Shown here: positions 1 to 52,760 of the stretch, in pieces
Position numbering within the stretch: position 1 is the first letter of the stretch
Layout: every line of letters begins with the position of its first letter
Origin: Coriobacteriia bacterium
GTDB taxonomy: Bacteria; Actinomycetota; Coriobacteriia; WRKU01; WQUG01
Direction of reading: 5' to 3'
DNA length: 52,760 bases
Assembly (NCBI GenBank): GCA_009784345.1
Contig: WRBW01000003.1
Coordinates: forward strand, 1 to 52,760
Notes under the pieces: model-generated
Database searches by the model: none
Told to the model about the DNA's origin: nothing
The model's input: the letters and a program-made list of their open reading frames with translations, nothing else
Made by a program: the position numbers and the translations under genes

Positions 1-1970
1 AAATCGAGTTCTGCCAACTTGAAACCGTCTGTAGTTGCAAGCAGGGCTTCGAAGCGCTCTTTCGCTGTCTGCGCAAATGAATCCGAAACCAACCAAACCT
101 CACCAGGATGCTGTCCCCTACCCACGCGTCCGCGCAATTGATGAAGCTGTGCAAGTCCGTAGCGGTCCGCATCAAGTATCACCATGACTGTTGCGTTATG
201 AACGTCCACGCCGACCTCTATGACGGTCGTAGAAATCAAAACGTCTATCTTTCCAGCACGGAAACGGTCCATGACGGCTGCCTTTTCAGTTGATTTCATG
301 CGCCCTGTCAGCAGCTCAACACGATAGTCGGCAAACTCGCCCATGCTCAGCATATCTGCAAGTCGCAGCGCAGGCACTGCCTCTGCCTGTGAAGACTCAT
401 CAATCAGGGCGCAGACGATGTAAGCTTGTCTTCCTGCCGCCACCGCTTGATGTACCGCGTCATAGGGTTTGTCAATGGCAGAAAACTTCACCTTCTGCGT
501 GCTGACGCCGGCACCGGCAATAGGCCTTTCGCGCAAGTAGCTCGCAGCCAAATCCCCAAAGGCCGTCAAGGTCAGAGTGCGCGGGATGGGGGTCGCACTC
601 ATTACCAGAACATCAGCGCTGCATCCGTCGGTCCAACCCTTGTCATGAAGTGCCTTGCGCTGCTCGACACCAAAGCGATGCTGCTCGTCTACTATCGCAA
701 GGGTCATGCGCTTGAAAATGACATCTGGCTGCAACAAGGCATGAGTACCAAAAAGAACCGAAAGTTTGCCAGATGCAAGATCTTTGAGAAGATCTCTGCG
801 CAGGTTCGCAGGTGTCGCACTGGTCAACAGACCCCAGCTAACTCCAATTTGGTCAAACAAAGGCCCCAGCTTTCCTGCATACTGCTGAGCCAAGACTTCA
901 GTTGGTGCCATCATGGCGGCCTGCCCCGCAGAATCTGCCGCGACTGCTAGGGCGTAGGCCGCAACGATGGTCTTGCCCGTACCCACGTCCCCCAACAAGA
1001 GCCGCTGCATAGGTTTTGAAGCAGCCATATCCTGTAGTATTTCTGACACGGCAGTAGCCTGATCAGTCGTCAGCTCAAAGGGAATATTTTCATCCAGTGC
1101 CTTGCGAGCACGACCCTGTTCATGGTGAGTATGACCACTACCCTCGCGGGTCAGGGCGTAGCGGCGACGCGCAAGCAGCAGCTGAAAATCAAGGAGTTCA
1201 CCGTAGGCCAGCCTTTGTCGTGCAAGATGAGCCTGCTCGAGGCTTTCGGGAAAGTGCAGCTTGTGCAGTGCCCACGCGTATGATGGGAAATCATGAGCAG
1301 CACGCATAGCTACCGGCAGGTATTCACTGACCTGTGCAAAATCGTCGACGGCAGCAGCCACGATACGGCGAAGCCAGCCAACAGAAAGCCCTTCTGTGGT
1401 GCCGTGAACCGGCAGTACCCGACCCATATGACTACTCTCGGTGCTCTGGACGCTCTCCCCCGCTGTCTGACCTTGCGTGAGAGCCGCGTCCACCGGTGCG
1501 TCAGCTATTTTTTCAACAAAAGGTTGGACGATTTGCTTCAGACCCTGGCGATACTTGATGTCTCCCGAAAAAGCCAGCACTTGTCCCTTGCGGTAGCTTT
1601 GTTCGACCCAGGGCTGATTGAACCAGACGCCAATCAGAGTACCCGTGCCGTCTGTCAGGGTGACTTCGGTGACCGTCAACTGCTTGCGTCCCGGGCGTCG
1701 CATGCTGCGCTTTGTAACTTCATGGACGGTACCCACGACGGTGGCGTCGCCTGGCTGGACGGGCCCGAGCTGTGCGGTATTGGTCAGATCAAGATAGCGG
1801 TAGGGCGCGTGGTACAGCAGATCGCCGATGGTGGTAATGCCCAGATTCGTCAGTAGCTTTGCCCGTGTGGCGTTGACGAAGCGAGCCTGGGCGACATCTG
1901 CCGACCAGGCCAGAAGGCGGCTTGCCGGATCTTTCGTGACAAGCTTGTTGCTCTTGCTCGTGGTTGTCAC
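1..1970 (-). CDS. recG: ATP-dependent DNA helicase RecG (3' end runs off the window)
   Basis: Absent from the ORF track because there is no stop in the window. Manual translation from GTG 1970 (SD AGGAG) gives ...LGITTIGDLLYHAPYRYLD, the Walker A region PMQRLLLGDVGTGKT (~970-1010) and C-terminal TTDGFKLAELD at the window edge. Confidence 0.95.
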   Translation of the reverse strand, partial: MTTTSKSNKLVTKDPASRLLAWSADVAQARFVNATRAKLLTNLGITTIGDLLYHAPYRYLDLTNTAQLGPVQPGDATVVGTVHEVTKRSMRRPGRKQLTVTEVTLTDGTGTLIGVWFNQPWVEQSYRKGQVLAFSGDIKYRQGLKQIVQPFVEKIADAPVDAALTQGQTAGESVQSTESSHMGRVLPVHGTTEGLSVGWLRRIVAAAVDDFAQVSEYLPVAMRAAHDFPSYAWALHKLHFPESLEQAHLARQRLAYGELLDFQLLLARRRYALTREGSGHTHHEQGRARKALDENIPFELTTDQATAVSEILQDMAASKPMQRLLLGDVGTGKTIVAAYALAVAADSAGQAAMMAPTEVLAQQYAGKLGPLFDQIGVSWGLLTSATPANLRRDLLKDLASGKLSVLFGTHALLQPDVIFKRMTLAIVDEQHRFGVEQRKALHDKGWTDGCSADVLVMSATPIPRTLTLTAFGDLAASYLRERPIAGAGVSTQKVKFSAIDKPYDAVHQAVAAGRQAYIVCALIDESSQAEAVPALRLADMLSMGEFADYRVELLTGRMKSTEKAAVMDRFRAGKIDVLISTTVIEVGVDVHNATVMVILDADRYGLAQLHQLRGRVGRGQHPGEVWLVSDSFAQTAKERFEALLATTDGFKLAELD

Positions 1971-1991
1971 GCTACCCGCTCCTGCCTTGTG

Positions 1992-2891
1992 CTAGTTCTT
2001 GTAGTCAGCTGGGTCGAGGTCGCGCCAGAACAAGGTGGCGGCGGTTCCTGGGCCGGCATAGATGCCCACGATAATGCCAATCTGGTTTGTTCCCGTATAG
2101 GTGCCGGGCACCTTATCTTCCTTCATGAAAGCATGAAGCTCTTCGACGTGCGAGACATCTTCAGCATAGAGAAGCATATAGTTGAGGTCGCCCTTGTCAG
2201 CGACGTCCTGATAGCGCTCATTTATGATTTTAGGAATAGAATGGAAGGCCTTTTTGCGACCGCGCATTTTTTTAATGGCATCGATGACGCCGTCGTCTTC
2301 AAAAGTGCATATAGGTTTGATGTCAAGAGCAGAAGCCACGAGGCCTGCGGCGCGTCCTGCTCGTCCGCCGCGCACCAGGTATTCCAGCGTGTCAAAGACA
2401 ATCAGGAGGCTCATTTCGTCACGCACCGCCGTTAGGTAGTTGACGGTTTCTTGAACACTGAGTCCAGCATTTACCGCACGCAGTGCCTGCTGGCACAGCA
2501 CCTGCATTGAAAGTGTCACGATGCGTGAATCAAAGACATGAACCGGAATGGGTGCATCTTCTGCTGCCATGCAGGCGACGTCATAGGTCGCGGACAGGCC
2601 AGAAGAAATGCAGACATAGAGCACGCTTTCATAACCAGCGTCTGCGAGCTCCTGAAACTTTTGGTCAAAGGTTAGACGGCTGGGCTGAGAGGTTTTGGGC
2701 AACTTGTTATAATCTGACAAGAGGGCATCCCAAAAGTCGCGAGCCCCAAAGTGGTCAGAATCTGAAGTGCTGCCATCAGGAAAAGCCAGAGGAATGGGAA
2801 CGATATCAAACCCCAAATCGATGACCTCGGCGTTAGTGCGGTCGCACCCACCATCAGTAATAATGGCGATCTTCGATTGGTTCTTTGACAC
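1992..2891 (-). CDS. DegV/FakB family fatty-acid-binding protein
   Basis: IAIITDGGCD start, TSQPS motif, ISSGLSATY, LEYLVRGGR, DIKPI; lies downstream of a DAK2 gene. Confidence 0.92.
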   Translation of the reverse strand: MSKNQSKIAIITDGGCDRTNAEVIDLGFDIVPIPLAFPDGSTSDSDHFGARDFWDALLSDYNKLPKTSQPSRLTFDQKFQELADAGYESVLYVCISSGLSATYDVACMAAEDAPIPVHVFDSRIVTLSMQVLCQQALRAVNAGLSVQETVNYLTAVRDEMSLLIVFDTLEYLVRGGRAGRAAGLVASALDIKPICTFEDDGVIDAIKKMRGRKKAFHSIPKIINERYQDVADKGDLNYMLLYAEDVSHVEELHAFMKEDKVPGTYTGTNQIGIIVGIYAGPGTAATLFWRDLDPADYKN

Positions 2892-2983
2892 GTGTTCTCT
2901 CCTCTTCCCTAGGATTTACTTTGCGTTGCTGAAGCTAATTGGCGGCTTTCCAAACCTCTTGTAATACGCTGGAGCTGTCTCGC

Positions 2984-4639
2984 TTACTCGATGGCCAGCA
3001 GCAGTGGATACAGTGGCTGGTCACCACGTTGGCAGTCAACCTCGAGGTCTGGATAGGCCTTTTCGATTTGAGCCGCCAGTGCTTCCATGGCTTCATCGCT
3101 GTAGTCTTCGCCTGCAAGAATGGTTAGGTTTTCGCAGGCATGTGCGCAGAGCTTTGGCATAAGTGCGAGGGCAACCTCATCAACGCTGCTGCCCAGTACT
3201 TCGATGTCTTTCGAGTCGACAATGCCCATGATGTCGCCTTCTTTGATTTTGCCGACAGCGGGCGCGCTCGAGTCCTTTATGGCAGCGGTTACCTCGCCAT
3301 AGTTGACCTCTTCGGCGCCTTCAAGCATCTCTTCTGCTAGAGCCTCGACGTCAGTCGCTGCCCCATCAAACATCAGCATGGCAGAGAAAGCAGCAGGTAC
3401 GTTGGTTGTAGGCACCACATAAGCAGGCTGTGGCAGTGCGGTTGCAGCAGCCTGAGCCGCCATAACAATGTTCTTATTATTGGGCAGCAAGATGATGTTA
3501 TCAGCATTTAAGGTCGCAGCCGCATCGATGAAGTCCTGAGTTGAAGGGTTCATGGTCTGCCCACCCTTGATGACGTAGTCAACACCCAGTGAAGTCAAAA
3601 TGTTTGCCAAACCGTCTCCTGACGAAACGGCAATGACGGCAATGTTTTTGTGAGGCGCGGGCGCTGCATTTGCACCAGCTGCCCCTGTGCCTGTCTGCGC
3701 AGCCTGCTGCTGACGCATATTGTGAATGTGCACATCTGCAACTTCACCCTGCTTCAAGTGGAAGGCTAGAACAGCCGCTGGGTCATCTGTGTGGACGTGC
3801 ACCTTGTACTGACCATCTGCACCAACGACCAATTCGCTACCACCCAAAGTGCCCAGATGGTCCAAGGCTGCATCGACATCAAAGTCGCCGCTACTCATAA
3901 AGAGGAACTCTGTGCAGTACAGGAATTCATCATCATCCCAGTCATCCACGGGTGTTACGACCATGTCGTTTCCGCGCATAGGCTCAAACTGAGGCAAATC
4001 TGCAAGCTCACGACCCAAGAGCAGTGCCATAAAAGCATCGTAGACAATAACCAGACCAAAGCCACCAGCGTCAACGACGCCCGCTTCCTTCAAGACCGGC
4101 AAAAGTTCTGGTGTGCGACGTACTGATTCATGGGCCGCTGCAGAAACACCATCTGCCGCTGCCTCAAAGTCCAGACCAGCCTCTGCCGCAGAACGTGCAG
4201 CAGTTGCCATATCTGCAATGACCGTAAGCATCGTACCCTCAACAGGCTTACGAACAGCCTGCCAGGCGACTTCTTTGGCGCGCTCTAAAGATGCGGCCAG
4301 ACGCTCGGTAGCCTCAAAGCCATCAGAAGCCACCAGACCCTCGCAGATACCACGAATAATCTGGGACAAAATAACACCCGAGTTCCCGCGAGCGCCCATC
4401 AAAGACCCATGTGTCGCAGACTTGCAATACTCTTCAATGCTGGCACCTGCAGCAAGCTTAGACACATCATTTACAACAGATTCCAGTGTCAAGGTCATAT
4501 TCGTACCCGTGTCACCATCGGGCACGGGAAAGACATTCAATTTATTAACTTCTTCGACGCGCAGCTTCAGAGCCTGAGCTGCACCAGCGATAACGGCAAC
4601 GACGGGAGTCGCAGCCTGTTTGTCTGACTTTGTCATCAC
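2984..4639 (-). CDS. DAK2-domain fatty acid kinase subunit A (YloV/FakA family)
   Basis: LNVFPVPDGDTGTNM, GARGNSGVILSQ, KPVEGTMLTV, VVDAGG, YCTEF, KVHVHT, GGQTMNPS and C-terminal GDQPLY. Confidence 0.95.
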   Translation of the reverse strand: MMTKSDKQAATPVVAVIAGAAQALKLRVEEVNKLNVFPVPDGDTGTNMTLTLESVVNDVSKLAAGASIEEYCKSATHGSLMGARGNSGVILSQIIRGICEGLVASDGFEATERLAASLERAKEVAWQAVRKPVEGTMLTVIADMATAARSAAEAGLDFEAAADGVSAAAHESVRRTPELLPVLKEAGVVDAGGFGLVIVYDAFMALLLGRELADLPQFEPMRGNDMVVTPVDDWDDDEFLYCTEFLFMSSGDFDVDAALDHLGTLGGSELVVGADGQYKVHVHTDDPAAVLAFHLKQGEVADVHIHNMRQQQAAQTGTGAAGANAAPAPHKNIAVIAVSSGDGLANILTSLGVDYVIKGGQTMNPSTQDFIDAAATLNADNIILLPNNKNIVMAAQAAATALPQPAYVVPTTNVPAAFSAMLMFDGAATDVEALAEEMLEGAEEVNYGEVTAAIKDSSAPAVGKIKEGDIMGIVDSKDIEVLGSSVDEVALALMPKLCAHACENLTILAGEDYSDEAMEALAAQIEKAYPDLEVDCQRGDQPLYPLLLAIE

Positions 4640-5020
4640 TTAAGCCCCCTGACGAACTTTCACTTCCAAAACGTGCACGTCGACACGCTCGACCTTGATT
4701 TCAGTCATCGTGGTCAGGGTGTAACGCACGCGGTCAGCCAGATTACGCGATACTTCAGCAAGCTGTGTACCGTATTCGATGACGACATAGAGGTCAACTT
4801 CGACCGTCGAGGCCAGAGGCTCGCCCGCCTCATCAACAGAGTTAGTGATTCTCACGCCACGACGCAGCTTGTTTTGTGGCAAAAGCTGCACCAGTCCATC
4901 GCGCAAGCTCGGGGCCGCCATGCCCACAACACCATAACTTTCCATCGCAGAATAACCCGCCAAATCGGCCAAAACTTCGTTGGAAATATGAATGGCCCCG
5001 CCTGTCAATTCAGCTGTCAT
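4640..5020 (-). CDS. Asp23/Gls24 family protein (YloU-like)
   Basis: Start reassigned to ATG 5020 (MTAELTGGAIHISNEVLADLAG; GGGAG SD). Contains ESYGVVGM and VDLYVVIEYG. Occupies the canonical position before the DAK2 gene. Confidence 0.9.
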   Translation of the reverse strand: MTAELTGGAIHISNEVLADLAGYSAMESYGVVGMAAPSLRDGLVQLLPQNKLRRGVRITNSVDEAGEPLASTVEVDLYVVIEYGTQLAEVSRNLADRVRYTLTTMTEIKVERVDVHVLEVKVRQGA

Positions 5021-5053
5021 GAGACTCCCTTTCTCGATAATTACCAGCCGTCC

Positions 5054-5062
5054 ATTATAACA
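5054..5062 (-). promoter_or_regulatory. Extended -10 promoter for Asp23-fakA-degV-recG
   Basis: Minus strand reads TGTTATAAT (TGn+TATAAT) about 35 nt upstream of the start codon. Confidence 0.65.
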
Positions 5063-5103
5063 AAACAGCCTGGTACCCCTCCCTGGGTTTAGGTGCAAAA
5101 CAT

Positions 5104-5140
5104 ATAAGAAGAGGAGTGCGTCCAGGTCTGGACACACTCC
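5104..5140 (-). terminator. Intrinsic terminator after tsf
   Basis: Hairpin GGAGTG-T-GTCCAG/CTGGAC-G-CACTCC followed by TCTTCTTAT on the minus strand. Confidence 0.7.
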
Positions 5141-5163
5141 CCCGCTTGATTACTTATGAGGTC

Positions 5164-6051
5164 TTAGGCAGCAGTTGAGCCCAAGTCGTAGCGCGTGAAG
5201 GCTACGATCTCGATGCTGTCGCCGATTTCTTTGGCGACGCGTGCGGTGTATTGCTCGATGCTGATGTCCATGTCCTTGACATAGGCTTGCTCGACCAGCG
5301 CCTGCTCTTTAAAGAACTTGTTCAGGCGACCTTCGGCCATTTTTTCCTGAATGGCTTCTGGCTTGCCGCTTTCTGCAGCTTGGGTCTTGTAGATTTCCTT
5401 TTCGCGGTTGATAACGTCTGCATCAAAGTCGTCGCGGCGCACGGCCATAGGGCTTGCGGCAGCTACCTGCATGGCAACGTCGCGGGCGTAAATCTTGAAG
5501 ACTTCATTTTCAGCCGTAGCCTGGTTGCCCAGAGCAAACTGAACCATGATGCCGATCTTTGCGCCGCCGTGGATGTAGGCTGCCAAAGCACCGGTGCTTT
5601 CGATTTCAACGCGCGTGAAGCGGGCGACCTGGATGTTTTCACCCAGCTTACCGACGGCTTCACCAAAGAGCTCTTCAACGGTTATGTCGCGGTTAGGAAC
5701 CTTCAGGGTCTTCAGCGCATCGACATCTGCAGGGTTGTCTTTGACAACTACCTCTGCCAGAAGCTTCACGAAATCAGTAAAGTTCTGATTCATGGCAACA
5801 AAGTCTGTTTCGCAGTTCACTTCGATCAGTGCACCGGTCTTGTCGTCAACGCTGATATATTCTGCAATCGCACCTTCGTTAGTGGCACGACCTGCCTTTT
5901 TGGCATGTGCAGCCAGACCTTGAGTACGCAGGTAGTCGATGGCCTTTTCGATGTCACCTTCGACTTCGGTCAGAGCCTTCTTGCACTCCATCATGCCGGC
6001 GCCGGTCTTTTCACGCAATTCCTTAACAAGTTTTGCCGTAATTTCTGCCAT
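5164..6051 (-). CDS. tsf: Translation elongation factor Ts
   Basis: VKELREKTGAGMMECKKAL, EVNCETDFVA, GKPEAIQEKM; follows rpsB. Confidence 0.99.
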   Translation of the reverse strand: MAEITAKLVKELREKTGAGMMECKKALTEVEGDIEKAIDYLRTQGLAAHAKKAGRATNEGAIAEYISVDDKTGALIEVNCETDFVAMNQNFTDFVKLLAEVVVKDNPADVDALKTLKVPNRDITVEELFGEAVGKLGENIQVARFTRVEIESTGALAAYIHGGAKIGIMVQFALGNQATAENEVFKIYARDVAMQVAAASPMAVRRDDFDADVINREKEIYKTQAAESGKPEAIQEKMAEGRLNKFFKEQALVEQAYVKDMDISIEQYTARVAKEIGDSIEIVAFTRYDLGSTAA

Positions 6052-6113
6052 GGTGTAGCTCCTCCTTATGAGTGTAAATGCTGTGTTAGCACGCTTGTAT
6101 CAGTGGGGTCAGC

Positions 6114-7028
6114 TTATGCAGCTGGGGTTGTGCCTGTTTCAGCAGCTGCAGTGACTTCAGCATCTGCAACTTCGCTCAGGTCAACAACAGGCGCGTCCTC
6201 TTCAGGGCGCACAGGGCTTGCCTCAATGTGCTGTACGACTTCTTCTTCAGAAGGTGCAGCAGCGGCAGCAGCCAAGTCAGCGGCGGCAGCTTTTTCAGCC
6301 TCAAGTTCAGCAGCCTTCATGGCAGTGATGCCACCGTTACCCTCAAGAACCGCAGCAGAAATAACATTCGTGATTAGTGAAATCGAACGAATCGCATCAT
6401 CGTTTGCAGGGATGGGGAAATCAACCTCATCGGGATCGCTGTTGGTGTCAAGAATTGCAATAATAGGAATATTAAGACGACGAGCCTCAGCAACCGCAAT
6501 GGTCTCACGGGTTGTGTCAACGATGAACAATGCCGCAGGAAGCTTACGCATGTTGCGAATACCTTCGAGGTTATTGCGCAGCTTTGCGAGCTCCTTGTTC
6601 TTGAGGATTTGCTCCTTCTTTGGCAGTGTTGCCATGGTGCCATCTTCGATCATGGCTTCGATTTTTTCCATGTGAGTAACGCGCGAACGCACGGTTTCAA
6701 AGTTAGTCAGCATACCGCCCAACCAGCGATGTGTAACGTAAGGCATACCAGCTTGCTTTGCAGCAGTCTCCAGAGGCTCTTGTGCCTGCTTCTTTGTGCC
6801 GACAAAGAGGATTTCGCCGCTGTTCTTACCTTCAGCACCTTGCTTGCCAACGGTGTAGGCATATTTGTAAGCTTTTTCAAGCTCAGCCATAGTTTTTTGG
6901 AGGTTCAAGATATAGATGCCGCCACGCTGGGTGAAAATGTAGGGCTTCATCTTTGGATTCCAACGACGGGTCTGATGCCCAAAGTGGACGCCTGCTTCTA
7001 ACAGGCCTTTCATAGTAACAGTAGCCAT
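6114..7028 (-). CDS. rpsB: 30S ribosomal protein S2 with an Ala/Glu-rich C-terminal tail
   Basis: Start at ATG 7028 (MATVTMKGLLEAGVHFGHQTRRWNPKM). Contains FVGTKKQA, RWLGGMLTN and IPANDDAIRS. Confidence 0.99.
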   Translation of the reverse strand: MATVTMKGLLEAGVHFGHQTRRWNPKMKPYIFTQRGGIYILNLQKTMAELEKAYKYAYTVGKQGAEGKNSGEILFVGTKKQAQEPLETAAKQAGMPYVTHRWLGGMLTNFETVRSRVTHMEKIEAMIEDGTMATLPKKEQILKNKELAKLRNNLEGIRNMRKLPAALFIVDTTRETIAVAEARRLNIPIIAILDTNSDPDEVDFPIPANDDAIRSISLITNVISAAVLEGNGGITAMKAAELEAEKAAAADLAAAAAAPSEEEVVQHIEASPVRPEEDAPVVDLSEVADAEVTAAAETGTTPAA

Positions 7029-7054
7029 AGTAGTACCTATTCCTTTCGTTGTGT

Positions 7055-7125
7055 CCTCTGCAAGCTTCTTCCTAGCGCGCCACCTCTTTGAGGCACATCG
7101 GCACATCTAGTCCACTTGCATGTGT
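7055..7125 (-). promoter_or_regulatory. Probable rpsB (S2) autoregulatory leader RNA
   Basis: The 5' UTR ACACAUGCAAG...CUUGCAGAGG folds into nested stems UGCAAG/CUUGCA, CUAG/CUAG, GUGCC/GGCGC and CCUC/GAGG. Position and the ACACA start resemble known rpsB leaders (recalled, not searched). Confidence 0.55.
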
Positions 7126-7205
7126 AATACTGCGGAGGAGTGCGTCCTTGCACCCAACACAGTTTGCTGTTCAATGGTGTCCCCTTCAAAAATGCAAATG
7201 GGGTT

Positions 7206-7310
7206 CCCCAAGATTTTTTACGAGTACATAAGTGCCGTATCGGAGAGCGACGCGTAAAAATCTACGCGAGCTTTACGATACGGTGCTTTGGTGCCGTAAA
7301 AAACTTGGGG
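7206..7310 (+). repeat. Long imperfect palindrome, copy A of a dispersed repeat family
   Basis: Arms CCCCAAG-A-TTTTTTACG / CGTAAAAAA-CTTGGGG and AGTGCCGTATCG / CGATACGGTGCT; apical core AGCGACGCGTA-aaaatc-TACGCGAGC. Confidence 0.7.
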
Positions 7311-7383
7311 CGAGTAACGGGATTTGAACCCGCGGCCTCCTGAGCCACAGTCAGGCGCTCTAACCAGCTGAGCTATACCCGCC
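7306..7383 (-). tRNA. tRNA-His (GUG)
   Basis: Cloverleaf: G-1 plus acceptor GCGGGTA/TACTCGC, D arm GCTC/GAGC, anticodon arm CCTGA-CT-GTG-GC-TCAGG, T arm GCGGG-TTCAAAT-CCCGT, discriminator C and encoded CCA. Confidence 0.97.
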
Positions 7384-7400
7384 ATTTTCAGCAGCTCAAT

Positions 7401-7429
7401 ATTGTAGCAAAAAATCCCCTAGCTGTCAC
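7401..7429 (-). promoter_or_regulatory. Sigma-70-type promoter of tRNA-His
   Basis: GTGACA-17 nt-TACAAT with an extended TG on the minus strand. Confidence 0.7.
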
Positions 7430-7530
7430 AAGAATTGAGAGAGACTTTTTGCTCATAATTTCACCAAAGGCCCCTTTTGGGTCTTTGGACTGCACTGCTG
7501 TAGTCACACTTACCAGTGATGATGTCAACG

Positions 7531-8673
7531 CTAGCGATTAAGGTCGAATTGGGGGCTGACGGCCATGTAGACAGCACGTGCCACGGCATCGCGCCAATAA
7601 TTCTCTTCAAAGTGACCCAGATCCGTGGGGCTTGCCGTGCTCCCCAGCACGATTTCAACCGTATTGCGCGCTGCTGCCTCGCCAAAGGCATCGATGCGCT
7701 CAAGCCCTGCTTCAATCTGTTGATACTGTAATCGTTCTTGAATCTTTACGGCGGCAGAATTGGCAGAAATGTCAGGAGCCTTAATGACAATACCGCCACC
7801 ACCAGAGGTATTGACGCTGAGACGAATCTGCAGCTCGGGCATGGCAGCCTCTGCCCTGCGATCAAACTCTCCTTGCGCGACGCTGCGCTCTCTACTGCTG
7901 CGTGTGACCGTGACCTCCGCATGTGCCGCTTCAAAAAGCGAAGACAATCTACGCGAGACATCAAAGCTCACATCCCCAGCAGCCGTCGACACATAGTGCG
8001 GCTCGATAACAACTTGCAGGCCATTTAAGGCAAACTCAACCAGCCCCGCACTTAAGACATGACTTGCAACATAGACCGAAACCTGTAGCTCGTCTTCATT
8101 TTCCGTATCGGTGATAGAAAAGCCAGAAGGCGGTGTTGTCAAAAGAACCGTTCCCGCAGGCTCATCAGAAGGCAGTTGCTTTACACTCACAACCAGACCC
8201 AGTCGCTCGAGGGTCATTCGAGCAGTTTCAATATCTTGTCCAATGAGGTCTGGCAAAACAATACCATCAGGACCTGCAGATACGTGGAGCTCAATGCGGT
8301 CGCCTTCTTGAAGTCGCGTGCCCTGCAGCGGTAGCTGATCTATCACCTCGCCCTGTGGCGCGTCACTGGCCTCGAGTCCCGCAACATTACCCTGCAGGCC
8401 CACATCAGCGAGCTTGCGCTGAGCCTCTTCGATGCTCAATCCCACGAGCATGGGCGCACTCAACACCGGAGACACCCACGTGCTCATGGCAAGATAAAAG
8501 ACTATGCAGGCAAGAGAGAGCGTCCACAGTAGGTAGCGCGTAATTTTTTCGCCGGTCAAGAGCTTTCTACGCGGGCTTCGTTCGCGCTCGATGGCAGGAA
8601 GGCGCAGCAGCTCAGCTGAACTGAGCTTGCTCGCAATACTGCCTCCTGCTATGTGCGACCGGTCCTCTGTCAT
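7531..8673 (-). CDS. Membrane-anchored protein with two PASTA domains and a degenerate Amidase_3-like C-terminal domain
   Basis: One TM helix (YLLWTLSLACIVFYLAM). PASTA repeats PMLVGLSIEEAQ...GEVIDQLP and LPDLIGQDIETAR...GTVLLTTP. C-terminal LNGLQVVIEPH...VTVTRS...VARAVY follows the amidase-3 pattern. Confidence 0.75.
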   Translation of the reverse strand: MTEDRSHIAGGSIASKLSSAELLRLPAIERERSPRRKLLTGEKITRYLLWTLSLACIVFYLAMSTWVSPVLSAPMLVGLSIEEAQRKLADVGLQGNVAGLEASDAPQGEVIDQLPLQGTRLQEGDRIELHVSAGPDGIVLPDLIGQDIETARMTLERLGLVVSVKQLPSDEPAGTVLLTTPPSGFSITDTENEDELQVSVYVASHVLSAGLVEFALNGLQVVIEPHYVSTAAGDVSFDVSRRLSSLFEAAHAEVTVTRSSRERSVAQGEFDRRAEAAMPELQIRLSVNTSGGGGIVIKAPDISANSAAVKIQERLQYQQIEAGLERIDAFGEAAARNTVEIVLGSTASPTDLGHFEENYWRDAVARAVYMAVSPQFDLNR

Positions 8674-8691
8674 GGCGACAGCTTGAAGTGT

Positions 8692-9630
8692 TTAAGCTTT
8701 TTGGTCGACTTGATAGTAGCTCTGGATGAAGCGAATGCTCTTTGTCTTGCAGTCCATGATGATGGAGTGCGCCTGATTTCCGTCACCGACGCCACTCAGG
8801 AGCTCGCCATCCGTGATGCCAGTTGCCAAAAAGACGGCGTCATCGCTGCGAACGAGGTCATCGCGCTGCAGTACGGCGTCGACATCGAGTTCTGCCGTCG
8901 CTATAGCACGCGCACGCTCGTCATCGTTTCTAAAGAGGAAGCGTCCCTGGAAATCGCCGCCCATGCAGCGCATGGCCGTAGCTGCTAATACACCTTCGGG
9001 TGCGGCACCACTGCCCATGTAGAGGTCGACGCCGGTGTCATCGAGAGCTGTTGCCATGACAGCAAAAATGTCCCCATCACCAATCAGGCGAACGCGAGCG
9101 CCAGCAGCACGCACTGCTGCAATGGTGTCAGCGTTGCGGTCGCGGTCAAGCAGGCACACCGTCAGATCGCTGACCTCTACTCCCAAGGCCTTTGCAACGG
9201 CCTGGCAGTTTGCTTCTGGACTGGCGTCGATATCTATCACGCCTGCGGCAGCTGGTCCGACTGCTATTTTTTCCATGTAAGTATCAGGGGCATACAGCAG
9301 GGCGCCGCGTGGTGCAAAGGCAAGTACGGCCAATGAATTGGGCTGTGAATAGGCGCACATATTGGTGCCCTCAACAGGGTCAACCGCAATGTCGATTTCT
9401 TCGCCACCCGTGCCTACTTCTTCACCGATGAAAAGCATGGGGGCTTCATCACGCTCGCCTTCTCCTATGACGACGCGACCAGAAATAGGCAGCTTATTCA
9501 AGGCCTCGCGCATCGCCTCAACAGCGGCGCCATCAGCGATTTTCTTTTCGCCACGACCGACCCAAGCACCTGCAGCAATCGCCGCTGCCTCGGTAACGCC
9601 TAGCATTTGGTTAATTCTGACCTGATCCAT
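8692..9630 (-). CDS. glpX: Class II fructose-1,6-bisphosphatase
   Basis: Start ATG 9630. Motifs VTEAAA, VIGEGERDEAPML, DIAVDPVEGT, YMEKI, GAAPEGV, ATGITDG. Confidence 0.96.
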   Translation of the reverse strand: MDQVRINQMLGVTEAAAIAAGAWVGRGEKKIADGAAVEAMREALNKLPISGRVVIGEGERDEAPMLFIGEEVGTGGEEIDIAVDPVEGTNMCAYSQPNSLAVLAFAPRGALLYAPDTYMEKIAVGPAAAGVIDIDASPEANCQAVAKALGVEVSDLTVCLLDRDRNADTIAAVRAAGARVRLIGDGDIFAVMATALDDTGVDLYMGSGAAPEGVLAATAMRCMGGDFQGRFLFRNDDERARAIATAELDVDAVLQRDDLVRSDDAVFLATGITDGELLSGVGDGNQAHSIIMDCKTKSIRFIQSYYQVDQKA

Positions 9631-9635
9631 GTACT

Positions 9636-11033
9636 CTATCCTTTTCTCTTCAGTCGCGCACAAAAATGGCCATCAGGGCCACCTGAACTTGGTAATATGT
9701 TCAAAAACCCATCCTTGCCCAGCGCATCCACAAAGGGCGGTGCCACTTCGCTTTCCGTGAAGGGCTCTACTTCATATTCTTTGCCAGCTGCTGTAGCTAA
9801 GAATCGCTCTATGACAGACTGGTTTTCTACCGTAGCAATTGTACACGTTGCATAGAAGAGTCGACCACCTGGTTTCACCAAAGCTGCAGACCAGGAAATC
9901 ATGCGCGAGCCCAGCTTTGCAAGCGCAATCAAGTCATCGGGCGAAAGCTTCCAGCGCTTGTCTGCGCCGCGGCGCAGGGTACCAAGCCCCGAACAGGGTG
10001 CGTCAATCAAAACGCTGTCAAAGGATGGACGCACTCCCCCTGTTAAGAGTCCTTTTTCTAAACGCTCATAAGCTGATTGCTTTTTCACATCTATCGTCAG
10101 ATAGCGTGCTTCCCGAACTCCGTAGCTTTGCGCCGTGCGCAGGGCAACCTGATTCTTGAACTCATACAAATCGAGGCCAACAATCTGTGCAGGCCCGCCG
10201 CGCCTGCGAGCACCCGCTGCCATGACGAGTGACTTTGTGCCGCGTCCGCTGCCGACCTCAAGAAGCTGCTGGTCAGGCTGAGCCTTCACCAAGTCAACTA
10301 CCTGCTGGGCAGCTAGGTCCATTGCTACAAAGGATGCACGCAGCTCTGCCGGCATGGCCCAGAACTTGGCCTGGTCGAGGATCTGATAGGCACCCTCGAC
10401 TCCGGCGGATTTATAGCCAACTTTGGCAGCCTCAAGCGCCGCGAGGGACTGTTTTTCTGACCGCAGAAAGGGCAGCTGCGCGACATACAGAGGCGCTGGC
10501 TCATTATTGGTAGCCATCATTTCACGTGCACGCTTCGCGCCGTACTGGTCTTCCATCAAACGTGCCAGCCACAGAGGGTGACCATAAAGTGTCGCCGCAG
10601 CATTCAAATCTGTCTCAGGGTCGCCCCCCGGAAAGAGCTTCTCGCGCTTTTCGCTGAGCCTGCGTAAGACGGCGTTTGCAAGACCTCGATAAGTCTTTGA
10701 ATTCGTGGCAAAGTAGGCCAGCTCTACACCTTGGTTCACCACAACGTAGGCCTCGGTCTTTTCGAAAAAGAGCTCATAGGCGGCAAGTGCGAGCGCGTCT
10801 TTCAAATCGTCAGGCGTCGCTTCTGGCTTTGACAATTCGGTCGCAACGAGCTGGTCCAAAGTGCCGCGCGTGGCAATAGTGCCGTAGGCAAGCCGTGTGG
10901 CAAAGGCCTTGTCGCGCGGGTCTATGTTGGCGCCCACTAGTGCAGACTGCATGGCCTCTGCTGCATAGGACTGCTTTTCGCGCACCCGCTTGATAACCTT
11001 AAAGGCGAGCCGCCGTGCGGGACTTAAACCCAT
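9636..11033 (-). CDS. rsmB: 16S rRNA m5C methyltransferase RsmB/Sun (NusB-like N-terminus)
   Basis: Start probably ATG 11033. Contains the NusB-like ANAVLR, SAM loop VGSGRGTKS, VLIDAPCSGLG, YATCT and DGHFCARL; follows def-fmt. Confidence 0.9.
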   Translation of the reverse strand: MGLSPARRLAFKVIKRVREKQSYAAEAMQSALVGANIDPRDKAFATRLAYGTIATRGTLDQLVATELSKPEATPDDLKDALALAAYELFFEKTEAYVVVNQGVELAYFATNSKTYRGLANAVLRRLSEKREKLFPGGDPETDLNAAATLYGHPLWLARLMEDQYGAKRAREMMATNNEPAPLYVAQLPFLRSEKQSLAALEAAKVGYKSAGVEGAYQILDQAKFWAMPAELRASFVAMDLAAQQVVDLVKAQPDQQLLEVGSGRGTKSLVMAAGARRRGGPAQIVGLDLYEFKNQVALRTAQSYGVREARYLTIDVKKQSAYERLEKGLLTGGVRPSFDSVLIDAPCSGLGTLRRGADKRWKLSPDDLIALAKLGSRMISWSAALVKPGGRLFYATCTIATVENQSVIERFLATAAGKEYEVEPFTESEVAPPFVDALGKDGFLNILPSSGGPDGHFCARLKRKG

Positions 11034-12130
11034 GTTAAACCGTCCTTCGCTGGAAATCCGTTCAGCCAATCTGCTGCTGGCATGACTTTTTTGCCGTCAG
11101 GCTTGACCTCAATCAACTCGACACTGCCGTCTGCACAGCCCAGGTAAACACGTCGCGTACCCGAACTTTTGACCAGGCTCACCTGACCTTTGCGGAGTGC
11201 GTCCACACCCCTTGACTCACTGCCTTCTTGAGATTCTTCGACGCGCTGCGCTCGTTCAAGGTGAAGAGGTGAAGCTTCTTCCGAATACTTTATTGCTTCG
11301 AGGATGGTCGCACCCTTGCCCTCTATTTCAAGGCGTGCGGGTGCGTGAACGCTGCTTGCGCGAACACGGCGCAAGAAAGTTTCGACCGTCAGGTCGCTAC
11401 TCAGTCGCAGCTCTGCCTTTTCAATCTTGTCAGCATAGCTGACCTGGGACTCATCTTGAACGGTCCAGGCAGCAGACCTGCCCAGGATGCTTGGGATCAA
11501 GTCAACCAGCAGTTGCCCACCCAGTACGGCTAGTTCGCGACGCAGCTGCGGGGCTGTTTTGCTGGCAACTTCGGTCATCGCCACACCGCAGTAAGGTCCC
11601 GTATCGAGACCCGCCTCCATGTACATGATGCTGACACCGGTATGGCTGTCTCCTTCAAGAATGGCACGCTCAATTGGTGCTGCACCGCGCCATCTGGGCA
11701 AAAGCGATGCGTGAACATTGATGCATCCTGCAGCAGGAATATCGAGCACCTCTTGTGGCAAAATCATGCCGTAGGCAGCAACGACAATCAAGTCGGGCTT
11801 GAGCTCTGCAAGCTCTTTTTGAACCTCTTCATCACGCAGACTTGTTGGCCTGTGCAGGTTGATGCCGCGATCGATGGCTAGCTTGCTGACCTCGCTGGGT
11901 ACGGGCTTGCTACCCCTTTTTGATACGGCATCGGGCCGTGAATAGACGGCAACGACTTCGGAAAAGGACAGGGTGTCGAGCATAATGCGCAGTACATCTG
12001 CTGCAAAATCGGGGGTTCCCATAAAGACGATGCGAGCCTTGGGTGCAATAAAGGCTGGCCGATCAATGCGCTCGGCCAAATGGTTAATATTGTCATAATT
12101 TGACATTATGGGGATGAAGCGCTCAAACAT
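11024..12130 (-). CDS. fmt: Methionyl-tRNA formyltransferase
   Basis: RIVFMGTPDFA, VVAAYG, INVHASLLPRWRGAAPI, MEAGLDTG. Confidence 0.97.
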   Translation of the reverse strand: MFERFIPIMSNYDNINHLAERIDRPAFIAPKARIVFMGTPDFAADVLRIMLDTLSFSEVVAVYSRPDAVSKRGSKPVPSEVSKLAIDRGINLHRPTSLRDEEVQKELAELKPDLIVVAAYGMILPQEVLDIPAAGCINVHASLLPRWRGAAPIERAILEGDSHTGVSIMYMEAGLDTGPYCGVAMTEVASKTAPQLRRELAVLGGQLLVDLIPSILGRSAAWTVQDESQVSYADKIEKAELRLSSDLTVETFLRRVRASSVHAPARLEIEGKGATILEAIKYSEEASPLHLERAQRVEESQEGSESRGVDALRKGQVSLVKSSGTRRVYLGCADGSVELIEVKPDGKKVMPAADWLNGFPAKDGLTWV

Positions 12131-12153
12131 CTCTGTTACTCCTTCGCAAGCGT

Positions 12154-12720
12154 CTAGAGCAGGTCAAAGTATTCACGCAGGGCATGCTTTTTGTCATCAT
12201 CGCTCAAGCGATCGACAAAGCTCACGCCATCAAGGTGGTCATTTTCATGCTGGAACACACGTGCTAGAAAACCTTCTGCTACTACTTTCACCGGATTGCC
12301 CTGATGGTCAAAGCCTTCGACCACGACCCCGCTCGATCTTTCCACCGGTGCGTAGAGTGCTGGAAAAGACAGGCAACCTTCTTCGTCTTCTACGCACTCA
12401 CCAGCTAAAATGACTTTCGGGTTCACCAGAGCAGCAGCCCCCGTGTCCCCAACAGGCGTACCGACCTCACCCTCTTCGCCTTCGATGTCATAAACAAAAA
12501 CGCGCTGGGCAACACCTACCTGGATGGCTGCAAGTCCCGCACCATTTTCCTTACGCATCGTTAGAATTAAATCGTCTACCAGCTGCTGTAGCTGCAGCAA
12601 GGCAGCATCACTGCTGAGGTCAACGGGCTTACTGACCTGCGATAAACGCGGATCGGGATGGGAGACCACTTTGCGCGCACTGCCGCCCGTTTTTTTCATA
12701 AAAGGTGCTTTGAATACCAC
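12154..12720 (-). CDS. def: Peptide deformylase
   Basis: All three motifs present: GAGLAAIQ, EGCLS, QHENDHLDG. Confidence 0.97.
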   Translation of the reverse strand: MVFKAPFMKKTGGSARKVVSHPDPRLSQVSKPVDLSSDAALLQLQQLVDDLILTMRKENGAGLAAIQVGVAQRVFVYDIEGEEGEVGTPVGDTGAAALVNPKVILAGECVEDEEGCLSFPALYAPVERSSGVVVEGFDHQGNPVKVVAEGFLARVFQHENDHLDGVSFVDRLSDDDKKHALREYFDLL

Positions 12721-12728
12721 AGTAAATC

Positions 12729-13457
12729 CTAATTGTCTGTTGCTGTTAAATAGAGAATTCCGTCATCTGGAATGGGAATACTCTCCGTCCCCTGCATGAC
12801 TATGACGTTTTCGGGACTGGCGATCTCAACGCGGGCCTCATGGGCGCCATCAAAAGTTTCGCTATTGCTGTCGGTGCCGCTGGTTATCGAGCCATCGAAG
12901 GCAATGTTGCCATCGACCAAAACCTGCACGACGCTTGCACGTCCCTCGCGAGCTTCAACCGTAAAGGAGAAGGGCACGCGCTGGTCTTCTGGCACCTGCG
13001 CTTCTGGCGTGGTACTGACCGTGGGGGTGGCCTCTGCGGGAAGTGGGTTCGTACCTGGCACAAAGCCGCTGTCCCTGTTCATAAAATAAATACCGCCAGC
13101 TATGACGGCAATCACTACGACGACCACGGCAATAACGCGCCAATTCATTTCATGCTCAGACTTTCGAGGCAGCGGTGCGAGGCTGGGGTTATAGGATGGC
13201 CTGGTCGCAGGCTCTCGACGTGAACCCTGTGACTGCCGATCAAACTGTGCCAGGAAGGAGGCTGGGTCGACACCACAGATTTTGCAGTAACTGAGGATGT
13301 AGCCGCGGGCATAACCTGACGCGGGCACGGCATCAAGGTTGTCGTTTTCCAGATTATCGATGGCAGACTGCATGATATGCGTGCGTTGTGACACGTCTTG
13401 GGCCGTGAGCCCAGCACTACGCCTTGCTTCAATAAGCATATCACCCAAGCTGCTCAT
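12729..13457 (-). CDS. RodZ-like HTH membrane protein
   Basis: N-terminal XRE-like HTH (LGDMLIEARR...YARGYILSYC), a single TM helix and a C-terminal beta domain; follows ftsK. Confidence 0.85.
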   Translation of the reverse strand: MSSLGDMLIEARRSAGLTAQDVSQRTHIMQSAIDNLENDNLDAVPASGYARGYILSYCKICGVDPASFLAQFDRQSQGSRREPATRPSYNPSLAPLPRKSEHEMNWRVIAVVVVVIAVIAGGIYFMNRDSGFVPGTNPLPAEATPTVSTTPEAQVPEDQRVPFSFTVEAREGRASVVQVLVDGNIAFDGSITSGTDSNSETFDGAHEARVEIASPENVIVMQGTESIPIPDDGILYLTATDN

Positions 13458-13458
13458 G

Positions 13459-15969
13459 CTAATCTACCCTCTCCTCGGGATCAAAGTCATCATCGTAGTC
13501 CTGATCAAAGTCAGCATCAAAATCTGCCTCTGCCTCGTCCTCGAAATCGTCCTCGTCATAATCATCGGGATTTCTCAGCCGGGCAAGGCCTGCACTGTCA
13601 ATCAAAACTTCGCGGGGTTTCGAGCCGTCTGGCGGCCCAACTACCCCTCTAGAATGTAACATATCCATGATGCGCCCTGCACGAGAATAACCCACAGAGA
13701 AGCGTCTTTGAATGCCGCTGGTCGACCCAAAGCCGGCAGCAACCACCATTTCAGCCGCGTCCCACAGCAGGGCGTCTTCTTCACCGGCACTGTCAGAGCC
13801 GTCAGAACCATCAGCTCCTGATACCGCGACATCGAAAATCGATTCGTCATAGGTGACGTCTCCTGCTTGATCGCGCAAGAATCCGACAGCCGCCTCGATT
13901 TCGTCTTCTGAGACATAGCAGCCCTGGATGCGCTTGGGCTCAGGCCAGGACGGAATCGAGAAGAGCATATCACCCAGACCTGTCAGCTTTTCTGCACCAG
14001 AAACGTCCAAAATAACACGTGAGTTACTGGCAGTCGCCGTTCTAAAGGCAACACGGTTGGTAATATTTGCCTTGATTTGACCGGTCACAACATTGGCATC
14101 AGGTCGCTGCGTTGCCACAATCAGGTGAATACCTGCTGCACGTGCCAGCTGGGCAATCTGAACAATGGATGACTCGACTTCTTTTGCTGCCTTGTCCATC
14201 AGATTTGCGAGCTCATCGATGACGATGACCAAATAGGGCAGCTCAAGAGCATCCTCGCCATGCTTGCCATCGATGACGGCCTGATTGTATTCCCCAATGT
14301 TTCGGGCTCGATGCTTTTCAAGCGTCGCCAGACGTCTTTCCATCTCTCCCACAGCCCAGGCAAGAGCAGATGCCGCCTTCTTCACGCTGGTCACAACGGG
14401 CACCTTCAAGTGCGGAAGACCATTAAACATCGAGAACTCAACACGCTTGGGATCAATCAGAATCAGGTTTACTTCAGCAGGTGTTGCCCGCATAATCATC
14501 GTCATAATCATCGAGTTGACTGCGACCGATTTACCCGACCCCGTAGCACCAGCAACCAGCAGGTGTGGCATGCTCGCAAGATTGCGGGCAATGCTTGCGC
14601 CGGTGACATCACGCCCAAAGTACAGGGTCAAAGGCCCGTCGCCTGAATCTGTCGGCTTGATTACATCGCCCAAGGTAACAGAAGAGCGGCTCGCATTAGG
14701 CACCTCGACGCCCACCAAGCTCTCGCCAGGAATCGGCGCCAGAATACGAATCGTCGGAGCCGCCAGTGCATAGGCCAGATTGTCATTAAGCGCCGTCACC
14801 TTATTCATTTTAACGCCACTGGCAATGTCAACCTTGTACAGGGTGACCGTCGGGCCCACAATCCAGTCAACTACCTGGGAATCAACACCGAATTCGCGGA
14901 GTGTGTCCACCAGCAGATCTGCCGTTGCCTGCTGTTGCGCCTCTGCCTCCGGAGAGTTTTCATCGAAGTCTGCCGTTCCTTTTTTGAGCAAGTCCATGGC
15001 TGGCAAGACAAAGCCTTCAAGCGCGCGTGGCGCCGTCGTATTATGCGCCAGAACTTCAGTAACGGCTGCGGCAGGCTCGATAACCTCAGTCGCCTTTTCT
15101 TCTGCCGGCTTCTTTTTCTTGCCCTTTAAGACCTGGGTGCGCTCGAGTTCATCCTCATCATCGTCGAGCAGCGTGGTCGGGGCATTATCAAGGGTATTTA
15201 TTCCGGGACTCTTGCGTCTACCCGTGGTGCGAGCAGGAGCATCGTCAGGCTCCTGTGCTGCCAGCTTTTCTGTGCGTGGCATAAGGGCTGCCTTTTCAGC
15301 CTGTGCGTAGGCGCGCTCTTCTGCGCGGTCTGCACGCCAGTCTGAAAGCCACTCGAATACTGCTGACAGCGAAAAGCCCGTGATGATGAGACCAATGAGT
15401 CCTAGTGCAATGAAGATGACATAGGAAATCGCGGTGCCCGCAAGAGCATGTACCGCCCAGGCAAGAGCATTGCCTAGGTAACCACCATGTGACTGCAAGG
15501 TAGCAGATTCAAAGGGCGTAGCCTGCGCTGCACTAACCGCAACGAGCCCCACTACACCTATGACGGCAAGCAAAAAGAGCGACAAGCCTACCGCAAAACG
15601 CATTTCAGAAAAGCGCAGAGCGGGAATGAAAAAGGTAAGACCCATGATTATCAGTACAAAGGGCAAGACAAAGCGACCAAGTCCGATGAGAAGACCCAGC
15701 CCCATGTCGATAAAGCCCGTAGCAACCCCGGTCAGTATCCCAAAGACAGGCAAGATAACGCTCAGGGCAAGCACCGTACCTAAAGTAACGAGGACTATGC
15801 CCCATATGTCAGAAGCTGCACGCTCATCAATCAGGGGGCTGCGCTGCGCCTTCTTACTTGCACGCCCCGTCTTTTGTGAGCCCGTGCGTGAACTGGCAGC
15901 TTTGGACGCACTCCCCCTGCTGCCGGTTCGTGAGCCACTTTTACTCTGAGTTTTTTTCTTTGCTGACAC
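13459..15969 (-). CDS. ftsK: DNA translocase FtsK/SpoIIIE
   Basis: N-terminal TM helices, PHLLVAGATGSGKS, LIDPK, VIDELA, ARAAGIHLIVATQRP, and gamma domain IQRRFSVGYSRAGRIMD. Confidence 0.98.
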   Translation of the reverse strand: MSAKKKTQSKSGSRTGSRGSASKAASSRTGSQKTGRASKKAQRSPLIDERAASDIWGIVLVTLGTVLALSVILPVFGILTGVATGFIDMGLGLLIGLGRFVLPFVLIIMGLTFFIPALRFSEMRFAVGLSLFLLAVIGVVGLVAVSAAQATPFESATLQSHGGYLGNALAWAVHALAGTAISYVIFIALGLIGLIITGFSLSAVFEWLSDWRADRAEERAYAQAEKAALMPRTEKLAAQEPDDAPARTTGRRKSPGINTLDNAPTTLLDDDEDELERTQVLKGKKKKPAEEKATEVIEPAAAVTEVLAHNTTAPRALEGFVLPAMDLLKKGTADFDENSPEAEAQQQATADLLVDTLREFGVDSQVVDWIVGPTVTLYKVDIASGVKMNKVTALNDNLAYALAAPTIRILAPIPGESLVGVEVPNASRSSVTLGDVIKPTDSGDGPLTLYFGRDVTGASIARNLASMPHLLVAGATGSGKSVAVNSMIMTMIMRATPAEVNLILIDPKRVEFSMFNGLPHLKVPVVTSVKKAASALAWAVGEMERRLATLEKHRARNIGEYNQAVIDGKHGEDALELPYLVIVIDELANLMDKAAKEVESSIVQIAQLARAAGIHLIVATQRPDANVVTGQIKANITNRVAFRTATASNSRVILDVSGAEKLTGLGDMLFSIPSWPEPKRIQGCYVSEDEIEAAVGFLRDQAGDVTYDESIFDVAVSGADGSDGSDSAGEEDALLWDAAEMVVAAGFGSTSGIQRRFSVGYSRAGRIMDMLHSRGVVGPPDGSKPREVLIDSAGLARLRNPDDYDEDDFEDEAEADFDADFDQDYDDDFDPEERVD

Positions 15970-15993
15970 AGTTCCCCATTCTTGCTTGAAGCT

Positions 15994-16857
15994 TTATAGA
16001 TAGAAGTGCAGGAAGATCAAAATGACCCCCAGCAAGGCGGCATAGATGGCAAAAAAGTTAAGGCTTGTGCGCTGAACCAGTCTAATCATCCAGGCAATAG
16101 TGAGGTAGCCGACGATACCTGCGATGACAAAGGCGATAGCCGATATCCAGAAACTGGGCAGCACGAGGTCTCCTTGCACCCAGCGCACGGTGTCACGCAG
16201 CGAACCCGCGACGATGACGGGAATCGTGAGGAGGAAGCTAAAACGTGTTGCTTGCTCGCGTGACATACCCATCCACAGACCAGCGGCGATGGTAGAGCCA
16301 CTGCGTGAAATTCCGGGGATGACGGCAAGGCCTTGGATAAAGCCGATGCCTGCTGCACGGGCTGGGGTCAGCTTGTCCATACTGCGATGCTGCTTCATTT
16401 TCTGCAAAGCATATTCAGAAGACACGAGCATAAGGGCGGTGACGATAAACATGGAGCCGAGGATAAACATATTTGCCGCGTAGGCATCGAGTCTACTTGA
16501 AAACACCAGTCCCATGGGGCCGGTGACCAGCATGGCGATTATCAAAAAGACCGTGATGCGTCTTTGCGCCGACATGCTTTCGCGGTTTGCAGGAAGCCAA
16601 GAGATAATGATGTCTTTTATGTCATTGCGAAAGTAGACGATGGCAGCGATGAGCGTCGGGATATGCAGGAAAAAGTAGAAGTCTACCGCGCCTGCTGGTT
16701 CTCCGCCAAAGAGCATGTTCAAGATGGAGAGCTGACCTGAGCTCGAAACCGGGATGAACTCTGTCAGGCCTTGCACCAGTGCCATGACGACGGCATAGAC
16801 CCAGTCGCCAATGACAAGTGTTGCAGCCTGAGTTGATGCAAGCATGCTAGTGAGCAT
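15994..16857 (-). CDS. uppP: Undecaprenyl-diphosphate phosphatase (BacA)
   Basis: VQGLTEFIPVSSSG, PGISRSGST, ATRFSFLL; multiple TM helices. Confidence 0.93.
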   Translation of the reverse strand: MLTSMLASTQAATLVIGDWVYAVVMALVQGLTEFIPVSSSGQLSILNMLFGGEPAGAVDFYFFLHIPTLIAAIVYFRNDIKDIIISWLPANRESMSAQRRITVFLIIAMLVTGPMGLVFSSRLDAYAANMFILGSMFIVTALMLVSSEYALQKMKQHRSMDKLTPARAAGIGFIQGLAVIPGISRSGSTIAAGLWMGMSREQATRFSFLLTIPVIVAGSLRDTVRWVQGDLVLPSFWISAIAFVIAGIVGYLTIAWMIRLVQRTSLNFFAIYAALLGVILIFLHFYL

Positions 16858-16908
16858 AGCCTAAGCCTCCCCGCCTTTGTTGTTGGTGCCCTTCAACATC
16901 GCGCCCAA

Positions 16909-18921
16909 CTATATTTCCATGATGACGGGTATGACCATGGGTCTGGTTTTTGTGCGTTCCCACACTAATTGAGATACGGCATCCTTGACCGATCTACGGG
17001 CATTGTTCAAGGTCGCCTTCTCACGCAGATTGCGCTCAAGTGTTTTTGTGGCGCGCTCTGCGATTTCTGATTGGAAGAACTCGGGGTCAGATACACTGAC
17101 GCCGCGGAAAATCACTTCCATGTCACCCATGGCCTGCTTGCGACTGCGGTTCACGTTTGCCACGATGGTCACGATGCCATCCTGGCTCAGGTGCTGGCGG
17201 TCACGCAAAATGACGCTGTCAAAATCGCCGACATTCAAGCCGTCGACGTAAATCACACCGTTTTGCACAGGTTCTTTTTGGTAGGCGCCATCTTCATCGA
17301 ATTCAATGACGTCACCGTTTTCTAAGACAAAGATGTATTCTTCAGGAATACCCACCTGCAGGGCAAGCTCTTTGTGGGCATGCAGGTGCCTGGTCTCGCC
17401 ATGCACGGGCAGGAAGTATTCTGGCTTGATGATGTTGAGCAGCATTTTCAGTTCTTCTGAGGCTGCGTGTCCACTAACATGCACTTTGGCATCGCGACCC
17501 TCATGGACCTCTGCTCCGCATTTGACCAATTGGTTGATAACCGTGTTAACCGCCTGCTCATTACCGGGAACCGGCGTTGCCGAAAAGATGACGGTGTCAC
17601 CTGCGGCCACACGAATACTGCGATGTTCACCAATAGCCATACGCGACAGGGCAGATAAGGGCTCGCCCTGACTGCCGGTACACAAAACAACGATGTCTTC
17701 TGGTTCGTAGTCGCGCAGATTAAAGGCGTCGATAATCATGTCGTCAGGAATGGCCAGATAGCCCAGCTTACGTGCAATCTCTGTGTTGCGCAGCATGCTT
17801 CGTCCTGTTACTGCCACCTTCCTGCCAGAGGCGATGGCTGCGTCACAAATCTGCTGCAGACGATGGATGTGGCTCGAGAACGAGGCTATGATGATGCGTT
17901 GCTTTGCCTGTGCCATGATGGAACGTAGTGATCTGCCTACTTCAGCTTCGCTGGGGGTGATGCCTGGTCTTTCAGCACAGGTCGAATCAGACAGCAGTAG
18001 CATGACGCCCTCGTCGCCTGCTTTTACCAGCGCAGAGTAGTCGACGACACGCCCGTTGATGGGGGTCTGGTCGAACTTGAAGTCGCCCGTGTGCAACACA
18101 TTACCGACAGGTGTCTGAATGAGCACCGCAACCGCATCAGGAATCGAGTGGTTGACATCAATGAAGTTGAGACCGAAGACTCCGCACTTGAGGTGATCCT
18201 TGCTGCTGACTTCGGTAAATTTTGCATTTTTGATGCCGTGTTCTTCAAACTTACCCTTGATCATGCCGCAGGTGAGCTTTGTGGTGATAATGGGTACGCT
18301 GCGGCGGCTCAAATCTTTAAGCAGCCAGGGCAGGGCACCCGTGTGGTCTTCATGACCATGGGTGATGACGATGCCCTTCAGTTTGTGCTCGTTTTCGATG
18401 ACGTAGGAATAGTCGGGCAAAATAAGGTCGATACCCAGCTGATTTTCGTCGGGAAACATGAGTCCTGCATCAACAACAATCATGTCATCGCCATATTCAA
18501 AGACGGTCATGTTCTTGCCGATGGCGTCCAGTCCACCCAAAGGTATGACCCTCAGGCGCTTTTCAGTCGAAGTGTCTTTCCGAGCAGGTTGTGCATTTTT
18601 CTGAGTGTTCGTGCGCCCCGCAGACTTAGCAGTCGCGCGCCCCGCAGGCTTTGAGGCAGTTTTTGCCAGCGGCTTTGCCTTTTGCTTTGTCATCTGCTTC
18701 GTACCTGGCTTGACGATTTGCTTCTCGCCTTGCTTTGCCAGACCCTTCGCCTGTCCTCTTTTGGGGGCAGAGCGCGGGCTCGTCTTGGGACGAGGCTTTC
18801 TCGTATTCTGCCTCTTTGGCTGCTCGCCTGTCTGCGAGCTCTTTTTCTGCTCGTCTTTCGGCGAGTCTTGTCCGCCGCTTTGCGGCGCTTGAGATGTTTG
18901 CTTTGATGGCTTAGAGCTCAT
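16909..18921 (-). CDS. rnj: Ribonuclease J with a long basic N-terminal extension
   Basis: Start ATG 18921 (GGAGG SD). Motifs IPLGGLDAIGKNM, THGHEDHTG, NHSIPD, HTGDFK, TGSQGEP, HVSGHA, PVHGE. Confidence 0.97.
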   Translation of the reverse strand: MSSKPSKQTSQAPQSGGQDSPKDEQKKSSQTGEQPKRQNTRKPRPKTSPRSAPKRGQAKGLAKQGEKQIVKPGTKQMTKQKAKPLAKTASKPAGRATAKSAGRTNTQKNAQPARKDTSTEKRLRVIPLGGLDAIGKNMTVFEYGDDMIVVDAGLMFPDENQLGIDLILPDYSYVIENEHKLKGIVITHGHEDHTGALPWLLKDLSRRSVPIITTKLTCGMIKGKFEEHGIKNAKFTEVSSKDHLKCGVFGLNFIDVNHSIPDAVAVLIQTPVGNVLHTGDFKFDQTPINGRVVDYSALVKAGDEGVMLLLSDSTCAERPGITPSEAEVGRSLRSIMAQAKQRIIIASFSSHIHRLQQICDAAIASGRKVAVTGRSMLRNTEIARKLGYLAIPDDMIIDAFNLRDYEPEDIVVLCTGSQGEPLSALSRMAIGEHRSIRVAAGDTVIFSATPVPGNEQAVNTVINQLVKCGAEVHEGRDAKVHVSGHAASEELKMLLNIIKPEYFLPVHGETRHLHAHKELALQVGIPEEYIFVLENGDVIEFDEDGAYQKEPVQNGVIYVDGLNVGDFDSVILRDRQHLSQDGIVTIVANVNRSRKQAMGDMEVIFRGVSVSDPEFFQSEIAERATKTLERNLREKATLNNARRSVKDAVSQLVWERTKTRPMVIPVIMEI

Positions 18922-19825
18922 CGAGCCTCCTAAAAGTATCACTCATGACGGTCAAAAGTTCTGCCGTTTGGTCCTCTGTTGCGTTAACCAAGGGTAGACG
19001 CACCGGACCTACGGGGAAATCAAGCAGCGCTAGGGCGCGCTTGACCAAAATCGGGTTAGAAGTCGTGAATAGTTGTTTCTGCAGTGGGCGCAGGGTCTGA
19101 TCAATCGCCTCAGCTGCAGCCTTATTGCCAGCCATATAGGCCTCGATCATTTCCTTCATGGCGGGAGCAGCAATATTACCAATGGTCGAAATAACGCCCA
19201 CTCCACCACGCTCCAGGTTGGGTAGTGTCAGGCAGTCGTCTCCGGCAAAGATTTCGAAATCATCAGGCGTATTCGCGACAATGGTCTCGAGCTGAGCCAT
19301 GTCATCATTGGCCTGCTTCAGAGCCCTAATGTTAGGCACATCGTCGGCAAGGCGAATAATGGTATCTGGGTCAATATTGACGACACTGCGTCCTGGAATG
19401 TTGTACACCACAACCGGCACTTCAACGGCTTCAGCAATCAGACGCATGTGCTGATAAATACCCTCTTGCGGCGGCTTATTGTAGTAGGGCGTTACTGCCA
19501 TAATGGCATTGATGCGTCCACCTTTCAGCGCGCACACACGCTGGGCAAAAAGAACGCTGTCTTCAGTACAGTTGTCACCAATATTAGCAACCAGGGGTAC
19601 ATCGTCACCAACTGCCTCGATAACCGCTTCGAACAAGTCGCAGCGCTCATCACGGCTAATTGTGGGGCTCTCCCCCGTTGTACCATTCACAATCAGACCA
19701 TCATTGCCTTGCTCGATAAGCTTAAGTGCCAGCTCCTGCGCACGGGGCAGGTCAAGCGAACCATCCTCTTTAAAGGGTGTCACCATGGCTGTCAGCAAGC
19801 GACCAAAGCGTGGTATGTAGGCCAT
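18911..19825 (-). CDS. dapA: 4-hydroxy-tetrahydrodipicolinate synthase
   Basis: Start ATG 19825 (AAGGAG SD). Motifs TAMVTPF, NGTTGESPT, VTPYYNKP, YNIPGRS and the Schiff-base Lys in RALKQA; the dapA-rnj order is conserved. Confidence 0.95.
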   Translation of the reverse strand: MAYIPRFGRLLTAMVTPFKEDGSLDLPRAQELALKLIEQGNDGLIVNGTTGESPTISRDERCDLFEAVIEAVGDDVPLVANIGDNCTEDSVLFAQRVCALKGGRINAIMAVTPYYNKPPQEGIYQHMRLIAEAVEVPVVVYNIPGRSVVNIDPDTIIRLADDVPNIRALKQANDDMAQLETIVANTPDDFEIFAGDDCLTLPNLERGGVGVISTIGNIAAPAMKEMIEAYMAGNKAAAEAIDQTLRPLQKQLFTTSNPILVKRALALLDFPVGPVRLPLVNATEDQTAELLTVMSDTFRRLDEL

Positions 19826-20009
19826 ATGAATGTCTCCTTTTTGACGTGTCATATCTCTTCTCCATGCGCCGCAGCGCATGCTAATTCAACTCTCTATTTT
19901 CGCACAGTCTTTTGTTTATTTGATGCAGCGACAGACAGAAGAGTGTTTCGTTACCATTTAGTTTGCAATCAAGCGGAGGAGTGCTCCGAGTCACAATACA
20001 TTACACTAC

Positions 20010-20771
20010 TTAATCATCATAGGGGTTTACTTCTGGTTGCCAAAAAGGCCCCGTAAAGGCTTCTTCGTCCCCCTGCGTGAAGTCACGCAGGTTCGTCAGA
20101 GCATCGACGATTTCAGCCTCAGATAAAATACGTCCCGAAAGCTGATCAAAACTTAAGGGAAGCTCGACATCATGGGGTACGGGATAGTCGCTAAAGAATA
20201 GACCGTAGCTGCCTTCATCCGTTTGTGCCAGTACAAAGACCCCCAGCCACGACCAGTAGACCTGCGTTGCCTGTGCATCCAAGCCCTGAACACTTAATTC
20301 ATCCTCTAGCCGAGTCAGGGCACTCTGGTATTGCAGGTAGACATCATCAAAGCTGTGGGCAATAAGACTCGTGTCTTGTTCACGCCAGACAAGCATGCTC
20401 CGGTTCCAACTGCCCTGCTCATCGTAAAGGGGCAGAAAATACATCGCAGGAGCCTGCAGATCGTGCCAATCTTCGACGAAACTCCCATCCCCTGCAGGCT
20501 CAAGTCCCAAAGGGTAGACGGGCAGATAGTTTGCAAGGGGCGCAGCTAGGCCAAAGAGCGGGCTGCCAGCGCGTACCCGAAAATCAGGGCGCAGGGTCAG
20601 ACCCACGTTGACATCTGCTGGATCTTCCCAGACCAACAGCCAGTCTTGCGTCGTCACCGGACGCGACAAGTCATAGCGTTGCGAGCTCAAGCAGCCCGTC
20701 AACACAAGACTTGCCATGATAAGCACGGCAAGTGCGAGGACTGGACGTACTCTGCAAAGAAAGCTCTTCAT
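20010..20771 (-). CDS. Hypothetical lipoprotein
   Basis: Basic N-terminus, hydrophobic core and lipobox LTGC. Starts 1 nt after the stop of the membrane-protein gene. No recognisable domain. Confidence 0.7.
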   Translation of the reverse strand: MKSFLCRVRPVLALAVLIMASLVLTGCLSSQRYDLSRPVTTQDWLLVWEDPADVNVGLTLRPDFRVRAGSPLFGLAAPLANYLPVYPLGLEPAGDGSFVEDWHDLQAPAMYFLPLYDEQGSWNRSMLVWREQDTSLIAHSFDDVYLQYQSALTRLEDELSVQGLDAQATQVYWSWLGVFVLAQTDEGSYGLFFSDYPVPHDVELPLSFDQLSGRILSEAEIVDALTNLRDFTQGDEEAFTGPFWQPEVNPYDD

Positions 20772-20772
20772 G

Positions 20773-22311
20773 CTAGATCAAGAACAGGGCCGCAATAACG
20801 CCCACGAGTCCGATGGCCGACAAGGCATAGACCGGAATCTTTGGCATTTCACCTTTGTTTTGCATGGCTCTTCCAAAGATGAAAAAGACAAAGGGGTGCA
20901 CCAAGAAGGGCATGGCAAAAATGAAGGGGAGCAAGCTTGCGATCTCCGCCCCAAACATGCCGTCTTGTGTTGCCGCAAAAAGTCCAAAGTGCGACAGTGA
21001 AGAGGTCACGGCGGCGGCTGCATAATCAAGGGGCATCTTGAAGGCGCTGAGCAAAACAAAGCCGCCGAACATGGCGGTCAGCTGCCAACCCAATGAGAAC
21101 TGCATAAGTCCCGTTATTTCCTTGCTGTCCTCACCATCTGCGCGGCGCAGAGTACGCAGCGACCAGGCGGTCAGACCGACACCGACTACCAATACGGCGA
21201 TGGCGGGAATGAGCGTCAAGTTGCCTTGTGCTGCAGATACGGCCAAAACCGAAAATACGAAAATGTGGGCAATAAAGGGCAGGTTAATCATGATGGGCGT
21301 CCTGCTTGCTGCCTTCTTGCCCAGGTCCCCTGCCGTGCAGGCTCCGGTCAGGCCAGCATGCGAAAGGCCTCCGGCCAGACCAGGTGCAAGACAGCGCACA
21401 TTGGCCATCTTTGCAAAGGTCATGATAAGCGCGATGCCGCCAAACATCCACAGCAGCTGTCCGAAGAAGCCAAAGGCAAGTACCGCATTCATTTCGCTGA
21501 CATTAAAGGCCTCCATGATGCGCGAACCGCCCACCATGAAATTTCCTGCCAAGACGATGGGAAGACCGGCAAAAAGCAGGGCTCGAATGGTCGAACCAAA
21601 GGTCCACTTATAGAAAACCGCACCCAGGGTGGCCGTTATCACCATGGCGAAAAATATTTGTGGCAGCGCAATCAGAGGCGCCACTATCTGCGCGATGTAA
21701 AAACTCGCCACCAGAATCAGAATGATGACAAAGGTCTCGAGGATTCCCTTACGCACGTAGAGCTTGCGGTTCTCGAAGGTCGCCCGGTGGTCGATAAGTA
21801 TTATCGATGCCGTCAGTCCTATGAAGGCAAGCAGGGTGTAGTAGCTGCTCATCGAGCCGGCATCGATGCCCACCGTAAAGCGAAATATCGCCTCGATACC
21901 CAGCAGGAGGAAAAAGGTACGAATCAGGTAGAACAGCTGGGCAGAAGTCGTTCCCACGACAATTTCTTTGTCAGAAGGAATCATAAAGGTGTCGGGCGCC
22001 ACTATTTTCTTGTTGAAAATTTTCCGCAGTTCTTGCCCGCCCACAAAGAAGGCGGCAATCAGGGCAATAATGGTACTGCGACTGACAAGCTCGATAATCT
22101 TGAACTCTGGCAGCCCAGGGGACGCAACATCACTGGCGACCAGAACGTAGCCCAGACCGAGGCCAAAGACTACGACCAGAAGGATGGCAGAATAGACCGT
22201 TCCTGCAACCAAGGTACGCGCAACCAAAACCAGGGGAATCAGCAAAAACAGCGAGAGCCAAAACTGATTCAGCACCTGAATTTTCGATATTTCTAGAAGT
22301 ATTTCAGCCAT
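20773..22311 (-). CDS. Uncharacterised polytopic membrane protein with an internal duplication (putative secondary transporter)
   Basis: 512 aa with many hydrophobic helices and a GGAAGG SD. Carries the repeated segment Q-x3-MFGG...LSHxGL...PF-x2-H-x-FVF. Confidence 0.8.
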   Translation of the reverse strand: MAEILLEISKIQVLNQFWLSLFLLIPLVLVARTLVAGTVYSAILLVVVFGLGLGYVLVASDVASPGLPEFKIIELVSRSTIIALIAAFFVGGQELRKIFNKKIVAPDTFMIPSDKEIVVGTTSAQLFYLIRTFFLLLGIEAIFRFTVGIDAGSMSSYYTLLAFIGLTASIILIDHRATFENRKLYVRKGILETFVIILILVASFYIAQIVAPLIALPQIFFAMVITATLGAVFYKWTFGSTIRALLFAGLPIVLAGNFMVGGSRIMEAFNVSEMNAVLAFGFFGQLLWMFGGIALIMTFAKMANVRCLAPGLAGGLSHAGLTGACTAGDLGKKAASRTPIMINLPFIAHIFVFSVLAVSAAQGNLTLIPAIAVLVVGVGLTAWSLRTLRRADGEDSKEITGLMQFSLGWQLTAMFGGFVLLSAFKMPLDYAAAAVTSSLSHFGLFAATQDGMFGAEIASLLPFIFAMPFLVHPFVFFIFGRAMQNKGEMPKIPVYALSAIGLVGVIAALFLI

Positions 22312-22447
22312 GTACCTTCCCTTTTCATCGAGGCTGGGTGGTGGAAAGAAAAAATGCGTTCTAAGGATTGTAGCAGAAATCCTCCATCAAGCAGTCAGCC
22401 CGGATGCAGGCTCACCTATCCTCCACAACACCGGGAAAGCCCTCGAA

Positions 22448-23116
22448 TCAAACAGCAGCAGCTCTTGCCACCATGTCTTGATAGGCTGCAGCTGGGTCAT
22501 CTGCTTTATAGAAAGCATTTCCCGCAACAAAGCAAGCTGCCCCTTGTGCAGAGCACAGTCCGATGGTGTCAGGATTTATGCCCCCATCAACCTGAATAAG
22601 CGGAGTGCGTCCAGCGCTCTCGCACATTGCCTTGAGCTCTCGCAAACGGTCAACCGTTTCAGGTATGAAGGACTGCCCAGAAAAGCCTGGATAGACCGAC
22701 ATGATAAGTATCATGTCAACACAGTCTAGATAGGGCTCAAGACTTGAGACGCAGGCGTCAGGCTTTATCGACAAGCCGAACTTCTTACCACGTGAGTGGA
22801 CGCACTCCGCCATCTTATTAACATCATTGGCAGCTTCGAGGTGAACGGTGATGTAGTCACAGCCGGCGTCGAGGTACCACTCGATGGTTTCGTCGGGGTT
22901 TTCAATCATCAGGTGTGCGTCAAAGACAAGATTTGATATCGGGCGCAGGGCCGCTATGACGGGAGGTCCAAAGGTCAGGTTGGGCACAAAGTGGCCGTCC
23001 ATGACGTCGAGGTGAATCCAAGGACAGCCGGCGTTTTCTGCCGTCTTGAGCGCAGCTGCAAGCTTGGTGAAGTCTGCCGACAAGAGCGACGGCGAAATGA
23101 TAATTGATTGAGACAT
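22448..23116 (-). CDS. rpe: Ribulose-phosphate 3-epimerase
   Basis: SPSLLSADF, HLDVMDGHFVPNLTFG, DAHLMI, MSVYPGFSGQ, VDGGIN. Confidence 0.98.
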   Translation of the reverse strand: MSQSIIISPSLLSADFTKLAAALKTAENAGCPWIHLDVMDGHFVPNLTFGPPVIAALRPISNLVFDAHLMIENPDETIEWYLDAGCDYITVHLEAANDVNKMAECVHSRGKKFGLSIKPDACVSSLEPYLDCVDMILIMSVYPGFSGQSFIPETVDRLRELKAMCESAGRTPLIQVDGGINPDTIGLCSAQGAACFVAGNAFYKADDPAAAYQDMVARAAAV

Positions 23117-23183
23117 TACAATCCCTTCAAAACTACGAAGTGCTCCTGATGTGCAGAGTCAAAGAGTCTGTGCATCAGCTGCT

Positions 23184-24176
23184 TTACTCTGATCCTACGG
23201 GTCGACTCATGAGCTTCCCAAACCCCTGCTCCGGATCAAGTCCTTCGTAGAGGATTTCATAAATAAGCTGCGTAACAGGCATTTCTACGCCGCGGTCACG
23301 AGCAAGTTCATAAATGCTATTGCAGGCAACAGCGCCTTCCACCACCATTTTAGTGCGCGCCTGATACCCGTCGAGCGTGTCACCACGGGCAATGCCTTCG
23401 CCCAGGCTGCGATTGCGGGAGTGGCGCGAGGTGCAGGTGACTATGAGGTCGCCCATGCCAGCCAGGCCGCGGAAGGTGTCGGTTTGGGCACCAACTGCCT
23501 CGCCGAGGCGCACGAGTTCTGCGAGACCGCGGGTCATCAGCGATGCTTTTGCGTTGTCACCAAAGCCCAAGCCGTCACAGATACCACAGGCAATGGCAAC
23601 AACATTCTTGCCGGCGCCACAGAGCTCTACCCCCATGAGGTCAGTATTGGTGTAGACGCGGAAAAAGGGTGTCGAAAAGAGTTCTTGGAAATAACGCGCG
23701 ATTTCTTCGTTGTGAGCAGCAACAACCGTCGCCGAAGGCACCGCCTTGCTGACCTCTTCTGCGTGGTTAGGTCCTGATAGTGCCGCAATGCGCTCTGGGT
23801 TACCTAGGACTTCTTCGAGGATTTCAGTCATCAAAAGGTGCGTACCTGCCTCGAGCCCCTTTGAGAGGATAATAACGGGCGTATCGCTGGGAAGCGTTTT
23901 TGCCATCTCTTCAGCGGTCGCGCGCACCCCAATGCTGGGCGTCACCATGACAACGGCATCTGCTCCCTTGAGTGCTGTCGAAATGTCAGAGCTTGCTTTC
24001 GTGCGCTCGCTGAGCTGCACCTTTGGCAGGTAAAGGGGATTTCTGCCAGATGCATTGAGGGCATCTGCGATTTCGGTTTCATAGGCCCAAATACTGACGG
24101 TGTTTCCCTTACCATCAAGGAGCCAAGCAGCTGCCATTCCCCATGAGCCTGCTCCAATGACGCTTATCTTAGACAT
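23184..24176 (-). CDS. gpsA: NAD(P)H-dependent glycerol-3-phosphate dehydrogenase
   Basis: GAGSWG, SGPNHAEE, KNVVAIACG, GDNAKA, GLAGMGDLIVTCTSRHSRNR. Confidence 0.98.
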   Translation of the reverse strand: MSKISVIGAGSWGMAAAWLLDGKGNTVSIWAYETEIADALNASGRNPLYLPKVQLSERTKASSDISTALKGADAVVMVTPSIGVRATAEEMAKTLPSDTPVIILSKGLEAGTHLLMTEILEEVLGNPERIAALSGPNHAEEVSKAVPSATVVAAHNEEIARYFQELFSTPFFRVYTNTDLMGVELCGAGKNVVAIACGICDGLGFGDNAKASLMTRGLAELVRLGEAVGAQTDTFRGLAGMGDLIVTCTSRHSRNRSLGEGIARGDTLDGYQARTKMVVEGAVACNSIYELARDRGVEMPVTQLIYEILYEGLDPEQGFGKLMSRPVGSE

Positions 24177-24179
24177 AGC

Positions 24180-24869
24180 TTACTCGCTTTCTGAAGGGCG
24201 TGTTCGTTTGCCGCGATCTTTCCAGGAAAAACGTGGTTCACTGCCTTCACGCAGTCGTTTAATGTTAGCACGGTGAAAGATAGGAACAATCACGGCTATA
24301 ACGGCGGCAAAGAGCGTCAGTGGCCAATTGTTATATACCAGTGCCGTCCACAAGGGAAAGCTAACTGCCGTGACCATCGTTCCCACGGATACATAGCGGG
24401 TAATCGCCGTTGTTGAAAAGAAGATTGCTGCTGAAATAACAAAGACCACGGGGACCAGGGCAAACATGACCCCTGCCGTTGTAGCAGCACCTTTGCCACC
24501 CTTGAACCTGATGTAGGGCGAGGCCGTGTGCCCAATAATGGCGGCGAGTGCCGCTGCAATCATGAGCCAAGCTGAAAGAGCCTGATCCCAACCAGCCGCG
24601 CCAGCTATGCTTCGAGCCAAAAAGACCGGAATCGCACCCTTCGCCATATCAAGCAGCAGTATGCCAATACCTGCTTTTGCCCCCAAGATGCGAAAGGTAT
24701 TGGTGGCGCCTAGGTTGCCCGAACCCTCTTTCAAAAGGTTCACCTTAAAAAAGATCTTCCCTACCATCATCGCAAAGGGAATAGCCCCAAAAAGGTAGGC
24801 AAAGAGTGTCACTGCCACAAAAACAAGACCTGCTGGTAGCAGCAAGAAAAGATCAACAAAAAAAGACAT
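24180..24869 (-). CDS. plsY: Glycerol-3-phosphate acyltransferase PlsY
   Basis: Start ATG 24869. Motifs YLFGAIP, GSGNLGATN, DMAKG, GH...FKGGKGAAT, HRANIKRL. Confidence 0.95.
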   Translation of the reverse strand: MSFFVDLFLLLPAGLVFVAVTLFAYLFGAIPFAMMVGKIFFKVNLLKEGSGNLGATNTFRILGAKAGIGILLLDMAKGAIPVFLARSIAGAAGWDQALSAWLMIAAALAAIIGHTASPYIRFKGGKGAATTAGVMFALVPVVFVISAAIFFSTTAITRYVSVGTMVTAVSFPLWTALVYNNWPLTLFAAVIAVIVPIFHRANIKRLREGSEPRFSWKDRGKRTRPSESE

Positions 24870-25026
24870 ACGGGGACAAACTCCTTTGGCAAAAGAGGGC
24901 TTGAAAAGCACATGAATACGGTAGCACATAATCGCGCGAAAAATATGTGCTAAAACTCTCAAAGGTGCAGGTCAGAGAGGGTGTGCAAGCATATTTTTGT
25001 CTACATTTTTGTATACACTTTCGTAA

Positions 25027-26547
25027 TTAGCCCTTGCGCTTAAATTTAAGGATGACGGGTGTGCCTGCAAGGTCAAAGTGCTCGCGCAGACGGTTCTCCA
25101 GATAGCGCTGATAACTGTCATCAACCAGATGTGGATGATTACAGAAAAAAGTGAATCCTGGAGGCTCATAATGCGTCTGCGCAACGTACTTGATGGTGAG
25201 CTTCTGTGGTCCTTTGCTCACGGTATGTCCGAACTGGCGGAGCTCTGTCAAAAAGCGGTTGAGGGCAGAAGTTGTTATCTGCATGCGATAGTTCGCAAAG
25301 ACGTCAAGCACGGCATCGAGAATACGATCGAGACCACGTCCACTCTTAGCACTGACGCGAATGACGGGAGCCCAAGAGATGAAGTTTAGACGGTCTTCAA
25401 TGCGGTCCATCAAAATAGTGCGAGCACGCTCTGCCTCATCGGCGTGCTCTGCCGATTCCTGCTTCATCAAATCCCATTTGTTGAGCAAGACCACGATGGC
25501 GCGTCCACGCTCTTGCGCATAAGAAGCGATGCGCTGGTCTTGGTCTGTCAGGCCGATTTCTGCATCAATCACCAAGAGCACGACATCGGCGCGGTCTATG
25601 GCACGCATGGCGCGAACAAAGCCATAGTATTCGACATCTGAATCGATAACGGCCTTCCTGCGGATTCCTGCCGTATCTACCAGAGTGATTTCGCGGTCTT
25701 TGTAGATAAAGTCGGTATCGATGGCGTCTCGCGTTGTGCCCGCAACATCTGAAACGATGGCGCGATCCATGTTTGAAAGGCGATTAGTCAGTGATGATTT
25801 TCCTGCATTCGGCCTGCCGATGACGGCCACCATGATGGGGTCATTGGGGTCAAAAACGGGTCTACGACTGCGGCGACGCGCCTCTTCGCCATAAGGGTCC
25901 TGGTCTGGATCATACTCCCCATCGACAAAATCACCGTCTGCATCGACTTCATACAATTCATACTCGTCGTAGTCGACCCCCTCGAGACCGGCAATATCTG
26001 CCGTCGTCGTCGGATAGACATTTTCATGAAGCTGCACGGGCTCGGGCAGCACCTTGATGATTTCATCAAAGAGGTCGCCCGTTCCGGTACCGTGGGTTGC
26101 AGACAAGGGATAGGGCTCACCCAGACCGAGGTTCCAGAACTCATAGGTCTCGCGCTCGCTAGTGGGGTCATCGACCTTGTTCACCGCCAGAAAGACGGGC
26201 TTTTTTGAGCGCTTGAGCATCCGAGCAAGCGTCTCGTCATCTGCCGTCATACCTGTCTGCCCGTCAACGAGCAGCACAATCGCATCAGCCTGCTGCATGG
26301 CAATGTCTGCCTGAGCACGAATACCCGCCTGAAAATCATCGTCACGTGCCATTTCGATGCCGCCCGTATCAATCAAAATAAAGTGATGACCAGACCAATC
26401 AGCCTCATGATAACTGCGATCGCGCGTCACACCGCGCTCGCCATGGACGATGGCATCGCTGCGACCACTGATGCGGTTCACAAAGCTCGACTTACCCACA
26501 TTGGGGCGACCAACAATAGCTATGACCGGCAAGGTTTTTCTGGGCAT
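25027..26547 (-). CDS. der: Ribosome biogenesis GTPase Der (EngA)
   Basis: Two G domains (GRPNVGKS/DTGG/NKVD and GRPNAGKS/DTAG/NKWD) and KH-like YLENRLRE. Confidence 0.98.
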   Translation of the reverse strand: MPRKTLPVIAIVGRPNVGKSSFVNRISGRSDAIVHGERGVTRDRSYHEADWSGHHFILIDTGGIEMARDDDFQAGIRAQADIAMQQADAIVLLVDGQTGMTADDETLARMLKRSKKPVFLAVNKVDDPTSERETYEFWNLGLGEPYPLSATHGTGTGDLFDEIIKVLPEPVQLHENVYPTTTADIAGLEGVDYDEYELYEVDADGDFVDGEYDPDQDPYGEEARRRSRRPVFDPNDPIMVAVIGRPNAGKSSLTNRLSNMDRAIVSDVAGTTRDAIDTDFIYKDREITLVDTAGIRRKAVIDSDVEYYGFVRAMRAIDRADVVLLVIDAEIGLTDQDQRIASYAQERGRAIVVLLNKWDLMKQESAEHADEAERARTILMDRIEDRLNFISWAPVIRVSAKSGRGLDRILDAVLDVFANYRMQITTSALNRFLTELRQFGHTVSKGPQKLTIKYVAQTHYEPPGFTFFCNHPHLVDDSYQRYLENRLREHFDLAGTPVILKFKRKG

Positions 26548-26565
26548 GGTAATACCTCTCTTTGC

Positions 26566-28041
26566 TTATGCTTCGTCTTTGAGTGCCTGTGCGGCGGCGG
26601 CAATCTGCGCGGTCAGCCCGGCAACACCCGTCTGGTAAAAGGCGATGTGAACGGGTCTACCCTGACCGCAGGTGCGGAGCTCATCAATCAACTGCTGCGC
26701 CGTATAATCATCAAGGGTAATGCCGTCATCATTGAAGATACAGTCAGGAATGAGATAGCGATGCTTTTCGACTCCAGCGTGACCCTCTTCATGCAAGTAC
26801 TCGCAATCAAGCTTTACACCGCGCAAAATATCGAGACCTGTGAGAAGCCCCGTCACACTGACATTGCCGCCAAAGAAGCGATTCTTTATGGGCAAGAGGC
26901 GCAACTTGCCTCCCGCATTGATGCCACCTAAAACACCTAGCCATGTTTGCGTTAAGAGCTCGCCGCAGACGATGGTTATGGCTTCCTTGCCTGCGTCGGC
27001 AGGCAACATCTTGCCGTCTGGGCCCGATGGCTGAGGGGGCAACAGGGTCAGTGCCGTTGAAAGCTCATCAAGATTATCGCGGACATCGGCAATAAAGTTC
27101 AAAATCATCCCGATGCCATTTTCAAGCTGCGGAAAGCCATCGTAGTATTGCGGTAGCGGGAAGGGCGCGTGGGCATGTACGTAGAACTCATCCGCCAAAT
27201 AGACCCAGGTAAGTCCCGTCTCCTTTTCGTGAGCAAACTGGTAGGTCTGTACTTGGTCGATAACAGACTTGCACCACTCTTCGCGCTCAGCCGGCACCGT
27301 GCTCGCATCTGTCAGCATTTCTTTGAGACGAGCGGGTGCATAGTCCGTGTAGGCCACCGGGACAATACCGACACTCAGGACATGAGCAATGCGCGCCGGA
27401 TCCTGCAAATAAGCAAGTGTCTCATCTAAGATAGCGCCATCATTGACGCCAGGTACCAGCACTATCTGGATATGAAAATCGATACCAGCCTCTATGAGCT
27501 CATCAAAGTTTTCCAATGCAAGATCATGGTTTTTACCCATCAAGCGCGTGCGCACCTCAGGATTTGATGCATGAAAGGACAGACGAAGCGGAGAAATGCG
27601 CTGCTCCACGATACGGTCCTTATCTTCGGGCTTTAAGTTTGTTAGGGTAATAAAGTTTCCCTGCAGGAAAGACAGACGATAGTCATCGTCGCGCATGCAC
27701 AGGGTTTTGCGCGCTGTTGCCGGCAGCTGCCTCATAAAGCAAAAGACGCAGTCGTTCTTGCAGCTGTGGATTTTGTCATAAATCACGTCGTCAAAAACCA
27801 GTCCCCAGCCGTCCTGCAAATTATCGCGCTGCAGCATGACCGTGCGCAGGTCACCGTCAGCGGCTCGAAGCTCGAGCTCGACTTCAGGACCATCGCTTTC
27901 CCACAGCCATTCGATGTAGTCGTGAGCTGGCTTGCCATTGATGGAATGGACGTACTCCCCCGCCGAAATTCCTGCCGCGTCTGCAATCGACCAAGGTTCA
28001 ACAGCTGCAATCAGGGCTGCACGCGTAATCTTAGGATTCAT
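26566..28041 (-). CDS. PDZ + radical-SAM-like DUF512 FeS protein
   Basis: Start ATG 28041. PDZ-like N-terminus, CxxxCxxC (CKNDCVFC), DDDYRLSFLQGNFITLTN, ADEFY, PQLENGIG, NRFFGG; next to der, as is usual for this family. Confidence 0.9.
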   Translation of the reverse strand: MNPKITRAALIAAVEPWSIADAAGISAGEYVHSINGKPAHDYIEWLWESDGPEVELELRAADGDLRTVMLQRDNLQDGWGLVFDDVIYDKIHSCKNDCVFCFMRQLPATARKTLCMRDDDYRLSFLQGNFITLTNLKPEDKDRIVEQRISPLRLSFHASNPEVRTRLMGKNHDLALENFDELIEAGIDFHIQIVLVPGVNDGAILDETLAYLQDPARIAHVLSVGIVPVAYTDYAPARLKEMLTDASTVPAEREEWCKSVIDQVQTYQFAHEKETGLTWVYLADEFYVHAHAPFPLPQYYDGFPQLENGIGMILNFIADVRDNLDELSTALTLLPPQPSGPDGKMLPADAGKEAITIVCGELLTQTWLGVLGGINAGGKLRLLPIKNRFFGGNVSVTGLLTGLDILRGVKLDCEYLHEEGHAGVEKHRYLIPDCIFNDDGITLDDYTAQQLIDELRTCGQGRPVHIAFYQTGVAGLTAQIAAAAQALKDEA

Positions 28042-28927
28042 AGTCTGCTCCAAGTTGTTCTGACGGGGCGATTTCGCTAATGCGGGCAACGACGCTCTGC
28101 AGCTGGTCTTCTGGCGTTGAGGCTCCGGCTGTCACGCCCACTTTTTGTGCACCTTCAAACCAGGCTTCATCGAGCTCTGCCTTCGTCTCGATGTGATAGC
28201 TGCGCGGACAGGCCTCGCGGCTGATCTCATACAGGCGGCGCGTATTGCCGCTATTGTGCCCCCCGACGACAATCATGACGTCAACCTGATGGGACAGAGC
28301 TTCGGTTGCCTGCTGCCTTTTGGTCGTTGCGCTGCAGATAGTATTAACGACGCGCAGTTCGCGCACCTTGTCGCGCAGCTCTGCCACCACTTCATTTAAG
28401 GCTTCTGCCGTTTGAGTCGTCTGAATCACGACGCCAACCCGCTCATCTTTTAGCTCTTCAAGCGGCGGTAGGTCAGATGCACCCGCCACGATATGGGCTT
28501 TTTTGCCGGCACGCGCTTCGATGCCAAAGACTTCGGGGTGGTCAGGTTCGCCCACAATCAGGACGGTATAGCCTTCGTCTGCCAGCTTTTCTGCAGCCTC
28601 TTGTACGCGCGCAACGTGGGGACAAGTTGCATCAACCACTTTGGCGCCACGCGCCTCTGCTTCTTCAATGACACAGGGTGCCACACCATGACTGCGGATA
28701 ATAAGGGTGCTTTCCACTCCGTCACCAGCAGGTGCCAAGTCATCAAGACTGGTCACGACATCGACCCCAATGAGCCGCAAGGTATCAACGGCCTGCGGAT
28801 TATGAATGAGCTCGCCCAGGCTTGCCACCGGCGCGCCCTTAGCTGAACGGGCAGCCTCACGGGCAAGCTTTAGGGCACGCTCGACACCGTAGCAGGTGCC
28901 CGCAGGTCTTGCAACATGGATTTCCAT
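28031..28927 (-). CDS. ispH: 4-hydroxy-3-methylbut-2-enyl diphosphate reductase
   Basis: Three FeS cysteines (GTCYGVERA, DATCPHV, TICSAT); IHNPQ, HPEV, SGNT, TAGASTP. Confidence 0.97.
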   Translation of the reverse strand: MEIHVARPAGTCYGVERALKLAREAARSAKGAPVASLGELIHNPQAVDTLRLIGVDVVTSLDDLAPAGDGVESTLIIRSHGVAPCVIEEAEARGAKVVDATCPHVARVQEAAEKLADEGYTVLIVGEPDHPEVFGIEARAGKKAHIVAGASDLPPLEELKDERVGVVIQTTQTAEALNEVVAELRDKVRELRVVNTICSATTKRQQATEALSHQVDVMIVVGGHNSGNTRRLYEISREACPRSYHIETKAELDEAWFEGAQKVGVTAGASTPEDQLQSVVARISEIAPSEQLGADYES

Positions 28928-28989
28928 GTCGCCACCATCCTCTCAATAAAACTCTCACTGACCGCCTCGCGAGCCAGCTTAATCTCTTC

Positions 28990-29790
28990 TTAGCGGCTGC
29001 GCTTTGCGTTGTCTGTGCGTGCTACCTCAAAGGAAGCAGCGATGCCCTCCATAACAAGATCCGTCAAGCGTGCTATGCGCTCTTTTTTTGCATATTCAGA
29101 AGCCGGCACCACCTCGTCAGGCACCAAAGCCTCGCCAAAGTGCACGTCAACGGCGGGAAAACGCAGGGTGCGCATACCATCAGGCCTGATGCGATCTGTT
29201 CCCGCAATACCTACGGGCACAACAGGCACATTGTTGCGAATCGCAAGCCAAGCAGCACCACCATGCGCCTCGCCCAAACCGTGGTCTTTGTCCACCATCA
29301 TGTCCTCGTTGCGAATGCGCGTGCCTTCGGGGAAAATCCCAATCGTGTCACCAGCTTTGAGCAAATTCGAGGCCTTGCGCATGGTATCAAGGTCAGCCTT
29401 GTCACGCGAAATGGGCAGTGCGCCCGCCTGGTCGATAATCCAGGCAAGAGGCTTGAATTTCCATAGATTTCGCTTGCCCAAGAGACGCAGCTTAAAGCCG
29501 TAACGGCGCGTCAGGGCAATCACCACAATGGCATCCATATTGCTCAAATGGTTGGGGCTCATGATGTAGGCACCCGTGGGCAGGTTTTCTGCCCCCGTGA
29601 CCCGAACGCGATACATCGGAACAATGATGATGCTTGCCAGAAAAAGCACAAAGGAACGCAGCACCCATTTGGGCTCGCCAGGCTTGCCCTTATCTGCAAG
29701 CGCATGCCTGCGCATGGCTACATGACGAGGCTCTCTGCTCTTCACCTTCGTCTTTTCTGCAGCATCTTTTTGCGGAGTACGTCCACTCAT
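28990..29790 (-). CDS. plsC: 1-acyl-sn-glycerol-3-phosphate acyltransferase
   Basis: NHLSNMD (HX4D), IFPEGTR, VPVVPVGI. Confidence 0.9.
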   Translation of the reverse strand: MSGRTPQKDAAEKTKVKSREPRHVAMRRHALADKGKPGEPKWVLRSFVLFLASIIIVPMYRVRVTGAENLPTGAYIMSPNHLSNMDAIVVIALTRRYGFKLRLLGKRNLWKFKPLAWIIDQAGALPISRDKADLDTMRKASNLLKAGDTIGIFPEGTRIRNEDMMVDKDHGLGEAHGGAAWLAIRNNVPVVPVGIAGTDRIRPDGMRTLRFPAVDVHFGEALVPDEVVPASEYAKKERIARLTDLVMEGIAASFEVARTDNAKRSR

Positions 29791-30545
29791 GCAAGTTCAC
29801 CGCAGGTATCTTCTGCTATGTCTGGCAGCCCCTTAGTGTTGTCGTCGCCAGCACCACCATCTGGGCCACAAACGCGATTGCGCACCTCACTTGCCAGATT
29901 AACGATAGTGTCGATGACCTCTTCTTCAGTCATATGAGTCGTGTCGACTTCAACAGCACCTTCTGCCACCATCAAGGGTGCCACCTCGCGGTTCATGTCA
30001 TAGTGGTCACGATGCTTCAGTGACTGCAATATTGCCTCATAGTCGCAGGGAAGTCCGCGCGCTTCGTTTTGTTTACTGCGGCGACGGGCACGCTCCTCAA
30101 CATCTGCGGTCAAAAATATCTTTAAGGCAGCATTGGGAAAGACAACTGAACCTATGTCACGACCCTCGACAACATAGTTGCCTTGCGCTCCCAGCATACG
30201 CTGTTTTTGCAGCATGTCACCTCGCAGCTCGGGACAAGCAGAAACGGGGCTCACGGCACGATCTGCCTCTGGTGTCCTGATGAGGTCGGTCATTTCTTCA
30301 TCGCCAAAAAAGACGCGACTGGGCAGTACTTCACCCTCTTCGTAGGCAAAGCGAATACGTCTATCCTTGCTAAAAGCGCGCAGGGCGCTACCGTCAGATA
30401 AATCAATACCCCGCGCCAAAGCACCTACCGCTACGGCGCGATACATGGCACCCGTATCCAGATAGTGAAATCCCATTCGCAGGGCAACAGCCTTAGCAAC
30501 GCTCGATTTTCCCGAACCTGCAGGCCCATCAATAGCAATTATCAT
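29787..30545 (-). CDS. cmk: Cytidylate kinase
   Basis: IAIDGPAGSGKS, LDTGAMYRA, VEGRDIGSVVFP. Confidence 0.98.
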   Translation of the reverse strand: MIIAIDGPAGSGKSSVAKAVALRMGFHYLDTGAMYRAVAVGALARGIDLSDGSALRAFSKDRRIRFAYEEGEVLPSRVFFGDEEMTDLIRTPEADRAVSPVSACPELRGDMLQKQRMLGAQGNYVVEGRDIGSVVFPNAALKIFLTADVEERARRRSKQNEARGLPCDYEAILQSLKHRDHYDMNREVAPLMVAEGAVEVDTTHMTEEEVIDTIVNLASEVRNRVCGPDGGAGDDNTKGLPDIAEDTCGELA

Positions 30546-30576
30546 GCTTCTTTTCTCCTCAAAATATCAAGGACTA

Positions 30577-30585
30577 AGTATAACA
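30577..30585 (-). promoter_or_regulatory. Extended -10 promoter for the cmk operon
   Basis: TGTTATACT on the minus strand about 30 nt upstream of the cmk start; GAGGAG SD between them. Confidence 0.55.
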
Positions 30586-30625
30586 AACGAAGAAGCGGCC
30601 ACCTGTGCTGGTTAGCCGCTTCTTC
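30582..30625 (-). terminator. Intrinsic terminator-like hairpin
   Basis: Perfect 11-bp stem GAAGAAGCGGC/GCCGCTTCTTC followed by GTTTGTT on the minus strand. Confidence 0.65.
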
Positions 30626-30697
30626 CAAAGGATAAGACCGATGCGCAGGGGGTCTCAATGCAGCACCGATACTCAGTGCACAACATTGTGTCAGCTC
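30582..30697 (-). ncRNA. Candidate ~115-nt small RNA
   Basis: Bounded by TGcTATAAA (30704-30712) and the terminator. Internal hairpins GCACTGA/TCGGTGC and GAGACC/GGTCTT. No credible ORF. Confidence 0.35.
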
Positions 30698-30726
30698 GAT
30701 TACTTTATAGCAAGCAGAAATTGGCC

Positions 30727-30746
30727 AATTGACAGAATTGTCAATT
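30727..30746. promoter_or_regulatory. Palindromic operator
   Basis: Perfect inverted repeat AATTGACA-gaat-TGTCAATT between divergent extended -10 elements (30704-30712 minus; 30795-30803 plus). Confidence 0.55.
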
Positions 30747-30915
30747 ATTTCTTTGTCGTTCAGGGTTTCTCTTTCGTATTCGAAGTGGGGATTTTGATAG
30801 AATGGGTTTTCTCTGCTGCTGATAATTGGGGAAAGCAGCATCTCGCGACCGCCAAACGACGAGAGCGCACTACTCCAGACAGTGCTCTTGGTGCGACATT
30901 TGGGAAGGTCTAGCC

Positions 30916-31299
30916 ATGTTTTTTGAACAGCACAACCTCCACAACTGCCCGTGTTCGCTCATCGAGATCCTCAAGGATGGTCAAATTGCAGTTCACTTTG
31001 GCAGGGTTTTGAGGAAGGCTCGTCTGAAAGAGCACTTCCTCAGCTGCGATTCGCTGGCCACAGAGATGCGCTGTCGATGCGGCATTCAAATTACCGGCAG
31101 AACTATATACCGTTATGAAAAAGGTTTAACGCAACCCTCTGTCGAATTTTTGGTTGCGGCGTCCCTGGTGCTCAGCCCCCACCTCTTCACTAACCTGCTG
31201 ACAGAGATACTGTCCCCAGGACTTATTGGACGATTTGAGATGCGCCAGGCTGCTGCCCACTATGATGCCAGCAAGCAGCTCCCCCTCTTCAAATACTGA
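30916..31299 (+). CDS. XRE/Cro-family helix-turn-helix protein
   Basis: Start ATG 30916 (GGAAGG SD). FGRVLRKARL...SLATE...TIYRYEKGLTQPSVEFL matches the HTH_XRE pattern. Confidence 0.75.
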   Translation: MFFEQHNLHNCPCSLIEILKDGQIAVHFGRVLRKARLKEHFLSCDSLATEMRCRCGIQITGRTIYRYEKGLTQPSVEFLVAASLVLSPHLFTNLLTEILSPGLIGRFEMRQAAAHYDASKQLPLFKY

Positions 31300-31335
31300 A
31301 AGAGAATTGAAAAAATGTGCGCTGCGTAGTGCTTG

Positions 31336-31460
31336 AGAAGTGCTCTAGGCGTTCAAGATTAGTGCTAATTTAAAAATGAGGAAGCGCAGCGTAGCAAAAC
31401 CTACGTGAGCATTCCTCATTTTTTAAATTAGTGCTGAGATTGAGCGTCTAGTGCGCTTCT
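31336..31460 (+). repeat. Long imperfect palindrome, copy B (may also terminate the convergent XRE and rplQ transcripts)
   Basis: Arms CTAGGCGTTCAA/TTGAGCGTCTAG and TAGTGCTAATTTAAAAATGAGGAA/TTCCTCATTTTTTAAATTAGTGCTG; core AGCGCAGCGTAG-caaaac-CTACGTGAGC. Confidence 0.8.
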
Positions 31461-31809
31461 AGTCTACTAGCTCCATAATAACCATAGGAGTAGCATCACC
31501 CTTACGTGGTCCCAATTTTAGGATACGGGTGTAGCCACCGTTGCGGCCTTCAAAACGTTCGACCTCGTTAAAGATCTTTGAAACAACTTCTTTGTCGCCG
31601 ATGGCTGCAATAGCCAGACGACGGCTGTGCACGTCTCCGCGCTTTGCCCAGGTAATTACTTTATCAACGTTGGGGCGAATCTCCTTGGCACGAACCTCAG
31701 TGGTCTTGATGCGATCGTTGCGCAGCACAGCGGCAGTCAAAGACTTCTTTATCGCCTTAGTGTGCGCAGAATCGGTGCCCAGTTTGCGACCCTTTTTTTG
31801 GTGTCTCAT
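31459..31809 (-). CDS. rplQ: 50S ribosomal protein L17
   Basis: MRHQKKGRKLG, IKTTEVRAKE, RNGGYTRILK. Confidence 0.99.
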   Translation of the reverse strand: MRHQKKGRKLGTDSAHTKAIKKSLTAAVLRNDRIKTTEVRAKEIRPNVDKVITWAKRGDVHSRRLAIAAIGDKEVVSKIFNEVERFEGRNGGYTRILKLGPRKGDATPMVIMELVD

Positions 31810-31829
31810 GTGTGGACCTACTCCTCTAT

Positions 31830-32768
31830 CTAGTTCTTTAGGTTAAGACCCATGTCGATGAGCTTGTCCTTGACTTCTTCGATTGATTTAGCACCGAAGT
31901 TGCGGACGTTCATCAGGTCATTTTCTGTACATTCGGTCAGTTGACCAATGGTGTTTACACCCTGGCGCTTCAGGCAATTGTATGCACGAACTGACAGGTC
32001 GAGCTCCTCGATGGGGGTATCGAGGCCGCTGGTGTCACTGCGATCGATTTCAACAAAAATCGAACCCTCTTCAAGAGGCGTGATGGTCTGTTCGACAAAG
32101 AGCTGAGTGTGCTCATTGATGACGCGACCAGCGCGTGCGATAACATCATCAGGAACAACGCTCCCGTTCGTTTCGACCTCGAGAATCAGCTTTTCGTAGT
32201 CGGTACGCTGGCCAACACGCGTGTTTTCGACGGTGTAGGTGCAGCGCAGGACGGGCGAAAACAGCGAGTCTATAGGGATAACGCCAATGGCATCCCCGGC
32301 ACGCTTGTTGCGTTCTGCTGAAACGTAGCCACGACCTGTGTCGATGTTGATGTACATGGTCAGCGTGGCACCCTTGTTAAGGTTGGCGATTTCGCGCTCG
32401 GGGTTAACGAGCTCGAATTCGTTAGGCAGCTTGAGGTCTGCGCCTGTCACGACAGCAGGACCGGTTACGGTCAGTTCAGCTTCGGCATGACCCTCGCCAA
32501 TGCCCGTGTCGCGAAACACGAGGCCTTTGACGTTGAGGATGATGTCGGTTACGTCTTCGCGCATACCGTCCAGAGCAGTAAACTCATGCTGTGCACCGTC
32601 GATGCGGATGCTTGTTGCAGCTGCACCTTCCAAAGAGGAAAGCAGTACACGGCGCATGCAGTTGCCGAGAGTGTATCCAAAACCTCTGTCAAGCGGCTCT
32701 ACGATGTAGCGGCTTACGTTGTCTCCAACGTGCTCGACCGTAACTTCTGGTCTCATAAATCTCGTCAT
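31830..32768 (-). CDS. rpoA: RNA polymerase alpha subunit
   Basis: EPLDRGFGYTLGNCMRRVLLSS, VENTRVGQRTDY, LSVRAYNCLKR, NFGAKS. Confidence 0.99.
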   Translation of the reverse strand: MTRFMRPEVTVEHVGDNVSRYIVEPLDRGFGYTLGNCMRRVLLSSLEGAAATSIRIDGAQHEFTALDGMREDVTDIILNVKGLVFRDTGIGEGHAEAELTVTGPAVVTGADLKLPNEFELVNPEREIANLNKGATLTMYINIDTGRGYVSAERNKRAGDAIGVIPIDSLFSPVLRCTYTVENTRVGQRTDYEKLILEVETNGSVVPDDVIARAGRVINEHTQLFVEQTITPLEEGSIFVEIDRSDTSGLDTPIEELDLSVRAYNCLKRQGVNTIGQLTECTENDLMNVRNFGAKSIEEVKDKLIDMGLNLKN

Positions 32769-32791
32769 AGATACTATCCTTCCCTATCCTC

Positions 32792-33418
32792 TTATTTAGA
32801 GTAGAGCTCGACGATGAGGTTTTCTTTAACCGTCAGGTCGATCTGATCACGAGTTGGCAGTGAAATGACGCTACCCTGGAGCTTTTCGATGTCTACTTCG
32901 AGCCACCCAGGAACGGTGCTGCGCTCTGATGAGATAATGGCAGCCTTGATTACCAGCAGGTCCTTTGCCTTTGGTGCGATAGCCACCATGTCGCCAGGAC
33001 GTACGCGGTATGACGGAATGTCAACGCGCTTGCCGTTAACCTGAATATGTCCGTGACGTACGATCTGACGAGCCTCGCTGCGAGACTTTGCAAATCCGAG
33101 GCGGAACACTACGTTGTCGAGACGAGTCTCGAGCAGGCGCAAGAGGTTTTCACCCGTGATGCCCTGTTGACGGTTTGCCTCTTCGTAGTAGCTACGGAAC
33201 TGCTTTTCGAGCATGCCGTACATACGCTTGGTCTTTTGTTTTTCACGCAATTGAATACGATATTCGCTCTCGCGTGGACGCTTCTTACCAGCCTGACCAG
33301 GCGGATAAGGGCGCTTTTCCATTGCACATTTATCAGAATAGCAGCGGTCGCCTTTCAAGAAGAGCTTCTCTCCTTCACGGCGGCACAGTCTGCAAACTGG
33401 TCCAGTATATCTAGCCAT
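32792..33418 (-). CDS. rpsD: 30S ribosomal protein S4 (Zn-binding Cys form)
   Basis: [39 protein letters not shown]. Confidence 0.99.
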
Positions 33419-33440
33419 TGTAGATTTCTCCTCTTATTAA

Positions 33441-33836
33441 TTAGACGCGACGACGCTTGCGGGGACGACAGCCATTGTGTGGAATGGGTGTAACATCCTG
33501 AATGCTGGCAATTTCAAGTCCAGCTGCCTGCAGTGAACGAATCGCAGTTTCGCGTCCGCTACCGGGGCCCTTTGCAAACACTGCCACTTTACGCATGCCA
33601 TGCTCCTGGGCGGTCTTTGCAACAGCTTCAGCTGCCAGTTGTGCAGCAAAAGGTGTTGACTTGCGGCTACCCTTGAAGCCTGACGTGCCTGCTGACTGCC
33701 AACAAATGACGTTGCCTGCAGGGTCGGTGATAGTAATGATGGTGTTGTTAAACGTAGACTTTACGTGAGCCTGACCAATCGCAATATTTTTGCGTTCACT
33801 ACGCTTGATGCGGCTGCGTACATTCTTTTTAGCCAT
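33441..33836 (-). CDS. rpsK: 30S ribosomal protein S11
   Basis: [33 protein letters not shown]. Confidence 0.99.
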
Positions 33837-33844
33837 GATTTAGC

Positions 33845-34216
33845 CTATCCCTTCTTCTTCGCGCCGATTTGACGACGTGGACCCTTGCGGGTACGCGCAT
33901 TAGTGCTGGTGCGCTGTCCACGAACGGGAAGACCACGGCGATGACGAAGTCCACGGTAACAACCGATCTCCATCAGCCTTTTGATGTTTTGTGATGTTTC
34001 GCGACGCAGGTCACCTTCTACTTTAAGGTTTGCGTCAATGTATTCACGCAGTTGCGTGATTTGAGCATCAGACAAATCGCCCACACGGATATCTGGATCA
34101 ATTCCAGTACCAGCAATAATTTGCTTTGATGTGGTCAGTCCAATGCCATAGATGTAAGTTAGACCAGTTTCTACACGCTTGTCGCGTGGAAGGTCTACAC
34201 CGAGTATACGAGCCAC
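33845..34216 (-). CDS. rpsM: 30S ribosomal protein S13
   Basis: [35 protein letters not shown]. Confidence 0.99.
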
Positions 34217-34236
34217 TCTCGTCCTCCTGCTTTCTC

Positions 34237-34350
34237 TTAGCCTTGGCGTTGTTTGTGGCGTGGGTTGTCACAAATGACCAACACACGACCATGACGTCGG
34301 ATAATTTTGCACTTATCGCACATTTTCTTTACTGAAGGCCGTACTTTCAC
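34237..34350 (-). CDS. rpmJ: 50S ribosomal protein L36
   Basis: Below the ORF-track size cutoff. Manual translation from GTG: [37 protein letters not shown]. Confidence 0.98.
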
Positions 34351-34422
34351 GACGCTCCCGCCTTTCAATCAGATGTAAATTAAAAATTTATTATTAACGT
34401 CCAGCCGCAGACGGTAATCTTC

Positions 34423-34644
34423 TTACTTATAACGGTAGGTGATGCGTCCACGTGACAGATCATAAGGGCTAACCTCTACGGTTACTTTGTCTCCGGGTAG
34501 TATGCGGATGTAATGCATGCGCATCTTGCCAGAAATGTGAGCTAGTACCTTATGTCCGTTTTCGAGTTCCACCTTGAACATAGCATTAGGGAGCGGCTCT
34601 AGTACCGTTCCTTCAAGCTCGATGGCGCCCTCTTTTTTCGTCAC
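34423..34644 (-). CDS. infA: Translation initiation factor IF-1
   Basis: Start GTG 34644: [42 protein letters not shown]...[13 protein letters not shown]. Confidence 0.99.
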
Positions 34645-34705
34645 GTGATAATCCTTGTCTCTAAAACACACAAATATATATACTGTTTGAAAACAGCAAC
34701 TAGTA

Positions 34706-34734
34706 AGTGTAGCAAAAATTGAACGGCCATTCAA
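34706..34734 (-). promoter_or_regulatory. Promoter of the infA-rplQ cluster
   Basis: TTGAAT-17 nt-TACACT with an extended TG on the minus strand. Confidence 0.75.
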
Positions 34735-34759
34735 GATGTAATTTTTATGGATTTTCGTC

Positions 34760-35575
34760 CTATTTCAGGATGAGCCCGACGGGACAGTGGTCGCTCCCGA
34801 AGACTTCTGCGTAGATAGGCGTGTCCTCCACATGAGGCATCAGTGAAGGTGAGCATAGAAAGTAATCAATACGCCAACCTACGTTGTTTGCGCGCGCATT
34901 GGCGCGGTAGGACCACCAGGTATAGAGACCTGGCACATCGGGATTGCGCTCACGCAGCGGATCGGCAAACCCTGTATCAAGGAGCTGAGTCAGCTTGGCG
35001 CGCTCTTCATCTGAAAAACCTGGCTTTCCTCTGTTGGGCTTGGGTCGTGCGAGGTCTATTTCCTCGTGCGCGCAATTCAGGTCTCCCCCAATGATGACGG
35101 GCTTGCTAACTGCAAGTCCTGAAACGAAGCGGCGAAAAGCATCCTCCCAGCGCATCCGAAAGTCAAGCCTGGCGAGCTCTGGTTGAGCATTGGGGGTATA
35201 GACATTGACCACCCAAAAATCTTTGAATTCACAGGCGGTGACCCTGCCCTCGCGGTCAAGGTCGGAGAGATGGACGTACTCCTCCGCCTTGTCATCAATC
35301 ATGGGGTTGTCGCCCGCAAGCTGGGGCGAGTCGACGTAGCGCAAGACGCGCAGAGGCTTTTCTTTCGAAAAGATAGCTGTTCCCGAGTAGCCCTTCTTGA
35401 GGGCGTAAGACCAGCTTTGGTAGTAGCCGGGAAGCTCGAGTTCGACCTGCCCTTCCTGCAGCTTGATTTCTTGCAGCATGAAGAGGTCGGCATCGAGTGC
35501 CTCGAATTGCTCCATGAAGCCTTTGTTGAGGCTCGCGCGTAGACCATTAACGTTCCATGAGATGAGTTTTTTCAT
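34760..35575 (-). CDS. xth: Exodeoxyribonuclease III / AP endonuclease
   Basis: [54 protein letters not shown]. Confidence 0.96.
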
Positions 35576-35585
35576 GAGACTTATT

Positions 35586-35625
35586 GTAGCGAATCGTAGC
35601 GAATGGTAGCGAATGGTAACGAATT
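35586..35625. repeat. Four-copy 10-bp tandem repeat over the xth promoter
   Basis: GTAGCGAATC GTAGCGAATG GTAGCGAATG GTAACGAATT; the first unit overlaps a minus-strand TACAAT (35583-35588). Confidence 0.85.
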
Positions 35626-35634
35626 GAAGTGAGG

Positions 35635-37713
35635 TTAGTTTACAACAACCTTGATGACCTTTGTGGCTTTTCCGGTGCCAAAGGTGAAGTAAGTCGTACC
35701 TTTTTTGAGGGCCTGTATGGTGACTTTTCTGCCCGATGCCTTTACCTTCTGGCTACCGTGAAGGGCATTAGACACCCATGAACCTTTACCCTTTTTCTTT
35801 GCAGCTTTGCCGAAGCTGCTGATGGTGGCAACAGCAGGCTTAGAGCTTTTCCAGGAAATGGTGAACTTCTTATTGTTGCAATAATAAGGTGCTACGCGTA
35901 CCACGACTGACTTGCCGCGCTTCATTTTTATCGTAGTAGCCGTCGCCTGCATGGTCACCGGATAGGTTGTTGAGGCGACGCTAGCCGAGTAAGGGCCGTA
36001 ACCCTGGGCATTTACCGTACAAACACGGAAGTAATAGGTAGTATTGTCGGCAAGCCCCGTTACCGTGTAGGCGTAACTAGCTGCAGAGGTGGGTATGGTG
36101 ATGCTTGCCCAGTTGCTGGAACTGCTGGGACGATACTGCAGGATATAGGCTTTGGCGGGGGAAGGATTGCTCGTGTCTTTGCTCCAGTAGACGCTGACGC
36201 TTTTGGGGCCGCGCTGGACGCTCGAAATGCGAGGCTGATAGGGCAAACCCTGTGCTAACTCAAAGGCCGCAAAGGCATTAAGGGCTCCTGCCCCGGTGTA
36301 GATATTGCCTTTTGCACCAATAGGCGTTGCCGTGCTGAGCAACAGGTTCTTTACCTGAGCCGCTGTCAAATTGGGATTGGCGCGCCAGACAAGTGCTGCT
36401 GCTGCGCACACAAAGGGTGCAGAGAATGAAGTACCTGATGCATAGTCGTAGGTATTGTTTTTGTCGAGCACCGTGATGCCGTCTCCTGGTGCTGCAATAT
36501 TTACCCCACTGTTGAAGGTGGAAAAGCTTGAGCGCTGCCCGTTTGCGCTGATAGACGCAACAGAAAGGACTGGTCCGTAGGCGGCGGGATAAAGGACGGG
36601 ATTACCGGCGAGTGCGTTGTTGCCAGCGCTTGCGACAACAAGGATGCCCGCAGCAACTGCCGCATCAATTGACTGTTGCAGATAGGCGGGGAACTCTGTT
36701 CCGCCGAGGGATAGATTGATGATACGCGCATTCTTTTTTGCAACGACATCGTTGATGGCACTGGTGACTGAAGACAGGTAAAGCACATTGTTTGCATCGG
36801 CAACTTTGTAGACAATGACGGTATTGTCCCAAGCTGCACCGGCTACACCGATGCCATTATTAGTGGCAGCACCAATAAGGCCCGCTGTTCCGGTGCCATG
36901 AGCGGCAAGGGGTAGCGTAGATTGTGGGGTAACGTCTGTTCTGTTTGAGCCAAAGTCATAGCCTGCAACAATGTTTGGGCCGCGATCGGCAATATTCATG
37001 TAGAAGCCTGTGTCGATAACCGCAATGGGAATGCTTGCTCCCGTTCCCCTTGTGCTACCCAGGCGTCCCCAAACAGCAGAGAAATTGCCGCCAGGAAAGG
37101 CATTAAGCCCCCAGGTTCCAATATTTGCAACCCTGGTGTTGTAGTAGGGATCGTTGGGATTTGAAGTATAGGCTGCGCAGGTCTCGACAATGACGTCGTA
37201 GTCGACACTTTCATAAAGACCGGTGGAAATCATTTCTGCCATGAGTTCTTGCGAGGTATCGCTGTCACTCTCAATGATTACGAGCGTCTCTGGATCTGAC
37301 GGTTCAGGGTTTTCAAGGATCTCTGTCGCCTCATCGACCTCGAGCTCGCTTGCAAGCTCTTGCACGGATGCCTCGATTTGCGCGGGGGTCGTCTCTTCTT
37401 TTGGCCACGCAACGATGCGCTGGGCATCTACGTTTTCAGCATCGGGACAGAGCGTCTCTGTTTCGTCAAGAACAGCTTCGTTGCTGTTTACGAGAGGTAT
37501 TGCCTCTTCGTCGCCTGCAACGATGCTGTCTGGCACGTTTGCCCGGCCAGTGCTGTCGATAATGGTATCAAGGGTACCGGTGGCCTCAAAAGACTGATTG
37601 TTTGCCGCAAAGGCCGTTGCAGGAAAGACGCTCAGAGTCGAGCTGGCAAGCAGCATCGCAGCAAGAAAAAGGGCAATCGCACGCCTTATGAAATTGTTTG
37701 ATGCGTGACCCAT
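35635..37713 (-). CDS. Secreted S8 (subtilisin-family) serine protease with FN3 and Ig-like C-terminal domains
   Basis: Start probably ATG 37713 (AAGGAAG SD). Signal peptide ending AFA and an acidic propeptide. Catalytic IAVIDTG, HGTGTAG, ASAGN, GTSFSAP. FN3 W...YTVTGL...YYFRV; Lys-rich Big-2-like tail (WKSSKPAVATI). Confidence 0.93.
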   Translation of the reverse strand: MGHASNNFIRRAIALFLAAMLLASSTLSVFPATAFAANNQSFEATGTLDTIIDSTGRANVPDSIVAGDEEAIPLVNSNEAVLDETETLCPDAENVDAQRIVAWPKEETTPAQIEASVQELASELEVDEATEILENPEPSDPETLVIIESDSDTSQELMAEMISTGLYESVDYDVIVETCAAYTSNPNDPYYNTRVANIGTWGLNAFPGGNFSAVWGRLGSTRGTGASIPIAVIDTGFYMNIADRGPNIVAGYDFGSNRTDVTPQSTLPLAAHGTGTAGLIGAATNNGIGVAGAAWDNTVIVYKVADANNVLYLSSVTSAINDVVAKKNARIINLSLGGTEFPAYLQQSIDAAVAAGILVVASAGNNALAGNPVLYPAAYGPVLSVASISANGQRSSFSTFNSGVNIAAPGDGITVLDKNNTYDYASGTSFSAPFVCAAAALVWRANPNLTAAQVKNLLLSTATPIGAKGNIYTGAGALNAFAAFELAQGLPYQPRISSVQRGPKSVSVYWSKDTSNPSPAKAYILQYRPSSSSNWASITIPTSAASYAYTVTGLADNTTYYFRVCTVNAQGYGPYSASVASTTYPVTMQATATTIKMKRGKSVVVRVAPYYCNNKKFTISWKSSKPAVATISSFGKAAKKKGKGSWVSNALHGSQKVKASGRKVTIQALKKGTTYFTFGTGKATKVIKVVVN

Positions 37714-37783
37714 ATTAGGCTTCCTTCGGCTTGTGACCCCACCCATGCCTCAGTCGCACGAACCCTCCGTCTGACTTCAACTA

Positions 37784-37792
37784 ATTATAACA
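37784..37792 (-). promoter_or_regulatory. Extended -10 promoter for the S8 protease gene
   Basis: TGTTATAAT on the minus strand within an AT-rich intergenic region. Confidence 0.6.
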
Positions 37793-37947
37793 GGAACACG
37801 ACAATATGAACACATTTGCTGCACAATTACCTTATATTTATTCTTTGCATAATTTAAGGCGATACCGTGCAAATATACAGTACCGATAGGAAGTGCTGCG
37901 AAATATTCTTTTATAACTTTTGATTTGCGAACGAAGCGTGAAGAGGA

Positions 37948-38718
37948 CTATTCCTGAGTCAGGATAAGAGGGCCGTCCTCGGTGACAGCGACGGTATGTT
38001 CAATCTGAGCTGCTCGTGATCCGTCAGTGGTAACAACCGTCCAACCGTCGTTGCGCGTCACCACATCATCAGTTCCTAGGGTGAACATGGGCTCGAGGGC
38101 AAGCACCATGCCGACCTGCAGAACCGGGCCTTTGCCAGCTTTGCCCTCGTTAGGGATGTTGGGGTCTTCATGCATGGCTCGACCCACGCCGTGGCCAACA
38201 TATTTTTGGATGATCCCCATGCCGGCAGCGCGACCAACGCTACCAATAGCGTGACTGACGTCACCAAGCCTCTTGCCTGGGACGCATTGTTCAATACCCG
38301 CATAGAGTGCTTTGCGCGTCACATCAATGAGTTCTTGCGAGCGCTGGTCAGTCTCCCCCACGGGAACGGTGTCAGCATTGTCGCCAATCCAGCCCTTGAA
38401 GGTTGCCCCCACATCAATAGTGAAAATGTCGCCCCGGCAAAGCTTTACCTTCTTGCTGGGAATGCCATGGACCACTTCGCTATTGATACTTGCGCAGATT
38501 GAAGCAGGAAAGCCGCTGTAGCCCAGAAAGGTTGGTGTCGCCCCTGCTTCGCGGATGACCGCTTCGGCAATGTCATCGAGCTCGAGCGTGCTGATGCCCG
38601 GCTCGACCGCTTCGCGCGTACAGCGCAAGGCTCGTGCAGCGATGGCACCTGCAAGGCGCATCTGCTCGATTTCTTTTGGCGACTTGATGACTATGTTTTG
38701 TCTCATAAAGCGCGACAT
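37948..38718 (-). CDS. map: Type I methionine aminopeptidase
   Basis: SINSEVVHGIP, IDVG...GDNA, GHGVG...HEDP, LEPM, QIEHTV. Confidence 0.98.
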   Translation of the reverse strand: MSRFMRQNIVIKSPKEIEQMRLAGAIAARALRCTREAVEPGISTLELDDIAEAVIREAGATPTFLGYSGFPASICASINSEVVHGIPSKKVKLCRGDIFTIDVGATFKGWIGDNADTVPVGETDQRSQELIDVTRKALYAGIEQCVPGKRLGDVSHAIGSVGRAAGMGIIQKYVGHGVGRAMHEDPNIPNEGKAGKGPVLQVGMVLALEPMFTLGTDDVVTRNDGWTVVTTDGSRAAQIEHTVAVTEDGPLILTQE

Positions 38719-38757
38719 GGGCGGTAGGTCTTCAGTGAGCGTTCAGCTAGTCTTCAG

Positions 38758-39390
38758 TTAATCTTCGGTGACGATTTTTTGAACGTCAGCCCAGACTTCA
38801 TCAATACTGCGATCACCATCGATGGGATGGAGGATTCCCTTGCCGCGATAATAGTCAATAAGGGGCGCGGTGTTTTGTTCGTAAACCTCAAGGCGTTTGC
38901 GCACGACATCTTCTTTGTCGTCAGCACGCGTTTCAAGTTTGCACCCACACATAAGGCAGGTATCGCCCTCTGAAGCCGTGGTGATTCTGCCACAGGTGGG
39001 ACAGAACCGGCGCGTGCATACGCGCTGAACAATGACTTCTGGGTCGACGTCGATGGCTATCGCTACGTCAATTGAGCGTGCGAGCTCTGCTAATTGCTCA
39101 TCAAGAGCAATGGCCTGAGAGGTCGTGCGAGGGAAACCATCCAGGATAAAACCTTTGTTGGTGTCTTCGTCACCCATTCTGTCTTTGATAAGACCAATGA
39201 CGACTTCATCGGGAACGAGGTTTCCTGCATCCATGAAGCTCTTTGCCTCGAGGCCCAGAGGTGTGCCCGCACTGACCGCAGCACGTAGCATGTCTCCTGT
39301 CGAGATATGAGCAATATTAAAGAATTCCACCAGCTTTGCAGCCTGAGTACCTTTTCCTGAGCCTGGTGCACCGAGCAAAATTATATTCAT
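38758..39390 (-). CDS. adk: Adenylate kinase (Zn-lid, C-x2-C-x11-C-x2-C)
   Basis: Start ATG 39390. GAPGSGKGTQ, HISTGDMLR, LDGFPRT, lid CPTC...CLMC, RADD. Confidence 0.98.
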   Translation of the reverse strand: MNIILLGAPGSGKGTQAAKLVEFFNIAHISTGDMLRAAVSAGTPLGLEAKSFMDAGNLVPDEVVIGLIKDRMGDEDTNKGFILDGFPRTTSQAIALDEQLAELARSIDVAIAIDVDPEVIVQRVCTRRFCPTCGRITTASEGDTCLMCGCKLETRADDKEDVVRKRLEVYEQNTAPLIDYYRGKGILHPIDGDRSIDEVWADVQKIVTED

Positions 39391-39490
39391 GTATATACCT
39401 TTCATCAAATAAAACCACGCTCATAATAGCACATAGGCAGGTGGCAGGATAGCGGCTTTTACCGTGCTTTTTTCTGCTTGAATACCAGAC

Positions 39491-39567
39491 TCTTTCATCT
39501 TTCTTTAAGGTTTTTTTCATCTTTCTTTCATCTTTTTTTAAGCTTTCTTTCATCCTAGATTAATCCT
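39491..39567 (+). repeat. Seven-unit 11-bp tandem direct-repeat array (putative response-regulator sites)
   Basis: TCTTTCATCTT TCTTTAAGGTT TTTTTCATCTT TCTTTCATCTT TTTTTAAGCTT TCTTTCATCCT AGATTAATCCT, followed by TATGAT at 39586-39591. Confidence 0.85.
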
Positions 39568-39648
39568 AGGTAAAAGTCCTTCCCTTATGATTCCTTTCAC
39601 ATGCCCGACAGAACCTGCGCCCAGAATGCACAGCAGAAAGGAACAGTC

Positions 39649-42600
39649 ATGTCCTTCATCATGAAACGTATTGCTGCAAAAGAAGGCATTGCCCTGGTGC
39701 TCATCGCCACCTTCATAGTGAGCATGCTTGCCTCGGCTGCACTGCCCCAGCGTGCAGATGCCGCCGTTCCTCCCGCGACGCGAGCCTTTGCCACGCAAAG
39801 CGGACATACGGGACCCATCGTGCATAGCTCTGGCACGCTGCCTGCCTACTGCCTTGATCATGGCGCAGCCTCCCCCAATGGCAGGACGCTGACAAGGGGA
39901 GCCAAGCTTTCTCGTGCTACGGGTAGTGTCGAGCAGTCCATTTCGAAGGCCATTGATCTAGGTCCACAAAACCTGAGCAGCAGAACTACCATTAACGGTG
40001 TCAGCTTGAGTAATCTCGAGTGGCGCATGGCGACGCAACTTGCCATCTTTCGTCTGCAGGGTGAGAGCCTTCTCTACAGCAGAAATACCAATCACTGGAG
40101 GGCCTCCACCTGGATTGTGAACCAGGCGACGAGCACCAGTCGCGTTCAGCTCAACCGCTACTGGATCTACCGTCCACCTGCAGGAAGCGGCATTCAAAGG
40201 ATGACCTTTTCCTGGGGCGACCCCCTCACGTCTCGCATTCGCGTACAAAAAACAGATGCGACATCTGGAGCGCTCCTCGCTGGGGCAAGCTTCGGGATAT
40301 GGTCAAACTCCTCCGCTGCTGCTGCGGGAAACACGGGCGCTGCAAGCTTCATAGGACGGGCAAGTTCAGATGCAAGCGGGCAGGCGTGGTGGTATCGCAT
40401 CCCTGTTGGCACAACTTACTATGTCAGAGAGCTTGCTCCACCTGCTGGCTATACCCTCAATACCGCCGTGCTGAGCGTCACCCCGGTGCTGGGAGACGAC
40501 TCTGAAGCGGCACAGGGCAGCCTTCCCCAGTACCTTGCGGGGACTATCGCAAATCAGCGTGCCGCCATTCACAGGATTGAGCTGACTAAAGAGTCGGTGT
40601 CGCCTGGGAGCCAGATCAGTGCTGAAGCCGTGCGGGGTAACCCCGCCTACCAACTGTCAGGAGCACAGTATGGCGTATGGACCGACAGGGCAGCGGCAGA
40701 CAGCAGAAACCTTAATCACCCCTCGATTGTTGGGCGGATGACGACAGACAGTCAGGGCCGAGCCTCGCTGTCAGGGCTGCTGCCAGGTACTTATTTTGTT
40801 CGAGAGTTCATACCGCCGGCTGGTCATGCCCTTGACTTGCAGACGCACAGCGTCACCTTGAGCGCCCTTGCTGGTGGCAGCAGTTTCACCGGCAGGGTCA
40901 GTTCTCAAGATGCGCGTCGCTATGGTGGCAACCTGGTCATTCAGAAAGTTGATGGTGAAACGGGTCTGGCGCAAGCACGTCCCGGTACGAGTCTCGCGGG
41001 GGCAGAATTCGAGATCAGATGGCCTGACCAGCAAGCACCAAGCGGCTGGACAACCCAAACGGTCAGTACCAACGCTGCGGGACGAGCAGTATATCAAGCA
41101 ACAGGGCCGTCAGCGCCCGGGATTCCGATTGGGAACTTTCAAATAAGAGAAACGAAGGCGCCACCGGGCTACCTCATTAGTCCTGAGTATAGCAATTGGA
41201 GAAGCTTCCAGGTGTCAGATTCTCCTGCTGCAGATAGGCCCCCTGAAATAGCCTTGTCTGCCCTGCTTTCCCCCATTGAGGAGCCCATCATAAGGGGAGA
41301 CCTTTCCCTTTTCAAATATGGCAGCGTGAGCGACCAAGGTGTTGAAACGAGTTTCGCCCTTGAACATATCCGCTTTGACCTTATTGACAACATGCCTTTG
41401 GGTGGTGATGGAAGACCCAATCCGCGCTTCGGACAGATTGTTGGAACTCTTTTCACTGACGAAGAAGGCAGAGCAAGCACCCGCGACCTGATACCTGATA
41501 GTGCCAGCTGGGGCAAGACAGATTACCGCAGTGGCTACCTTGAATATGGCGACTACATCTTAAGTGAAGATGCATCAACGACACCGATAGGTCTTCAGGC
41601 TGCAGATGACATGAGCTTCTCTATCACGGAAAACGGAGTTGAGCTGCACTACCTTATCTGCAATAAAGAAATCACGGCTTACTTGAGTATCGTCAAGCGC
41701 GATAGCGAGACCCTCAATACCATTGCCGTGAGCGGAACACGCTTTGACCTACTTAATTCAAACAAGGACGTCATAAGTCGCCTCACTACCGATGAGACCG
41801 GTCACGTACACCTGCCCGAAGTGCTCAAGCATGGCAACTACTATCTTCAGGAAGTACAGGCGCCGGACCGCTACCTCCTGCATACCGAGCCCATAGCCTT
41901 TAGCGTGGACAAAATTAGGGGGCTCGATAATCCCATCGTCATATGCGTCGACAACGACCCCGCAAAAGCAGCTCTTCGCGTTGTCAAAACTGACAGCATA
42001 ACAGCAACAGCCGTACCCGATACGGTCTTTGAAGTCAGAGCTAAAGATGATGTTGTAACCGGCGACGGAACCCTGCGCCTTGCCGCAGGAGAGCTTGCCG
42101 ACATTATCAGTACTGACGCAAGCGGCATTGCCGAAAGCATCCCCCTTTATCTGGGAAGCTACGAGATGCGCGAAGTAAAGACGACGCCTCATTACTTGCT
42201 CAACACGACCGTTTTTGACGTCAAGCTAGAGTACCAGGACCAAAACACAGCTCTTGTCTGGACTGAGGTCCCGGTACAAAATGAGCCCGTGCAGATCAGT
42301 TGCGAGATTGAAAAGCGCACGATATCCATTAGCTCTGCAGCCTATCGCTCTGGCGCAGGAGACGAGGTGCAGATTGATAATAGCGCGCAGGGCAGCAAAG
42401 AGCTCTATCGCTACGACCTCGATTTTTGGTCGACTTCGAACGACTGGGCAGATGAATTCGTTGTTTTTGACGCCTTAGAGGGAGTAGGTGCAGACCAGAT
42501 TCGCTTGCACGAATTGTGGACTCCTATCGTGAAGGGAGACACAAATGGACTTTACAACCTGTGGTATCAGACCAATCTGGCGAGCCAGGAGGTGACGCAG

Positions 42601-43263
42601 AGCTCTGTCAAGGCTGCTTCAAAGGACCTCTTTAACCCTGACAATCCTGAAGCAATCATGCGTTTTGAAAACCACGGCTGGGTACTGTGGTCAGAAGATC
42701 TTGATGCGAGTACGCGCATGCATTTCAAGGTCGATGACCTCAATCTTTCAGAGGGTGAGCACATTACAGGCCTCAAGCTGGAATTTGGACGGGTCGAGAA
42801 AGGCTTTACGAGCCTTGACGATTCCGGGGATTTGGCGCCTTTGAGCTATCTCGTGTACTGTCCGCGTCCCCTACCCAAATATGATGACACGGGTGCTGAA
42901 GTCATCATTTACAACTCGGCAAGCTCCCACATAACCCGCAACATTGTCCTCTTTGATGATGCCGCAGATACCGTCGAGACGAGACTTGTCGAAAGCTTCA
43001 ACTTAGAGCCAGCAATCCAGCCACAGCAAGAACAGCGTTTTGGCGAACGCTTGGTAGAAAACGACGCCTACCCTCGGGGTGACAAAGGCTATGGTAGCCA
43101 ACTCATTGACCCGAATCTGCAACACCGCATCACTGCCCACGGGCCTGCGACCCATGACCTCTTTGATGCTGGATTCTGGTTCGCCTTAGCAGCCGCATCA
43201 GCTTTTGGCGTGCTTGCCTGTCTGCTCGAGATGTATCTACGAAAAAGAGAGGAGGGTCAGTAG
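39649..43263 (+). CDS. Large cell-surface adhesin: signal peptide, putative thioester domain, ~6 SpaA/Cna-B isopeptide domains, C-terminal sorting signal
   Basis: Start probably ATG 39649 (AAAGGA SD). N-domain has AYCLD, TQLAIF and GIQR. Repeats of K-x-D...GA-x-F...Y-x2-RE-x2-P-x-GY. C-terminus is GPATHD + hydrophobic helix + RKR. Confidence 0.85.
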   Translation: MSFIMKRIAAKEGIALVLIATFIVSMLASAALPQRADAAVPPATRAFATQSGHTGPIVHSSGTLPAYCLDHGAASPNGRTLTRGAKLSRATGSVEQSISKAIDLGPQNLSSRTTINGVSLSNLEWRMATQLAIFRLQGESLLYSRNTNHWRASTWIVNQATSTSRVQLNRYWIYRPPAGSGIQRMTFSWGDPLTSRIRVQKTDATSGALLAGASFGIWSNSSAAAAGNTGAASFIGRASSDASGQAWWYRIPVGTTYYVRELAPPAGYTLNTAVLSVTPVLGDDSEAAQGSLPQYLAGTIANQRAAIHRIELTKESVSPGSQISAEAVRGNPAYQLSGAQYGVWTDRAAADSRNLNHPSIVGRMTTDSQGRASLSGLLPGTYFVREFIPPAGHALDLQTHSVTLSALAGGSSFTGRVSSQDARRYGGNLVIQKVDGETGLAQARPGTSLAGAEFEIRWPDQQAPSGWTTQTVSTNAAGRAVYQATGPSAPGIPIGNFQIRETKAPPGYLISPEYSNWRSFQVSDSPAADRPPEIALSALLSPIEEPIIRGDLSLFKYGSVSDQGVETSFALEHIRFDLIDNMPLGGDGRPNPRFGQIVGTLFTDEEGRASTRDLIPDSASWGKTDYRSGYLEYGDYILSEDASTTPIGLQAADDMSFSITENGVELHYLICNKEITAYLSIVKRDSETLNTIAVSGTRFDLLNSNKDVISRLTTDETGHVHLPEVLKHGNYYLQEVQAPDRYLLHTEPIAFSVDKIRGLDNPIVICVDNDPAKAALRVVKTDSITATAVPDTVFEVRAKDDVVTGDGTLRLAAGELADIISTDASGIAESIPLYLGSYEMREVKTTPHYLLNTTVFDVKLEYQDQNTALVWTEVPVQNEPVQISCEIEKRTISISSAAYRSGAGDEVQIDNSAQGSKELYRYDLDFWSTSNDWADEFVVFDALEGVGADQIRLHELWTPIVKGDTNGLYNLWYQTNLASQEVTQSSVKAASKDLFNPDNPEAIMRFENHGWVLWSEDLDASTRMHFKVDDLNLSEGEHITGLKLEFGRVEKGFTSLDDSGDLAPLSYLVYCPRPLPKYDDTGAEVIIYNSASSHITRNIVLFDDAADTVETRLVESFNLEPAIQPQQEQRFGERLVENDAYPRGDKGYGSQLIDPNLQHRITAHGPATHDLFDAGFWFALAAASAFGVLACLLEMYLRKREEGQ

Positions 43264-44186
43264 CCGTAGTTTTGACGCGGGCTCCCATAGTAGAAGCCCG
43301 TACCTTGTGGCCGAAAGGTTTGCGCGCGCAGCTGCTCGACATAATCGCGAGGGTCTGCCCCATCGAGTACCGCACGATAGGCAGAAATCACCGTCGTTAT
43401 ATAGTTGACTCCTTTGGTGCGTCCCTCTATCTTGAGGCTATCGATCCCCGCATTACAGAGGTCATCGATGTGCTCAATCATGTTGAGGTCATAGGGGCTA
43501 AAGATAGTGGTGTATCCGTCATCTTCAATGACGGGAATGCTTTCGTTAGGGCGCTTTTTTTCAACGAGCTCATAGGACCAGCGGCAACTGTGAGCGCACT
43601 GACCTTTGTTTGCGTCTCTGTCAGCAAGATAGTTACTGATGATGCAGCGCCCACTAATAGCCATGCATTGCGCACCATGCACAAAGACCTCGAGCTGCAT
43701 GTCCTCAGGCAGGTTCTTGCGAAGCTCTGTCAGTTCACGTAAGTCAAGTTCACGTGCAGCAACGATACGCCTCGCACCTGCCTCGTACCAAGTCTGAGCA
43801 CTGAGGGAATTGGCAACACTTGCTTGTGTGCTGACATGCAGGTCGATTTCAGGTGCGATCTCGCCTGCTAGCTTTGCAGCCCCCAGATCAGACACTATGA
43901 AGGCATCAACCCCGGTGTCTTTTACGGCACCTAAGTAAGCTCTCAGAGAAGAGAGATCAGATTCATGGATGAGGGCATTGACGGTGAGGTAGATAAGGCG
44001 TTTTCTGGAGTGGACGTACTCCGCCGCGCTTTTCAATTCGTCGACACAAAAATTGGCAGCATTGTAGCGCAGGCCAAAGCTCTTACCGCCACAGTAGACG
44101 GCATCGGCCCCGCAGTCTATGGCGAGCTTAAGCGCCTCGATACTACCTGCAGGCGCCAACAGTTCTGGTCTCTGGTGCGCTCTCAT
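43257..44186 (-). CDS. Peptidase U32 family protein (TrhP/YrrO-like, likely tRNA hydroxylation)
   Basis: [42 protein letters not shown]...GQCAHSCR (FeS cysteines), SLKIEGR. Confidence 0.9.
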
Positions 44187-44923
44187 CCTACCTTGAGATG
44201 GCCAAGGAAAGTCTTCGTACGCTCATGTTGCGGATTTTCAAAGATAGCCTCTGGGGGTCCTTCTTCGACGATGTATCCACCATCCATAAACACGACTCGA
44301 TCTGCGACATCACGCGCAAAGCCCATTTCATGAGTCACGACAATCATGGTCATGCCGCCTTCTGCCAGATCACGCATGACGTTGAGCACGTCACGAACCA
44401 GCTCGGGGTCAAGTGAAGAGGTCACTTCGTCAAAGAGCATAACCGTCGGCTCCATCGCAAGTGCGCGCGCGATGGCAACACGTTGCTGCTGACCTCCTGA
44501 AAGCTGGCTGGGGAAAAAGTCGGCGCGTTCTGCAAGACCGACGCGTTCGAGCTGCGCGTAGGCAATTTCTGCCGCCTGCTCTTTGTTCATTTTGCGCACC
44601 TTCAGCAGGGCAAGCTCAACATTTCCCTGGGCTGTCTTATGCGGAAAGAGATTAAACTGCTGGAATACCATACCCAGCTGCTCGCGCGCTTTATTGATGT
44701 CAGTTCCCTTGGCGTTGATTTGGATGCCATTAACCCAGACTTCACCCGAGGTCGGGATTTCAAGCAGGTTGATGCAGCGCAGCATGGTTGATTTGCCGCT
44801 TCCCGATGGCCCGAGGACACAGACCACTTCACCCTTTTCAACTTCAAGATTTATGTCATGCAAAACGACGTTGTCGCCGTAAACCTTTTTGAGGTTTTTT
44901 ATTTGTACTATAGCTTCGCTCAT
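44183..44923 (-). CDS. Polar amino-acid ABC transporter ATP-binding protein (GlnQ family)
   Basis: [42 protein letters not shown]. Confidence 0.96.
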
Positions 44924-44928
44924 GTTCA

Positions 44929-45876
44929 CTACCTTGGATCCTGCAAAATGTTTTCATCGTGGCTCACAATGTGAGTAGATGGAACATTTAGGCGGGGTTG
45001 TCGTTTTCCAGGACGACCAGATGGTGCAGCTCCCGAGTCTTGTTCTGCCAACTTGTTCTCTAATCTGGCAACCAGTCTACCAGCAGGTATCGTAACAATG
45101 AGATAAAAACAGGCAGCAACCGTGAGAGGTGTCATATTAAACACGCGAGCGGACTCGATACGAGCATTGAGCATGACTTCGCCGATGGCAACCATGGCAA
45201 AAAGCGCCGTATCCTTCAAGAGCAAAATGAATTCTGACATACACGTTGGGATGATACGCCTAAAGGTCTGAGGCAGGACAACATAGGTCATGGCCATCGA
45301 GGTCTTCATGCCCAGTGAGCGCGCAGCCTCCATCTGTCCCTTAGGAATGGACTGGATGCCCGCACGAAAGATTTCTGCCAGATAAGCTGCAGAATTCGCA
45401 GAAAGAATCAGGAAGGCGCGAAACCAAGCTGAAAAGCCCAGCCCCAGAAAGCTTACCTGACTAAAGGGGTCCATTGCTGTTTGAAAGGCAGGTATCAGCG
45501 GCAGACCCATGTAGATAATCAAGATTTGCAGCAGCAGAGGCGTTCCTCTGACCACATCAATGTAGAAGGTTGAAATCCAGCGCAGGGGTGCAATCTTGCT
45601 CATCTTCATAAAAGCAAGACCAAGGCCAAAGGGGATGGCGAGGGCAAAGCCTATAAAGCCCAGTGCCAGCGTGATGGGAAAGCCCTGCAAAACCATCGGG
45701 AAGGTATCGATGGCAATACTGGGAGAAAAGAAGACGCGTGTAAAAGAAAAGGTCTCCCACCATTCAAGCATTCTTGCGAAAATATTGGCAGAACCAAAGA
45801 GTCCCATTAATGCCTGCTGTCCACCCAAAGCATGACTCTGTGAAAAAGCGGTCAATAGTGCGCTCAAATCCCTCAT
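44929..45876 (-). CDS. Polar amino-acid ABC transporter permease (HisM/GlnP family)
   Basis: [34 protein letters not shown] (EAA loop), LLKDTAL. Confidence 0.95.
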
Positions 45877-45898
45877 ACCTCCAAAATATGCTTGTCAC

Positions 45899-45939
45899 AA
45901 AAAGAGTGCGCCTACTATATTGTATAGCAGACGCACTCT
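45899..45939 (-). terminator. Stem-loop with T-tract between the binding-protein and permease genes
   Basis: Stems AGAGTGCG/CGCACTCT and CTATA/TATAG followed by TTTTT on the minus strand. Confidence 0.65.
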
Positions 45940-45958
45940 ATACACTTAAAAAAACTTC

Positions 45959-46807
45959 TTAAGGCATCGTTGGAGGATTGTCTGCGTCGATCCAGCGAGC
46001 GTAGATTTCTGCATAGGTACCATCTGCAATAACCGCAGCTAGTGCATCATTGATGGCCTCAGCAAGACCTGTTCTGCTCTTGCCCATCGAGAATCCAAAG
46101 TTTTCCTGTTCTGCTGAAGGAATCGGAATCGTCTTAATGGCAAAGTCGCCTTCTGCAGCCTGGTTCAAGACAACGGGGATGTCCAAAATAACAGCATCTA
46201 CTTCACCTGAAGACATGGCGAGGAAGGTGTCTTGTCCGCCAGCGTAAGGCATGATAGTCACACCTTTGTCTTCGAGGTAGTCAGTAGCAAAAATATGACC
46301 GGTGGTTCCTGTCTGCACGCCAACGCGTGAGCCCTCACCTAAATCAGAGATAGAGGTAATGTTCGAATCTGCTGGTACACCCAGTGCCTGGAATGACACG
46401 AAGTAGGGATTCGAGAACAGAATTGACTGAGCGCGCTCTTCGGTAATGGTCATAGCACTTGCGGCAAAGTCAAAGTCACGACTGTCAGAACTCAGAGCAG
46501 TCAGCAGTGCGTCCCACTCAAAGAAGACGAATTCGACTTCGGCTCCCATTTTTTCAGCAATAGCCTTAACCAAGTCAATGTCAAAGCCAACTACTTCTCC
46601 GCCATCGCGAGACTCAAAGGGAGGATAGGTAGGATCTGTCGCTACTACAAGCGTCTTTCCATCCCCACGTACGGCATCTGCAAGCGTCCAGTCGGCCGTT
46701 GCCTGCACATCATCAACTGCTTCTTCGGTGGCTGAACAGCCAACGACAGCAAAGGCAGCAACTACCATCAGTGCTGCAAGAATCAAACTAAGTAAACCCT
46801 TCTTCAT
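45959..46807 (-). CDS. Polar amino-acid ABC transporter substrate-binding lipoprotein (SBP family 3)
   Basis: Start ATG 46807 (GAGG SD). Lipobox VVGC; TYPPFE, GFDIDL, MTITEER, FSNPY, GVQTGTTG, DGTYAEIYARW. Confidence 0.95.
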   Translation of the reverse strand: MKKGLLSLILAALMVVAAFAVVGCSATEEAVDDVQATADWTLADAVRGDGKTLVVATDPTYPPFESRDGGEVVGFDIDLVKAIAEKMGAEVEFVFFEWDALLTALSSDSRDFDFAASAMTITEERAQSILFSNPYFVSFQALGVPADSNITSISDLGEGSRVGVQTGTTGHIFATDYLEDKGVTIMPYAGGQDTFLAMSSGEVDAVILDIPVVLNQAAEGDFAIKTIPIPSAEQENFGFSMGKSRTGLAEAINDALAAVIADGTYAEIYARWIDADNPPTMP

Positions 46808-47061
46808 TACCTCACACCTTTCCTGTGATCGAACGAATGCTCTCCACGTCATTCATTATTCTAGCTAGTGTATTGTTTCACAACAAAGTTGGCTGTGCAA
46901 TTTTTATCTGTCCTATACAAAAAAAGTGCGCAGACACGTATATATGTATACATTTATGAATGATTTTATCCAAGCGCCCTCCACATAATGCCAACAGCTC
47001 TATGCGTTTTGAGGGCATACATTTCAGATTATGTGCAGATTAGTATGAGGATTCGTGAAGT

Positions 47062-47328
47062 GCTTTCGCGCGGCTGACCTGGTCTTTGACCCCACACTCG
47101 CATACTGGAGCTTTTGCTTGATATGATCTCACGACTAACCCTCTCGCCTGCTCCCTCCTGTTGCCAGGAAATCAACGTAGACGGTACGACTTACCCCTAA
47201 GGTGCGCCATGCTCACGTACACTCCTGTCGAGATATACGCTTACGTGGATTCTTTCGGCCGCACCTGCCTATGAACTAACGGGCATCACCTGTGTGACAC
47301 ACGCGCAACCACAGACCCGCGCGAAAGC
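47062..47328 (-). ncRNA. raiA-motif RNA (large structured ncRNA of unknown biochemical function)
   Basis: Closed by a 12-bp terminal stem GCUUUCGCGCGG/CCGCGCGAAAGC. Blocks in the order I recall for the raiA motif: UGUGGUUG, GAUGCC, AUCCACGUAAG, UGAGCAUGG, CUUAG-GUAAGUC, GGCGAGAG, UAGU-GUGAGA, CCAG-GCGAGUGUGGGGUCAAAGACCAGGUCA. Compensatory pairs AGGUGCG/CGCACCU and CGUAC/GUAUG. Flanked by comF and a solute-binding protein gene. Confidence 0.9.
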
Positions 47329-47334
47329 TTGACT

Positions 47335-47363
47335 ATTATACACTCTCGCCGCAAAATCTTTAA
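47335..47363 (-). promoter_or_regulatory. Promoter of the raiA-motif RNA
   Basis: Perfect TATAAT at 47335-47340, 6 nt before the terminal stem. A weak -35 (TTAAAG) at 17 nt lies inside the 11-bp array. Confidence 0.7.
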
Positions 47364-47413
47364 GCTTTCTTTCACCTTGAGTTAAGGATCCTTTAAGGGT
47401 CAGCTGCCATACT
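47357..47413 (+). promoter_or_regulatory. Four-unit 11-bp direct-repeat array plus extended -10 for comF
   Basis: TCTTTAAGCTT TCTTTCACCTT GAGTTAAGGAT CCTTTAAGGGT, then TGcCATACT; the -10 hexamer starts 10 nt after the last TTTAAG. Confidence 0.65.
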
Positions 47414-47431
47414 GCTTGTGAGGTGATAAAA

Positions 47432-48166
47432 ATGAAGCTCCAGACACAGCTCTTGCAGGCTCCGATTCTCAGCAGTATGAAGGATATACTGGGGGAAATT
47501 GTTGCTCCGACTCGCTGCGCCGGCTGCGAGCGCCAGGGCGCAGTCTTCTGTCCGCACTGCATGGCATCACTGCCCTACCTTTACCTTCAGCACCAGGCTT
47601 GCCCAAAGTGTGCCGGTCCCTATGGTGCGCTGACCTGCACGGAATGTTGGGAAGTAAGTTACAGCTTTAGCCATGCCTTGGCACTGAGCCTGCTTGACGG
47701 CCCACTTGCCCGCGCCATCGTCATCTACAAGGACGGAAATGAGCGGAGGCTGGCTCGCTGCTTTGGAGCTCTGCTGGCGGAGTGCGTCCAAACCACCTGG
47801 TCTGAGTGGCTCGACCCTGATTGTCAAATCAGCTGGATTCCTGCTACGGCTGCTGCTGTTCGAAGGCGTGGCTTTGACCACGGAGAACTGCTTGCTTACG
47901 CCCTATCAAAGCAGCTTAACATTGCGGCACTCCCCCTCTTGTCGCGACCACGCGCACGCGACCAAAGAGGTTTGTCGCGCAAGCAGCGCATGAAGGGGTT
48001 CAAGGAATTTACGGTACAGCCACAAAAAAATAAGCAAGACCTGCACAAGGTCTTGCTTATTGATGATGTCTTTACCACCGGTGCCACCTTAGAAGCAGCA
48101 AGCCTAGCTTTGCTCGAAAATGGTGCTGCAGAAGTTCGGGTCGCTGTATTAGGCCGCGCCTGGTAG
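47432..48166 (+). CDS. comF: ComF/ComFC family protein (double zinc ribbon + PRTase domain)
   Basis: Start probably ATG 47432 (GAGGTG SD). CAGC...CPHC...CPKC...CTEC, RRRGFDH, LLIDDVFTTGATL. Confidence 0.92.
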   Translation: MKLQTQLLQAPILSSMKDILGEIVAPTRCAGCERQGAVFCPHCMASLPYLYLQHQACPKCAGPYGALTCTECWEVSYSFSHALALSLLDGPLARAIVIYKDGNERRLARCFGALLAECVQTTWSEWLDPDCQISWIPATAAAVRRRGFDHGELLAYALSKQLNIAALPLLSRPRARDQRGLSRKQRMKGFKEFTVQPQKNKQDLHKVLLIDDVFTTGATLEAASLALLENGAAEVRVAVLGRAW

Positions 48167-48287
48167 CTCGTACACCAGATGTCCAATCTTTGTGTCGTCG
48201 CGCCATTTATCAAATCTCACGTAACTTAGTACGCTTCGCTTTGAGAAATGACTCGACTCCTTAATCTTGAACATCTGGAGCACGAGC
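48166..48287 (-). repeat. Long imperfect palindrome, copy C (between convergent comF and mtnA)
   Basis: Minus strand GCTCGTGCTCCAGATGTTCAAGATTA...AGCGAAGCGTA-ctaagt-TACGTGAG...AGATTGGACATCTGGTGTACGAGC; shares GTGCTC-N5-GTTCAAGATTA and the core with copy B. Confidence 0.8.
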
Positions 48288-48307
48288 ATTGCGAATTGGG
48301 AACTAGG

Positions 48308-49507
48308 CTACTTCATGGTGTGGGGAATTTCTTCTGCTGTAATTACACCCCGCTCGGTGATGTAGCCCTTAATGTATTTTGCTGGTGTCACGTCAAAGGC
48401 AGGGTTAAAGCAGGACACATGCGTGGGGGTATTTTTGAACCATCCATCAAAGGAAAAGCCTCCGCCTTTGCGTGCGATGGACATGTGGTGACCCTTCGAC
48501 AAAGGAAGCTCTGCAGGTCCCTGAGCCGTCATCTTATCAAAGGCAGCAGAGATTTCTGGTGTAGTCGCATCAAAGGTGCCACTGACCGTAATCCCCTCGA
48601 TTTCCTTTTGATCGCGAACCTCGATTTCGATTTGCTTACCTTCTGCAAGCTCCAGATCGAAGGTGGTAGAAGGTGCTGCGATATAGAAAGGAATACCATG
48701 TTCTTTTGCCAGAATCGCAAGACCGTAGGTACCAATCTTATTAGCAGTGTCACCATTGGCACAAATCCGGTCTGCTCCGACGACAACGGCATCAACAAGA
48801 CCTTCTCCCATGACAAAGGCAGCCATATTGTCGCAGATGAGTTGTGAGGGGACGCCTGCAAAGAGGAGCTCCCAAGCCGTGAGTCTACCACCCTGATTAA
48901 CAGGGCGCGTTTCATCAACCCAGACATGCTCGACCTTATCCTGCAAGTGAGCCGAGTATATGACGCCCAGAGCGGTACCATAAAAAGTCGTAGCCAAAGA
49001 ACCTGCATTACAGTGCGTCAAGAATTTGGTCGGACCATCAAAGAGTGCTGCACCAAAGTCTCCCAAGGCACGATTTGCAGCCTCATCTTCTTCCATGACT
49101 TTATGAGCCTCTGCAATTAGTAAGTCCCTGATAGTTTCTGGGTTCATTGAGGATTGGACGCACTCCGCCAAGACAGCGCGAAGCCTGTTGACCTCGCGCG
49201 AGAGGTTCACCGCCGTGGGGCGAGCATCAGCCAGTTCATCACAAACCGTCATGGCTGCAGCCAGGTAGTCATCGCCTGCTGATTCGAAGTCCATGCCTTC
49301 CGTTGCGCTCCACAGGGCTACTCCTAGGGCGCCGGCAGCACCAATGGCGGGGGCGCCACGAACCGCCAGCGTTTTGATGGCAACAATGACGCCTTCGTAG
49401 GTGCTGCACACCAAAATGTCCCCTTGAAGGGGCAGGCGCGTCTGATCAATCATGTGAACGCTCGTGTCTTCCCACCAAATAGTTCTGGGTAGCTGTTCTA
49501 CTGACAT
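48308..49507 (-). CDS. mtnA: S-methyl-5-thioribose-1-phosphate isomerase
   Basis: DQTRLP, VRGAPAIG, RPTAVNL, LTHCNAGSLAT, DETRP, GADRI...NGDTANKIGTY, NPAFDVTP. Confidence 0.96.
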   Translation of the reverse strand: MSVEQLPRTIWWEDTSVHMIDQTRLPLQGDILVCSTYEGVIVAIKTLAVRGAPAIGAAGALGVALWSATEGMDFESAGDDYLAAAMTVCDELADARPTAVNLSREVNRLRAVLAECVQSSMNPETIRDLLIAEAHKVMEEDEAANRALGDFGAALFDGPTKFLTHCNAGSLATTFYGTALGVIYSAHLQDKVEHVWVDETRPVNQGGRLTAWELLFAGVPSQLICDNMAAFVMGEGLVDAVVVGADRICANGDTANKIGTYGLAILAKEHGIPFYIAAPSTTFDLELAEGKQIEIEVRDQKEIEGITVSGTFDATTPEISAAFDKMTAQGPAELPLSKGHHMSIARKGGGFSFDGWFKNTPTHVSCFNPAFDVTPAKYIKGYITERGVITAEEIPHTMK

Positions 49508-49576
49508 AGTTCCTCCTTGTTGTGTTGCAGCGGTCCTGTCAAAAGATGTTGAGATAGGCCTTTCGTGTTTCTGGGT

Positions 49577-50584
49577 CTATCTGGGGTCGAGTTCATTAAT
49601 GATGCCTTGCAGGTCTTCTGGCAAGTCGTCTTCAAAATGCATTTCCTCGCCGCTGATCGGGTGGGTGAAACGTATCTTGTAAGAATGCAGGAATTGACGC
49701 TGCAGATAATGATTGGCTGGCAGCGTGCCGCGCCCGTACGCGGGGTCACCCACGATGGGATGACCAATGTAACGCATATGAACGCGAATCTGGTGGGTTC
49801 GCCCGGTAAAGAGCTTGCATTCAAGCAGGGTAAAACCATCGTCATAGCGGCCGGGTTCGAAGCGTTCGATGACCTTGAAGGTCGTTTGCGCCTCTTTTGC
49901 CTTCTCGCTATCACTGATCTTCATGCGGAGTTTATCGCCCGGGGCTCGTCCTATGGGGGCATCGATGATTCCCGTTTCGGGTGCTATCCATCCGTGGACA
50001 AGTGCAAGATAGCGGCGATCTACGGCGCGTTCGCGAATGGCATCTTGCAGGCGGGACTGTGCCCTATCCGTTTTGCCCACCAGCATGAGGCCCGAGGTAT
50101 CCATGTCGAGGCGATGCACAATACCGGGGCGGTCGCCACCTTGGAGCTTGCCGAGCTCGAGGGAATGTGCAAGCAGTGCATTGACGAGCGTGCCGCTGTA
50201 GTGCCCCGGTGCTGGGTGAACTACCATGCCTGCCTCTTTAGACAGAACGATGATTTCGTCGTCCTCGAAGCGGATATCAAGCGGGATATATTCTGGTTCG
50301 AGATGAGAGCTGCGCGGTGGCGGGATGGTGATGCGCACATCGTCGCCTTCTTGCAGCAGGTATTTTTTTGCCTGAAGCACACCATTTACCAGCACGAGGC
50401 CTTCTTCGATGTATCTGGTCGCACGCGAGCGCGTTTCAACCTCTGGGATTGCCCCGACAAAGACATCAAGACGTTTCCCCGCGTCAGCTGCAAGAGCAAT
50501 GACCTCGATGGTTCGCGCATCAGGACCTGGCTCGAAGCTGTAGTCGTCGTCGAGAGAATCGAGATATCTGTGCTCATTCATCAT
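49577..50584 (-). CDS. rluD: RluD/RluA-family pseudouridine synthase with an S4 domain
   Basis: S4 (GKRLDVF...VLVNG), GMVVHPAPG, RPGIVHRLDMDTSG, TGRTHQIRVH; follows lspA. Confidence 0.9.
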   Translation of the reverse strand: MMNEHRYLDSLDDDYSFEPGPDARTIEVIALAADAGKRLDVFVGAIPEVETRSRATRYIEEGLVLVNGVLQAKKYLLQEGDDVRITIPPPRSSHLEPEYIPLDIRFEDDEIIVLSKEAGMVVHPAPGHYSGTLVNALLAHSLELGKLQGGDRPGIVHRLDMDTSGLMLVGKTDRAQSRLQDAIRERAVDRRYLALVHGWIAPETGIIDAPIGRAPGDKLRMKISDSEKAKEAQTTFKVIERFEPGRYDDGFTLLECKLFTGRTHQIRVHMRYIGHPIVGDPAYGRGTLPANHYLQRQFLHSYKIRFTHPISGEEMHFEDDLPEDLQGIINELDPR

Positions 50585-51296
50585 CAAGACCCTTTTCCCA
50601 ATCTTTGAGCTGCGTGCTCATGCGCTCGCGCAGGGGGCGCTTATCGACGCGTGATGGAGCAGTCTCTGCAGATTCGTCGCTTGAGGCCTCGCCCGTATCC
50701 CCCCGAGGCGAAGGTTCCTGTCCAGAAGGCTCGTCTGATCTTGTCGCAATTGATGCGTCGGCACTCATAGTGGGCGCAGGTGCGGGTGCGGGTGTGGTCG
50801 CTGGCTTTTCTTTGCTAAAAAGTTCGCGCCAGACGATATGTTTCGACTGGAACAAGAACCAGAACAGAAAGAGTGTGGCACCAAGCGTAATACCGATATC
50901 TGCAACATTGAAAACGGCAAAATTTATCAAACGAAAATCAAACATATCGATGACTGAATGGCTTATGACGCGGTCAAGCGTGTTGCCCAAGGCTCCTGCA
51001 AATACCAGAGCAGTTCCCACGACGACCGTCCACGCCTTGGGTCTTTCGGTCATCCAAAACCAGATAACCATGACGACGAGCAGTGCCATTGCCACAAAGA
51101 AAAGTTCGCGCTGGCCCTGCATCATCGAAAAAGCGGCACCGTAGTTGCGCACATAGGTCAGATGGAAGACATTGGGCCACACAGCGATGCTTTCGCGCAG
51201 CTCCATCGAGTTCGTCACCAACTGCTTCACGACAAAATCAAGCAGAAGCCAAAAGATGGCCACTGCTTGAAACATTTTTCGAGGCTCGGTGAGCAA
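50574..51296 (-). CDS. lspA: Lipoprotein signal peptidase II with a long C-terminal tail
   Basis: RNYGAAFS, GALGNTLDR, VIDMF, FNVADI; the ileS-lspA-rluD order is conserved. Confidence 0.95.
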   Translation of the reverse strand: MLTEPRKMFQAVAIFWLLLDFVVKQLVTNSMELRESIAVWPNVFHLTYVRNYGAAFSMMQGQRELFFVAMALLVVMVIWFWMTERPKAWTVVVGTALVFAGALGNTLDRVISHSVIDMFDFRLINFAVFNVADIGITLGATLFLFWFLFQSKHIVWRELFSKEKPATTPAPAPAPTMSADASIATRSDEPSGQEPSPRGDTGEASSDESAETAPSRVDKRPLRERMSTQLKDWEKGLDDE

Positions 51297-51310
51297 GCTT
51301 GTGCCCTCTT

Positions 51311-52760
51311 CTACGATACTTCGTAGTTGAGCTGCGTCAAGACTTCAGCGCAGCGCGCGCAGACATCTGGGTAGCGCTTGTCACTGCCAAAGGTGCGGTA
51401 GTTCCAGCAACGAGGACATTTCTCGAGTTGCGACTTTGCAATCTGCGCCGAAACAAGGCTGAGCTCTTCGCTATCATTGCCGTCAGCGTTGTCCTCGGCA
51501 CTTGCCACAGACTGAGCAGCAGATGCTTCTAGCTGCTTGAAATTGACCTCTGCCACAATGAACATTTCTTGCAAGACCTGAACATCAAGTTCTTGCAGGA
51601 CCGCAATCACATCAGCAGGCGCCGTGATAGTAACGACCGCTTCCTGACTCTTACCAATAAGCCCGGAGTTACGCGCTTCTTCGAGAGCCTTCGTGACCTG
51701 GTCACGCACCGCCAATACCTGATTAAAGGTAGCGACCAAGCTATCTGACTCTTCAGCGCACAGATTCAGCTCGAAGCTAGGCCAGTCACATAAATGGACG
51801 CTCTCCACCAGGTTTCCTGAAGCATCTTTTTTCCAGGCCTCATCCATGAAGCTCCAGGTCTCCTCTGCCGTAAAGGCAAGCACGGGCGCAAAGGTCCTGA
51901 CCAGCAGGCTCAGGGCAGCTGCCAGCACGGTCTGCGCGCTGCGACGCTCGAGGGACTGCGCTGCATCAGAATAGAGGCGGTCCTTCAAGACATCGATGTA
52001 GAGGGAAGAAAAGTCGCCCAGGAAGTCGATGGCTTCGCGCTGTGCGAGGTAGAACTTCCAATCGTCATTGCAGCTCGTGATGGTGGCGTGCAAGTCGCGC
52101 AGGCGAATCATCCAGTATTTGTCAGTCTGCAGGAGCTCTTTGTGGCTGAGTGCGTCCACTACTGGGTCAAAGTCGTGCGTATTGGCAAGCAGGAAGCGCA
52201 GGGAATTGCGGATTCTGCGATATGAATCTGACACGCGGGTCAGGATTTCATCAGAAATGCCCACGTCGCCGCTAAAGTCTGTCGTTGCGACCCAAAGGCG
52301 GATGATGTCTGCGCCCAGTTTATTGGTGATGTCGATAGGTGAAATCACGTTACCGATCGATTTGCTCATCTTGCGGCCTTCGCCGTCGACCGTGAAGCCG
52401 TGAGTCATGAGATTGTTAAAAGGAGCTTCGCCGTAGGCACCGATGCTCAAGAGATATGATGACTGGAACCAGCCGCGGTGCTGGTCTGAGCCTTCTAGGT
52501 ACATTTGTGCCGGACGGTGCAACTCTGGTCGAGCCTCGAGCACTGATGTGTGGCTGACGCCCGATTCCCACCAGACATCTACAATGTCAGTTTCCGGTGT
52601 CAGTTCGCTGCAGCCACATTTTTCGCAGGCCGTTCCCGCCGGCAGATAGTCAGCAGGATCGGTGGTAAACCAGGCATCTGCGCCGCGCTCTTTGAAAAGC
52701 GCGATGACGGCGTCAAAGGTCGCTTCATTTGCTACCACTTCACCGCACTGCGTGCAGCGG
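51311..52760 (-). CDS. ileS: Isoleucine-tRNA ligase, type 1 (5' part lies outside the window)
   Basis: DIVDVWWESG, YLEGSDQHRGWFQSS, KMSKS, C-terminal Zn finger CPRCW...CARC. Confidence 0.98.
   Translation of the reverse strand, partial: RCTQCGEVVANEATFDAVIALFKERGADAWFTTDPADYLPAGTACEKCGCSELTPETDIVDVWWESGVSHTSVLEARPELHRPAQMYLEGSDQHRGWFQSSYLLSIGAYGEAPFNNLMTHGFTVDGEGRKMSKSIGNVISPIDITNKLGADIIRLWVATTDFSGDVGISDEILTRVSDSYRRIRNSLRFLLANTHDFDPVVDALSHKELLQTDKYWMIRLRDLHATITSCNDDWKFYLAQREAIDFLGDFSSLYIDVLKDRLYSDAAQSLERRSAQTVLAAALSLLVRTFAPVLAFTAEETWSFMDEAWKKDASGNLVESVHLCDWPSFELNLCAEESDSLVATFNQVLAVRDQVTKALEEARNSGLIGKSQEAVVTITAPADVIAVLQELDVQVLQEMFIVAEVNFKQLEASAAQSVASAEDNADGNDSEELSLVSAQIAKSQLEKCPRCWNYRTFGSDKRYPDVCARCAEVLTQLNYEVS

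Follow-up and report, generated by a model that had tools for sequence, protein, structure and literature searches.

A full-length raiA-motif (ModT) RNA between an inverted comF gene and an amino-acid ABC operon in a Coriobacteriia lineage in which hpf is not found

Previously described raiA-motif loci have comFC upstream in 74% of cases and raiA downstream in 66%, with ABC transporters among the neighbours, and the survey from which these values are taken counts the Coriobacteriia among the carrier classes (Soares et al. 2024, PMC10861870). The comFC gene is sometimes inverted (Weinberg et al. 2017, PMC5737381). The 2024 survey also describes the RNA as an abundant independent transcript and reports a sporulation and aggregation defect that is rescued from a plasmid. 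ModT, as described by Lence et al. (2024, PMC11706538), is driven by a SigA promoter, resembles rRNA in abundance and stability, occurs in two 3′ isoforms and affects c-di-GMP. In both of these 2024 accounts clostridial deletions are complemented in trans. The text of a more recent cryo-EM report (He et al. 2026, PMC12968392) gives a linker consensus, UUAGA(C/A)GUAA, that is proposed as the docking site of KhpA–KhpB.

The sequence examined here, referred to as the window, is a 52 760 nt stretch of Coriobacteriia bacterium contig WRBW01000003.1 (assembly GCA_009784345.1). When the whole window was searched with cmscan and Rfam 15, two matches above the gathering score were returned, one tRNA and raiA. 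The raiA match, at 47325–47065 on the minus strand, scores 148.3 bits against a gathering score of 101.3 (E = 6e-37), spans model positions 1–209 of 209 and is not truncated. A first-pass annotation of the sequence had named this segment a raiA-motif RNA, and the Rfam covariance model agrees. The 12 bp closing stem given there is also present at the limits listed in Table 1, where an extra GCU/AGC lengthens the 9 bp stem of the model, and both of the conserved blocks that it quoted were found. A permissive Rfam re-scan of 46600–47500 returned raiA again and a chance match to the sR23 snoRNA (14.6 bits, E = 0.57); that match aside, the re-scan found no other RNA family in the 258 nt that separate the RNA from the binding-protein gene. 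The 267 nt RNA has a minimum free energy of −103.3 kcal/mol (z = −3.72), and none of 200 shuffles folds as well. The segment had been called free of open reading frames. In the strict sense it is not, as two mechanical minus-strand ORFs overlap it, of 48 aa (47029–47175) and 97 aa (47269–47562), but nothing suggests that either codes and a protein-coding reading was discarded. The locus clearly holds a full-length copy of a known structured RNA, the raiA motif (ModT), and this copy is an ordinary member of that family.

Table 1. Features of the raiA RNA locus and its neighbours, in window coordinates
Feature	Position	Strand	Evidence and details
raiA-motif (ModT) RNA gene	47062..47328	(−)	about 267 nt; Rfam match 47065–47325 plus 3 bp per side
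−10 box TATAAT	47335..47340	(−)	sequence and conservation; predicted start G 47328
P2 hairpin	47279..47304	(−)	3+7 bp, 4 nt loop; 26 nt insertion relative to Rfam model; local fold −10.5 kcal/mol
PK1 5′ strand AGGUGCG, apical loop of P3b	47260..47266	(−)	7/7 pairs form in window; 3 pairs changed on both sides; putative mapping of cryo-EM name
PK1 3′ strand CGCACCU	47200..47206	(−)	covariation on 40 RNAs
Exposed single-stranded linker UUAGGGGUAA	47191..47200	(−)	between PK1 and P6; sequence
Long P7 hairpin, GCAA tetraloop	47145..47183	(−)	20+9 nt insertions relative to Rfam model; local fold −13.6 kcal/mol
P8 domain, E-loop-like internal loop, GGGU...GCUC base	47108..47141	(−)	model alignment and covariation
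comF-family gene	47423..48166	(+), away from RNA	PF00156 9.5e-8; PF18912 9.2e-4 (below cut-off); TIGR00201 9.9e-22 (below curated cut-off)
Separate ABC operon promoter, TTGCAC, 17 nt spacer ending TGA, AACAAT	46872..46900	(−)	65 nt before start codon
SBP_bac_3 amino-acid-binding lipoprotein gene	45959..46807	(−)	PF00497 2.7e-38; TIGR01096 8.3e-49 (below cut-off)
ABC permease gene	44929..45876	(−)	PF00528 1.1e-22
ABC ATPase gene	44183..44929	(−)	PF00005 8.9e-37

Stem names used here follow the cryo-EM architecture as set out in the text, rather than the figures or coordinates, of PMC12968392, and their placement on the window RNA is our own mapping. The Rfam consensus could not serve as the full test structure, because PK1 is drawn in it as a nested helix and two of its pairs are non-standard. 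By our mapping, the RF03072 consensus also omits stems P3 and P4 of the cryo-EM architecture. Covariation was examined on a plain MAFFT alignment of 40 RNAs from the class, which are kin. With pseudoknots included, standard pairs were found in 93.0% of 2619 cells, compared with 30.3–42.0% in slid controls in which the partners were shifted by one to three columns, and changes on both sides were seen in 37 of 66 pairs. None of 500 shuffles reached any of five measures, though kinship makes the shuffle control overstate and the slid control is the fairer one. Across nine families, 73 columns of the alignment are invariant.

The three-part closing stem is present, and the GU bulge in the 5′ strand and GGU bulge in the 3′ strand of P1 align to the bulges of the model. 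Compensated variation was found in all nine model pairs of P1a, and P1c is paired in 99.5% of cells. The two inner pairs of the 3 bp extension of P1a are also variable; the commonest pair is found in 22–23 of the 40 RNAs, a change on both sides in 11–13, and 5–6 are unpaired. All pairs of the core, made up of P3a–P3b, P4, PK1 and PK2, form in the window, and across the alignment P3a (99.4% of cells paired), P3b (100%), PK1 (95.4%) and PK2 (93.8%) each include changes on both sides. P1b, P4 (CCAC/GUGG) and one P8 helix never vary and are uninformative on covariation. MAFFT aligned two elements poorly, P5 with 68.9% of cells paired and the P8 tip with 76.7%. Two of the pairings listed in the first-pass annotation, AGGUGCG/CGCACCU and CGUAC/GUAUG, correspond to model helices. 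The third, GGGG/CUCC, does not, since the model pairs GGGU with GCUC.

The optional stem P2, at the position described in the text of PMC12968392, coincides with the 26 nt insertion in the window RNA, and the five basal pairs of P7 are 97.5% paired among the 40 RNAs. The window linker UUAGGGGUAA differs from the published consensus UUAGA(C/A)GUAA at two positions and is identical at 8/10; its GG variant is common to 21 of the 40 class genomes. Judged from the alignment, the P8 domain varies within the class. One half of its E-loop, AGUAGUGA, is missing in seven genomes of family f4 (alignment columns about 242–251), and the RNA of one genome, G031, has large insertions in both P5 and P8. From its predicted stems, the window RNA belongs to the subtype with all eight stems (P2, long P7 and P8) that has been described for Nocardioides. 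The Nocardioides sp. RNA, according to the text of PMC12968392, likewise has P2 together with a long P7 and a P8 that contains an E-loop, and the same core pairings can be written for the window RNA and covary. The two RNAs differ in length (267 nt in the window and 253 nt in Nocardioides sp.) and in the linker variant. In contrast, the clostridial RNAs, ModT and that of Clostridium acetobutylicum, are without P2 and have a short P7.

To place the locus in its class, 41 genomes from nine families were surveyed, the window genome included. raiA was found above the cut-off in 40/41, in exactly one copy each and with scores of 122–167 bits, and in 32/32 of the high-quality genomes. The one genome in which it was not found, G011, is 86% complete. 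Assembled from a metagenome, the window genome amounts to 1.48 Mb over 128 contigs, with a completeness of 85% and contamination given as 2.4%; the single raiA copy in it is thus counted in an 85%-complete assembly. The nearest relatives of the MtnA protein encoded in the window are proteins from Coriobacteriia MAGs (80–84% identity), and the small assembled genome of this actinomycetotal host sets it apart from the clostridial hosts. As the score of 148 bits sits inside the range for the class, and as the P2 insert, the long P7 and the linker variant are all common to relatives, the copy is typical and the earlier description of it as divergent does not hold. Nor is the locus a new kind of element. 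Earlier work (PMC5737381, PMC10861870 and PMC11706538) already describes the associations with comFC and binding-protein genes, the occasional inversion of comFC, the occurrence in Coriobacteriia and the action in trans, and the locus adds a further copy to an RNA class known from over 2500 species.

Directly before P1 there is a housekeeping-type promoter, as for ModT and the C. acetobutylicum RNA. The TATAAT that had been pointed out ahead of the RNA is present as the −10 box (Table 1), and a TAnnnT box lies at a fixed distance upstream in 40/40 genomes, ending 7–12 nt before the model start (7 nt in G019), where about 0.026 per five-position window would be expected by chance. A TGn extension of the −10 box was found in 34/40 (33 counted by script, and G019). 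Sequence farther upstream is not conserved across relatives, and the −35, read by eye as TTAAAG, matches at only 3/6 positions. This promoter is missing from the output of a strict promoter scan, whose rule demands a stronger −35. As comF is on the opposite strand, the RNA is not a product of read-through from comF here, and an origin as a comF 3′ UTR or a processing product was ruled out for the window. We infer that the RNA is transcribed independently, as first proposed, from its own promoter with a start near G 47328. A promoter-like site for comF, TTGACT-17-CAAAAT, was seen at 47329–47357 on the plus strand, with its −35 abutting the raiA −10 of the opposite strand. The comF and raiA RNA genes may share a back-to-back control region.

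In the direction of the RNA strand, the upstream side begins with an IleRS gene that is truncated by the end of the window, goes on with genes for LspA, an RluD-like pseudouridine synthase and MtnA, and closes with the inverted comF. Downstream come the genes for the SBP_bac_3 lipoprotein and for the ABC permease and ATPase, and then one for a U32 peptidase. Pfam and NCBIfam matches on either side bear out the location between comF and an amino-acid-binding protein gene that had been assigned to the RNA. A comF directly upstream and a binding-protein gene downstream are features shared with other raiA motif RNAs, as are the full-length match, the P1 GU/GGU bulges, both pseudoknots, the conserved blocks and the single copy; this neighbourhood is typical, not obligatory. 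The comF product has a double zinc ribbon and a phosphoribosyltransferase domain, its likely true start is the ATG at 47432, after GAGGTG, and the gene lies 97 nt upstream of the RNA. The lipoprotein gene is the first of the ABC operon and its start codon is 258 nt past the RNA. At the far end of the operon, the ATPase gene, which ends at 44183, and the U32 gene, which starts at 44186, overlap.

The ABC operon has a promoter of its own, and the arrangement TTGCAy, 17 nt ending TGn, NANAAT is found in five of the six closest genomes examined, counted as the window and four of its five nearest relatives, 65–85 nt before the starts. The AT-rich spacers around it otherwise do not align by eye. The strict scan listed a different, overlapping pair, TTGTGA-17-AATAAT, at 46883–46855. 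A strict scan of 46700–47500 found no intrinsic terminator downstream of the RNA and ahead of the binding-protein gene, the sole one listed being inside the binding-protein ORF, and a T7 run 140 nt downstream of the RNA follows only a 4 bp hairpin. Read-through from the RNA into the ABC operon is therefore possible. Unlike the situation for ModT, no intrinsic terminator that could give a long isoform was found in the window.

Neighbouring genes were compared by local tblastn (E 1e-8, half of the query covered) in contexts of approximately 12 kb from the 40 genomes, and start codons in relatives were taken as the first ATG or GTG with a Shine–Dalgarno-like motif. Where comF was detected upstream, it was inverted in 8/36. 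In 37/40 genomes the next gene downstream, on the strand of the RNA, encodes an SBP_bac_3 lipoprotein; all 37 products contain PF00497 and, when aligned, an invariant lipobox Cys. A 457 aa ORF, whose N-terminus we take to be Ffh-like, or a small protein is found in the remaining three. The lipoprotein start follows P1 by 25–40 nt in 22 genomes, by 64–105 nt in nine and by 184–302 nt in the six of the window subclade. Examples of the tight spacing are L041:5090-5968 (−), L052:6262-7137 (+) and L053:4876-5967 (−). In two families hpf comes straight after the raiA-proximal lipoprotein gene, without transporter genes.

The window binding protein does not appear to correspond to these proximal lipoproteins. 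In G004, which is from the same family, the proximal lipoprotein is 20% identical to it, and a third binding-protein gene, just before the permease gene, encodes a product that is 54% identical. As the best homologue of the relatives' proximal lipoprotein in the window genome is the operon binding protein, at only 23% identity, the proximal lipoprotein gene and the leader-like layout were probably lost from the window lineage.

The hpf gene is downstream of the RNA on the same strand in 17/40 genomes, at 1.2–1.4 kb in two families and at 3.6–4.4 kb, right after the ABC ATPase gene, in three. Where those three families have hpf, the window has a U32 peptidase gene after the ATPase gene. The first-pass annotation had recorded no raiA/hpf gene nearby, and this extends to the whole genome and family. 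Using a search that was positive in 11/14 well-known genomes, PF02482 was not found in the 85%-complete window genome, in 10/10 genomes of its family (three of them at least 93% complete) or in 3/3 genomes of a second family, and was found in 28/28 genomes of the other seven families. The locus thus differs from the usual raiA loci in its inverted comF and in that hpf was found neither in the genome nor in the family. The window lineage keeps the RNA without hpf, the gene behind the motif's name.

Whether the RNA works on the adjacent operon or elsewhere can be weighed from this gene order. The RNA could be a cis-acting, riboswitch-like leader that senses a metabolite and controls the amino-acid ABC operon via read-through or processing. 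It resembles the riboswitch leaders of ABC binding-protein operons in being a complex conserved fold on the same strand, upstream of such a gene and, in many relatives, tightly spaced from it. With the lipoprotein gene next in 37/40 genomes, starting no more than 105 nt after P1 in 31 and only 25–40 nt after it in 22, a separate promoter outside the RNA gene would have no space in the tightest cases. Binding-protein genes are downstream in two phyla (Weinberg et al. 2017, PMC5737381), and Rfam 15 types RF03072 as 'Cis-reg; riboswitch', a typing that stands although two papers show action in trans. However, the relatives are kin and their shared gene order is weak evidence, and the window departs from riboswitch leaders on several counts. 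The gap is 258 nt, the operon has a separate promoter that is conserved among the nearest relatives, and in the scan and the sequence no expression platform was seen, with neither a terminator nor a Shine–Dalgarno-occluding stem directly before the gene. The RNA has been kept even though the best homologue of the proximal lipoprotein is so distant, and there is one RNA per genome despite several binding-protein genes. Elsewhere in the family clostridial deletions are complemented in trans (PMC10861870, PMC11706538), no small-molecule binding was seen in the in vitro tests described in PMC5737381, and no ligand is known. The gap of about 250 nt had been advanced as an argument for trans action. 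In the window it stands, joined by the operon promoter, but it is weaker than stated because the lipoprotein gene starts 25–40 nt after the RNA in more than half of the relatives (22/40). We consider a leader role quite improbable overall, and unlikely for the window, where the gap and the conserved operon promoter support the view that the RNA is not the leader of the ABC operon; it is possible in the tightly spaced relatives. A combination of the two roles, in which most Coriobacteriia would make the RNA as the 5′ segment of the message for a dedicated SBP_bac_3 lipoprotein, both leader and source of a processed, stable trans-acting RNA, would suit the 25–40 nt layout, which spans seven families and in which hpf is often last in the same gene string. 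It is doubtful in our view. If true, it could couple amino-acid sensing to a growth-phase switch, and the window lineage would be a natural uncoupling, with the proximal lipoprotein gene and hpf lost, an operon promoter gained and the RNA intact.

By analogy with clostridial ModT, an autonomous, stable RNA that acts in trans is the reading we hold with high confidence, and two further accounts were weighed against it. In the first, the match would be a chance hit or the decayed, non-functional remnant of such an RNA. No support for this was found, although two substitutions in the linker and the large insertions lower the score slightly. The match extends across the full model at E = 6e-37, every core helix is intact in the window, the promoter is conserved and the same substitutions and insertions are common to relatives, so that we give this account next to no weight. 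Alternatively, the RNA could act in trans without being a protein scaffold, as a ribozyme or RNA-processing factor, or as a sensor of a ligand such as c-di-GMP. A highly conserved core with 73 invariant columns and two pseudoknots would fit such a role; a mutant with raised c-di-GMP, tRNA and 5S is described in PMC11706538, where both ideas are raised, and the window genome contains one GGDEF gene. Against this, neither PMC5737381 nor PMC12968392, as far as their accounts go, reports catalytic or ligand-binding activity, and GGDEF was not found in 10/41 class genomes. Five of the genomes without GGDEF carry raiA and are at least 90% complete (G004, G013, G019, G027 and G039), G019 being a single contig and 99% complete. 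As these genomes are near-complete, the link to c-di-GMP cannot be general, which argues against a general dependence of the RNA on c-di-GMP synthesis. We regard a ribozyme or sensor as improbable.

For the autonomous trans-acting RNA, the present analysis supports the fold and the promoter, and the rest of the mechanism is drawn by analogy. Transcription from the TATAAT box would start near G 47328, so that the first transcribed bases would be the 5′ strand of the 12 bp P1a. On the evidence of the model match and covariation, the ends of the RNA would pair as P1a, followed by the GU/GGU bulges, P1b and P1c, and the body would fold into P2, the P3a/P3b–P4–PK1–PK2 core, P5, the long P7 and the E-loop P8. 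As in C. acetobutylicum and Clostridioides difficile, the RNA would then accumulate as a stable, abundant species that acts in trans and not on its neighbours. Its core and the exposed UUAGGGGUAA linker may be presented to proteins such as the KH-domain pair KhpA–KhpB, and together with protein partners it may help to time growth-phase transitions. This work would be independent of the ribosome-hibernation gene hpf. As the RNA is intact and has its promoter while hpf and the proximal lipoprotein gene are not found, its role appears to be independent of both. To our knowledge, Coriobacteriia do not sporulate, and the clostridial phenotypes concern sporulation. A role that depends on hpf, on a proximal lipoprotein neighbour or on sporulation is therefore not open to this RNA.

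Candidate partners are encoded in the window genome. One is a KhpB-like protein with Jag_N and KH domains in a 276 aa frame, and there are two KhpA-like frames of 89 aa, at C125:2170-2367 (−) and C93:1707-1904 (+), both on small contigs. As most relatives have one KhpA-like frame, the second may reflect a real duplication, heterogeneity among strains or contamination. The KH_KhpA-B domain was found in 41/41 class genomes, mostly in one short and one longer ORF, and its presence does not discriminate because it is also found in G011, which has no raiA match. Jag_N was found in 22/41, and in 0/13 of the genomes in families f4, f6 and f7. Given that KH_KhpA-B is in all 41, the absence of Jag_N is not evidence against a KhpB-like partner, and Jag_N was dropped as a marker for KhpB. 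He et al. (2026, PMC12968392) give an affinity of about 2 µM for the binding of raiA RNA by KhpA–KhpB; in the earlier global analyses cited in PMC11706538, ModT was not found bound to Hfq or KhpB in C. difficile.

Beyond the ABC operon, the window includes a gene at 39601–43263 on the plus strand for a 1220 aa surface protein. Five SpaA/prealbumin-like domains accompany a thioester domain (TED) in it, as is typical of Gram-positive adhesins or pilins.
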